The translations under genes and the position numbers were made by a program. Below, piece by piece: positions 1 to 49,762 of a stretch of 49,762 nucleotides of DNA (position 1 is the first letter of the stretch; every line of letters starts with the position of its first letter). The DNA comes from Eubacteriales bacterium (GTDB taxonomy: Bacteria; Bacillota; Clostridia; Oscillospirales; JAAYXM01), in contig JAZRPO010000075.1 of the NCBI GenBank assembly GCA_045649265.1, forward strand, positions 1-49,762. The letters are read 5' to 3'. Under the pieces are notes generated by a model. That model saw nothing but the letters and a program-made list of their open reading frames with translations. It did not search any database and was not told the DNA's origin.

Positions 1-3000
1 ACACGAAGAGTTGTTCTGTCTATAACCCTTACAAACTCCGTGTTAATTCGCTCAGGGAAAAGCTCGTTATTCTCAAATCCAGGGCCTATTCTTGCAAGGT
101 CTATGGCATCAATCTCATCTGCAAAAACAACACAATGCGGATTGCCTACCGAAAGGCAGGTTGACCTGTATGCCTTTCCGAATACCGATATCTGAAAATC
201 TATCATCTTCTCAGACGAGGATTTCGCCGGAATATCTTTTGAAAAAAGGCTCGCTCTGCCCATATCTACCGACACAGAATTGACAACACCGTCTCTGAGA
301 TAGAGTTTCATTCGATAAATTCCGCTTGCTGTTTCAATGGATATGTTTTCGCTTTTCACATAACCCTTGTCGTATAAAAGCTTCGCAACGCAACGGATAT
401 TATTTCCTGCCATTTTGCCCTCGCTGCCATCTCTGTTAAACGTTCGCATTTTTGCATCCGCATTTTGCGAGCGCTCAATCAGGACGATGCCGTCACCACC
501 GATGCCGTAATGCTCCTTGCAGAGACTTACGCAGAGCGATTCGGGACAAGTGAGCTTACCGTCAAAGTTTTCTATAAAAATATAGTCGTTTCCGCATGAG
601 TGCATTTTTGAAAAGCCAATCTTCTGGCGTTGCGTCCGCATTGCATTTATATCAACAAGCTCCGTATTTTCCAGAGTAAAGCCGCTTTCGATGATATCTG
701 CAAGTGCGTTTGCGGTATCAAGAGATGTCAGGCACGGAATCCCGAGCTGCATTGCGCGGCGGTGAAGCTTTATATAATCTCCGACGGTTGCATCACGAAC
801 TGCTCCCGTATAGATTACATAGCTTATGCTGCCACTCTCCATAAGACGATATACGCCGTCGCCCTCGTCTGCATTTTCAACCGAGGTGACTGCGATTCCG
901 GCATTGGCGATTGCGTTTGCTGTGCCACGGGTCGCAAAGAGACTGATGCCTGCATCATAAAAGCGTTTTGCAACCGAAATGACTTCCTGATAGTCGTTCT
1001 CCTCTACACTTATCAGAATTCCATGCAGTTTATCTCCGCCGACTGACGGAAGCGTAAAGCCTGCTGATGTGAGGCCTTTAAAGAGCGCCTCTGCCATAGT
1101 TTTTCCTATTCCGAGAACTTCACCCGTTGACTTCATCTCAGGGCCGAGAATTGAATTAACATCACTCAATTTCTCAAACGAGAAAACAGGAACCTTTACC
1201 GCAAAATACGGCGGTGTACGATATAGCCCCGTTCCATAGCCCATATCCGAAAGCTTCTCGCCGAGCATAACTCGCGATGCTATGTCAACCATAGGAACAT
1301 TCGTAACCTTGCTTATATAAGGCACCGTTCTTGATGCTCTGGGGTTTACCTCGATTACATAAAGCTCGTTATCGTATATGAGATATTGAATATTGACAAG
1401 CCCTTTTGTTTTCATCGCAAGGGCAAGCTTTTCAGAACAATCGCATATCTTCTGCAAAAATTTGTCGGTGAGGTTGTAGGGCGGATATACGGCGATAGAG
1501 TCTCCACTATGGACTCCTGCACGCTCAATATGCTCCATAATGCCAGGAATGAGAACATCCTCACCGTCTGAAATGACATCTACTTCAAGCTCCGTACCCG
1601 GCATATATTTATCGACCAAAACCGGATTTTCGATTTTCCCGGAAAGGATTGTTTCCATATACCGTTTTGTCTGCTCGGGGCTTCTTGAAATTGTCATATT
1701 CTGACCGCCAATTACGTATGACGGACGAAGGAGCACCGGATATCCAAAGCTCTCTGCCGCATTCAACGCCTCTTCGACCGTAAGAACACCCATTCCCTTG
1801 GGGCGTTTTATCGAGAAGGTTTCAAGCAGCTCATCAAAACGGGCACGGTCCTCTGCCATATCGATACTTTCAGCAGACGTGCCGAGGATTTTAACGCCTG
1901 CATCATCAAGAAACTTTGTAAGCTTTATCGCAGTCTGCCCACCAAATGCAACAACCACTCCGATTGGGTTTTCAACTTTGATAATGTTCATTACATCCTC
2001 AGGCGTAAGCGGCTCAAAATACAGCCTGTCTGCTGTATCATAGTCCGTGGAGACTGTTTCCGGATTGTTGTTGACAATTACAACATCATATCCCATTTCA
2101 CGAAGAGTCCAGACACAGTGAACAGAGCTGTAATCAAACTCTATCCCCTGCCCGATTCTTATAGGGCCTGACCCGAGCACCATTACAACAGGCTTTCCGC
2201 TTCGATGCTCAGCCCTCGCTTCACAGTCGCCGGTTGCCGAGGAATAGAAATATGATTTAACGGCAGGTGCGCCATCACGACAGGTATTAACCTTTTTGTA
2301 CGCAAGCTCAAATTCAGGGAAAGCACTCTCGTCCGCAAGTTGTGAAATTGCCTTGTCGGTATAACCGAGTTTCTTTGCTTCGATATAAATTTCTTTGGAA
2401 ATGCCCTCTTTTTCAAGCTTTCTCTCGAAATTACAGAGGTTTAAAAGCTTATTTAAAAACCACTTGTCAATTTTTGTGATCTTGTATATTTCATCAATCG
2501 AAATACCCTTTTTGAGCGCTTCGAATACGGTGAAAATCCTTCTGTCATTTTGCTCTTCGAGGCGCTCTGCAACGGGTTTGTCGCTGAGCGGAGCTGCGTT
2601 CAGAGTATCAAGAGAAATTTCAGCACCCCTTACAGCCTTTATAAGAGCCTCTTCAAAGCATGAACCTATTGCCATAACCTCTCCCGTTGCCTTCATCTGG
2701 GTTCCGAGCTTTCTGTCAGACTCTGAAAACTTATCAAAAGGCCATTTGGGGAATTTTACAACAACATAATCGACCTTCGGCTCAAAGAAAAAAGAGCCGC
2801 TACCCGTCATATCGTTTTTAATTTCATCAAGATTATAGCCGAGGGCTATTTTTGTCGTGATCTTTGCTATCGGGTAGCCCGTAGCCTTTGATGCGAGCGC
2901 AGATGAGCGCGAAACGCGCGGATTGACTTCTATTACCGCATACTCCATACTATCCGGTTTTAAGGCAAACTGGCAGTTACAACCGCCGATAATGCCTATT

Positions 3001-3821
3001 GAAGAGACTATATCAAGCGATGCTTTATACAGCATCTGGTACTCGGCTTCTGTGAGCGTAAGTGCAGGGGCTGCAACGATAGAGTCGCCCGTGTGGACAC
3101 CGACGGGGTCAATGTTTTCCATTGAACAGACTGCTATTGCGTTTCCTTCGGCATCACGCATCGTTTCAAACTCGATTTCCTTCCATCCGGAAATACACTT
3201 TTCGACGAGAATCTGGGTTATCGGAGACATATCAAGCCCGCTTTTTGCGATAACGGAAAGCTCTTCCTTCGTGTTGGCAATGCCTCCGCCTGTACCACCG
3301 AGAGTAAAGGCAGGCCTGACTATTACGGGATAGCCTATTCTCTCCGCTATATCAAGCGCATCCTGAACATTATCCGTAACATCTGACGGAACGCAGGGCT
3401 TTCCTATGTTACGCATTGCGTTTCTGAAAAGCTCTCTGTCCTCAGCGGTTTCTATCGCATCAACATTTGTTCCGAGGAGGCGAACATTGTATTTGTCAAG
3501 CGTACCGTCGCGAAATAGCTGCATGGCTATTGTGAGCCCTGTCTGGCCGCCGAGCCCTGCAAGAAGCCCGTCCGGGCGCTCTTTTTCAATAATTCTTCTG
3601 ACGGTATCACAGTTGAGCGGCTCTAAATATATTTCATCTGCGAGATTCTTATCCGTCATAATTGTTGCAGGGTTTGAGTTTACGAGCACAACATTTATGC
3701 CCTCTTCACGAAGAACACGGCAAGCCTGTGCACCGGCATAGTCAAACTCAGCTGCCTGACCTATGATTATCGGACCGGAGCCTATAACAAGAACTTTTGA
3801 AACTGTGTTATCCTTAGGCAT
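1..3821 (-). CDS. carB: Carbamoyl-phosphate synthase large subunit fused in frame to a C-terminal DapF-like (diaminopimelate epimerase fold) domain; runs off the left window edge (>1270 aa)
   Basis: ATG at 3821 after GAGGAGG. Reads MPKDNTVSKVLVIGSGPIIIGQAAEFDYAG..., GVHTGDS, IEVNPRVSRSSALASKATGYPIAK, then a second LGSGPIRIGQGIEFDY half and an MGS-like domain. From about 620 the same frame reads FSKMHSCGNDY..GIGGDG..FNRDGSEGKMAGNNIRC..VGNPH..FPERINTEFV. It is absent from the ORF track, consistent with no stop before the edge. Confidence 0.93.
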   Translation of the reverse strand, partial: MPKDNTVSKVLVIGSGPIIIGQAAEFDYAGAQACRVLREEGINVVLVNSNPATIMTDKNLADEIYLEPLNCDTVRRIIEKERPDGLLAGLGGQTGLTIAMQLFRDGTLDKYNVRLLGTNVDAIETAEDRELFRNAMRNIGKPCVPSDVTDNVQDALDIAERIGYPVIVRPAFTLGGTGGGIANTKEELSVIAKSGLDMSPITQILVEKCISGWKEIEFETMRDAEGNAIAVCSMENIDPVGVHTGDSIVAAPALTLTEAEYQMLYKASLDIVSSIGIIGGCNCQFALKPDSMEYAVIEVNPRVSRSSALASKATGYPIAKITTKIALGYNLDEIKNDMTGSGSFFFEPKVDYVVVKFPKWPFDKFSESDRKLGTQMKATGEVMAIGSCFEEALIKAVRGAEISLDTLNAAPLSDKPVAERLEEQNDRRIFTVFEALKKGISIDEIYKITKIDKWFLNKLLNLCNFERKLEKEGISKEIYIEAKKLGYTDKAISQLADESAFPEFELAYKKVNTCRDGAPAVKSYFYSSATGDCEARAEHRSGKPVVMVLGSGPIRIGQGIEFDYSSVHCVWTLREMGYDVVIVNNNPETVSTDYDTADRLYFEPLTPEDVMNIIKVENPIGVVVAFGGQTAIKLTKFLDDAGVKILGTSAESIDMAEDRARFDELLETFSIKRPKGMGVLTVEEALNAAESFGYPVLLRPSYVIGGQNMTISRSPEQTKRYMETILSGKIENPVLVDKYMPGTELEVDVISDGEDVLIPGIMEHIERAGVHSGDSIAVYPPYNLTDKFLQKICDCSEKLALAMKTKGLVNIQYLIYDNELYVIEVNPRASRTVPYISKVTNVPMVDIASRVMLGEKLSDMGYGTGLYRTPPYFAVKVPVFSFEKLSDVNSILGPEMKSTGEVLGIGKTMAEALFKGLTSAGFTLPSVGGDKLHGILISVEENDYQEVISVAKRFYDAGISLFATRGTANAIANAGIAVTSVENADEGDGVYRLMESGSISYVIYTGAVRDATVGDYIKLHRRAMQLGIPCLTSLDTANALADIIESGFTLENTELVDINAMRTQRQKIGFSKMHSCGNDYIFIENFDGKLTCPESLCVSLCKEHYGIGGDGIVLIERSQNADAKMRTFNRDGSEGKMAGNNIRCVAKLLYDKGYVKSENISIETASGIYRMKLYLRDGVVNSVSVDMGRASLFSKDIPAKSSSEKMIDFQISVFGKAYRSTCLSVGNPHCVVFADEIDAIDLARIGPGFENNELFPERINTEFVRVIDRTTLR

Positions 3822-3856
3822 TCACCCTGCCTCCTCAAATAAGAATGTGTTTCTTT

Positions 3857-4840
3857 TTATAAAGTTGCCGCCATTACAGCTTTAATAGTGTGCATACGGT
3901 TTTCCGCCTCATCAAAGACGATAGAGCGTTCGCTTTCTATTACTTCGTCTGTAACTTCCATTTCGGAAATACCGAATTTTTCATAAATATCACGGCCTAC
4001 AGTTGTTTTGAGGTCGTGGAAAGCAGGAAGACAATGCATAAACACGCAGTCTTCGCCTGCGTTATCCATAAGCTTCATATTTACTTGATACGGAAGAAGC
4101 TCTGCTATTCTCTCCTTCCATACCTCCTCAGGCTCACCCATGGAAACCCAGACATCGGTATAGATAACATTTGCATTCTTTGTAGCTTCCTCAGGGTTTT
4201 CAATAAACTCAATTACGGCGCCGGTTTCCTTTGCAATTTCGCGGCATTTTTCAACAAGCTCATCTGCCGGAAAATACTTTTTCGGTGCGCATGCTACAAA
4301 GTGCATTCCCATTTTTGCGCAGCCAACCATAAGAGAGTTGCCCATATTATACCTCGCGTCGCCCATATAGACGAGTTTTATGCCGGAGAGGGAACCGAAA
4401 CGCTCTTTGATTGTAAGAAAATCTGCAAGAATCTGAGTAGGATGAAACTCATTTGTAAGCCCATTCCATACAGGGACACCTGCATATTTTGCAAGCTCCT
4501 CTACAATCTCCTGACCAAATCCGCGATACTCTATACCGTCAAACATTCTGCCAAGAACGCGCGCGGTATCTGCGATGCTTTCTTTTTTGCCAATCTGCGA
4601 GCCCTGCGGGTCGAGATATACAGGGTGCATCCCAAGGTCAGCTGCCGCAACCTCAAAGGCGCAGCGTGTGCGAGTGCTTGTCTTTTCAAATATGAGAGCA
4701 ATGTTCTTGCCCTTGCAGGATCTGTGCGAAATTCCGCGCTGCTTCTTCGTTTTCAGCTTTTCGGCAAATTCAATAAGATAGTTGATCTCCTCAGGTGTAA
4801 AGTCAAGAAGTTTCAGAAAGCTTTTCCCTTTCAAATTCAT
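3857..4840 (-). CDS. argF: Ornithine carbamoyltransferase
   Basis: [20 protein letters not shown] and HCLP motifs. Start moved to ATG 4840 (MNLKGKSF) after GAAAGGA. Confidence 0.95.
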
Positions 4841-4862
4841 AATTAAATCTATCCTTTCGCAG

Positions 4863-6026
4863 TTATTCTTCACATACCTTTGCAATAATTTCTATAGCCT
4901 CGCGCAAGGTTTCATTTTCTATATTCAGTGGAGGAAGCAGGCGAACCTTATCCTTTGCGGTAAGACAAAGAACTCCGCGCTTCATACAAGCTTTTACTAC
5001 CGCTCCTGCCGGCTTTTTGGTTTTTATTCCAACCATCAGCCCCATACCACTGACAGCCTCAACCCCTTTACACTCAGAAAGGGTTTTAAAAATGTATTCA
5101 CTCTTTTCTCTTACATCTGATAGGAGCTTTTCATCAATTCGAGAAAGGATACTTAATGCGCCAGCCGCTGCAATGGGGTTTCCCCCAAAGGTTGAACCGT
5201 GGTCACCAAAACCCAGAACGCTCTCAACCTTTGCAGAAAGAAGCGCTGCTCCTATCGGGAGACCGCCGCCAAGCCCTTTTGCAGTAGTAACTACATCAGG
5301 CTTTATTCCGAAGCTCATATATGAATAGAGCTTGCCGCTTCTACCGTTACCCGTCTGCACTTCGTCAATGATGAGGATAATATCGTTTTGTTCTGCAAAC
5401 GCAGCTGTTTTTTTCACAAAATCAGCATCAAGGGCGATTACTCCGCCCTCCCCCTGAACACATTCCATCATTATAGCGGCGCATTTGTTTTTCAATGCTG
5501 CTTTTTCAAGAGCTGCAAAATCGTTTGCGGGAGTGTGAACAAACCCCGGAGTGAGCGGCTTGAAAAGCTCGTGATAATGCTCCTGACCCGTTGCGGCAAG
5601 AGTCGTGAGAGTTCTGCCGTGAAAACTGTTTTCAAGGGTCAGGATTGTAAAATAATCCTCCCCCTTCTTATCTGCAGCATATTTTCTCGCAACCTTTATG
5701 GCACATTCGTTTGCCTCTGCACCCGAGTTGCAGAAGAACACCTTTTTCATTGCTGTTTTTTCGCAAAGAAGCTCTGCAAGCTTTGCACAAGGCTCTGTAT
5801 AATAGAGATTCGACGTGTGCGCAAGCTTTGAAGCCTGCTCACTTACCGCCGCAACCCAAAGCTCGTCTGAAAAGCCGAAAGCGTTTACGCCGATTCCCGT
5901 GCCCATATCTATATATCTTTTTCCGTCTGCATCAAAGGCTTCCGAACCTTTCCCATTGACAATTTCTATCGGAAAACGGTTATATGTATTTGCAACATAG
6001 GCCTTATCTGTCTCTATAATGCTCAT
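4863..6026 (-). CDS. argD: Acetylornithine aminotransferase
   Basis: Class-III aminotransferase motifs [36 protein letters not shown]; lies in the arg operon. Confidence 0.93.
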
Positions 6027-6027
6027 T

Positions 6028-6891
6028 TTAACCTCCGGTTACCATTGTTCCTGCGCCCTCATTTGTGAGAAGCTCCATAAGAATGGAGTGAGGAACGCGA
6101 CCGTCCATAATAATTACTTTCTTTACGCCCTCGCGAATTGCTTCAATACAACAATCCACCTTTGGGATCATGCCTCCTGAAATTACGCCGTCAGCATATA
6201 GTTTTTCTGCGTCTTTAAGTGTTATTTCAGGGATGAGGGTTGTTGGGTCATCCTTATCACGCAAAATGCCGGCAATGTCCGTCATCATTATAAGCCGCTC
6301 TGCTCCCAGCGCACCTGCAATGTGAGCTGCCGCCGTGTCACCGTTGATGTTATATGTGTTACCGTCTATGTCGCAGCCGACAGTTGAAATTACGGGGATA
6401 TAATTTTTTTCCAGAAGGTCAACAACCGGCTTTATGTTAATTTTTGTGATTGCCCCGACATAGCCGAGCCTTTCATCCTTCATCTGAGCTTCGATAAGAC
6501 GCCCATCCATACCAGAAATCCCCATTGCTCTGCCGCCCTTTGCTTCTAGCAGAGTGACGAGGGTTTTGTTTACTTTGCCGGCAAGGACCATCTGGACAAT
6601 ATCAACAGTTTCCTTATCCGTCACGCGAAGCCCGTCTACAAACTCCGGCTTCTTGCCCAGCCGCTGCATAATATCGCTGATTTCGGGACCGCCTCCGTGA
6701 ACGAGGACAATTTTCACTCCGATAAGCCAAAGGAGAACAATATCCTCCATAACCTGCTGTTTGAGCTGCTCATCAACCATTGCGTTGCCACCGTATTTAA
6801 CGACAACAATTTTTCCGTTGTATCTTTTTATGTGAGGAAGCGCCTGAGTCAATACCTCTGCGCGCTCTGCATTCGAAAAAACATTTCCCAT
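6028..6891 (-). CDS. argB: Acetylglutamate kinase
   Basis: VKYGGNAM, VHGGGPEI, GLRVTD, GGMIPKV. Has an N-terminal extension typical of the arginine-sensitive form. Confidence 0.95.
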   Translation of the reverse strand: MGNVFSNAERAEVLTQALPHIKRYNGKIVVVKYGGNAMVDEQLKQQVMEDIVLLWLIGVKIVLVHGGGPEISDIMQRLGKKPEFVDGLRVTDKETVDIVQMVLAGKVNKTLVTLLEAKGGRAMGISGMDGRLIEAQMKDERLGYVGAITKINIKPVVDLLEKNYIPVISTVGCDIDGNTYNINGDTAAAHIAGALGAERLIMMTDIAGILRDKDDPTTLIPEITLKDAEKLYADGVISGGMIPKVDCCIEAIREGVKKVIIMDGRVPHSILMELLTNEGAGTMVTGG

Positions 6892-6908
6892 TTTCTTTAA
6901 CCTCCGGA

Positions 6909-8123
6909 TTATGTGCGATAATCGCCGTTAATTTTGACGTAATCATATGTAAGGTCGCAACCCCAGGCAGTAGCACCATATGCTCCGTTGCCGAGAGAAA
7001 TGATAATTGCGATTTCATTTTCAAGAAGAATTTCCTTCGCCTTTTCCTCTGAAAATTCAACGCCTGCGCCGTTTTTGCAGACGAGGATTTCTCCCTTTTT
7101 GCTTTTAAAGGAAACGTCTACTTTTTCGACATCGACATCTGCACCACTGTAACCAATAGCGCATAAAACTCTGCCCCAGTTTGCATCCGCGCCAAACATT
7201 GCGGCTTTTAAGAGGCTTGAACAGATTACACTCTTCGCAACTGTTTTTGCACAGTCCTCGCTCTGCGCCCCGTCAACGACACATTCGAGGAGCTTTGTTG
7301 CTCCCTCGCCGTCCGCAGCAATCATACGGCACAGATAAACAGTTACCGTGTTGAGCGCTTTCATAAATTCGTTAAACTCGGCTCCCTCGCACGTGATTTC
7401 ATCATTTTCTGCCATACCGTTTGCAAGAATTGCAACCATATCGTTTGTGGAGGTGTCGCCGTCTATACTTATCATATTAAAGGTGTTTTTGATATCTGAG
7501 GAGAGTGCTTTTTTGAGCATTTGGGAGCTAATGGCAACGTCGGTTGTGATAAACACAAGCATTGTAGCCATATTGGGATGAATCATTCCGCTGCCCTTTG
7601 CAATTCCTCCCATATGACAAACTTTCCCGCCGATCGAAAACTCAACTGCAATCTCTTTTTTTGATACATCGGTTGTCATTATTCCCTCAGCAGCAGCTTC
7701 GCTGCCATTCTTTGAAAGACCTTTTGCAAGCTTGCCGATTCCGTTTGCAATGGGGGTAACATCAAGAGGCTGGCCTATGACACCCGTTGATGCAACAACA
7801 ACATCACCCGGCGAGATGCTCATCTCATTTGCACAAAGCCCACACATTTTTTCTGCGATTTCAATTCCGTCTGCATTGCATGTATTTGCATTTCCACTAT
7901 TGCAGATTATCGCCTGAGCCTTGCCGTCTGCAAGATTGCGCTTCGTAACGGTGAGCGGAGCACCCTTTACAAGGTTTGTTGTGTAAACCGCTGCAGCCGA
8001 AGCCTGAGCTTCGCTGAATATTAAAGCGAGATCTCGTTTTGATTTGTTTTTACGGATTCCGCAGTGAATTCCGTTTGCTGAAAAGCCCTTTGCGGCACAA
8101 ACGCCGCCCTCAATTATCTTCAT
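6909..8123 (-). CDS. argJ: Glutamate N-acetyltransferase / ornithine acetyltransferase
   Basis: NSGNAN, STGVIG, KGSGMIHPNMATML (autoproteolysis site), DGDTSTND, DGEGATK, Y-V-K-I-N-G-D-Y-R-T C-terminus. ATG 8123 follows GGAGG. Confidence 0.95.
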   Translation of the reverse strand: MKIIEGGVCAAKGFSANGIHCGIRKNKSKRDLALIFSEAQASAAAVYTTNLVKGAPLTVTKRNLADGKAQAIICNSGNANTCNADGIEIAEKMCGLCANEMSISPGDVVVASTGVIGQPLDVTPIANGIGKLAKGLSKNGSEAAAEGIMTTDVSKKEIAVEFSIGGKVCHMGGIAKGSGMIHPNMATMLVFITTDVAISSQMLKKALSSDIKNTFNMISIDGDTSTNDMVAILANGMAENDEITCEGAEFNEFMKALNTVTVYLCRMIAADGEGATKLLECVVDGAQSEDCAKTVAKSVICSSLLKAAMFGADANWGRVLCAIGYSGADVDVEKVDVSFKSKKGEILVCKNGAGVEFSEEKAKEILLENEIAIIISLGNGAYGATAWGCDLTYDYVKINGDYRT

Positions 8124-8139
8124 CGTAAACAATCCTCCG

Positions 8140-9063
8140 TTATACGTTTAATCCTGTTTTTTCATCTGTGCCGAGAAGCAGATTCATGTTCTGAATCGCC
8201 GCTCCGGAAGCGCCCTTGCCCAGATTATCAAATCTGGAAACAAGAAGAATTCTTTCATCGTTTCCATAGACTGACACTTCCATATCATCACGGCCTGAAA
8301 ACGCTGAAGCAGAAAGAAAACCGCCCTCATCGTTATTTTCGCAAAAATGAACAAGCCCTTTTTCATAATATTTTTCATATATTGACTTAATATCGCTAAT
8401 ACCGCCTGATATATCCTTTCTGAAAAGAGGAATCGTGACTTCCATTCCGCTATAGTACGGAGCAACTATCGGGCAGAAAACCGGCGCATTTTCAAGCTCG
8501 CATTGTGCTGAAATCTCAGGAAGATGCTTATGCGCCTGCGAAAGACCGTACATCCTGGGAGCTGAGAGAAGCGAAGATTTTTCTTCTGCCTCATACTCTG
8601 CAATCATTTTCTTTCCGCCGCCGGAATATCCCGTAAGCGACAAGCAGGAAAGCTTTGCACTTCGGCAGAGAAGCCCTGCTTCAACAAGAGGAGCTATAAG
8701 AGCTATCGCACCGCTTGCATGGCAACCCGGATTTGCAATACGTTTGGAAGAAATTATTTCTTCCCGCCTGCCGGAAAGCTCCGGAAAACCATATGCCCAG
8801 CCCACTGCCGTGCGATGCGCGGTTGATGTGTCAATAACCGCAGTGGAATCGTTTTCTATAAACGAAACAGACTCTATCGCTGCCGCATCAGGGAGACACA
8901 AAAAAACAATATCTGCACAATTCAGCTTTTCACGCCTTGCTTCCGCATCTTTTCTTTTTTCTTCACTGAGCGAAAGAAGCTCTATATCTCGCCTCTGTGC
9001 CAACCGCTCATAAATCCTGAGCCCAGTTGTGCCTGCGCTGCCGTCAATAAACACTTTTGTCAT
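8140..9063 (-). CDS. argC: N-acetyl-gamma-glutamyl-phosphate reductase (short type-2 form)
   Basis: VFIDGSAGTTGL, IANPGCH, GYSGGGK, DNLGKGASGAAIQNMN. Confidence 0.94.
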   Translation of the reverse strand: MTKVFIDGSAGTTGLRIYERLAQRRDIELLSLSEEKRKDAEARREKLNCADIVFLCLPDAAAIESVSFIENDSTAVIDTSTAHRTAVGWAYGFPELSGRREEIISSKRIANPGCHASGAIALIAPLVEAGLLCRSAKLSCLSLTGYSGGGKKMIAEYEAEEKSSLLSAPRMYGLSQAHKHLPEISAQCELENAPVFCPIVAPYYSGMEVTIPLFRKDISGGISDIKSIYEKYYEKGLVHFCENNDEGGFLSASAFSGRDDMEVSVYGNDERILLVSRFDNLGKGASGAAIQNMNLLLGTDEKTGLNV

Positions 9064-9115
9064 CTTGATACCCCATTTGCCTTTGTATTAAAAAAAATAC
9101 TCCACTTTTTTCAAA

Positions 9116-9214
9116 TATGAATTATTATACAATCAAACATCCTGTTTGTCAAGCACCTATTCCATAATTATTTATTTTTATTGAATAATATTCATTGTTT
9201 GTGCATAATATGCG
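9116..9214. promoter_or_regulatory. ArgR (ARG box)-like operators
   Basis: TATGAATTATTATACAAT (9116-9133) overlaps the -10 element. Further box-like sites: 9161-9174 (weak), TGAATAATATTCA at 9182-9194, TGCATAATATGCG at 9202-9214. Confidence 0.7.
9124..9152 (-). promoter_or_regulatory. SigA promoter of the arg operon
   Basis: TTGACA-17 nt-TATAAT on the minus strand, about 60 nt upstream of argC. Confidence 0.85.
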
Positions 9215-9244
9215 GCACCATCTCCACAGAGACAGCGCCGCATT
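9210..9244 (-). terminator. Hairpin downstream of the YgjV-like gene, probable terminator
   Basis: ATGCGGCGCTGTCTC-TGTG-GAGATGGTGCCGCAT stem with G-U pairs; weak U tract. Confidence 0.55.
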
Positions 9245-9250
9245 AAAATT

Positions 9251-9781
9251 TCATTCAGTTGGTACCTTTTGATTTGTGTTTTCCTTTTTAAAATCAAGAC
9301 GAATCATTGCAATAATTATTGAAATCATATTTATAATCTCAGTTATTACTCCACCATATGCACGATTTGCGAGATTATATACAAGCCAGAGCGGTGAGCT
9401 TGGAAAGGCAACGCGCCTTACAAGCTTCGGATCTTTAATCCAAAAAGCAACGGTCGTAAGAATCATTCCGAGCACAGGAAGAAGCGAAAGCATCCCGCTC
9501 CACGTAAATATCCCTGACACTACAGATGCAAAGCAGAAAAGCCAGAACCATAATATGTTATCCGCCCACTTCTTTCCTCTATTTACAAAAACAAGCCCTC
9601 TCAGAGCTGCAATGCCGTTAAGAATTGCACCTGTGTATGCATCAAGCAATGCAAAATGAAGCACGAACAGAATGTCTGAAGTAAATTGAAAAATCAAAAT
9701 GTTTTTGTGAGTTTTTTGTTGAAAAGCTATTACTGCGGATACGAGAGCGAACACGCCGATTATCTGTGCTATTGTTTCCAT
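9251..9781 (-). CDS. YgjV-like inner membrane protein
   Basis: 176 aa, about 6 hydrophobic segments, AQIIG...HFALLDAYTGA...LWLVYN pattern. Confidence 0.7.
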   Translation of the reverse strand: METIAQIIGVFALVSAVIAFQQKTHKNILIFQFTSDILFVLHFALLDAYTGAILNGIAALRGLVFVNRGKKWADNILWFWLFCFASVVSGIFTWSGMLSLLPVLGMILTTVAFWIKDPKLVRRVAFPSSPLWLVYNLANRAYGGVITEIINMISIIIAMIRLDFKKENTNQKVPTE

Positions 9782-9791
9782 GGTAATCCCC

Positions 9792-10232
9792 TTAATTTTT
9801 ATCTCTATTTTTTATAAATTTAAAAATCTTGCGTTTTACACGGCGAAACAGGCTAAGAAAAGGAAACGCCGCAACAATAAAAAACGAATATATGCGATAG
9901 ATTGTGTTTGTAACTTCAAAATACTTATCCTTGCGATAAAAAGCAAAAAGAACTCCTATAACGTCTTCATCACGGATTCCGGTTTCCTTTGCTTCGCAGT
10001 TGTCGCCTCGAATTATGTAGGAGTCGGGAAGAACTTTTATAACACGGTGAAGAACGTATTTCTCGCCGCGACGATAGAGGGCAACATCATATTTTTTAAG
10101 TCTTGCCTTTTTCGGAAGAATTACAACGGTATCTCTCCTGTCGGCAAAAAGCGGCATCATGCTTATCCCTGAGGTTGTGCATACGAACTTTCCCTCTGAC
10201 AAAAGGACCTGCTCTATATTTTGAGCATTCAT
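9792..10232 (-). CDS. S24/S26 family (signal peptidase-like) Ser-His peptidase
   Basis: GISMMP (Ser), VLHRVI (His), RGDN. Hydrophobic then basic C-terminus. ATGA overlap with the upstream PqqD gene. Confidence 0.85.
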   Translation of the reverse strand: MNAQNIEQVLLSEGKFVCTTSGISMMPLFADRRDTVVILPKKARLKKYDVALYRRGEKYVLHRVIKVLPDSYIIRGDNCEAKETGIRDEDVIGVLFAFYRKDKYFEVTNTIYRIYSFFIVAAFPFLSLFRRVKRKIFKFIKNRDKN

Positions 10233-10495
10233 TGTTCAAAAAGCCCTATGCTAAGCATTTTTTCTATCATAGCACGAGTATCCGACTCTGCCTTCTCTTT
10301 GGAAATATCATATTTTTGCGAAAGCAGCTTTGAAATCTCCTCTTCGCTTTTTCCTGCCGAAATCCACTCCCAAATGTCTGCCGCAGAATCGTTGAGCTTA
10401 ATCATGCCATGAAAATCTTTGCTAACCTCGCCACTCGGGACAACAATTACATCCCCGAGCACTCTTCGCAAGACAAAGCCCTCTTTTATCTTCAT
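10229..10495 (-). CDS. PqqD family protein (stand-alone RiPP recognition element)
   Basis: 88 aa, MKIKEGFVLR...IKLNDSAADIWEWI...KYDIS...D....IEKM...GL, the typical PqqD/RRE pattern. AGGAGA RBS. Confidence 0.88.
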   Translation of the reverse strand: MKIKEGFVLRRVLGDVIVVPSGEVSKDFHGMIKLNDSAADIWEWISAGKSEEEISKLLSQKYDISKEKAESDTRAMIEKMLSIGLFEQ

Positions 10496-10532
10496 CGGTT
10501 CTTCTCTCCTAACGCAAGTATGTTCTGACGAT

Positions 10533-10564
10533 ATTATACACCTATCGCAACCACTATTGCAACC
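10533..10564 (-). promoter_or_regulatory. SigA-type promoter for the pqqD-peptidase-ygjV operon, with a tandem 11-bp repeat over the -35 and spacer
   Basis: TTGCAA-18-TATAAT; GGTTGCAATAG-T-GGTTGCGATAG. Confidence 0.6.
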
Positions 10565-11074
10565 TTATTCTTTTTTTTCGCTTTCCGAGCTTTCCAAGAG
10601 CCCGTGCATAAAGCCGCCGAGCTTTGGTGATGAAACATCTGCACCTATGAGTTTATCTTTATAGATAATCAGATTTGCAACAATCCCTTCTTCCCCGCTC
10701 GGATGGTTGTTAACCTTGTATGTATAACGCATTGCTTTTTTGCCGGCATATTTTGACAAATCCATTTCTTGTCTTTTTTGTATATCGTTATATTCTGTAT
10801 ATACACCGTCAAATTCCTCGGGAATTCTGACTTCAATGAACTCCAACGGTTCCTCCGATACTTCCCAACCGCACTCTTTTAAGAGCGCGATTCTATCCTC
10901 ATTGCTTTTTGCGTTTCTGCCATCGGCAATTCGGGGAACTTCATCGGAAACAGAAACTGCACCATCCTCGCGCGAGCTTCCAACTACTGCAATCACAGAG
11001 CATATAATTATGCAGATCGCAAGAATTCCCGAAACAAACCTTTTCCTTGTTAACCTCGCTGTAAATACGACCAT
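10565..11074 (-). CDS. DUF4830-like membrane-anchored protein
   Basis: N-terminal TM segment; GWEV...IPEEFDGVYTEYNDIQKRQ..DLSKYAGK...YTY...IGADVSS..LGGFMHGL. ATG 11074 follows GAAAGGA. Confidence 0.75.
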   Translation of the reverse strand: MVVFTARLTRKRFVSGILAICIIICSVIAVVGSSREDGAVSVSDEVPRIADGRNAKSNEDRIALLKECGWEVSEEPLEFIEVRIPEEFDGVYTEYNDIQKRQEMDLSKYAGKKAMRYTYKVNNHPSGEEGIVANLIIYKDKLIGADVSSPKLGGFMHGLLESSESEKKE

Positions 11075-11105
11075 ACCAATCTTTCCTTTCAATTCTTTGT
11101 ATTAA

Positions 11106-11134
11106 TATTTATTTCACAGAAAAGTCAAATATGA
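11106..11134 (-). promoter_or_regulatory. Possible SigE-type (mother-cell) promoter of the DUF4830 gene
   Basis: TCATATT-14-AATAAATA. Confidence 0.4.
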
Positions 11135-11159
11135 CACCGTAAAAAATGCCGTTATTTCA

Positions 11160-11188
11160 TTGACCTTTCCGCCTTTTTATGGTATGAT
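11160..11188 (+). promoter_or_regulatory. SigA promoter of the methyltransferase-ecf operon
   Basis: TTGACC-17-TATGAT with extended -10 TG. Confidence 0.7.
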
Positions 11189-11222
11189 ATAATATCAATG
11201 TAAACGTAAGGAACAAAAAGAT

Positions 11223-12086
11223 ATGTGGATTGCAAAAAACTTTGACGATTACAGCGTAATAGATTGCGGCGGTGGCGAAAAACTTGAACGCTGGGGAGAG
11301 TATTTTCTTGTCCGTCCCGAACCTCAGGCTATCTGGGCTTCTCCTCGCCGTCATCCCCGTTGGCATAATTATGATGCTTTATATTCCCGCTCCTCTTCCG
11401 GTGGCGGAAGCTGGAACAACAGAAACCTCCCTGCTTCGTGGCAAATTTCGTATAAGGATCTTACCTTCAACTTAAAGCCAATGAACTTTAAGCATACGGG
11501 TATCTTTCCCGAGCAGGCTTCAAACTGGGATTTTATAAGAGAGAAAATTTCATCTGCCAACCGACCGATAAATGTTCTTAATCTCTTTGCTTATACGGGA
11601 GCTGCGACTATTGCCGCAGCCTCTGCCGGTGCTTCCGTGTGCCATGTTGATGCAGCACGCGGTATGGTCTCCTGGGCAAGAGAGAATGCTGCATCCTCCG
11701 GTCTTTCCGATGCACCAATCCGTTGGATAGTTGATGACTGTGCAAAGTTTGTCGAGCGTGAAATCCGCCGTGGCAGAAAATATGATGCAATTATTATGGA
11801 CCCGCCATCATACGGCCGCGGTCCTACCGGCGAAATCTGGAAGCTTGAAAATAATCTTTTCGACTTTGTTAAGCTTTGCTCAGGAGTGCTTTCGGATAAT
11901 CCGCTTTTTGTTCTTATAAGCTCATATACAACCGGCCTTGCACCGTCAGTTCTCAAATATATTTCAGATGTGATTTTTACAAGCACCTATGGCGGAAGAA
12001 GCGAGTGCGACGAGCTTGGGCTCCCCGTAGAGGAAACAGGTCTTTTTCTCCCCGCAGGAAGTGCTATGCGCTGGTCTGCAGATTAA
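11223..12086 (+). CDS. Class I SAM-dependent methyltransferase (RlmI/m5C1962-like, without PUA domain)
   Basis: KHTGIFPEQ, VLNLFAYTG, HVDA, IIMDPPSYG. Confidence 0.8.
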   Translation: MWIAKNFDDYSVIDCGGGEKLERWGEYFLVRPEPQAIWASPRRHPRWHNYDALYSRSSSGGGSWNNRNLPASWQISYKDLTFNLKPMNFKHTGIFPEQASNWDFIREKISSANRPINVLNLFAYTGAATIAAASAGASVCHVDAARGMVSWARENAASSGLSDAPIRWIVDDCAKFVEREIRRGRKYDAIIMDPPSYGRGPTGEIWKLENNLFDFVKLCSGVLSDNPLFVLISSYTTGLAPSVLKYISDVIFTSTYGGRSECDELGLPVEETGLFLPAGSAMRWSAD

Positions 12087-12110
12087 TACACATTTCGGGA
12101 GTTTTCGACA

Positions 12111-12953
12111 ATGAATGAAATCATAAAATCACATAACCTCACATTCAAATACAACCTTGATACAGATTCGCCGAACACCGCTTTGTCAGAAATTTCAATA
12201 TCCGTAAAAGAGGGGGAATATCTTGCAATACTTGGGCGAAACGGCTCAGGAAAATCCTCTCTTGCAAAGCATTTCAACGCAGTTCTTCTTCCCTGTGGCG
12301 GAAAGATTTATGTTGACGGTATGGATACCCTTGACGAAGCTCTGCTTTTTGAAATCCGCCGCACCTGTGGAATGGTTTTTCAAAATCCGGACAACCAGAT
12401 TGTCGCAACGATTACAGAAGAAGACGTTGCTTTTGGGCCTGAAAACCTCGGGTTTTCCCGTGATGAAATCCGTCGCCGTGTCGACGATGCGCTCAAGACT
12501 GTTGGGATGTATGAATACCGTGAGCACGCGCCTCACCTTCTTTCCGGTGGGCAAAAGCAGAGAATTGCAATCGCCGGAATCCTTGCCATGCGCCCCCGCT
12601 GCGTAGTTCTGGATGAGCCCACTGCAATGCTTGACCCGATTGGGCGGCGGGATGTTTTGTCGATAATAGATGACCTTAACAAAAAGCACGGCATTACCGT
12701 AATTTTGATAACTCACCACATGAACGAAGCCGCCCTTTCCGACAGAATTATTGTTATGGATAACGGAAAGATTGTTATGGATGGCTCTCCACGCGAAATT
12801 TTCCCGAACATCGAAACACTAAAAGCTCTTAGCCTCAATGTTCCTCAGACGGTTGAACTTATTGCAGAGCTTAACAAAAACGGTTTTTCCATACCTCTTG
12901 ACAATATTACGGTTGATGAATGCGTTGACGCAATTCTTAAAAGTCTCACTTAG
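12111..12953 (+). CDS. ecfA1: ECF transporter ATPase A1
   Basis: [30 protein letters not shown]. Confidence 0.93.
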
Positions 12954-12974
12954 CTTTCAGAGGAGGATCTCACA

Positions 12975-13838
12975 GTGAACCCTATTATGAGCATACGCTC
13001 GCTTTCTCATATATACAGTCCGAAAACCCCTTTTGAGTGTGCGGCAATAGATGATATAAACCTTGATATATATGCCGGAAAAACGCTCGGCATTATTGGT
13101 CATACAGGCTCCGGAAAATCAACCCTTATCTCTCATCTCAACGGACTTACAAAGCCTTCCTCAGGCTCCGTTTTCTACGACGGTGAAAATATTTTTAAAT
13201 CCCGCGAATTCACACACAACATTCGCTTTAAGGTGGGGCTTGTTCTCCAATATCCCGAATACCAGCTTTTTGAAGAAACGGTTTATAAAGACATTTCCTT
13301 TGGCCCGAAAAACATGGGGCTTTCTGATGCCGAAATTGATCAAAGAGTTCACGAAGCGGCTCGTTTTGCAGGAATCTCAGAGAAGCTTCTTCCACTTTCA
13401 CCGTTTGAGCTTTCAGGCGGCCAAAAGCGCCGTGTTGCAATAGCTGGCGTTATTGCCATGCGCCCAAGGGTTCTTATTCTTGACGAGCCCACAGCAGGAC
13501 TTGATCCGCTCGGCAGAGAAGAAATCCTCCGTTCCATACGCTTGTATCGCGACGAGATAGATGCGGCAGTTGTTATTGTTTCGCACAGCATGGAGGACAT
13601 TGCCACCTTCGCAGATGACCTGATAGTTATGAACAAGGGGAAAATTATGCTTTCCGGAACTCCCGATGAGGTTTTCTCTCATTCTGATGAGCTTCTTGCG
13701 GCAGGGCTTGACCTTCCTCAGGTTACGCATATTGCAAATGCACTTAAACGCCGAGGTCTTTCCCTCCCGGGATCTATATACACGGTAAGCCAGGCGGCTT
13801 CTGCAATTCTCGCGTTGGGAGGTGTCAAAAATGATTAA
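12975..13838 (+). CDS. ecfA2: ECF transporter ATPase A2
   Basis: GHTGSGKS, QYPEYQLFEETV, SPFELSGGQKRR. GTG start after GAGGAGG. Confidence 0.93.
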   Translation: MNPIMSIRSLSHIYSPKTPFECAAIDDINLDIYAGKTLGIIGHTGSGKSTLISHLNGLTKPSSGSVFYDGENIFKSREFTHNIRFKVGLVLQYPEYQLFEETVYKDISFGPKNMGLSDAEIDQRVHEAARFAGISEKLLPLSPFELSGGQKRRVAIAGVIAMRPRVLILDEPTAGLDPLGREEILRSIRLYRDEIDAAVVIVSHSMEDIATFADDLIVMNKGKIMLSGTPDEVFSHSDELLAAGLDLPQVTHIANALKRRGLSLPGSIYTVSQAASAILALGGVKND

Positions 13839-14658
13839 GGATATTACCCTCGGACAATATTTCCCTGGAAATACTCTTGTCCATAGACTTGATCCTCGAA
13901 CTAAACTTATCCTATCAATCCTTTTCATTGTTTGCCTCTTTTCTTGCAAAGGCACTATTCCCTACCTGATTCTCACCACTTTTCTCGCAACAGTTATTTG
14001 TATAACAAAAATAAATTTCAAGCTCATTTTTAAAAGTCTCAAACCTATTCTTATTCTGATTTTGTTCACAGCAATTCTGAATATTTTTTACACCAACGAA
14101 GGACGAGTTCTTTTGAGCTATAAGTTTATAACGATTACCTCCGGCGGTGTCTATACTGCATTTTTTATGGCTTTTCGCATCGTTCTTCTTGTTGCCGGAA
14201 CATTTGTCATGCTATCCTACACCACATCACCCATTATGCTCACAGACGGGCTCGAAGAGCTTTTAAAGCCTCTTAAAAAAATCAAGTTTCCTGTCCACGA
14301 GCTTTCTATGATGATGTCAATTGCGCTTCGTTTTATTCCCACGCTTATAGAAGAAACTGACAAGATAATGTCTGCGCAGAAATCCCGCGGGGCAAATTTT
14401 GAAACAGGCGGGCTTATAAGCCGTGCAAAAGCTCTTGTTCCTATCCTTATCCCCCTGTTTATCAATGCCTTTCGCCGTGCTGAGGACCTTGCTCTTGCAA
14501 TGGAGTGTCGTTGCTATAATGGCGGAGAGGGACGCACAACGCTTCGTAAGCTAAAATTCTCCTCTCTTGATTATGCTGCCATTTCCATTTCAGTCCTCAT
14601 TTTCGCATTATCGATGGTTTTATCTCATACACTCAAAGCAGGTGTCTTGATATGGTAA
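13831..14658 (+). CDS. ecfT: ECF transporter transmembrane T component
   Basis: LDPRTKL, ALRFIPTL, AQKSRG and AMECRCY motifs. ATG 13831 follows GGAGG. Confidence 0.93.
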   Translation: MIKDITLGQYFPGNTLVHRLDPRTKLILSILFIVCLFSCKGTIPYLILTTFLATVICITKINFKLIFKSLKPILILILFTAILNIFYTNEGRVLLSYKFITITSGGVYTAFFMAFRIVLLVAGTFVMLSYTTSPIMLTDGLEELLKPLKKIKFPVHELSMMMSIALRFIPTLIEETDKIMSAQKSRGANFETGGLISRAKALVPILIPLFINAFRRAEDLALAMECRCYNGGEGRTTLRKLKFSSLDYAAISISVLIFALSMVLSHTLKAGVLIW

Positions 14659-15413
14659 AAAACATTGCGCTTCTTCTCTCCTATAACGGCCAAAGCTTTC
14701 ATGGATGGCAGAGCCAAAAAAACTCAAACAGCATTCAGGATACATTAAATTCTGCTGCCTCTTCGCTTTTTAATGAGGACGTAAAGCTCGTTGGCTGCGG
14801 CCGCACAGATGCCGGAGTGCATGCGAAAAACTACTTTGCCTCTTTCCGCACCGAATCTGAAATTCCGCTTGATAAACTCCCTTTTGGTTTTAACGCATAT
14901 CTTCCGCCCGACATTTCTGTGAAACGTGCTTTTGAGGTCACCCCTGATTTTCATCCTGTCCGGTCATGTATCGAAAAGGAATATACGTATTACATATACA
15001 CATCACAGGTACGTGACCCGTTTCTTGAAGGGCGTGCACTTCATAATCGGATGCCTTTGAACATTGACCTTATGAAAATTGCTGCAGGTCAATTTACAGG
15101 CACTCACGACTTTTCTGCGGTCAGGAGCCTGGGCACCCCGATAAAATCTACCGTTCGCACAATTTTCGCCTGCGACATTGAAGAAAATAAGAATCTTTGT
15201 TCAATACGGATTTCTGCAAACGGATTTTTGTATAATATGGCGCGAGCGATTGTAGGAACGCTTCTTGACGTTTCAAATAAAAAAATTCCGGCAGATTCAA
15301 TCTCCGATATTCTGGAATCAAAAGACCGCTCTCGAGCCGGCGCTACCGCCCCCGCTCACGGGCTTTATATGACACGAATTGTTTATCCTGACAAGTTCGG
15401 CTTATCTCTTTAA
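14652..15413 (+). CDS. truA: tRNA pseudouridine(38-40) synthase
   Basis: FHGWQ, GRTDAGVHA, GFLYNMAR, TAPAHGL. Confidence 0.95.
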   Translation: MVKNIALLLSYNGQSFHGWQSQKNSNSIQDTLNSAASSLFNEDVKLVGCGRTDAGVHAKNYFASFRTESEIPLDKLPFGFNAYLPPDISVKRAFEVTPDFHPVRSCIEKEYTYYIYTSQVRDPFLEGRALHNRMPLNIDLMKIAAGQFTGTHDFSAVRSLGTPIKSTVRTIFACDIEENKNLCSIRISANGFLYNMARAIVGTLLDVSNKKIPADSISDILESKDRSRAGATAPAHGLYMTRIVYPDKFGLSL

Positions 15414-15446
15414 CTGAAATATACATTACAAAAGGAGGAAACGCAT

Positions 15447-16589
15447 ATGCCACGAAATAAAAAAAGCAAAAAAGGCCTTTCGGGCCGTTTTGCGATTTTT
15501 ACTACGATACTCCTATTTGTTTGTACAATTTTATTTTTAAATAATCACTTTACATCCGGCTCAATAAAGCGTTTTGCGTATTGGATTTTCAGTGGCGTCA
15601 GAGGTGACGCAACAGAGGTTTCTTTATCTTTTGATGCAAATGAATACAATCGATACACTCTCGTTTCCGGAAACCTGTGCATCATTTCTCCTGAAGAATT
15701 GTCATCTTACAAGCTCTCAGGAAAAAGCTCGCTTTCAGCTCCCGTTCTTCTCCGCAACCCTGCAGTTTCTGCCTCGCCCTCCCGTTTTCTCGCGTATGAC
15801 CTCGGCGGGCTGAATTTCTACGTTGCAAATAACAGAAATCTTTTATTCTCCTCTTCAGAGACGTCAAAGATAGTTAATGCAAACATGAACAAGTCAGGCT
15901 ATTTTTCCATTGTAACGGACGGCGAGGACTGTAAATCTCTTGTCACCTTATACAACCCTTCATTTAAGCCGATTTACAAATTCCATTCTGCTGACAAATA
16001 TATTTTTGATGCAGCCGTTTCTCATAACGGAAAAACCGCAGCAATTCTTATGTATGGTGCTCAAAGCGGCCAATTTCAGAGCGAGGTTTCTTTTTGCAAG
16101 ACAGACTCCGAAGGTTTTTATGCCACCTTGAATCTTGGCGAGAGTATTCCCCTGAAAGCCGCTTATCACTCTGATAAGCGAATTCTTATTGTGTGCAACG
16201 ACAGAACGCTTCTTATTGACGACACTGCAACTGTAATTTCCGAGTTCTCACATGAAGCACTTCCCATCAAGGCTTTTTCAGAATCCTGCGGGAAGCACAC
16301 CGCAATTCTCCTTGATAACTACGGCAACGGCGGAAATACACGGGTTGTATTTTTGAAAGATAACGGTGAAATCAGCGAACCTCTTGATTTTGACAAGGAT
16401 ATTTATTCAATTTCCAGTGCTGGCAATTTTACGGCTCTGCAATTTTCAGATAAGTGCGTTGTTTATAAAAATGATTTGACCGTTCATTGTGAATTCAGCA
16501 TTTCTGCCGATGTTTCGCAGTGCATCGTAAACTCTGACGGTTCAGTATTATCCATATCAAATAATTCTGCTGCCTTATATGTCGAATAA
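15447..16589 (+). CDS. DUF5711-like membrane-anchored beta-propeller protein
   Basis: Basic N-terminus plus TM segment, then beta-rich repeats. AAGGAGG RBS. Sits next to a CvpA-like gene. Confidence 0.6.
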   Translation: MPRNKKSKKGLSGRFAIFTTILLFVCTILFLNNHFTSGSIKRFAYWIFSGVRGDATEVSLSFDANEYNRYTLVSGNLCIISPEELSSYKLSGKSSLSAPVLLRNPAVSASPSRFLAYDLGGLNFYVANNRNLLFSSSETSKIVNANMNKSGYFSIVTDGEDCKSLVTLYNPSFKPIYKFHSADKYIFDAAVSHNGKTAAILMYGAQSGQFQSEVSFCKTDSEGFYATLNLGESIPLKAAYHSDKRILIVCNDRTLLIDDTATVISEFSHEALPIKAFSESCGKHTAILLDNYGNGGNTRVVFLKDNGEISEPLDFDKDIYSISSAGNFTALQFSDKCVVYKNDLTVHCEFSISADVSQCIVNSDGSVLSISNNSAALYVE

Positions 16590-16610
16590 ACTATCAGGAG
16601 GTTTTTACTT

Positions 16611-17276
16611 ATGAAGTTTTCACCTGTTTTGATCTTCGATATTATCGCGGTTGCTATTCTTGTTATATCATCTCTCGTTGGCAGACGGCGCGGACTCATT
16701 AAAACCGTTTCCGGAATCATCGCCCTCATCCTTGCTTTTTATATCGCAGGAGTGCTTGCAAAGACATCAACTCCGGTTGTTTCGGAAAAATATATTGCTC
16801 CGTATATAAATCAAGCTGTTGAAAAGGAAAACGGCGGTGCTCCGGCGGAAACACCTGAGGAAATAGCAACGCTTTTTTCTGCTATCGGAATTCCTGATGG
16901 GATAGTTTCGGATGCTATCACAGATATTTCGCATACGTTTTCACAGAGCATAATGGAGTCCATCAGTGAAATATCAAATACCGTAGCTTATAAAATTACG
17001 CATGCTGTATTGTTCGTAATCTTCTTTGTTCTTTCTCTGATTCTTTTAACACTTCTTATGAAGCTTGTAAACCTCGCATCCAGAATCCCCGGCATAAATT
17101 TTATTAACAAGACGTTCGGGCTTATTCTTGGGCTTATTCTTGGATATCTTATCATTGTTCTCCTGTCTCAGATTCTTATCAAGTCGGGTCTCTATCTGAC
17201 AGAGGATATACTTGCCGATACCACAGTTTTAAAGTTTATAACTTCTTTTTATCCATTTGCATTTTTTGCAAAGTAA
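16611..17276 (+). CDS. CvpA family membrane protein
   Basis: DIIAVAILVISSLVGRRRGLIK start; IPGINFINKTFGLILG. Confidence 0.75.
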   Translation: MKFSPVLIFDIIAVAILVISSLVGRRRGLIKTVSGIIALILAFYIAGVLAKTSTPVVSEKYIAPYINQAVEKENGGAPAETPEEIATLFSAIGIPDGIVSDAITDISHTFSQSIMESISEISNTVAYKITHAVLFVIFFVLSLILLTLLMKLVNLASRIPGINFINKTFGLILGLILGYLIIVLLSQILIKSGLYLTEDILADTTVLKFITSFYPFAFFAK

Positions 17277-17308
17277 TGCTTAATAATTATTATGTACAAT
17301 AAGGAAGT

Positions 17309-17866
17309 ATGAAGCTCATGAATATACCTAATCTTCTCTCAATAATCCGTATGTGTCTTGTGCCGGTCTTTATCGCAGTTTTCTTTTCTGGCCTTCCACA
17401 CGCCCACTCTATTGCTGCATGTATATATGCAGTTGCAGGAATAACTGATGTTTTCGACGGCATAATAGCGCGAAAGTTTAATCTTATTACAAAGCTCGGC
17501 AAAATTCTGGATCCTCTCGCTGATAAAATGATGACGATAACAGTTTTTGTCTGCATCACGGTTGTAGGGCTCATACCGTGGTGGACAATAGCTTTAATTT
17601 TTGCAAAGGATCTTCTCCTTGTCCTGGGTGGTGTGAAGCTTTACCAGGAGATGTCCGCAGTTTTTAAATCCAATGTTCTTGGAAAGCTTGCTACAGTCTT
17701 TCTCGTTATTGGCGGTTGTGCAATTCTCCTGTTTGAAAACATTATCCCTGAAGTCATTAAAACAATCTTTGCATTCATTGCAGTTTTCCTTTCTTTTCTC
17801 GCATTTTTCAGCTATCTTTATCAATACTGTAATTTCAAGAAAACTCACGACACAACATCGTTTTAA
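17309..17866 (+). CDS. pgsA: CDP-alcohol phosphatidyltransferase (PgsA-like)
   Basis: NIPNLLSIIR; TDVFDGIIARKFNLITKLGKILDPLADK signature. Confidence 0.8.
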   Translation: MKLMNIPNLLSIIRMCLVPVFIAVFFSGLPHAHSIAACIYAVAGITDVFDGIIARKFNLITKLGKILDPLADKMMTITVFVCITVVGLIPWWTIALIFAKDLLLVLGGVKLYQEMSAVFKSNVLGKLATVFLVIGGCAILLFENIIPEVIKTIFAFIAVFLSFLAFFSYLYQYCNFKKTHDTTSF

Positions 17867-17893
17867 TCTTTCAAAAAGGAATGGTACTTTACT

Positions 17894-20191
17894 ATGCAAC
17901 CAACTTTATGCAGCAGATGCAAGAAAAACCTTGCTGTAATATTTATCACTAAAATGGAGGGTGAAAACTCGGTTAGTGAGGGTATTTGCCTTAAATGTGC
18001 AAGAGAGCTCGGAATCAAGCCTGTGGATGATTTTATGACAAAGCTCGGCATATCTGACGAAGAACTTGATGCCATGACAACCGAAATGATGGGAATGCTG
18101 AATGAAGGCTCTGATAACCTTCCCTCTTTGGCAGACGACGATTCTGACGACAGTGACGGGAAAACGGCTACCTTTCCTTTCCTCAACAAGCTTTTTGGAT
18201 CTATGCCAGCACATCCTGCTGGGGAGACTAATGAAAAAAAGGCTTCTTCTGATACTAATAAGCCGGAGAAAAAACCTGCTAAATACAAACACCTTGACAA
18301 TTTCTGCATTTCGCTCACTGAGCGCGCAAAATCAGGAAAACTCGACCGTATAGTGGGTCGGGAAGCTGAGATTGAGCGTGTCATTCAGATTTTGAATAGG
18401 CGTCAGAAGAACAACCCCTGCCTTATAGGCGAGCCCGGTGTCGGAAAAACTGCAATTGCGGAAGGTCTTGCCATTAAGACGGCAGAGGGAGATGTTCCTG
18501 CAAAGCTTCAGGATAAGGAAATCTATCTTCTTGACCTCACCTCTCTCGTTGCCGGAACACAGTTTCGCGGTCAATTTGAGAGCCGTATGAAGGGGCTTAT
18601 TGATGATATAAAGAAAAAAGGAAATGTAATTCTTGTTATAGACGAAGTGCATAACCTGGTGGGTGCAGGAGATGCAGAAGGCTCAATGAATGCCGCGAAC
18701 ATCTTGAAGCCTGCTCTTTCCCGCGGGGAAATTCAGGTTATCGGTGCAACAACCTTTACGGAATACAGAAAGCACATTGAAAAAGACAGCGCGCTTGAAC
18801 GCCGTTTCCAGACGGTTACGGTCGCCGAGCCGTCTATTGATGAATCTGTTGAAATTATCCGTGGGATTGCTCACTATTATGAAGAGTATCACGGAGTAAA
18901 GATTACTGACAATATTGCAAGGCTTGCAGTAATCCTTTCAGAGCGTTACATTACCGATCGTTTTCTTCCCGATAAGGCGATTGACCTTATTGACGAGGCC
19001 TGCTCAGATTTAAACCTCACAAGCGAGATAATTTGTGAGCGAAATAAAATTCGCAGACAACTTAATGAAATAGAGGCTGAACGGGAAAAGCTGTCAACAG
19101 AAACACCTGATGATGCTTTTGAGCGTTTTGCAAATTTAAAAAGCGATGAATGCAAGCTCCTTGAGAGGCTTTCTGAAATTGATAATACATCGACACCGGA
19201 GCTTTCTATTGAGCATCTTGCCAAGGTTATTGAGCTATGGACAAAAATTCCTGCATCATCAATCCGCGAAACTGAATTCAAGCGTTTATCCGAGCTTGAA
19301 TCCCGTCTTAAGGAAAGAATTGTAGGTCAGGACGAGGCTGTCAAGGCGGTTGCCGCCGCTATAAAGCGGAACAGAGTCGGCATTTCTCCCAAGAGAAAGC
19401 CTGTATCCTTCCTTTTCACAGGCTCGACAGGTGTTGGAAAAACAGAGCTTGTAAAATGTCTCGCTGCCGACCTTTTCAATACGCCTGAATCCCTCATCAG
19501 ACTTGATATGTCTGAGTTCATGGAGAAACACGCGGTATCAAAGCTCATTGGTGCGCCTCCCGGATATGTCGGTTATGATGAAGCAGGCCAGCTTACCGAA
19601 AAAATCCGTAGAAAGCCGTACTCCGTTGTTTTATTCGATGAAATCGAGAAGGCACATCCCGACGTTTTGAACATTCTTCTTCAAATTCTTGATGATGGGC
19701 GCATAACTGATGCCCAAGGGCGTGAAATCAATTTTGAAAATGCTGTTATTGTTATGACCTCAAATGCCGGCAGCCAATTCAAGGGCGGAACAGTAGGCTT
19801 TTCACACTCTGCCTCCGAACAGAATCGTGAGCGCGTGATGAAAGCTCTGTCCGATTTTCTCCGCCCTGAGTTTATCAACCGCATTGACGAAATTGTTGTA
19901 TTTAATCCTCTTTCACGTGACAATTTCAAATCCATTGCGAAAATTATGCTTTCAGATTTGACAGCTTCGCTCTCGGAAAAGCAGATTTCGCTCATGTTTG
20001 ACGATTCGTTGATTGAGTATCTTACTGAAAAATCCTTCTCCGAAAAATACGGAGCAAGAAACCTGCGCCGTACCATTCAGAAGGAGCTTGAAGATGTTAT
20101 TGCAAACCTTATAATCGAGAATTATGAAAGCACCGTTACCTCTTTGGAAATCACGGTTAATGAAGGAGTTCTCAATATAAAGGCAATTTAA
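17894..20191 (+). CDS. Class I Clp/Hsp100 ATPase with N-terminal Zn-finger (ClpE-like)
   Basis: CSRC..CLKC N-terminus; two AAA+ modules ([16 protein letters not shown]); RFLPDKAID; VGF ClpP-binding loop. Confidence 0.9.
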
Positions 20192-20220
20192 AAGCTAATC
20201 TTGCTGATTGGGGTAATGAG

Positions 20221-20559
20221 ATGAACATTCAGATTTACGGCGCTAAAAACTGCTTTGATACAAAAAAAGCCGAACGCTATTTTAAAGAACGAAAAATTAA
20301 ATTTCAATCCATTGACCTTCCTCGTTTCGGGCTTTCTCCCCGAGAGTTTGAGCTTGTAAGGAGTAAGGCTGGTCTTGATGCTATGATTAACAAGAAGGCC
20401 AAGGGATATGCCGATAGCTTTATTGACTATCTTGCAAGCGATACTGCAAAGGTCGAGAAGCTCATGGATAACCCTTCCCTGATTTCAACCCCTATTGTCA
20501 GGAATGGGCGAGACATAACCATTGGTTTTTGCCCCGATATCTGGAAAACCTGGGAATAA
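20221..20559 (+). CDS. ArsC/Spx/YffB family protein
   Basis: IQIYG..NCFDTKKAERYF...NPSLISTPIV.....IGF. Confidence 0.8.
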   Translation: MNIQIYGAKNCFDTKKAERYFKERKIKFQSIDLPRFGLSPREFELVRSKAGLDAMINKKAKGYADSFIDYLASDTAKVEKLMDNPSLISTPIVRNGRDITIGFCPDIWKTWE

Positions 20560-20566
20560 AATCAAT

Positions 20567-20593
20567 TAGCTATCAGCAAAAAGCTGATAGCTA
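20567..20593. other. Intergenic perfect hairpin (terminator or mRNA stabiliser)
   Basis: TAGCTATCAGC-AAAAA-GCTGATAGCTA, with no immediate U tract. Confidence 0.55.
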
Positions 20594-20625
20594 TAGCTTT
20601 GATTAAGTAACGGAGGAATAAGTGA

Positions 20626-21441
20626 ATGAAAGTTTCCTGCGCTGTTTTTGACCTTGACGGAACTCTTTTGACTCCTGAAAACAAAATATCCCAAACTGAT
20701 CTCGAAACAATTCATGCTTTGAGCCGCAACGGAGTTAAGATTATTATTGCAACCGGACGCTCACATCTGCAAATAAAAGAATATATTAATGCGCTTGGGA
20801 TTGCAGACCCTGTTATCACCTGCAACGGAAGCGTTATAATTAATTCTGTTACTAGCGAGGTGATTCATCAGAAATTCTTGCAAGCTGATGATGCACAGGC
20901 CCTGATTTCTGCTCTTGAAGCCGAGGGGCTAGATTACCTTTTTTATACTCCGGATTTTGTTTATCACGCCTATTCAAGCGAGCGTGTAAAGTTCTTTCTC
21001 TCCTATAACGAACGTGCGCCGAAGGAGTTCCACGTTCCCATAAAACTTGTTTCTGACTACCCCAGCGAGGCAGCTTTTGCGAATATTTCAAAAATTCTCG
21101 TGCATGACAATATTGAGAAGATTTATGACCTGGAAAAACGCTTTAACAAGAATGGCACACTTACTCTTGTTTCTTCCGGGCAAGACCTTATTGACGTTAT
21201 GCCGAAGGATACATCAAAAGGCAATGCTATAAAAATTCTTTCCCGCTATCTTAACATTCCCATTTCGGAGATTGTGGCCTTTGGAGACAGCCCCAACGAT
21301 GAGGAGATGCTTCGCTCTGCCGGCTTCTCAGTTGCAATGGGAAATGCAGATGAGAGCATCAAAAAAATCTGCGATTTTGTTACAAAGCGAAATGACGAAA
21401 ATGGCATTACATATGCTTTTTTATCTTTTTTAGGTTTCTGA
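20626..21441 (+). CDS. Cof-type HAD-IIB hydrolase
   Basis: FDLDGTLL, ATGR, SKGNA, AFGDSPNDEEML, AMGNA. Confidence 0.92.
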   Translation: MKVSCAVFDLDGTLLTPENKISQTDLETIHALSRNGVKIIIATGRSHLQIKEYINALGIADPVITCNGSVIINSVTSEVIHQKFLQADDAQALISALEAEGLDYLFYTPDFVYHAYSSERVKFFLSYNERAPKEFHVPIKLVSDYPSEAAFANISKILVHDNIEKIYDLEKRFNKNGTLTLVSSGQDLIDVMPKDTSKGNAIKILSRYLNIPISEIVAFGDSPNDEEMLRSAGFSVAMGNADESIKKICDFVTKRNDENGITYAFLSFLGF

Positions 21442-21446
21442 AAAAT

Positions 21447-21476
21447 AAAGCACGGTATGAATTCATACCGTGCTTT
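21447..21476. terminator. Bidirectional intrinsic terminator
   Basis: AAAGCACGGTATGAA/TTCATACCGTGCTTT palindrome between convergent genes. Confidence 0.85.
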
Positions 21477-21484
21477 TATAGTTT

Positions 21485-21892
21485 TTAGAAAAACTTACGG
21501 ATAGTTTCTGATGCGCTCGCCTGGTCTGCACTGATTGTAATAACAAAATCAATTCCGTGCTCTGTGCCAAAAGACTCTGCCCATTTGAGAAAGTCTTCGG
21601 TTTCATTTATGGAATCACACTTTGAAACCTTGTAAAGACTGTCAATGAAAATCTTTGAAAGGTCAAAGTTTGCAGAATGCATTCCACAAATGAAGGCTTT
21701 GAGATGCTGATAACTCTCGATAAAGTATCCGGAAACATCAACTAAACGAGCCTTGTGGCTTATATCGTATGTAAGCTTTGTACCACGTTCAATGCAAGCA
21801 GCCGTTAAATCCTCAGCTACTGCTTTGTTGGTAAGCTCAATAATCTGTTTTGTTTTTCCTTGACCCTGGAGCCCCATAATCACACGAACCAT
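21485..21892 (-). CDS. Small P-loop protein of unknown function, clostridial type
   Basis: 135 aa; GLQGQGKT Walker A and KIFIDS Walker B-like motif. AAGGAG RBS. Confidence 0.75.
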   Translation of the reverse strand: MVRVIMGLQGQGKTKQIIELTNKAVAEDLTAACIERGTKLTYDISHKARLVDVSGYFIESYQHLKAFICGMHSANFDLSKIFIDSLYKVSKCDSINETEDFLKWAESFGTEHGIDFVITISADQASASETIRKFF

Positions 21893-21982
21893 AATTCACT
21901 CCTTACTCCGCAAGCGCGGTCCTCGCTTTCACGGCAAGCGATTGCCGAATTTCAGCTGAAACAGCTGAGACTTTCTATATAT

Positions 21983-22011
21983 ATAATAACATATTCTTTT
22001 AAAAACCTCAA
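21983..22011 (-). promoter_or_regulatory. SigA-type promoter of the small P-loop gene
   Basis: TTGAGG-17-TATTAT with extended TG. Confidence 0.5.
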
Positions 22012-22028
22012 TGGGTATTTATATAAAT

Positions 22029-23360
22029 TTATTTCTTTTTTAAGATTTCTTTTCTGAGCTCCTCATAACCCGTCTTTCCAAGAAGCGCGAACATATTTTT
22101 CTTATATGCCTCCACTCCCGGCTGGTCAAATGGGTTTACGCCGAGAACATAGCCCGAAAGCCCGCACGCAAACTCAAAGAAATAGACCATATATCCAAAA
22201 CTTTCTTCTGTTGAGTCGGAAATCTCGATGCACATATTCGGAACTCCACCCGCCTCGTGAGCAACAGATGTCCCTAAATGCGCGTTTCCATTTATAAAAC
22301 CAATCGTTTTTCCGGCAAGATAATTGAGACCGTCAAAGTCATTGTCACTTTCAGGAACCACTATATCCTTCTGATGTTTGCCTATTGAAACAAAGGTTTC
22401 CTGAAGAATGCGCTCGCCATCTTGAATATATTGTCCCATAGAGTGAAGGTCTGTTGTAAGCTCTACGGATGCCGGGAAAATTCCAACGCCGTTTTTGCCC
22501 TCACTTTCGCCAAAAAGCTGCTTCCACCACTCTGCCATATATCTGAACTTCGGGTCAAAACATGAGAGAACCTCTATTTTCTTTCCTTTTTCATACATAA
22601 GGTTTCTCGCCCCTGCATAAACCCATGCAGGATTCTCAAAACTCTTTTTATTCAAAATCTCCATTTTCGCTTTCTTTGAACCTGAAATTACCGCATCAAT
22701 GTCGATTCCTGCCGCCGACATAGGCAGAAGCCCTACAGGGGTCAGGACTGAATACCTGCCTCCGACATCATCAGGAATAACAAAAGTTTCATAACCTTCG
22801 TTGTCCGCCAATGCTTTGAGCGCACCACGGGTTTTATCAGTTGTCACATAGATTCTTTTTTTTGCACCTTCTTTGCCATACTTCTTCTCTGCGATATCCT
22901 TGAATACGCGAAAAGCTACGGCCGGCTCTGTTGTAGTTCCTGACTTTGAAATGACGTTTATTGAAAAATCCCGGTCGCCTAAAATATCGACTATTTCATT
23001 TATATAATCCGAGCTTAAATTGTTTCCTACAAAATAAATTTCAGGCACGCCTTTGGCATGCTGATTAGCGAATCGCCCTTTTACAAACTCTATAGCTGCT
23101 CGAGCTCCAAGATATGAACCGCCGATACCTATGACAAGAAGGACTTCAGAATCACTTTTAATTTTATCCGCAATTTTCTTAACACGCGCAAGTTCACTCT
23201 CGTCAATATTGTCCGGCAGATCAATCCAACCGAGAAAGTCAGACCCTTCCCCGGATTTTTTCATAAGTGTATCATGTGCCCTCTCAAGGCGGGGTAAAAT
23301 AGAATCAAACTCTTCCTTTGAAACAGTGTTTGCAATTCTTTGTACGTTTATAGTAATCAT
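22029..23360 (-). CDS. pgi: Glucose-6-phosphate isomerase
   Basis: GIGGSYLG, SKSGTTTE, GGRYSV, QLFGESEGK, DLHSMGQ, NPFDQPGVEAYK. Start placed at ATG 23360 after GGAGAG. Confidence 0.96.
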   Translation of the reverse strand: MITINVQRIANTVSKEEFDSILPRLERAHDTLMKKSGEGSDFLGWIDLPDNIDESELARVKKIADKIKSDSEVLLVIGIGGSYLGARAAIEFVKGRFANQHAKGVPEIYFVGNNLSSDYINEIVDILGDRDFSINVISKSGTTTEPAVAFRVFKDIAEKKYGKEGAKKRIYVTTDKTRGALKALADNEGYETFVIPDDVGGRYSVLTPVGLLPMSAAGIDIDAVISGSKKAKMEILNKKSFENPAWVYAGARNLMYEKGKKIEVLSCFDPKFRYMAEWWKQLFGESEGKNGVGIFPASVELTTDLHSMGQYIQDGERILQETFVSIGKHQKDIVVPESDNDFDGLNYLAGKTIGFINGNAHLGTSVAHEAGGVPNMCIEISDSTEESFGYMVYFFEFACGLSGYVLGVNPFDQPGVEAYKKNMFALLGKTGYEELRKEILKKK

Positions 23361-23479
23361 AACTTTTCTCTCCATTCAAATTAGAATTGCTCAGCTTATT
23401 AACAGTTTGTTCACCAACTGTTTTTCTTTTGTTTACAGTTCGTCTACTATTTTTCCGTTTCTTAATGATATAATACAGA

Positions 23480-23557
23480 TACACACTTAAACAATCCCCA
23501 TACTCATCCCCCTGAACAAGGTTTGCGAAAATTTTCGTGGGCCTTGTTCTCTTTTAT
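23480..23557 (+). ncRNA. Candidate C-rich small RNA, antisense to the flanking genes
   Basis: TGaTATAAT at 23466-23474; two UCCCC motifs; 16-bp hairpin at 23514-23549 with four G-U pairs that form only in plus-strand RNA; followed by UCUUUUAUU. Confidence 0.5.
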
Positions 23558-23590
23558 TATATCACCTTTTGCAAAAATAAATTACCATTG

Positions 23591-23626
23591 AAAAGAATTC
23601 TGCAATTAAAATTGCAGAATTCTTTT
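23591..23626. terminator. Intrinsic terminator of mreB/mbl
   Basis: AAAAGAATTCTGCAAT-TAAA-ATTGCAGAATTCTTTT. Confidence 0.8.
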
Positions 23627-23633
23627 TATAGCT

Positions 23634-24665
23634 TTAGGATAAGATTTGTCTTCTTCTTGAAAGATTGAGTGTTCCGTCCTGCATCGAGCCAAGGTCATCA
23701 AGTGTTTTTCCCGTACCATAAACAACGCAGGAAACAGCTTCATCCGCAACACGGGTATCAATTCCAGTCTTTGACTGAATAAGCTCTGCAAAGCCCCATA
23801 CAAGAGCTCCACCGCCTGTAAGAACAATACCGTTTGTGGAAATATCACCGACAAGCTCCGGTGGAGTGCGCTCAAGCACATTGTGGATAGACTCAACGAT
23901 TCTTGTTGCCGGTTCTTCAAGAGCTTCAAACATTTCGCTTGATGTAACCGTAAATATTCTCGGAAGCCCTGTCATAAGGCAACGCCCTTTAATTTCCATA
24001 GATATTTCCTCCGGACGCGGGAAAACGCAGCCGATGTTGATTTTGAGCTCTTCCGCAGTACGCTCGCCTATAAGCACATTGTGCTTACGGCGTATGTACT
24101 TGACGATATATTCATCGAAGTGGTCGCCCGCAATTTTGATAGAAGAAGATTCTACTATATTGGAAAGAGAGATTACGGCTATGTCGGTAGTGCCACCGCC
24201 GATATCTATAACCATGTTTCCGTCCGGCTCGTCAATCTTGATGCCTGCACCTATTGCTGCAGCGATTGGCTCTTCAATAAGATAAACTGCTCTCGCGCCT
24301 GCCTGACGGCCCGCATCTATGACGGCACGCTCTTCTACTTCTGTTATTCCGCTCGGAACACAGATAACTACTCTCGGCTTTATGATGCTGAATCCACCCA
24401 TAACACGGCGAATGAAGTTCTTTATCATATGCTCAGTCATCTCATAGTCAGAAATGACACCGCCTCGGAGAGGACGAATAGCGATAATGTTGCCGGGAGT
24501 TCTGCCGAGCATTTTTTGAGCTTCAAGCCCGACCTTCAAAACCTTGTCTGTTGTTTTATCTACTGCGACAACCGATGGTTCACGAAGAACAATCCCCTTC
24601 CCCTTAACATAAACGAGAATGGAAGCTGTTCCTAAATCGATTCCTATGTCTCTGCTGAATACCAT
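23634..24665 (-). CDS. mreB: MreB/Mbl rod shape-determining actin-like ATPase
   Basis: IGIDLGT, EPSVVA, IDIGGGTTD, LTGGGAL. Could be the mbl paralogue. Confidence 0.9.
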   Translation of the reverse strand: MVFSRDIGIDLGTASILVYVKGKGIVLREPSVVAVDKTTDKVLKVGLEAQKMLGRTPGNIIAIRPLRGGVISDYEMTEHMIKNFIRRVMGGFSIIKPRVVICVPSGITEVEERAVIDAGRQAGARAVYLIEEPIAAAIGAGIKIDEPDGNMVIDIGGGTTDIAVISLSNIVESSSIKIAGDHFDEYIVKYIRRKHNVLIGERTAEELKINIGCVFPRPEEISMEIKGRCLMTGLPRIFTVTSSEMFEALEEPATRIVESIHNVLERTPPELVGDISTNGIVLTGGGALVWGFAELIQSKTGIDTRVADEAVSCVVYGTGKTLDDLGSMQDGTLNLSRRRQILS

Positions 24666-24698
24666 TGTATTACCACCTCAATTTTTATTCATAAGTAT

Positions 24699-24726
24699 AT
24701 TATACCCTATTTTGCAAATTTTTCAA
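24699..24726 (-). promoter_or_regulatory. SigA-type promoter of mreB/mbl
   Basis: TTGAAA-16-TATAAT. Confidence 0.5.
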
Positions 24727-25385
24727 TTCTTTTTTCTGTTTCTCGTCTTTGCAACCGTAACTATATAAACCTTTTCCGCTCCTGCCGTTTTCAGAATGCG
24801 CGCACATTCGCTGACGGTGCTTCCCGATGTGAGAATATCATCAATTAAGATAATTCGCTTTCCCGACGGATTAAACGAAGCTGTATCATAAGCACCAAGG
24901 ATATTTGCCATTCTTTTTGAAATATCCGGCTGGCGTGATTGCGGGGCTGTATCGCGGATTTTTACAAGAGTCCTTACAGCTTGCGTTCCAATCCGTTTTG
25001 CCGTTTCATCTGCAAGAAGATGAGCCTGGTCATATCCTCGGCTTCGGAGCCTGCGCCTGCTGAGCGGAACCCACGAAATTATGTCATACTGCTCGTCAAG
25101 ACATTCTCGGATGCATTCTTCAAGATAAACTGCAAAATCAACCGAATATTTGGAAAGTCCTCCGAATTTATATCTTATAAGCGCGTTTCTGACATCTGCC
25201 TCATAGTGAAAATACGAATATACGCCATCCACAAACATAATGGGCTCGTTTGATTGTTTTGCACTTCTGTACGGTAGAATTGCTTTACACTTATCACAAA
25301 CGCCGTCTTTATCCATAACCCTGCGACAGAATACGCATTTCGGAGGAAAAATGTATTTACTTATAAAGTCGCGAAAGCTCACCAA
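24723..25385 (-). CDS. comF: ComF family protein (Zn-finger + phosphoribosyltransferase domain)
   Basis: FPPKCVFC..CDKC, RGYDQA, ILIDDILTSGST. Confidence 0.88.
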   Translation of the reverse strand: MVSFRDFISKYIFPPKCVFCRRVMDKDGVCDKCKAILPYRSAKQSNEPIMFVDGVYSYFHYEADVRNALIRYKFGGLSKYSVDFAVYLEECIRECLDEQYDIISWVPLSRRRLRSRGYDQAHLLADETAKRIGTQAVRTLVKIRDTAPQSRQPDISKRMANILGAYDTASFNPSGKRIILIDDILTSGSTVSECARILKTAGAEKVYIVTVAKTRNRKKN

Positions 25386-25393
25386 ACCACCAC

Positions 25394-27601
25394 CTAATTC
25401 AATAATTGCAGAATTCTCGATCGCAGTGCGCTATATCTGTTTCTCTGCTTTTTGTTCTTTACCATATATTCTATTACACCAAAATCGCCGACCATTACCA
25501 AAAGCTCTCTCGCGCGCGTCATCGCAGTATATAAAACGCTTCGGTGCAAAAGTGCAGGCGCACTGTTCCCTGCTACAAAAACGACAGCGCGAAACTCGCT
25601 GCCCTGTGACTTGTGGACCGTCATGGCATATGCAAGCTCGAGTTCATGAAGCCCTGAGAACGGATAATGGACAAGCTTTGAGTCAAAATTTACGGTAAGT
25701 GTTTCATCCCGAGTATCTATGCTTATTATTTCCCCTATGTCCCCATTAAAAACACCATATCCTACTTCGCCGCCGTACATACTATACCAAGCAGTGGTGT
25801 AGTTGTTTTTCACCTGCATAACCCTATCTCCCAGACGGAAGATGTTGTCACCTATTTTCTTTTCGTCTTTCCCTTCCGCAGGCGGATTCAGCTCTGCCTG
25901 AAGCCTGCGATTTAACTCAAACGTACCGATTTCTCCTTTTCTGCTGACCGAAAGCACCTGAATCTGAGACGGCGGAATCTTCATATTTTCAGGAAGCCGG
26001 GTCTTGCAGAGTTCGAGCACGGTTTTGACGATATTCGCATCTGCATTTCTTTTCAAAAAGAACAGGTCATTATCGTTTTTTGAAAAATTCGGAAGCTCTC
26101 CGCAGTTTACTGCGTGTGCGCCGACTATTATATCGCTCTCTGCTGCCTGTCTGAAAATATGAGAGAGACGAATAGTAGGAAAACTTTCTGAGTTTAAAAG
26201 GTCATTAAAAACGTTTCCCGGCCCCACAGACGGCAGCTGGTCTGAATCGCCCACAAGAATCAGCTTGCATTTTGCGGGAAGTGCACGAAGCGTTGCTGCA
26301 AGAAGATAAACATCAACCATGGACATTTCATCAATAATAAGAACATCTGTTTGAAGAGGATTATCTTTGTTTCTCGAAAAAACAGGCTCAACCGCTCCGT
26401 CCTCATAACATATTTCAAGAAGACGATGGATTGTTTTCGCCTCAATCTTGCAGAACTCGCTCATTCTTTTTGCCGCACGTCCCGTAGGCGCCGCAAGCAT
26501 AACGCGCAGCTTCATTTTATCAAATGCAGAGAGCATCCCGCGAATGACCGTCGTTTTTCCTGTTCCGGGACCACCTGTAAGAAGCATCACGGAATTATTG
26601 ACTGCCATTTCAATAGCGTTTTTCTGCATGGATTCAAATTCTATACCGCTCTCAGCTTCAGCTCTCATTATCAGCTCATCACAAGGAACATTCTTCCTGT
26701 CATTTCTCAGACACATTGCCGAAAGCTTTTTTGCGATAAAGGTTTCATCATCGTACAGAGAGGAAAGATAGCACGCATTAACGCCGCAGATTTCCTCTGA
26801 AATAATCTCCCCGGCTTCAATTAGCTTTGATACGGTTTCCTCTATATCTTCGTCTGAGAGATTGAGAAGCTTTGCTGTTGCAAAGCAGAGCTTGTTTCTC
26901 GGGAGAAACACATGCCCCGAATCTGAGTTGAATCTGAGCTCATATAAGACAGCCGCAGTAATCCTTTCTCCTGAATCTCCCTCAAACCCCATATTGAGAG
27001 CAAGCCTGTCCGCTTTATAAAACGGCACTCCAATATCTGCCCCCGAGAGAATATAGGGATTATCACGCACGGCCGATATCGCGTTCTTGCCGTAACTGTG
27101 AAACAGAGCAACCGCAATCTCAGGCTCAAGCCCGTTTTCATTAAGAAACTCCATAAGCAGCATTAAAGCATTCTGCATTTCAAATTGCCGGCCTATTTGT
27201 TCAGCTTTCTTCGCCGTAATACCCACAACCTCACACAGACGCTTCGGATATCTGTCAATTATATAAAGGCTATCATCACCAAAAAGCTCAACTATTTTCT
27301 CAGCAGTTTTTCTGCCGATGCCACGAATGGTACCTGACGAAAGATATTCAAGAATAAGTCCCGATGATGTAGGGAGAGTTCTGTGGAACGAAGATATTTT
27401 GAATTGCTGACCGTAGGAATTGTGATTAGTCCACTCTCCGCTCGCTTCTATGTATTCCCCTATCCCTGCAAAAGGCACACATCCAACTGCGGTAATTTCG
27501 CTGCCGGATTCATCTGTTAACTTCAAGACGGCATAGCCTGTATCATCGTTTTTGAATATGACGGACTCTACTACACCTGCAATGTTTATTTCCTCAACCA
27601 T
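25394..27601 (-). CDS. recD2: ATP-dependent RecD-like DNA helicase
   Basis: N-terminal OB/HhH region, TGGPGTGKT, APTGRAA, DEMSM, AYAMTVHKSQGSEF, YTAMTRA. Confidence 0.94.
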   Translation of the reverse strand: MVEEINIAGVVESVIFKNDDTGYAVLKLTDESGSEITAVGCVPFAGIGEYIEASGEWTNHNSYGQQFKISSFHRTLPTSSGLILEYLSSGTIRGIGRKTAEKIVELFGDDSLYIIDRYPKRLCEVVGITAKKAEQIGRQFEMQNALMLLMEFLNENGLEPEIAVALFHSYGKNAISAVRDNPYILSGADIGVPFYKADRLALNMGFEGDSGERITAAVLYELRFNSDSGHVFLPRNKLCFATAKLLNLSDEDIEETVSKLIEAGEIISEEICGVNACYLSSLYDDETFIAKKLSAMCLRNDRKNVPCDELIMRAEAESGIEFESMQKNAIEMAVNNSVMLLTGGPGTGKTTVIRGMLSAFDKMKLRVMLAAPTGRAAKRMSEFCKIEAKTIHRLLEICYEDGAVEPVFSRNKDNPLQTDVLIIDEMSMVDVYLLAATLRALPAKCKLILVGDSDQLPSVGPGNVFNDLLNSESFPTIRLSHIFRQAAESDIIVGAHAVNCGELPNFSKNDNDLFFLKRNADANIVKTVLELCKTRLPENMKIPPSQIQVLSVSRKGEIGTFELNRRLQAELNPPAEGKDEKKIGDNIFRLGDRVMQVKNNYTTAWYSMYGGEVGYGVFNGDIGEIISIDTRDETLTVNFDSKLVHYPFSGLHELELAYAMTVHKSQGSEFRAVVFVAGNSAPALLHRSVLYTAMTRARELLVMVGDFGVIEYMVKNKKQRNRYSALRSRILQLLN

Positions 27602-27603
27602 TG

Positions 27604-27771
27604 TTATTCCTCTCGGTCTATTTTTTTAATCTCACCACACAGATTTTCGAACGTAAATACCTCTGTGCCATTTGATAAAAAAATACAATAAAACGAAAAT
27701 CCTAGAATATATATTATAGCAAATGCAGAAAATAACGCGAAAGCCGCATCCAATACCAGCGAAATCAGCAT
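27604..27771 (-). CDS. Small hypothetical membrane protein (55 aa)
   Basis: GGAGGT-8 nt-ATG; one long hydrophobic stretch; ends 2 nt before the recD2 start. Confidence 0.55.
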   Translation of the reverse strand: MLISLVLDAAFALFSAFAIIYILGFSFYCIFLSNGTEVFTFENLCGEIKKIDREE

Positions 27772-27809
27772 ATAGCTACACCTCCGCAGTATTTTATGCA
27801 AACGTGTCG

Positions 27810-28286
27810 TTATGCGTGAAGAGCAAATAAATCAATAGCTCCTATAAAGCCGTAGGAAACTGCCGAAACTATAAGAGCTGCGATTACTACACCTACCAAA
27901 ATCGAAGGCATTGCATCTTTAAGCCTCATACCCAAAAAACCCGCAAGTGCCGCTCCTGTCCATGCTCCGGTACCGGGAAGCGGAATTGCAACAAGTATGA
28001 TAAGCCCGATGATTTCATACTTTGAAATCATCTTTTGCTTACTCAGAACATGCTGCTCGCACCATTCAACCATAGGCTTGAAAAAACGAAAATTTTTCAG
28101 CCATAAAAAAATATTCCTGACAAAGAGAATTATAAACGGAACAGGCAACATATTTCCGAGAATTGAAACAAATAGATTGGTCCAAAAAGGGAGCCCCACT
28201 GCTGCACCATAAGGAATTGCACCTCGAAGCTCTGCCACGGGAACCAATGATATCAGAAAAACAATTAATTCCGGAAAAACTGTCAC
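27810..28286 (-). CDS. COG2426 / putative small multidrug export family membrane protein
   Basis: SLVPVAELRGAIP, GNMLPVP, VAIPLPGTGAWTG. Confidence 0.88.
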   Translation of the reverse strand: MTVFPELIVFLISLVPVAELRGAIPYGAAVGLPFWTNLFVSILGNMLPVPFIILFVRNIFLWLKNFRFFKPMVEWCEQHVLSKQKMISKYEIIGLIILVAIPLPGTGAWTGAALAGFLGMRLKDAMPSILVGVVIAALIVSAVSYGFIGAIDLFALHA

Positions 28287-28317
28287 AGAAATTCACCTTC
28301 TTAAAAATATATGTTAT

Positions 28318-28346
28318 ATTATAACATTTTTTTTTGAAATAAACAA
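28318..28346 (-). promoter_or_regulatory. SigA promoter of the COG2426-recD2-comF operon
   Basis: TTGTTT-17-TATAAT with extended TG. Confidence 0.6.
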
Positions 28347-28399
28347 GCACAATAATCACCTCAGAATTTGCTTTGTTTTAAAAAAGTGTATTTTTTATG

Positions 28400-28428
28400 T
28401 AATATTTGTCCAAAATAGAAAATATATA
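28400..28428 (+). promoter_or_regulatory. Possible SigE-type promoter
   Basis: TAATATT-14-AATATATA, the same layout as upstream of the DUF4830 gene. Confidence 0.35.
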
Positions 28429-28475
28429 TAAGTACCGGTAAATTTAGTTGTATACGATACTTAGGAGGTTTTCAT

Positions 28476-28778
28476 ATGGACAAGGCAATACAGAAAAAAT
28501 ACATCTCTTTGGGAAAATTTTTTACCCCGCTCCTGAAAAAAATTTTTTCAAAACCCATTGAAGAAGAAAGCAATAAAGAAAGGCAAGCTCTTCTTTCTGA
28601 TATTGAAAAGGCCATTTCTGATATCAGACATGCACGTTTATGCTTTGAGGAAGCATCAAGCCCCGAGATGATAGAAGCCTGCATATATGAAATTAAATCC
28701 GCAGAGGCGCGATACAGCTTTCTTCTCAGAAAAGCAAAGCTCTCCTCTGCAAAGGAAATTTCAAAAATCGAGTTGTGA
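28476..28778 (+). CDS. DUF2508 / YaaL family protein
   Basis: FEEASSPEMIEACIYEIKSAEARYSFLLRKAK; AGGAGG RBS. Confidence 0.82.
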   Translation: MDKAIQKKYISLGKFFTPLLKKIFSKPIEEESNKERQALLSDIEKAISDIRHARLCFEEASSPEMIEACIYEIKSAEARYSFLLRKAKLSSAKEISKIEL

Positions 28779-28805
28779 TTCTTATCCTGACGAGTAATCC
28801 CCAAA

Positions 28806-28845
28806 AAGTTAAAGCGACAGGGGTATTCCCCTGTCGCTTTAACTT
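28806..28845. terminator. Intrinsic terminator between convergent genes
   Basis: AAGTTAAAGCGACAGGGG-TATT-CCCCTGTCGCTTTAACTT. Confidence 0.85.
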
Positions 28846-28853
28846 AAAAAAGG

Positions 28854-28958
28854 TTAGTTGCAGTTATTATTTCCGCAGAGAAGCCATACTACTACGATAG
28901 CTGCGATGATGATGATCCAGTTGCAGCAGTTGTCTGAGTAATTGTCATTGCATAACAT
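28854..28958 (-). CDS. Unannotated 34-aa Cys/Asn-rich single-TM peptide, probably spore-associated
   Basis: MLCNDNYSDNCCNWIIIIAAIVVVWLLCGNNNCN*. AGGAGGT-9 nt-ATG; terminator directly after the stop. Confidence 0.75.
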   Translation of the reverse strand: MLCNDNYSDNCCNWIIIIAAIVVVWLLCGNNNCN

Positions 28959-28990
28959 GTGGCTGTTACCTCCTAAAAGTTTTTTCACTT

Positions 28991-29017
28991 CATTCTATGT
29001 TCCTACACAAAAAGCGT
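28991..29017 (-). promoter_or_regulatory. Possible SigK-type promoter of the 34-aa peptide gene
   Basis: AC-16 nt-CATAGAATG. Confidence 0.45.
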
Positions 29018-29043
29018 TACTGGAATTTTTTTCCAAAAAGATA

Positions 29044-29072
29044 TTGACAATTTTGGAAATATTTGGTATTAT
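29044..29072 (+). promoter_or_regulatory. Near-consensus SigA promoter driving the candidate sRNA
   Basis: TTGACA-17-TATTAT with extended TG. Confidence 0.8.
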
Positions 29073-29078
29073 ATATGT

Positions 29079-29192
29079 GATGAAAGACGCTCGCACAAAA
29101 AAGTGCGGATGTCCGTTCATATCTTTATCCCCACAACCCACTTCACTGGCGCCTGATGCTCTTCTCCTTTGAGCCTCAGGCGCTCCTTCTTT
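29079..29192 (+). ncRNA. Candidate ~114-nt small RNA with two hairpins and a C-rich linker
   Basis: 5' stem-loop at 29080-29120; linker CUUUAUCCCCACAACCCACUUCACU; 3' stem-loop at 29148-29184 with loop UUCUCCUUU and a pyrimidine tail; no RBS-led ORF. Confidence 0.6.
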
Positions 29193-29222
29193 GTATCGAA
29201 AAAGGATTTTCAGGCAATAATA
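29193..29222 (+). promoter_or_regulatory. SigF-type (forespore) promoter
   Basis: GTATC-15-GGCAATAATA matches GYATA-15-GGnnAnAHTR; directly upstream of the BofC-like gene. Confidence 0.65.
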
Positions 29223-29254
29223 AGTGTACTATCATTTGAACGGAAGTGATTCTA

Positions 29255-29617
29255 ATGAGCAAAAGCAAACGTCTTACCATTGCTGTATGTGCTTTTTTTA
29301 TTATGCTTGGATTTTTAAGCGGCGGTATCTCTCTACTTCGGGATTCAACTGAAGAAAAACGTCATGCTCAGCCTGAAAATGTGGATGTTTTTTTGGAAAA
29401 TGAAAATAATGATGAGAAAGCTGACGTAAAGTACACTCTCAAAATACAAGACGGAGTTTTGGTCGTATTTAATGATTCCGATGATATGCGCCCGATTATT
29501 GTTACTGATATTTATGCAAGTACCCTTCGTCATTTAGACCGTGAGCAGCTCACTGATGGTATTGTGGTAAACAGCGAAATTGAGCTGCAAACCCTCCTTG
29601 AAGACTTTACGAGCTGA
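29255..29617 (+). CDS. BofC C-terminal domain-like membrane-anchored protein
   Basis: N-terminal TM segment; YTLKIQDGVLVVF...TDIYASTL...DREQLTDGIVV..EIELQTLLEDFTS. Confidence 0.7.
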   Translation: MSKSKRLTIAVCAFFIMLGFLSGGISLLRDSTEEKRHAQPENVDVFLENENNDEKADVKYTLKIQDGVLVVFNDSDDMRPIIVTDIYASTLRHLDREQLTDGIVVNSEIELQTLLEDFTS

Positions 29618-29746
29618 TATTTATCCTGACTGTAAGATTTTATAAAAAATATATTAAAATGAAAATCCCTCGGAATTGTACTTGATATGCGTGTCAAATA
29701 CCGTTTTTTTTGCATAAGGTATACCAAAGTACATCGGAGGGATTTT

Positions 29747-30811
29747 ATGTTTTCATCTTTCTTTTTAGGAGCAAATTCAGGCTCCGGATTTCACTCTTTT
29801 TATAAAGAGCTAATCGACCTGAAAGAGGCTGATACGGTTTACATTTTAAAAGGCGGCCCCGGCAGCGGAAAATCCTCACTTATGCGCCGGATTATGAAAA
29901 AGGCAGCGGAAAATTTTATTCCGGTTGAAAAAATATACTGTTCTTCTGACCCTGATTCATTAGACGGTGTTATTTTTCCCACTCTCGGAAAAGCGATTGT
30001 TGACGGGACCTCTCCTCATATTACAGAGCCGGAATTTCCGCTCGCAGTAGAGCAGTATGTGAATCTCGGAAGGTTTGCCGATATTAAAAAAATCCATGAG
30101 CATAAAAGCGAAATAATTGATATTAAAAGCAGATACTCAGCATATTTTGACAGAGTTTATCGGATGTGTGCTTGTGCCGAAAAAATTGATGACGAGCTTT
30201 TCAATCTCGCGCTTGGCAAACTACACATTGAACAGTTAAAAAAGAAGGCACGTGCAATCGCTACGCGTGAAATTTGCGGAAAAGGAAGCGGCAGTTCATC
30301 AAAGCGGCGTTTTTGTGAAGCAATCTCCCCAAAAGGCTATTTTTCTCTTCTTGAAAACTGCGAGAGTACTCCCTCTCGAACGTATATAATTGAAGACTCA
30401 TACGGACTTGCGCACTTTATTCTGTCAGAAATTAAAACGGCGTGTAGTGCTGCTGATTTTTCCTGCATTTCCTGTCATAATCCACTTAAACCAACGCAGC
30501 TTTCTCATTTACTTATCCCTGAGCTTTCGCTTGCCTTTATTTCTTCTTCAAGAGATGTTCCTTATAGCTCGGACCACTATAGGAAAATCCGTCTTGATAC
30601 AAAGATTGAATCACAGTTCAACTCCTCAATGAGAAAAAATGCGAAGGAGTTGAGACATCTACGCCGCTCTTTTATTGACAAGGCCTGTTCGCTGCTTTCG
30701 TCTGCAAAGCTTGTTCACGATGAGCTTGAAAATATATATAATCCGTATATAGATTTTGACAGTCTTTATGCCTTTGCGGATGAGCTTTCAAATGACGTTT
30801 TGGGATTTTAG
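29747..30811 (+). CDS. PRK06851-like P-loop ATPase
   Basis: FFLGANSGSGFHSFY, ILKGGPGSGKS, CSSDPDSLDG, DGTSPH, HDELENIY. ATG 29747 follows GGAGGG. Confidence 0.8.
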   Translation: MFSSFFLGANSGSGFHSFYKELIDLKEADTVYILKGGPGSGKSSLMRRIMKKAAENFIPVEKIYCSSDPDSLDGVIFPTLGKAIVDGTSPHITEPEFPLAVEQYVNLGRFADIKKIHEHKSEIIDIKSRYSAYFDRVYRMCACAEKIDDELFNLALGKLHIEQLKKKARAIATREICGKGSGSSSKRRFCEAISPKGYFSLLENCESTPSRTYIIEDSYGLAHFILSEIKTACSAADFSCISCHNPLKPTQLSHLLIPELSLAFISSSRDVPYSSDHYRKIRLDTKIESQFNSSMRKNAKELRHLRRSFIDKACSLLSSAKLVHDELENIYNPYIDFDSLYAFADELSNDVLGF

Positions 30812-30818
30812 AAAATAA

Positions 30819-30862
30819 AAAAGGATTACTTCAGAGGCTTGAAACTCTGAGGTAATCCTTTT
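30819..30862. terminator. Bidirectional terminator ending the ribosomal supercluster and the ATPase gene
   Basis: AAAAGGATTACTTCAGAG...CTCTGAGGTAATCCTTTT. Confidence 0.85.
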
Positions 30863-30874
30863 GCTGTATATGTG

Positions 30875-31216
30875 TTAGATAAGCTCGATTATTGCCATCT
30901 CTGCACAGTCACCGCGGCGCGGACCGAGCTTTGTGATGCGGCAATAACCGCCGTTGCGCTCTGCATACTTCGGAGAAATCTCGTCAAAAAGCTTTTTAAC
31001 GACATCTTCCTTAGTGATAAAAGCAAGAGCCTGACGCTTATTGTGAAGAGTATTTGTCTTTCCGAGAGTAATCATCTTCTCGGTAAGAGGACGAACTTCC
31101 TTTGCACGCATAAGCGTTGTTTCAATTTTTCCGTTTTCAAGCAAATACGTAACCATTGCGCGAAGCATTGCCATACGTGCATCTGTGGTACGTCCAAGCT
31201 TACGTGTTCCGGGCAT
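30875..31216 (-). CDS. rplQ: 50S ribosomal protein L17
   Basis: RKLGR..., [12 protein letters not shown]. Confidence 0.97.
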
Positions 31217-31261
31217 TGTAATACCTCCTTTTATAATGGCTCATGGCCGCAAGCGGGACAA

Positions 31262-32212
31262 TTAGTTGTCCTCGCTTGCAAGCGCGAGCCCCATTGTATC
31301 AAGTTTGTTGATAACTTCCTCAAGTGATTTGTGACCAAGGTTACGAACCTTCATCATATCATCCTGAGTCTTACTGATGAGATCCTCGACCGTGTTGATT
31401 CCCGCACGCTTTAAGCAGTTAAAGGAACGAACAGAAAGGTCAAGCTCCTCAATCGTCATCTCAAGAACCTTATTGCGCTGATTCTCGGACTTCTCAATTA
31501 CGGTAGAGGTGTTTCCGATATCCTCAGACAAATCAATAAAGAGTGAGAGATGGTCGTTTAAAATCTTTGCGCTGTACGAAACTGCATCACGTGCAGAAAT
31601 CGTCTTGTTCGTCCATATCTCAATGGTGAGCTTGTCGTAATCAGTCATATTGCCGACACGTGTGTTTTCCACATAGTAGTTCACCTTGTGAACGGGCGTA
31701 TAGATAGAATCTATCGGAAGGACACCGATTGCAGCCTGAGGGTCTTTGTTGCGCTCGGCTGAAACGTATCCACGGCCGTGTGCAAATGTAAGCTCCATAG
31801 AAAGAGATGCATCTGCTCCGAGTGTTGCAATGTGAAGCTCAGGATTGAGAATCTCAACCTCACCGGTTGACTGAATGTCGCCTGCTGTGACCTCTCCAAT
31901 TTCGGAAACTTCAATGGAAACAGTCTGCGGCTCATCAGTATGGAGCTTCGCAACGATTTTCTTTATGTTGAGAACAATCTCAGTCACATCTTCCTTGACA
32001 CCGGGAATCGTTGAAAATTCATGTGCAATTCCTGCTATCTTGATGTTTGTAACTGCTACACCGGGAAGTGATGAAAGGAGCACACGGCGGAGAGAGTTAC
32101 CGAGAGTTGTTCCGTAACCTCTTTCAAGCGGCTCGATTATAAACTTTCCGTAAGACCCGTCCTCTACTAAATCCAAACACTCTATACGGGGCTTTTCTAT
32201 TTCTATCATCAT
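31262..32212 (-). CDS. rpoA: RNA polymerase alpha subunit
   Basis: [25 protein letters not shown]; [16 protein letters not shown]. Confidence 0.98.
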
Positions 32213-32284
32213 TAATGTTTACCCTCCTCTTTGCGGCATTGCCGCGCTTTATTACACTCGTAGCTCCGAGGGCCTTATGAAATC

Positions 32285-32914
32285 TTACTTAGAATACAAC
32301 TCGACGATGAGATGCTCTTCAATCGGAATATCAATATCTGCTCTGTCCGGAAGATTCATAACCTTAGCCTCGAATGTTGTTTTATTGAAGTCAATCCACT
32401 TCGGTGCGACACGTGAAGAGTTAGCTTCAACAACGTCCTTAAGCTTTGTGAGTGAACGACTCTTCTCGCATACTGCAACAACGTCGCCTGCCTTCAAGAG
32501 ATAGGACGGGATATTAACCTTCTTGCCATTTACTGTAAAGTGACCATGGTTTACAAGCTGGCGAGCCTCAGGACGGCTCATTGCAAGACCAAGTCTGTAA
32601 ACAACATTGTCAAGACGTGACTCAAGGATGCGGAGAAGATTTTCACCGGTGATACCCTGCTTCGCAACAGCCATATCAAAATACTTGTGGAACTGGCTCT
32701 CGTTAACGCAATAATAGCGCCTTGCCTTCTGCTTCTCACGAAGCTGCAAACCGTACTCTGAAAGCTTTTTGCGGCCCTTACCATGCTGACCCGGAGCCTG
32801 TGCCGGACGACGGTCAAGAGCACATTTGCCTGTGTAGCAACGGTCTCCCTTTAAATGAAGCTTCTGGTTTTCTCTGCGGCAGAGCCTGCAGACAGCTCCT
32901 GTATATCTTGCCAT
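32285..32914 (-). CDS. rpsD: 30S ribosomal protein S4 (Zn-binding type)
   Basis: [32 protein letters not shown]. Confidence 0.98.
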
Positions 32915-32935
32915 TTGTTTTACACCTCCAAAAAA

Positions 32936-33340
32936 CTATACACGCCTTCTCTTCGGCGGGCGGCAGCCATTGTGCGGAATCGGAGTAACATCCTTAATCA
33001 TGTTAACTTCAAGGCCTGCTGCCTGAAGTGCGCGGATTGCAGCCTCACGACCTGCACCCGGACCCTTAACATAAACTTCTACTGTTTTAAGACCATGCTC
33101 CATAGCAGCCTTTGCTGCTGTTTCTGCTGCAATCTGAGCTGCAAACGGAGTGGACTTACGTGATCCGCGGAAGCCCATGCCACCGCTTGATGCCCATGAA
33201 AGTGCATTTCCGTTAAGGTCCGTAATGGTTACCATTGTATTGTTGAAGGAGGAACGGATATGAGCCGCGCCATTTTCAATATTCTTACGCTCGCGACGCC
33301 TTCTTGAAGCGCCCTTCTTTGCTGTTTTAGGACTAGCCAC
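32936..33340 (-). CDS. rpsK: 30S ribosomal protein S11
   Basis: [31 protein letters not shown]. Confidence 0.98.
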
Positions 33341-33354
33341 TTAACATAACCTCC

Positions 33355-33723
33355 TTACTTCTTCTTATTCGCAATCGTCCTCTTCGGACCTTTGCGTGTT
33401 CTTGCGTTTGTCTTTGAGCGCTGTCCGCGAACCGGAAGGCTCTTTCTGTGTCTGATGCCGCGATAGGAGCCAATCTCTATGAGACGCTTGATGTCAAGAG
33501 CATTCTCTCTGCGAAGGTCACCTTCTACAGTGAATGTCTTGCCGATGTAATCACGAAGCTTAACTTCGTCTTCCTCGGTAAGATCCTTGACGCGTGTGTC
33601 AGGATTTACTCCCGTTGCAGCAAGTATCTGGTTTGAACGCTTTCTTCCGATACCGAAAATGTAAGTGAGGCCGATTTCGACTCTCTTTTCTCTCGGAAGG
33701 TCAACTCCGGCTATACGTGCCAT
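33355..33723 (-). CDS. rpsM: 30S ribosomal protein S13
   Basis: [27 protein letters not shown]. Confidence 0.98.
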
Positions 33724-33757
33724 TTAACATACCTCCAATTTTGTATGTGGGTTTTGA

Positions 33758-33952
<195 letters not shown>

Positions 33953-33960
33953 TTATGCAT

Positions 33961-34179
33961 TTACTTTGAACGCCATGTGATGCGTCCACGTGTCAAATCA
34001 TACGGTGACATCTGCACCGTTACCTTATCCCCGGGAAGAATTCGAATGAAGTTCATCCGAAGCTTTCCTGAGATATGAGCCAAAATCTTGTGCCCGTTCC
34101 CGATGTCCACCTGGAACATCGCATTAGGCAGCGCCTCTATGACGGTACCTTCGAGCTCGATTACGTCATCTTTAGCCAA
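33961..34179 (-). CDS. infA: Translation initiation factor IF-1
   Basis: AKDDVIE...[24 protein letters not shown]; TTG start. Confidence 0.98.
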
Positions 34180-34471
34180 GCAAATTACCTCCCTCTGCTT
34201 GTAAGTGCATCTCGGAAAAATCCAATAATGCTTTGCGCATCTCGCTGTTTAATACCTTTTCACCTGAACAGAGCTTCTGCGAAACGCGCGACTCGCAGTC
34301 TGATATAACAACCTTCACGTGTTTGCGCTTTTTCTTCTTTGCGGATTCTATCCTCCGAAGACGCCCGTCAGCAAGGTACACGAAGTTTTCTTCGGTTTTT
34401 AATACGTAGAACAGTCGCTCCTTGTCGCGACCTGCAAGAGAAATAACTATATGTCCAACATCTGCTTCCAT
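34172..34471 (-). CDS. KOW-domain RNA-binding protein (L14e-like)
   Basis: [12 protein letters not shown]...LADG..R....KKKKRKH; conserved position between map and infA. Confidence 0.85.
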
Positions 34472-34490
34472 TTTTTATTTCCTCTACTTG

Positions 34491-35243
34491 TCATTCACTT
34501 TCCAAGGTTAATATTTCGGGACCGTTCTCTGTTATTAATACCGAGTTTTCATAATGTGCAGACAGCTTTCCATCCCGTGTCTTAACGGTCCAGCCGTCGC
34601 TTAATTCTTTGACGGTATAAACGCCCTGATTTACCATGGGCTCAACGGCTATAGTCATTCCGCTGACAAGCCGCGCCCCGACACCCGGATTGCCGAAATT
34701 CGGCACCTCAGGCTCCTCATGAAGCTTCGACCCTACACCGTGTCCAACATACTTCCGAACTACGGAAAACCCGTTTTTCTCGACATAGCTCTGAATTGCA
34801 TGAGAAATGTCAGAGATTCTGTTGCCTACAAGAGCGTATTTCATACCCTCATAGAAGCTCTGCCGGGTTACATCTATAAGCCGTTGCGCTTCTTTATCTA
34901 TCTTCCCCACCGGGAAGGTGTTGGCACAATCGCCGATGTATCCCTGATAAGTCGCTCCTACATCTATTTTTACCAGGTCTCCCTCGCAAATCGAGCGAGT
35001 TCCCGGTATACCGTGAATTACCTCGTCGTTTATCGAAATACAAGCTGCACCGGGAAAGCCGGCATATCCAAGAAAGCTCGGATATGCTCCCTCTTTCTCA
35101 ATCGACTGTTTAATTATTTCGTTAAGCTCGCCTGTTGTAATTCCCGGCGCTACTGCACGGCCGGCAGCAGCAAGAGCGTTTGCCGCTATGCGACCTGCAC
35201 AGCGCATAAGCTCTATTTCTCTTTTTGATTTAATCTGTATCAT
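34491..35243 (-). CDS. map: Methionine aminopeptidase type I
   Basis: CISINDEVIHGIP, GHGVG..LHEEP, AVEPM, SAHYE. Confidence 0.97.
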   Translation of the reverse strand: MIQIKSKREIELMRCAGRIAANALAAAGRAVAPGITTGELNEIIKQSIEKEGAYPSFLGYAGFPGAACISINDEVIHGIPGTRSICEGDLVKIDVGATYQGYIGDCANTFPVGKIDKEAQRLIDVTRQSFYEGMKYALVGNRISDISHAIQSYVEKNGFSVVRKYVGHGVGSKLHEEPEVPNFGNPGVGARLVSGMTIAVEPMVNQGVYTVKELSDGWTVKTRDGKLSAHYENSVLITENGPEILTLESE

Positions 35244-35303
35244 AAGCTCTTTCCTCCGGTTACTGTAAAAGACAGAACATTTGAAGTCAAAACCTTATAC
35301 ATT

Positions 35304-35936
35304 TTATGTCCTCAAGGCCTCAAAAACATGTCGGGTCGTGTCGGCTATGCTGTCGCAACCTTTAACGCTTTTAAGGATTCCTTTTGACTGATAAAACGCA
35401 ACCAACGGTTCGGTCTGCTTATGATATACCAAAAGTCTGTCGCGAACTGTTTCAGGTGCGTCATCTGCTCGAAGAACTAAGTTCCCTCCGCAAGAATCGC
35501 AAACGCCGTCTTTGTTCGGTTTTTTGTGAACCGTGTGATATGACGCTCCGCAGCTTTCGCATACCCTGCGACCACTCATACGTTTCTCTATTTCCGAATC
35601 ATCGACTTCGATTGAGATGACTGTATCAATTTTAACACCCATCTCATCAAGAGCCTCGGCTTGAGCAACTGTCCTCGGCATACCGTCAAGAATAAAACCA
35701 TTCTTGCATTCGTCCGATAAAAGCCGCTCTGATACAATTCTTACAACAACTTCATCAGGAACAAGATTTCCCGCATCTATAAATGACTTTGCCATCAATC
35801 CGAGCTCAGTCTTGTTCTTGATTGCTTCCCTTAAAATATTTCCTGTGGAAATAGTCGGGATATTGAGCTTCTTGCAAAGAAACTCTGCCTGAGTTCCTTT
35901 GCCGGCGCCCGGAGCGCCAAGAAGAATAAGCTTCAT
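35304..35936 (-). CDS. adk: Adenylate kinase
   Basis: GAPGAGKGTQA, LDGMPRT, Zn-lid CxxC motifs. Confidence 0.97.
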   Translation of the reverse strand: MKLILLGAPGAGKGTQAEFLCKKLNIPTISTGNILREAIKNKTELGLMAKSFIDAGNLVPDEVVVRIVSERLLSDECKNGFILDGMPRTVAQAEALDEMGVKIDTVISIEVDDSEIEKRMSGRRVCESCGASYHTVHKKPNKDGVCDSCGGNLVLRADDAPETVRDRLLVYHKQTEPLVAFYQSKGILKSVKGCDSIADTTRHVFEALRT

Positions 35937-35951
35937 TAGGAAAAGCCCCTC

Positions 35952-37250
35952 CTATTCAAGAAAACCCTTATAGTTTCTCATCATAAGCTGAGATTCAAGC
36001 TGCTTTACAGTTTCAAGTGCAACACCTACAACGATGAGTACCGAAGTACCTCCGATTGAGAGGTTAACGCCCGGTGTGAAGTTTCCGACTACAATCGGAA
36101 GAACTGCAATAACGCCGAGGAAGAATGCACCAAACAGAGTAATCTTGCTTATAACCTTTGAAATGAAGTCGGCAGTCGGCTTACCCGGACGGAATCCAGG
36201 AATGAAACCACCGTTATTCTTAAGGTTGTTTGCAATTTCTGTCGGATTATACTGAATAGCTGTGTAGAAATAGCTGAATGCTACGATGAGAATGAGATAG
36301 ATGACAGCATACGGCCAAGTATTCGGAGCAAAAACCTTTTCAAGCATAAACTGCCAGAATTTGTTTCTGTTCGGGAAAAATGCAGCGATCGTTGCCGGGA
36401 ATGTCGCAATGCTTGATGCAAAGATGATAGGCATAACGCCTGACATATTTACTTTAATCGGCAAGTGTGTGCTGCGTCCGCCGTACATCTTACGGCCTAC
36501 TACGCGCTTTGCATACTGGATGGAGAGTCTGCGCTCTGCACTATCAAAGAAAATAATGAAGGCGATTACTGCAAGGAATACTACGATAATTGCAGCGATT
36601 CCATACCACTGAAGGTTTGCGTAGTTACCGATAAGAGACTGAATCGCAGGATAAACACGTGAAATAATGCTTACGAAAAGAATCATTGATATTCCGTTTC
36701 CGATTCCACGTTCTGTAATCTGCTCACCAAGCCACATTATAAACGCTGAACCTGCTGTAAATGTTGCAATGATTGAAATTGCAACCAATGTTCCGTTCAA
36801 GCCCTGAGTGTCGATAAAGCTTGTACCTGTACCGGCACCGTTTTTGAGCAATGAATAGTAAGCAAAGCCCTGAATAAGTGCGATTACTACTGTGACATAG
36901 CGAGTGATTGATGCGATTTTCTTTCTGCCCTCTTCGCCACCCTCTTTTGAGAGGCGTTCAAGAGCAGGAATTGCAACTGATAAAAGCTGCATGATAATTG
37001 ATGCATTGATATATGGCTGAATGGACAGCGCAAATATCTTAGCTTGTTCGAAAGCACCACCGGACATAACATTCATAAATCCGAAAATCGTATTGCCATA
37101 AGCATCAAAGAGATCGCTTAAAAGCGCGGAATTAATGAACGGTACCGGGATAGCTGAGCCAAGTCTAAAAATAAACAGACAGAAAAGCGTGAATAAAATC
37201 TTACTGCGAAGCTCGGGTACTTTCCATGCGTTCTTAATTGTAGTAAACAA
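35952..37250 (-). CDS. secY: Preprotein translocase SecY
   Basis: WLGEQIT..GIGNGIS, GVMPIIFA, FIPGFRPG, GGTSVLIVVGVALE. Confidence 0.98.
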   Translation of the reverse strand: MFTTIKNAWKVPELRSKILFTLFCLFIFRLGSAIPVPFINSALLSDLFDAYGNTIFGFMNVMSGGAFEQAKIFALSIQPYINASIIMQLLSVAIPALERLSKEGGEEGRKKIASITRYVTVVIALIQGFAYYSLLKNGAGTGTSFIDTQGLNGTLVAISIIATFTAGSAFIMWLGEQITERGIGNGISMILFVSIISRVYPAIQSLIGNYANLQWYGIAAIIVVFLAVIAFIIFFDSAERRLSIQYAKRVVGRKMYGGRSTHLPIKVNMSGVMPIIFASSIATFPATIAAFFPNRNKFWQFMLEKVFAPNTWPYAVIYLILIVAFSYFYTAIQYNPTEIANNLKNNGGFIPGFRPGKPTADFISKVISKITLFGAFFLGVIAVLPIVVGNFTPGVNLSIGGTSVLIVVGVALETVKQLESQLMMRNYKGFLE

Positions 37251-37691
37251 TTAGACCACCTCGACCTTCCCTCCGGCGGCTTCAATCTTTGCCTTTGCCG
37301 ATTCGGAGAAAGCATTAGCTTTTACTGTAAGCTTCTTTGTGAGATCACCGTTTCCGAGAACACGGAGACCGTCTTCTGCCTTACGGACAATCTTCTTATC
37401 GAGAAGCTCTTCGACACCTATAACGGCATCATTGTCAAATGCGTTAAGAGCATCGACATTAACTATTGCGTACTTCTTTGCAAAGATGTTATTAAAACCA
37501 CGTTTTGGGAGACGTCTGGTGATAGGCATCTGACCGCCTTCAAAACCGATACGGACACCGCCGCCGGATCTTGCGTTCTGACCCTTATGACCTTTTCCCG
37601 CTGTTTTGCCATTGCCCGAGCCGGGACCCCTGCCTTTACGCTTAACGTCACTGACAGAGCCTGCTGCGGGAGATAATTCGTGCAGTTTCAT
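37251..37691 (-). CDS. rplO: 50S ribosomal protein L15
   Basis: [19 protein letters not shown]. Confidence 0.98.
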
Positions 37692-37706
37692 AGCTACACC
37701 TCCCTA

Positions 37707-37886
37707 TTAAACTTCTTCTACCTTGACAAGATAAGAAATCTGAGCTATCTTGCCGCGAGTCTGCGCATTGTCAGGCTGCACTGTAACGTTATTGACCTTT
37801 TTAAGGCCAAGCGATTTGGCGGTGGCAATGTGCTTTTCAATTCTGCCAACCAAGCTTTTGGTGAGCGTTATTTTAAGTTGAGACAC
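37707..37886 (-). CDS. rpmD: 50S ribosomal protein L30 (not in the ORF track)
   Basis: GTG start; SQLKITLTKSLVGR...SLGLKK...VKVEEV*, 59 aa, between rpsE and rplO. Confidence 0.95.
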   Translation of the reverse strand: MSQLKITLTKSLVGRIEKHIATAKSLGLKKVNNVTVQPDNAQTRGKIAQISYLVKVEEV

Positions 37887-37907
37887 TACTTTGCCCTCCT
37901 ACTAATC

Positions 37908-38405
37908 CTAAATTTCAGAAACTTCTTTTCCGCGAAGTACTGCAACTTCCTCCGCAACACGAAGAGATTTAAGACCCTCCATGGTAGCAGTTACAACGTT
38001 CTGCGGATTATTGGAACGAAGGCACTTCGTACGAATATCACGAATACCTGCAACCTCTAAAACCGCACGAACAGGACCGCCGGCGATAACGCCGGTACCA
38101 GGAGCTGCCGGCTTAAGAAGCACTTTACCTGCACCAAAGACACCAATGACTTCGTGCGGAATTGTTGTGCCCAAAAGCGCGATTTTTACCAGGTTCTTTT
38201 TTGCGTCCTCAATACCCTTACGGATTGCATCCGGAACTTCAGCTGCTTTGCCAAGTCCGAATCCGACAGTACCCTTGCCGTCACCGACGACTACGAGCGC
38301 TGCAAACTTAAAGATACGACCACCCTTAACGGTTTTCGATACTCGGTTAAGAGATACGACTCTTTCCTGAAACTCATCGTTTCTTTCTTCAAATCTTCCT
38401 GCCAT
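37908..38405 (-). CDS. rpsE: 30S ribosomal protein S5
   Basis: [22 protein letters not shown]. Confidence 0.98.
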
Positions 38406-38426
38406 AAAAATCTTACCTCCTCCCGA

Positions 38427-38786
38427 TTAAAACTGAAGTCCGCCCTCGCGAGCGCCTTCTGCAAGTTCTTTAACACGTCCGTGGTAAACATAACCGCCAC
38501 GGTCAAAAACTACTTCAGTTATGCCTTTTGCCTTTGCTCTTTCGGCAATCATTGCGCCGACCTTTTTAGCAGCTTCTTTATTGCCGCCGTTGCCCTCAAA
38601 ACCCTTTTCAACAGAGCTTGCTGATACAAGAGTGTTACCTGTTGTATCGTCGATAATCTGAGCATAGATGTTCGACAAGCTACGGAAAACGTTAAGGCGA
38701 GGACGCTCGGCTGTTCCGCTTATCTTCGCGCGAACTCTCTTGTGGCGAATCAAGCGCTTTTTGTTTGAATCAACTTTTGATACCAT
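38427..38786 (-). CDS. rplR: 50S ribosomal protein L18
   Basis: [23 protein letters not shown]. Confidence 0.98.
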
Positions 38787-38802
38787 TTAAGCGCACCTCT
38801 CT

Positions 38803-39351
38803 TTACTTCTTCTTGCCGCCGGCTTTGCCTTCCTTGCGGCGAATAACCTCATCAACATACTTGATACCCTTGCCCTTGTACGGTTCCGGCGGTCTCTTCT
38901 CGCGGATTTCCGCTGCGATCTGGCCGACAACCTGCTTGTCAGCACCGCTGACAATAATCTTGTTTGGGTTGGGAGCTTCAAGTGTGATTCCCGGGATTTC
39001 GTCAATGAATACCTGATGTGAATAACCGAGATTCATAACGAGCTGCTTACCCTGCTTTGCAACACGGTAACCTACGCCGTTAACATCAAGCTCCTTGCTG
39101 TATCCTTCGGTTACACCTATAACCATATTGTTAATAAGGCTTCTTGTGAGACCGTGGAGGCTTTTATGCTCCTTTGTCTCACTGGGACGCGCAACCTTTA
39201 CCTCACTGCCCTCCACGGTAATAACCATATCTGCGTGCAGATTCTGGGTAAGAGTTCCCTTAGGTCCCTTAACTGTAACTTCATTACCATTACCTACAGT
39301 AACTGTAACTCCTGCAGGAATTGCTATGGGTGATCTTCCTATACGTGACAT
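38803..39351 (-). CDS. rplF: 50S ribosomal protein L6
   Basis: [14 protein letters not shown]. Confidence 0.98.
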
Positions 39352-39365
39352 TATTCGGTTCCTCC

Positions 39366-39761
39366 TTACCAGATAAATGCAAGGACTTCACCGCCGATGT
39401 TTGCGGCTCTTGCCTTCTTGTCCGTCATAACGCCCTTGGAAGTTGAAATGATTGCAATGCCGAGTCCTTTGAGAACACGGGGCAAATCCTCAGCTCCGAC
39501 GTAGACGCGAAGTCCGGGCTTGGAGACACGACGAAGACCTTTGATAACCTGCTCTTTATCGTTGTACTTAAGAGTTATCTTAATTGTACCCTGTCCGCCA
39601 TCCGGAATAACTTGATAGTTTTTGATATAGCCTTCGTCGAGAAGAATCTCGGCAATAGCCTTCTTCATGTTAGACGCGGGAACATCAACACTTACATGAC
39701 GCGCCGCGTTAGCATTTCTGATGCGGGTTAACATATCCGCGATAGGATCTGTTATTTGCAT
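39366..39761 (-). CDS. rpsH: 30S ribosomal protein S8
   Basis: [21 protein letters not shown]. Start at ATG 39761 after AAGGAGG. Confidence 0.98.
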
Positions 39762-39842
39762 TTGTCTTACCTCCTTTAGAGAAGTCAAAATTATAATCCG
39801 AGCTATGTTTTAGCCCTTTATTTGTTTGTGCTGTTTGTTATC

Positions 39843-40028
39843 TTACCAGCTGGCCTTCTTAACGCCCGGAATCTGACCCTTGTATGCAAGCTCTCTAAAG
39901 CAGATACGGCAAATACCGAAATCACGGAGATATGCGTGCGGTCTGCCGCAGATCTTGCATCTGTTGTAATAACGGGTAGAGAATTTGGGCTCATTCTGCT
40001 GTTTAAGAATCATTGCTTTCTTTGCCAT
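39843..40028 (-). CDS. rpsN: 30S ribosomal protein S14 (short Zn-binding type Z)
   Basis: RCKICGRPH...CRICFRE, 61 aa. Confidence 0.98.
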
Positions 40029-40042
40029 AAGTCCTTACCCTC

Positions 40043-40585
40043 CTAATTCTTGGCGAACGGAGCGCCGATGAGCGAAAGGAGCTCACGTGCTTCTTCGTCT
40101 GTCTTTGCGGTTGTACATATTACTATGTCCATACCGCGGATCTTGTCGATTTTGTCATACTCAATTTCCGGGAAAATGAGCTGCTCTTTCAGACCAAGAG
40201 CATAGTTGCCGCGACCGTCAAATGCATTCGGATTGATACCTCTGAAATCGCGAACACGCGGAAGTGCTACGTTGATAAGTCTGTCAAGGAACTCCCACAT
40301 ACGGTCTGCGCGGAGAGTAACCTTTGCACCTATCGGCATACCTTCACGAACTTTAAAGTTAGCAACTGACTTCCTTGCCTTTGTAACAACCGCCTTTTGA
40401 CCTGTGATTGCAGAAATATCAGCAAGAACAGCATCAAGGACTTTTGCATTGTCACGAGCTTCACCGCAGCCTACGTTGACAATAATCTTGTCAATCTTCG
40501 GAATCTGCATCGGGCTCTTGTAGGAGAATTTCTTCATAAGAGCCGGAGCAACAGAAGCCTTGTATAAATCGTGTAATCTTGACAT
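40043..40585 (-). CDS. rplE: 50S ribosomal protein L5
   Basis: [20 protein letters not shown]. Confidence 0.98.
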
Positions 40586-40600
40586 CTTACGTCTCCTCTC

Positions 40601-40921
40601 TTATATTGTCTCGCCGCACTTCTTGCAGACAGAGACCTTTGAGCCATCATCAAGGAACTTATGTCCGAGACGTGTTGGCTTATTGCACTTCGGGCAAACA
40701 CGCATAACGTTTGAAACGTCAATTGATGCCTCACGGCGGATAATGCCTGCATCCTTACCGCCACTCTTCTGAGCGCTTACGTGAACGGTAGCCATATTGA
40801 CACCTTCAACAATTACGCGCCCTTTGGTGGGGTTAGCTGACATAACCTTGCCAGACTTGCCCTTATCTTTTCCGGCTAAGACGACTACTGTGTCGCCCTT
40901 CTTAACATTTAAACTATTCAT
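40601..40921 (-). CDS. rplX: 50S ribosomal protein L24
   Basis: KKGDTVVVLAGKDKGK KOW motif. Confidence 0.97.
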   Translation of the reverse strand: MNSLNVKKGDTVVVLAGKDKGKSGKVMSANPTKGRVIVEGVNMATVHVSAQKSGGKDAGIIRREASIDVSNVMRVCPKCNKPTRLGHKFLDDGSKVSVCKKCGETI

Positions 40922-40937
40922 CTTCTGGATTCCTCCA

Positions 40938-41306
40938 TTAAAGGACTTCCGGCGCGAGCGACAAGATCTTCATGTAATCTTTATCACGAAGTTCTCTTGC
41001 GACCGGGCCAAAAATGCGAGTTCCTCTCGGGTTTTTGTCCTCTTTGATAATAACCGCAGCATTCTCGTCAAATCTGATGTATGTGCCGTCTGCACGACGT
41101 ACGCCCTTAGCAGAACGAACGATTACAGCACGGACAACCTCACCCTTCTTGACAACACCGCCGGGATTTGCTTTACGTACGGAAGCTACTATAACATCAC
41201 CGATGTTACCGTATCTGCGCATGGAGCCACCGAGAACGCGAATGCATTTAATCTCTTTAGCACCTGTGTTATCCGCAACCTTGAGTATGGTTTCCTGCTG
41301 TACCAC
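40938..41306 (-). CDS. rplN: 50S ribosomal protein L14
   Basis: [27 protein letters not shown]. Confidence 0.98.
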
Positions 41307-41320
41307 AGTTCCCTACCTCC

Positions 41321-41578
41321 TTACTGTGCTTTCTCGATTATCTCAACAAAACGCCATCTCTTATCTTTTGAAAGCGGACGTGTCTCCATAATCTTGATTT
41401 TATCGCCTATAGCACACTCGTTTTTCTCATCGTGTACTTTAAGCTTCAATGTTCTTTTAATGATTTTTTTATAGAGCGGATGCTGAACTCTGTCTTCGAT
41501 AGCAACGACACATGTCTTATCCATCTTGTCAGAAACAACTTTTCCTACTCGTGTTTTGCGGAAAGCTCTTTCACTCAT
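41321..41578 (-). CDS. rpsQ: 30S ribosomal protein S17
   Basis: [22 protein letters not shown]. Start moved to ATG 41578. Confidence 0.97.
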
Positions 41579-41625
41579 TGCTTTTGCAAACCTCCTCATC
41601 TATACCGCGTGCGCGGCTTTTGAAA

Positions 41626-41820
41626 TTACTGAGAGATTTCCTTCTCACGGATAATCGTGTTTATTCGGGCAATATCTCTCTTCACGGCGACAATTTTGAT
41701 CGGGTTTTCCAGCTGATTTGTAGCGTGCTGGAATCTGAGGTTGAAGAGATCCTTCTTGAGCTCTTCAAGCTTTGTGACCATCTCGTCGCGGGACATATCA
41801 CGTATCTCTTTTGCCTTCAT
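41626..41820 (-). CDS. rpmC: 50S ribosomal protein L29
   Basis: LFNLRFQ..T.QLEN...DIARI.T. Confidence 0.97.
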   Translation of the reverse strand: MKAKEIRDMSRDEMVTKLEELKKDLFNLRFQHATNQLENPIKIVAVKRDIARINTIIREKEISQ

Positions 41821-42254
41821 TAATTGTCACCACCAGTCTCGAGATTATCGTCTTTCTTTACGAACTTACACTTAACAGGGAGCTTGTGTGATGCAAGACG
41901 AAGTGCCTCGCGAGCAAGCTCCTCAGAAACTCCGCCGATTTCGAACATTACGCGGCCCGGCTTAACAACGGCTACCCAATATTCAGGTGAACCTTTACCG
42001 GAACCCATTCGTGTTTCAGCAGGCTTCTCTGTAACAGGCTTATCAGGAAAAATCTTGATCCAGACCTGTCCGCCACGCTTAATATAACGTGTCATAGCGA
42101 TACGGGCGGCCTCTATCTGATTGCTTTTGATCCATGCCGGCTCAGTAGCCATCAAGCCATACTCACCATATGATACTGTGTTTCCGCGAGTAGCCTTGCC
42201 CTTTACACGGCCGCGGTGTACTCTGCGGTATTTAACTCTCTTAGGCAGTAGCAT
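41820..42254 (-). CDS. rplP: 50S ribosomal protein L16
   Basis: [17 protein letters not shown]. Confidence 0.98.
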
Positions 42255-43051
42255 TACTTGCCGCCTCCTTCCCTACGAGGAGCACTTCCGCGCTCTGACG
42301 GAGCACGACCTTCTCTGCGCTGGCCGTTTGCCGGACGGCGGTCGCCATTGCGACGCTCGCGGCGTTCACGGCGCTCTTCTTGCGGCTTCGGAATCTCGAT
42401 TGTTCTCGGTCCGCGCTCACCTGTGCGGAGAATTTCGCCCTTATATACCCATACCTTTACGCCGATACGACCGTATGTTGTCTTTGCTTCCGCAAAGCCA
42501 TAGTCAATGTCTGCGCGAAGTGTCTGAAGCGGAATCATACCCTCATGATAATGTTCTGTTCTTGCGATTTCAGCTCCGCCCAAGCGGCCTGAAACTGCAA
42601 TCTTTATACCCTTTGCACCCATGCGCATTGCGCGGCCCATTGACTGCTTCATCGCACGGCGGAAAGAGATTCTCTTCTCAAGCTGCTCTGCAATGTTCTC
42701 AGCTACGAGCTGTGCATTGACATCAGGGTTCTTTATCTCAATAATATTGAGTGCTACCGGCTTTCCGATCAACTGCTCAACTGAGAGACGAAGCTTCTCA
42801 ATTTCAGAACCACCGCGACCGATTACGATGCCGGGGCTCTTGCAGTGAATCATGATTCTGACCTTCTTGCTGTCACGCTCAATCTCTATGCAGGGAACTC
42901 CTGCTTTGTAGAGTAAATTTTTGAGATATTCACGAATCTTGTAGTCTTCCACGATGAGATCGCCGACTTTTTCGTCGCGAGCATACCAACGGGAATCCCA
43001 GTTCTTTATAACGCCCACACGAAGACCGTGGGGATTTACTTTCTGTCCCAT
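42254..43051 (-). CDS. rpsC: 30S ribosomal protein S3 (Arg-rich C-terminal tail)
   Basis: [33 protein letters not shown]. Confidence 0.98.
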
Positions 43052-43067
43052 AAACTTACCTCCTGAC

Positions 43068-43406
43068 CTAATCCTTCTCAGCCACAGCTAATGTAATGTG
43101 AGAGGTTCTCTTGTTAATTCTGAAAGCTCTGCCCTGCGCACGCGGCATAATTCTCTTAAGAATCGGGCCGGGACATGCAAAGATTTTTGAAACGTAGAGA
43201 TTCTCAACGTTCATGCTGTGATTGGCTTCCGCATTGGAAACTGCGCTCTTAAGGAGCTTCAAGATCGGCTCGGAAGCGGCTTTGGGCGTATGTGCCAAAA
43301 TCGCGTTGGCTTCCGCTATGCTCTTTCCTCGGATAAGATCAGCAACTATCTTGACCTTTCTCGGGGAAATGCGGACATAGCGTAAAATTGCTGTTGCTTC
43401 CATCAC
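43068..43406 (-). CDS. rplV: 50S ribosomal protein L22
   Basis: RISPRK, PRAQGRA..I.KRTSHI. Confidence 0.98.
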
Positions 43407-43420
43407 TGATTCCTCCTGTC

Positions 43421-43699
43421 TTACTTCGTGTTCGAGGTCTTGCTGCCGGAGTGACCCTTGAACGTTCTAGTCGGAGCAAATTCTCCGAGCTTATGACCGA
43501 CCATATCCTCCGTGACATAGACCGGAACATGCTTTCTGCCATCATGTACGGCAAATGTATGACCGACAAACTGCGGGAAGATTGTTGACGCTCTTGACCA
43601 TGTCTTAAGAACGTTCTTCTCGCCCTTCTCGTTCATTTCAAGTACCCTCTTCATCAATTCGGGGGCAACGAAGGGGCCTTTTTTTGTACTTCTGCTCAT
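43421..43699 (-). CDS. rpsS: 30S ribosomal protein S19
   Basis: [23 protein letters not shown]. Confidence 0.98.
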
Positions 43700-43712
43700 T
43701 TATTTAGCCTCC

Positions 43713-44546
43713 TTACTTTGCGTCGCGACGCTTTACGATGAACTTATTGGACAAGTTCTTCTTCTTTCGGGTCTTATAACCGAGAGTCGGCTTACCCCAC
43801 GGGGTAACAGGACCCGGACGTCCGATCGGGCTCTTGCCTTCACCACCACCGTGCGGGTGGTCACAAGGGTTCATAACAGAACCGCGTACTGTCGGGCGGA
43901 TACCCATATGACGCTTACGACCTGCCTTACCGATATGAACATTTTCATGATCAAGATTTGATACCTGACCGATTGTAGCCATACAGTTGAGACGGAACTT
44001 GCGAAGCTCTCCTGACGGAAGTCTTACGAGGGCCATTCCATCTTCCTTTGCCATGAGCTGTGCTGCGTTGCCTGCGCCACGAACGAACTGTGCGCCACGC
44101 CCCGGATTAAGCTCGATGTTGTGGATGACTGTACCTACCGGAATGTTGATTATCGGAAGTGCGTTACCCGGCTTAATATCAGCCTCTGCACTTGAAATAA
44201 TCGTATCACCGACCTTTAAGTCATGCGGCGCGATGATGTAGCGCTTCTCTCCATCCTCATAACGAACGAGGGCGATGAATGCGCCACGGTTCGGGTCATA
44301 CTCAAGAGTAAGAACCTCTGCTGGAATATCCATCTTATCACGCTTGAAGTCTATAATTCTGTACTTGCGCTTGGCGCCGCCGCCGCGATGACGAACGGTG
44401 ATTCTGCCGTAGCTATTACGACCGGAGTTCTTGCTGAGATTTTCGAGCAAGCTCTTTTCCGGCTTAACGTTACTTAAAACCTGATAGTCAGTAACGGTCA
44501 TATTACGTCTTGACGGAGTCGTCGGTTTAAACGTTTTTATAGCCAT
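43713..44546 (-). CDS. rplB: 50S ribosomal protein L2
   Basis: [19 protein letters not shown]. Confidence 0.98.
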
Positions 44547-44600
44547 TATACTTTTCCTCCTTTAAATGGTGTTGGGTGTCAATCTGCATTCAGGCAGCTT

Positions 44601-44894
44601 TTACACCATTCCCTCAAAGAACTCAATCGTCTTGCTGTCAGCTTTGAGCGTAACGATTGCTTTCTTGTAATCGGGGCGGAAGCCGACATGTGCTCCCATT
44701 CTCTTTTCCTTACCGAGAACATTGATTGTATTAACCTTTGCAACGGAAACATTGAATATTTCTTCGATTGCACGGCGGATTTCAATCTTGTTCGCAGCAT
44801 TGTCAACCTCAAAGACGTAAACCTTATCGGCGACGCGTTCCATCGACTGCTCAGTGATTATCGGACGCTTTATGATATCATAAGGTGATTTCAT
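44601..44894 (-). CDS. rplW: 50S ribosomal protein L23
   Basis: RPIITE, ANKIEI, KKAIVTL. Confidence 0.97.
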
Positions 44895-45514
44895 TATGCG
44901 AACACCTCCTGAATCTTTTCTACTGCTGACTTGTCAACAATGAACTTGTCATGGTTGAGAATGTCATATACATTGATGATTGTAGCTGTTGTTGTCTTAA
45001 CTCCCGGAATGTTGCGAGCGCTCTTAACAACGTTCTCACAAACCTCAGGTGTAACAACAAGAGCCTTCTTAGCCTCAAGTGCATTAAGGAATGCAACCAT
45101 CGACTTTGTCTTAACCTCTGAAAGGTTAAGGTTATCAATAACTAAAATTTCGCCTGCTGCCGCTTTTGCGGAAAGCGCGCTCTTAAGAGCAAGACGGCGA
45201 TATTTCTTATTGAGACGGTAGGAATAATCACGCGGCTTCGGGCCGAGTGCAATTCCGCCGTGTGTCCACTGCGGAGAACGGATGGAGCCCTGACGAGCGC
45301 GACCTGTTCCCTTCTGGCGCCACGGCTTCTTGCCGCCACCACGAACCTCAGCACGAGTAAGAGTACTCTGCGTGCCCTGTCTGCAGTTGGCGAGGTGGTT
45401 CTTGACCGCCTCAAACATAGCAACCTTATCAGGCTCTATGCCGAACACAGCATCGGAAAGCTCAAACTCTCCTATCGCCTTACCGGTCATATCATAAACT
45501 GTTGCCTTAGGCAT
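44894..45514 (-). CDS. rplD: 50S ribosomal protein L4
   Basis: [25 protein letters not shown]. Confidence 0.98.
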
Positions 45515-45534
45515 AGCTTTCTAACTCCTTTCGC

Positions 45535-46167
45535 TTAGACGTTCTTGACAGCGTCGCGAATAAACACAAATCCACCACGAGGACCGGGGATTGCGCCGCG
45601 GACTGCAATCATATTTGTTTCGGCATCAACCTTGACAATGTCGAGGTTCTGAACCGTTACCTGCTCAGCGCCCATGCGCCCCGGGAGCTTTGTTCCCGGC
45701 ATAACCCTTGACGGGTCAGTGTTTGCACCCATGGAACCTGCGCTGCGGTGAACAGGACCAACACCGTGTGTATGGTTCTGCATGTGCTGGCCAAAACGCT
45801 TGACCGTACCAGCTGTGCCCTTACCTTTGCTTACGCCTGTGACGTCAACAACATCACCTTCAGCGAAAACATCAGCGCGGATAACGTCGCCTACGTTGAG
45901 CTCTGTGCCTTCAAGCTTGAACTCTTTGAGTACTCGCTTTGCGGAAACGCCTGCCTTTTTGAGATGGCCTGCTTCCGGCTTTGTGAGTTTCTTCTCAGCA
46001 ATGTCATCATACCCAAGCTGAACAGCTTCATAACCGTCTTTTTCAACAGTCTTCTTCTGAACAACGGTACACGGACCTGCTTCAATGACTGTGACAGGAA
46101 TAACCCTGCCTGCATCGTCGAAAATCTGAGTCATGCCGACTTTTCTTCCGATGATTGCCTTTTGCAT
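45535..46167 (-). CDS. rplC: 50S ribosomal protein L3
   Basis: GRKVGMTQIF, DGYEAVQLG, SKGKG, GAIPG. Confidence 0.98.
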   Translation of the reverse strand: MQKAIIGRKVGMTQIFDDAGRVIPVTVIEAGPCTVVQKKTVEKDGYEAVQLGYDDIAEKKLTKPEAGHLKKAGVSAKRVLKEFKLEGTELNVGDVIRADVFAEGDVVDVTGVSKGKGTAGTVKRFGQHMQNHTHGVGPVHRSAGSMGANTDPSRVMPGTKLPGRMGAEQVTVQNLDIVKVDAETNMIAVRGAIPGPRGGFVFIRDAVKNV

Positions 46168-46278
46168 ATATTTTCCTCCTTTAAGGTTATTGGTTGGCTC
46201 ATAGCCAACTTGACCCGCCCTTTTGTTTGCAAACGCCCCTTCCGTTGCACCTTAAAGAGCTATGGTACATTTTCTGTT

Positions 46279-46596
46279 TTACAGTTTGATTTCGATTTCA
46301 ACACCGGCCGGAAGGTCGAGTGACATAAGAGCCTTAACAGCCTCAGCAGACGGCTTTAAAATATCAATCAAACGCTTGTGTGTGCGGCGCTCGAACTGCT
46401 CACGGCTGTCCTTATATTTGTGCACCGCGCGAAGAATTGTGATAACTTCCTTAGAAGTCGGGAGCGGAATCGGACCTGAAACCTTTGCGCCGTTGCGCTT
46501 TGCGGTCTCAACGATACGCTCTGCCGCCTGGTCAATGAGCTGATGGTCATAGGCCTTAAGACGGACACGAATCATTTCCTTAGAAATAGCTGCCAT
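46279..46596 (-). CDS. rpsJ: 30S ribosomal protein S10
   Basis: [23 protein letters not shown]. Start at ATG 46596 after AAGGAGG. Confidence 0.98.
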
Positions 46597-46862
46597 TGTT
46601 TTTTCCTCCTTAAAAACGCACGTAGTTTTTTCTGCGTGCGGCGGAAATCCTGCACAACTCATCCGCGTGTTTCATACGCAGACATTTTAAAAACCGGATT
46701 GGTATTTAGGGGATTCCACCAATTCCGGCAGTCGCTTTTGCGCATCAGCAAAAGCCTTTTGCACATTCTTCCCTGCCGCCCGATTGTCGGACATACTCCA
46801 CAGAAGTTACCTGCTTACGCAGCAATCTCCTGTTTCATCGCATAGTGCGCCCATACAGACGC
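46597..46862 (-). promoter_or_regulatory. Structured 5' leader of the S10 operon; the core at 46790-46839 resembles the S10-Clostridia r-leader
   Basis: About 265 nt between promoter and rpsJ. GAUGAAACAGGAGAUUGC...AACUUCUGUGGAGUAUGUC core plus further hairpins. The family resemblance is from memory. Confidence 0.6.
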
Positions 46863-46868
46863 TCTTAT

Positions 46869-46897
46869 ATTTTACAGTAAGAATCGCTCAATGTCAA
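46869..46897 (-). promoter_or_regulatory. SigA promoter of the S10-spc-alpha cluster
   Basis: TTGACA-17-TAAAAT, with an A-rich UP-like region upstream. Confidence 0.85.
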
Positions 46898-46928
46898 GCA
46901 TTTTTTTGGCTTTTTTGAAAATTTTTTC

Positions 46929-46955
46929 GCCCGCCGAAAATATCTTCCGGCGGGC
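46929..46955 (-). terminator. GC-rich hairpin after obgE (no immediate U tract, possibly leaky)
   Basis: GCCCGCCGGAAG-AUA-UUUUCGGCGGGC in minus-strand RNA. Confidence 0.5.
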
Positions 46956-46964
46956 TTTATTTCA

Positions 46965-48236
46965 CTATTTAATGTAATCAAATTCCATTGTGTAAATTAT
47001 TATCGTGTCGCCCTCTTTTGCGCCGCGCTCTTCAAGCGCATCATAGACACCGTATTTACGGAGGAGACGCTCGAAATAAATGCGCGATTCATAGTCATCG
47101 AAATTCACAGAGCCCATTGCTCTTTTTATCCAATTGCCCTCTACCATGTAAACATCGCCGTCAAGACGCGAGATTGTAAAGTCATGATTTGACATATCCT
47201 CTTCCTTACGGATGAAGGTTGGCGTATAAAGCTCTATTGGAGGAAGCTTCGAAAGAATCTCGGCAACCTTTTTCATAAGCTCTGAAATTCCGGTGTTGGT
47301 CGCTGCTGAAATCTCGAAATACTCAAAACCGAGGTTTCGGATATAGTTTTTGAACTCATCTGCCTTTCCCCTGTCATATATCAGGTCACTTTTGTTGGCC
47401 GCAACTATCTGGGGACGCCTTGCGAGAAGCGGATTATATCTTTCAAGCTCTTCGTTTATTGCTTCAAAGTCGGCAATCGGGTCTCTGCCCTCACTGCCCG
47501 AAACGTCAACCATATGAACTATAAGGCGGCATCTGTCGATATGGCGCAGGAAACGGTGGCCAAGACCAGCACCCTCGCTTGCACCCTCGATTATCCCGGG
47601 GATATCTGCCATTACATATGAAAAGCTCTCATCCACACGGACAACACCGAGATTTGGAGTAATGGTGGTAAAGTGGTAATTCGCAATTTTCGGACGCGCC
47701 GCGGAAACCATAGACAGGAGGGTTGACTTTCCGACATTGGGAAAACCTGCAAGCCCGACATCTGCAAGAAGTTTAAGTTCAAGCCGGACTTCAAGCTCTT
47801 CGCCGTCAAGGCCCGGGCGAGCAAATCTGGGAGCCTGGCGAGTCGGGGTTGCGAAATGTTGGTTACCCCAACCTCCTCTGCCTCCTTTACATATTATAAA
47901 TGGCTCGTCATCCGACATATCCTTTACGAGCGCACCGCTTTCGGCATCATAAACCAGCGTGCCCCTTGGCACGCGGACAATAATATCCTTTCCACGTTTT
48001 CCAGAGCAACGTTTGCCGCTTCCGTTAAAGCCGTTTTCTGCTTTGTATTTTGTTTTATAGCGAAACTCAACAAGCGTTGACATATTGTCGTCAACCTTCA
48101 ATACAACGTTTCCGCCATCTCCGCCGTCTCCGCCGTCAGGCCCGCCTGCCGCAATATATTTTTCTCTGTGAAAAGCAACGGCACCGTCCCCACCACGACC
48201 TGCGATAAACCTCGCATTTGCTATATCGACAAACAT
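46965..48236 (-). CDS. obgE: GTPase ObgE/CgtA
   Basis: Gly-rich Obg domain, GFPNVGKST, YHFTT, DIPG, NKSD, Firmicutes-type C-terminal domain. Confidence 0.97.
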   Translation of the reverse strand: MFVDIANARFIAGRGGDGAVAFHREKYIAAGGPDGGDGGDGGNVVLKVDDNMSTLVEFRYKTKYKAENGFNGSGKRCSGKRGKDIIVRVPRGTLVYDAESGALVKDMSDDEPFIICKGGRGGWGNQHFATPTRQAPRFARPGLDGEELEVRLELKLLADVGLAGFPNVGKSTLLSMVSAARPKIANYHFTTITPNLGVVRVDESFSYVMADIPGIIEGASEGAGLGHRFLRHIDRCRLIVHMVDVSGSEGRDPIADFEAINEELERYNPLLARRPQIVAANKSDLIYDRGKADEFKNYIRNLGFEYFEISAATNTGISELMKKVAEILSKLPPIELYTPTFIRKEEDMSNHDFTISRLDGDVYMVEGNWIKRAMGSVNFDDYESRIYFERLLRKYGVYDALEERGAKEGDTIIIYTMEFDYIK

Positions 48237-48293
48237 CTTTCTCGCACCTCGAAATTTACATATTATATATAATGTATGTTTTTAAGTTAAACA

Positions 48294-48326
48294 ATACGGG
48301 CAGGTCGCAAAACAACCTGCCCGCAC
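48294..48326 (-). terminator. Terminator after rpmA
   Basis: GUGCGGGCAGGUUGU-UUU-GCGACCUGCCCGUAU followed by UGUUU. Confidence 0.7.
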
Positions 48327-48337
48327 AAATTTGTTTC

Positions 48338-48622
48338 TTACTGAGCAACCGGGTAAATAGAGACCTTCTTGCGGTCACGGCCGAGACGCTCAAAACGAAC
48401 AACACCGTCTGCTGTTGCAAACAATGTATCATCTGAACCGCGGCTAACGTTTGTTCCCGGGTGAATCTTTGTTCCACGCTGACGGACGAGGATGTTACCC
48501 GCGAGAACGAACTGACCGTCCGCACGCTTAACGCCGAGTCGCTTTGACTCAGAGTCACGACCGTTTTTTGTGGAGCCTACGCCCTTTTTATGTGCAAAAA
48601 ACTGAATACTGATTTTAAGCAT
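48338..48622 (-). CDS. rpmA: 50S ribosomal protein L27 with Prp-cleaved N-terminal extension
   Basis: [24 protein letters not shown]. Confidence 0.98.
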
Positions 48623-48941
48623 TTGACTGCACCTCCAAAACTTTAATGTACTTAGGATACTCCTCAGAAAGAGCTCTCAAATGACGCTCAAATCCGGAAA
48701 GCACCGCTACAGCTTCATTGCTCACGGATGAAACCGCAAGAGCAACTCTTGCCAAATCAGGCTCGACCGAAACATCTGCCGAAAGCTTCAACGAATCGTT
48801 TATTATCGTTTCAGCAAAACCGACGGCACTGGATACCGCGGCGCAAACTATGTCGCTCCCGCTCTCAGCATAGCCGGAATGGCCGGATACGTCAAACCCT
48901 GTTACGATATCGCCATTTTTGATAAGCTTAACCGTGATCAT
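48615..48941 (-). CDS. prp: Ribosomal-processing cysteine protease Prp
   Basis: [16 protein letters not shown]; lies between rplU and rpmA. Confidence 0.95.
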
Positions 48942-48944
48942 AAC

Positions 48945-49253
48945 TTAAACGCTGATCTTTTCAATAGAAAGCTTTGTATACGGCTGACGATGTCCCTGGC
49001 GACGACGGTAGTTCTTCTTCGCCTTGAACTTGAAGACAAGAATCTTCTTAGACTTGCCGTTCTTAATAAGCTTTGCAGTAACCTTTGCGCCTTCAACGTT
49101 CGGTGTGCCTACTGTAACGTTGTCGCCGTCGATTGTCATGAGAACGTTGTCAAACTCAACTGTATCGCCCTCAAAATCGAGCTTCTCAACATAGATAACA
49201 TCGCCCTCGGAAACCTTATACTGCTTGCCACCTGTGACAAAAATTGCCTGCAT
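48945..49253 (-). CDS. rplU: 50S ribosomal protein L21
   Basis: [15 protein letters not shown]. Start at ATG 49253 after GAGGTG. Confidence 0.98.
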
Positions 49254-49337
49254 TTTGTTGCACCTCTCTCTCATATTTTAGAGTCTCGCTCTTGTAGGCG
49301 TGCATGCCGCAACTTCTTTTGCCCACTCAACGCGGTT
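49254..49337 (-). promoter_or_regulatory. 5' leader of rplU, possibly an L21 leader
   Basis: About 80-nt untranslated leader with pairing potential, at the position where Firmicutes carry the L21 leader. Confidence 0.4.
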
Positions 49338-49342
49338 TTATC

Positions 49343-49371
49343 ATTTTACCACTAACAAAAGCAAATGTCAA
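49343..49371 (-). promoter_or_regulatory. SigA promoter of rplU-prp-rpmA
   Basis: TTGACA-17-TAAAAT with extended TG. Confidence 0.85.
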
Positions 49372-49388
49372 CAATTTTGACAAAAATT

Positions 49389-49762
49389 TTATCTGAATTC
49401 CTTTAATTGGCTATCAAATATATTTGTATGCGAAATTTCGCAGAATGACGGGGATAACTCCGGCTCATACTTTTCTATCGCTTTTAAGAGATACTCAGGA
49501 TTCAGCGCCGATGCACCCGCGGCAAGAACTGCGCACACCTTTACCTCTCCGCAATCCTCCGAAGCCTTAAGTGTTTTTATCAGCGGCACAATATCAGTTT
49601 CACACTCACCGCGCTTGCTGCGTTTTATAACAATCAGCTCATTCCGCGAAAAAAGCGCGTTAATTCTCCCTGAAATTCCGCAAGTTGCCCCGTCATCATA
49701 CTTAAGCGACATGCAAAACTCAGAATATGCAATATCACGCACAGGACGCCCGCCCTCATATG
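49389..49762 (-). CDS. C-terminal part of a DUF2344 / TIGR03936-type radical SAM-associated protein (5' end outside the window)
   Basis: Frame open to the right edge; IVIKRSKRG...DIVPLI...LAAG...LNPEYLL; position upstream of rplU is usual in Clostridia. Confidence 0.65.
   Translation of the reverse strand, partial: YEGGRPVRDIAYSEFCMSLKYDDGATCGISGRINALFSRNELIVIKRSKRGECETDIVPLIKTLKASEDCGEVKVCAVLAAGASALNPEYLLKAIEKYEPELSPSFCEISHTNIFDSQLKEFR

What the first reader, a model, noticed from the sequence alone, without database searches (positions are those of the whole stretch)
1..3821. Carbamoyl-phosphate synthase large subunit fused to a DapF-fold domain
Seen: after about 1067 aa of complete CarB (two ATP-grasp halves plus the MGS-like domain), the same frame continues through ...ELVDINAMRTQRQKIGFSKMHSCGNDY into a diaminopimelate-epimerase fold (GIGGDG, FNxDGSE, VGNPH, FPERINTEF). 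I saw no stop and no usable internal SD at the junction (about 600-660). Established: canonical CarB ends at the MGS-like allosteric domain, and DapF is a stand-alone lysine/peptidoglycan enzyme. Inference: a domain built to bind a diamino acid is attached directly to the allosteric end of the arginine-pathway CPS. It could be an uncharacterised link between the Arg and Lys/DAP pools.
Basis: partly seen in the sequence, partly recalled or inferred. Interest (0 to 1): 0.8.

Follow-up and report, generated by a model that had tools for sequence, protein, structure and literature searches.

The report
CarB fused to one-cysteine DapF domain
The last gene of this gut bacterium's arginine operon really does join carbamoyl-phosphate synthase to a diaminopimelate-epimerase domain, but that domain has lost one of its two catalytic cysteines while staying tightly conserved, so it probably does something other than epimerise diaminopimelate.

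Summary
Window 3..3821 (- strand) is one open frame: a complete CarB, a linker of about 20 residues, then a DapF domain. It continues on contig C5 to give 1344 aa.

The fusion is not an artefact. 112 of 301 genomes sampled across the order carry the same in-frame junction, and a contig from another sequencing run covers it without indels.

Cys217 and the DAP-pocket residues are kept. The domain is under purifying selection as strong as in CarB.

Related fusions that keep both cysteines exist and are sometimes the only DapF in their genome. All 35 genomes examined whose fused domain lacks Cys73 have another route to meso-DAP: a second DapF or Ddh. This genome uses Ddh.

Best reading: an ancient bifunctional fusion whose epimerase was disabled and kept as a ligand-binding and/or dimerising module of an arginine-specific CPS that has no CarA. 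The actual function is unknown.

This scan reported the same thing before, on six other genomes. I found no paper on it.

The parts
687..3821 (-). CarB proper (aa 1-1045): two ATP-grasp halves, oligomerisation domain and MGS-like allosteric domain
   Evidence: Pfam. Aligns to E. coli CarB up to residue 1055 of 1073.
621..686 (-). Linker (aa 1046-1067) in the place of the native CarB C-terminal tail; no stop and no well-spaced Shine-Dalgarno site
   Evidence: The linker is alignable in relatives. pLDDT is lower here in the model of a relative.
3..620 (-). DapF-derived domain, first 206 aa (aa 1068-1273); the remaining 71 aa lie on contig C5 of the same assembly
   Evidence: PF01678 and TIGR00652 (184 bits, cut-off 114.65). 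PDB DapF 9mro E 1.5e-43. C5 overlap.
408..410 (-). GCA = Ala1138 at the position of catalytic Cys73 of DapF
   Evidence: Aligned under the Cys of CGNG in 9mro, 2otn and 3ejx. Codon read; coordinates. X1 contigs over this place show no difference.
399..401 (-). Asn1141 at position 76 (Gly or Ala in two-cysteine DapFs); part of the altered AGNN motif
3857..4885 (-). argF (ornithine carbamoyltransferase), immediately upstream; no carA between it and carB
   Evidence: NCBIfam TIGR00658, 443 bits.
4863..9063 (-). argD (4863-6026), argB (6028-6891), argJ (6909-8132), argC (8140-9063): the rest of the operon argCJBDF-carB::dapF'
   Evidence: NCBIfam TIGR00707, TIGR00761, TIGR00120, TIGR01851.

Best explanation
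One gene encodes an arginine-specific CPS large subunit with a C-terminal domain descended from diaminopimelate epimerase. The fusion arose long ago in this Clostridia order (Oscillospiraceae and allied gut and rumen lineages) as a true bifunctional CarB-DapF. In the window's clade the epimerase was disabled by loss of Cys73 (Ala here). The domain was then kept under selection as a non-epimerising module. It still has the DAP pocket, Cys217 and the DapF dimer surface. It therefore most likely binds meso-DAP or a similar diamino-dicarboxylate and/or dimerises the CPS through its allosteric end. Shown: the fusion, the Cys loss, the pocket conservation, the purifying selection, and that DapF activity is dispensable in this genome. 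Inferred: ligand binding, dimerisation, and any effect on CPS activity.
For: Fusion: real and widespread.
Cys73 loss: Ala replaces Cys73 in alignments to solved DapFs. Cys73 and Cys217 are named as the catalytic pair in passages of PMC6061791. Of the 120 best long homologues, 113 have A, 6 have G, none has C and 1 could not be matched; Cys217 is kept in 119 of 119 matched.
Pocket: among 249 Cys73-less domains, N64 is kept in 249, N75 in 248, N157 in 247, N190 in 247, E208 in 243, R209 in 244, and Cys217 in 239 of 243 non-gap. In 35 Cys73-less fused genes from genomes, pocket columns are 0.94-1.00 conserved (N11 0.63) against a mean column of 0.69.
Selection: dN/dS of the Cys73-less domain is 0.007-0.158 in 11 pairs. 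The CarB C-terminus of the same genes gives 0.008-0.146, and pairs that keep Cys73 give 0.014-0.115.
Dispensability: this genome has dapA, lysA and Ddh over cut-off, no DapL over cut-off and no other DapF. G017, same genus and 99% complete, has dapA, lysA and Ddh but no DapF at all.
Alternative routes: all 35 genomes with a Cys73-less fused domain have a second DapF (26) or Ddh (9). Of 18 genomes whose fused domain keeps Cys73, 6 have neither.
History: the tree needs at least 6 changes between Cys and non-Cys among 54 fused rows, with A, G, S, F and Y as replacements.
Structure: the model of the G004 orthologue (77% identical over the DapF domain) has pLDDT 88.2 and matches ligand-bound DapF 9mro at TM 0.92 and rmsd 1.7 A.
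Dimer: the homodimer prediction scored 0.42, just at the mark, against a best control of 0.00. That mark was reached by 20 of 30 solved homo-pairs and 1 of 23 single chains. The three runs agreed in 100% of contacts and partner pLDDT was at least 89. DapF dimers are already solved, so this pass may only reflect likeness to them.
Against: No ligand, no effect on CPS and no oligomeric state has been measured.
Cys217 is almost invariant, which a pure binding module would not obviously need and which fits a residual or new chemistry better.
Phe or Tyr at position 73 in some lineages might block the pocket, yet those lineages keep the other pocket residues too.
G029 has Ser at 217, no second DapF and no Ddh found (90% complete). 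It does not fit the rule that a catalytic cysteine is lost only where another route exists.
Many dS values exceed 1, so several of the ratios are rough.
Related genomes are not independent samples, so 35 of 35 overstates the statistical weight.
The numbering and roles of the pocket residues other than the two cysteines are recalled from the H. influenzae and E. coli DapF literature, not taken from any call.
Confidence: 0.55

Rival explanations
1. New single-base enzyme. With only Cys217 left, the domain abstracts an alpha-proton and catalyses a different reaction, such as an elimination, on DAP or a related amino acid. The analogy is with proline-racemase-like dehydratases, in which one of the two cysteines is replaced (that role of the replacement is recalled).
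For: Cys217 is kept in 239 of 243 Cys73-less domains and the whole pocket is kept. Purifying selection is strong. Hydroxyproline dehydratases of the same fold appear among the structural matches (6r76, 4k7g).
Against: Position 73 carries A, G, S, F or Y in different lineages rather than one new catalytic residue. No candidate substrate or pathway partner is evident in the arg operon.
Confidence: 0.2
2. Still a working, if slower, diaminopimelate epimerase, with water or another residue taking the role of Cys73.
For: The domain scores above the TIGR00652 equivalog cut-off. The pocket and Cys217 are intact. It is the only DapF homologue in this genome.
Against: All 35 genomes with a Cys73-less fused domain have a second DapF or Ddh, whereas fused domains that are the sole route keep Cys73 in 5 of 6 cases. 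G017 of the same genus lives without any DapF. Bulky Phe or Tyr at position 73 is tolerated. Position 76 is Asn here, which is no acid-base catalyst.
Confidence: 0.12
3. A purely structural handle that dimerises or stabilises CPS, with no ligand involved. The pocket is conserved only because it is the domain core.
For: The predicted homodimer uses the N-terminal strand, the 179-185 loop and the C-terminal strand (score 0.42, best control 0.00; the mark was reached by 20 of 30 solved pairs and 1 of 23 single chains; runs agree 100%; pLDDT at least 89). A non-catalytic role of DapF as protein partner of RppH is documented (passages of PMC6061791).
Against: Eight polar pocket columns are 100% conserved against 0.69 on average, and only 23% of columns reach 0.97. 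That is more than fold maintenance should need. The dimer pass may be a memory of solved DapF dimers.
Confidence: 0.1
4. Assembly or sequencing artefact: a lost stop codon or a chimeric contig has joined two separate genes.
For: The window starts at a contig end inside the domain, and the assembly graph branches there (141-base overlap).
Against: The break is 460 bases or more from the junction. The same in-frame junction occurs in 112 of 301 genomes and in all 120 best long database proteins. An independent contig covers it.
Confidence: 0.01

Closest known systems
Two-cysteine CarB-DapF fusions of the same order (for example genomes G025, G072, G223, G120, G289; protein P0245, 1349 aa)
   Same: Same architecture, linker and length. 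Their DapF domains group with the window's among the fused rows of the DapF tree.
   Different: They keep CGNG/CGNA with Cys73. In the five genomes named they are the only DapF and no Ddh was found, so they are presumably real bifunctional enzymes. The window has AGNN.
E. coli CarB / CarAB carbamoyl-phosphate synthetase (PDB 1a9x, 1bxr, 1jdb, 1ce8)
   Same: All CarB domains are present. The C-terminal 286 aa align to residues 797-1055 at E 1e-64.
   Different: There is no CarA anywhere in this genome, so the enzyme is presumably ammonia-dependent (the premise is recalled). A 284-aa domain is added after the allosteric domain. It sits in the arg operon, while a second CarB sits in the pyr operon.
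Diaminopimelate epimerase DapF (TIGR00652, PF01678; PDB 9mro, 2otn, 3ejx, 4ijz, 1gqz)
   Same: Two PF01678 repeats. 41% identity and TM 0.92 to 9mro for the modelled orthologue. Pocket residues and Cys217 are kept.
   Different: Cys73 is replaced by Ala and Gly76 by Asn. The domain is fused to CarB. It is not needed for meso-DAP in this genome.
E. coli DapF as activator of RppH (PMC6061791; PDB 6d13)
   Same: A precedent for a DapF fold acting through protein contact rather than epimerisation (passages read).
   Different: That DapF is still a full epimerase and is not fused. No RppH link was examined here.
Proline-racemase-like dehydratases with one cysteine replaced (PDB 6r76, 4k7g)
   Same: Same superfold. 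Loss of one of the two thiols goes with a change of reaction (the principle is recalled; the structures appear).
   Different: Only 16-17% identity, other substrates, and a defined replacement residue rather than A, G, S, F or Y.

Membership tests
CarB (carbamoyl-phosphate synthase large subunit) | Two ATP-grasp halves, each with its pre-ATP-grasp domain | tested here: met
   PF02786 x2 (E 2e-109) and PF25596 x2.
CarB (carbamoyl-phosphate synthase large subunit) | Oligomerisation domain and C-terminal MGS-like allosteric domain | tested here: met
   PF02787 at aa 419-495 and PF02142 at aa 947-1032. Aligns to E. coli residues 797-1055.
Glutamine-dependent CarAB holoenzyme | A CarA small subunit (PF00988 N-domain plus glutaminase) encoded in the genome | tested here: not met
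   PF00988 gave no match in G000 (96.8% complete), G004 or G017. It was found in G027 and G033 and in 14 of 14 control genomes.
DapF, diaminopimelate epimerase (TIGR00652 / PF01678) | Two DAP_epimerase repeats forming the DapF fold | tested here: met
   TIGR00652 scores 184 bits against a cut-off of 114.65 on the window part alone. The model of the orthologue matches 9mro at TM 0.92.
DapF, diaminopimelate epimerase (TIGR00652 / PF01678) | First catalytic thiol (Cys73, motif CGNG) | tested here: not met
   Ala1138 aligns with the Cys of 9mro, 2otn and 3ejx. None of the 119 matched long homologues has Cys there.
DapF, diaminopimelate epimerase (TIGR00652 / PF01678) | Second catalytic thiol (Cys217, motif CGTG/CGSG) | tested here: met
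   Present on the contig C5 part; aa 1287.
DapF, diaminopimelate epimerase (TIGR00652 / PF01678) | Substrate-binding residues N11, N64, N75, N157, N190, E208, R209 (roles recalled from the literature) | tested here: met
   All are present in the window protein and in 94-100% of Cys73-less relatives, except N11, which is N or D.
DapF, diaminopimelate epimerase (TIGR00652 / PF01678) | Interconverts LL- and meso-DAP | not testable with these tools
   Comparative evidence only: a Ddh route is present, no DapL is over cut-off, and a congener lacks any DapF.

The most novel reading that the evidence does not exclude
The disabled DapF domain is an allosteric sensor. It binds meso-DAP, the shared precursor of lysine and peptidoglycan, without turning it over. 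Through its attachment to the allosteric domain and its dimer contact it tunes an ammonia-dependent, arginine-specific CPS. This would be a hard-wired link between cell-wall/lysine status and arginine synthesis in a large part of the gut and rumen Oscillospirales.
Probability: 0.25. Interest if true: 0.75.

Novelty: new variant of a known kind. Interest (0 to 1): 0.55.

Why it matters
About a third of the species sampled in this abundant gut and rumen order carry a CarB-DapF fusion (112 of 301). At least 35 of the 53 fused genes whose domain I read have lost Cys73. Annotation pipelines label the protein simply as CarB, or its fragments as DapF (names). Automated pathway reconstruction will therefore wrongly credit these genomes with an epimerase, or overlook the extra domain. 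If the domain is a ligand sensor or a new enzyme, it would be a natural and repeatedly evolved case of an enzyme turned into a regulatory or otherwise repurposed module on a central nitrogen enzyme. It would also be easy to test, because two-cysteine and one-cysteine versions exist side by side in related genomes.

Tried and rejected
1. Relocated catalytic cysteine. The Cys two residues before GND (aa 1076) looked like a replacement for Cys73. However, a canonical two-cysteine stand-alone DapF (P0237) has it too, and 9 of the 110 long homologues matched at that motif have Ala or Ser there. Rejected.
2. Decaying relic. Rejected by dN/dS and pocket conservation.
3. Internal translation start producing a separate DapF. 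The Shine-Dalgarno spacing is poor and the Met is not conserved. Unlikely, but not excluded.
4. Literature. Four searches found no paper on the fusion: (63 hits, 15 listed, none relevant by title or abstract). GapMind 2026 (PMC13759103, passages only) discusses DapF2 and not this fusion. Supplements are closed and were not seen.
5. Expression. No RNA holder was listed for window 1-1500.
6. Reads. Only Logan contigs from runs holding 10-28% of the words were available. Parts of 1-1500 have no cover, for example 901-1100.
7. One joint (728 to 1111) appeared in a single X1 contig at 90% likeness. I take it to be another organism or a conserved-part match and did not follow it up.
8. Context of the stand-alone Y73 homologue of Mobilibacterium timonense (P0212). 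It was not among the 80 loci returned.
9. One search failed through my own frame slip. It was corrected.
10. I compared the residues I remembered as the nucleotide-effector site of E. coli CarB with the alignment and left this out, because the numbering came from memory.
Full report
OBSERVATION. The frame on the minus strand from 3821 to the window's first bases is open for 1273 codons from an ATG. Pfam places the full set of CarB domains in aa 1-1032 and DAP_epimerase from aa 1070. The CarB part aligns to E. coli CarB up to residue 1055 of 1073, so a linker of about 20 residues replaces the native tail. There is no stop at the junction. The nearest GGAG is 18 nt upstream of the Met codon at 639-641.

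The window is the start of contig C75 of a 1.35-Mb assembly in 81 contigs, 96.8% complete. Contig C5 ends with 141 bases identical to window 1-141 and carries the last 117 residues of the domain, a stop, and a convergent 397-aa ORF that I take to be metK by eye, without a family search. Joined in a script, the ORF is 1344 aa, the modal length of its relatives. The break lies inside the DapF part, not at the junction.

IS IT REAL? Yes.
- All 120 best long database proteins carry both CPSase and DAP_epimerase domains. Most are 1339-1347 aa and come from Clostridia, Oscillospiraceae or Eubacteriales MAGs, where NCBI names them only 'carbamoyl-phosphate synthase large subunit'.
- A query spanning the junction finds uninterrupted frames in 17 of 40 relatives.
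- The same holds in 112 of 301 genomes at least 90% complete, drawn evenly from the order. This is my count of the rows, and a few of those frames are cut by contig ends.
- Contigs of an unrelated bovine-gut run cover 539-689 and the Ala codon with no indel and no difference at that codon.
- The best 80 named loci are all gut or rumen MAGs: Oscillospiraceae, Ca. Limivicinus, Faecousia, Acutalibacteraceae, CAG:272 and Christensenella-labelled bins.

In alignments to solved DapFs (9mro, 2otn, 3ejx) the Cys of the CGNG motif is Ala (AGNN). The codon is GCA at 408-410. Cys73 and Cys217 are the catalytic pair of DapF (passage in PMC6061791). Cys217 is present on the C5 part.

Among the 120 long homologues, position 73 is A in 113, G in 6 and C in none (1 unmatched). 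Cys217 is kept in 119 of 119 matched. In 375 aligned DapF domains drawn from three searches, 249 lack Cys73 (A 225, G 17, S 5, R 1, Y 1). Those 249 keep N64 (249), N75 (248), N157 (247), N190 (247), E208 (243), R209 (244) and Cys217 (239 of 243 non-gap). The roles of these residues are recalled from the DapF literature.

HISTORY. CarB-DapF fusions with both cysteines exist: P0245 and fragments, and 18 of the 53 genome copies whose domain I read.

A quick maximum-likelihood tree of 70 domains puts the window in a well-supported clade (99) of 23 Cys73-less fused domains plus one stand-alone homologue, that of Mobilibacterium timonense (Y73). Further losses lie elsewhere on the tree: an F/Y73 clade, two G73 lines and an S73 line. 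At least 6 changes are needed among 54 fused rows, although starred branches alone force only 2-3. In G097 and G252 the fused gene, with Cys kept, is followed directly by a stand-alone dapF. That hints at how a spare copy may arise.

IS THE DOMAIN STILL NEEDED AS AN EPIMERASE? The evidence says no.
- This genome has dapA, lysA and a meso-DAP dehydrogenase well over cut-off. No DapL is over cut-off and there is no other DapF. Ddh makes meso-DAP directly, which is established knowledge (recalled).
- G017, same genus and 99% complete, has dapA, lysA and Ddh but no DapF homologue and no CarB fusion.
- Across the order, all 35 genomes whose fused domain lacks Cys73 have either a second DapF (26, from four or more PF01678 hits or a fetched stand-alone gene) or Ddh (9).
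- Of 18 genomes whose fused domain keeps Cys73, 6 have neither. In five of these the fused domain has both cysteines and must be the working DapF.
- The sixth, G029, has Ser217 and is an unexplained exception (90% complete).
- Fisher's exact test on these counts gives p = 0.0008. Related genomes are not independent, so I treat this as description only.

IS IT A RELIC? No. dN/dS of the Cys73-less domain is 0.007-0.158 in 11 close pairs. The last 170 residues of CarB in the same genes give 0.008-0.146, and pairs that keep Cys73 give 0.014-0.115. Several dS values exceed 1 and are saturated. Pocket columns are 0.94-1.00 conserved in each independent loss lineage (N11 is N or D), against a mean of 0.69.

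An AlphaFold model of the G004 orthologue's last 419 residues (52-row alignment) has pLDDT 88.2 and pTM 0.74, with a weaker linker. Its DapF part superposes on ligand-bound 9mro at TM 0.92 and rmsd 1.7 A.

A two-copy prediction of the domain just reached the mark: score 0.42, best control 0.00. The mark was reached by 20 of 30 solved homo-pairs and 1 of 23 single chains. The runs agree in 100% of contacts and pLDDT is at least 89. The interface uses the first strand, a loop and the C-terminal strand. DapF dimers are already solved, so this may show likeness only.

CONTEXT. The gene closes the operon argC-argJ-argB-argD-argF-carB::dapF', and argG lies elsewhere. A second CarB of 992 aa, with an MGS domain and no DapF, sits in a pyr operon: pyrC-carB2-pyrK-pyrD-pyrF-pyrE-pyrB. 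The fused enzyme is therefore the arginine-specific CPS.

No CarA N-domain is found in this genome, in G004 or in G017. Several congeners have frames of 1503-1539 aa. Database homologues of that length (for example P0002) carry only the CarA N-domain, with no glutaminase family listed, fused in front.

READING. Best (0.55): a disabled epimerase kept as a ligand-binding and/or dimerising module on the allosteric end of an ammonia-dependent, arginine-specific CPS. Rivals:
- a new single-thiol chemistry (0.2), favoured by the near-invariance of Cys217;
- a residual epimerase (0.12);
- a ligand-free structural handle (0.1);
- an artefact (0.01).
None of these can be settled without biochemistry.

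KNOWN OR NEW. CarB and DapF are textbook enzymes. The fusion is abundant in databases but was absent from the papers I could search. This scan reached the same conclusion on six other genomes, and my calls reproduce those claims independently.

Noticed in passing
whole genome G000; window 3822-3856: No CarA (PF00988) is found anywhere in this 96.8%-complete genome, nor in congeners G004 and G017. argF abuts carB with a 35-base spacer. Both CPS large subunits would have to work with ammonia.
   Followed up: partly
G010, G016, G008, G009, G012, G001, G011; P0002, P0008: Several same-genus relatives have frames of 1503-1539 aa. Database proteins of that length have about 158 extra N-terminal residues matching only the CarA N-domain (PF00988), with no glutaminase family listed: a triple fusion CarA-N + CarB + DapF'.
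   Followed up: partly
L153:3875-6853 (G000:C71): A second CarB of 992 aa lies in the pyr operon. Its first ATP-grasp domain starts at aa 63 rather than about aa 128, so about 65 N-terminal residues seem to be missing or in another frame. A 213-base gap separates it from pyrC.
   Followed up: no
L153:9835-10929 (G000:C71): pyrB carries a C-terminal PyrI_C (regulatory-chain metal-binding) domain in the same frame.
   Followed up: no
window 1-141 = G000:C5:40934-41074: Two contigs overlap by exactly 141 identical bases inside the DapF-like domain. This looks like an assembly-graph branch point, which may reflect strain variants or the conserved paralogue-like sequence.
   Followed up: partly
P0212 (Mobilibacterium timonense, 284 aa): A stand-alone 'diaminopimelate epimerase' of a cultured isolate nests inside the Cys73-less fused clade. 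It has Tyr at position 73 and begins with linker-like residues. It may be a secondary split, and it offers a culturable handle for experiments.
   Followed up: partly
L020 (G097:C29) and L021 (G252:C3): A fused carB-dapF with both cysteines kept is followed directly by a second, stand-alone dapF.
   Followed up: partly
L027 (G029:C37): This fused domain keeps Cys73 but has Ser at 217 and Gly/Pro at 75/76. It is the only DapF homologue found and no Ddh was found (genome 90% complete). It does not fit the general pattern.
   Followed up: partly
G067, G087, G140, G173, G308, G286, G075, G136, G171: Nine of the 35 Cys73-less fused domains read from genomes have a Cys at position 76, three residues after the lost one (AGNC, AGSC or GGNC). 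The window has Asn there.
   Followed up: no
window 11000-49762: The rest of the window was only listed as ORFs and was not annotated.
   Followed up: no
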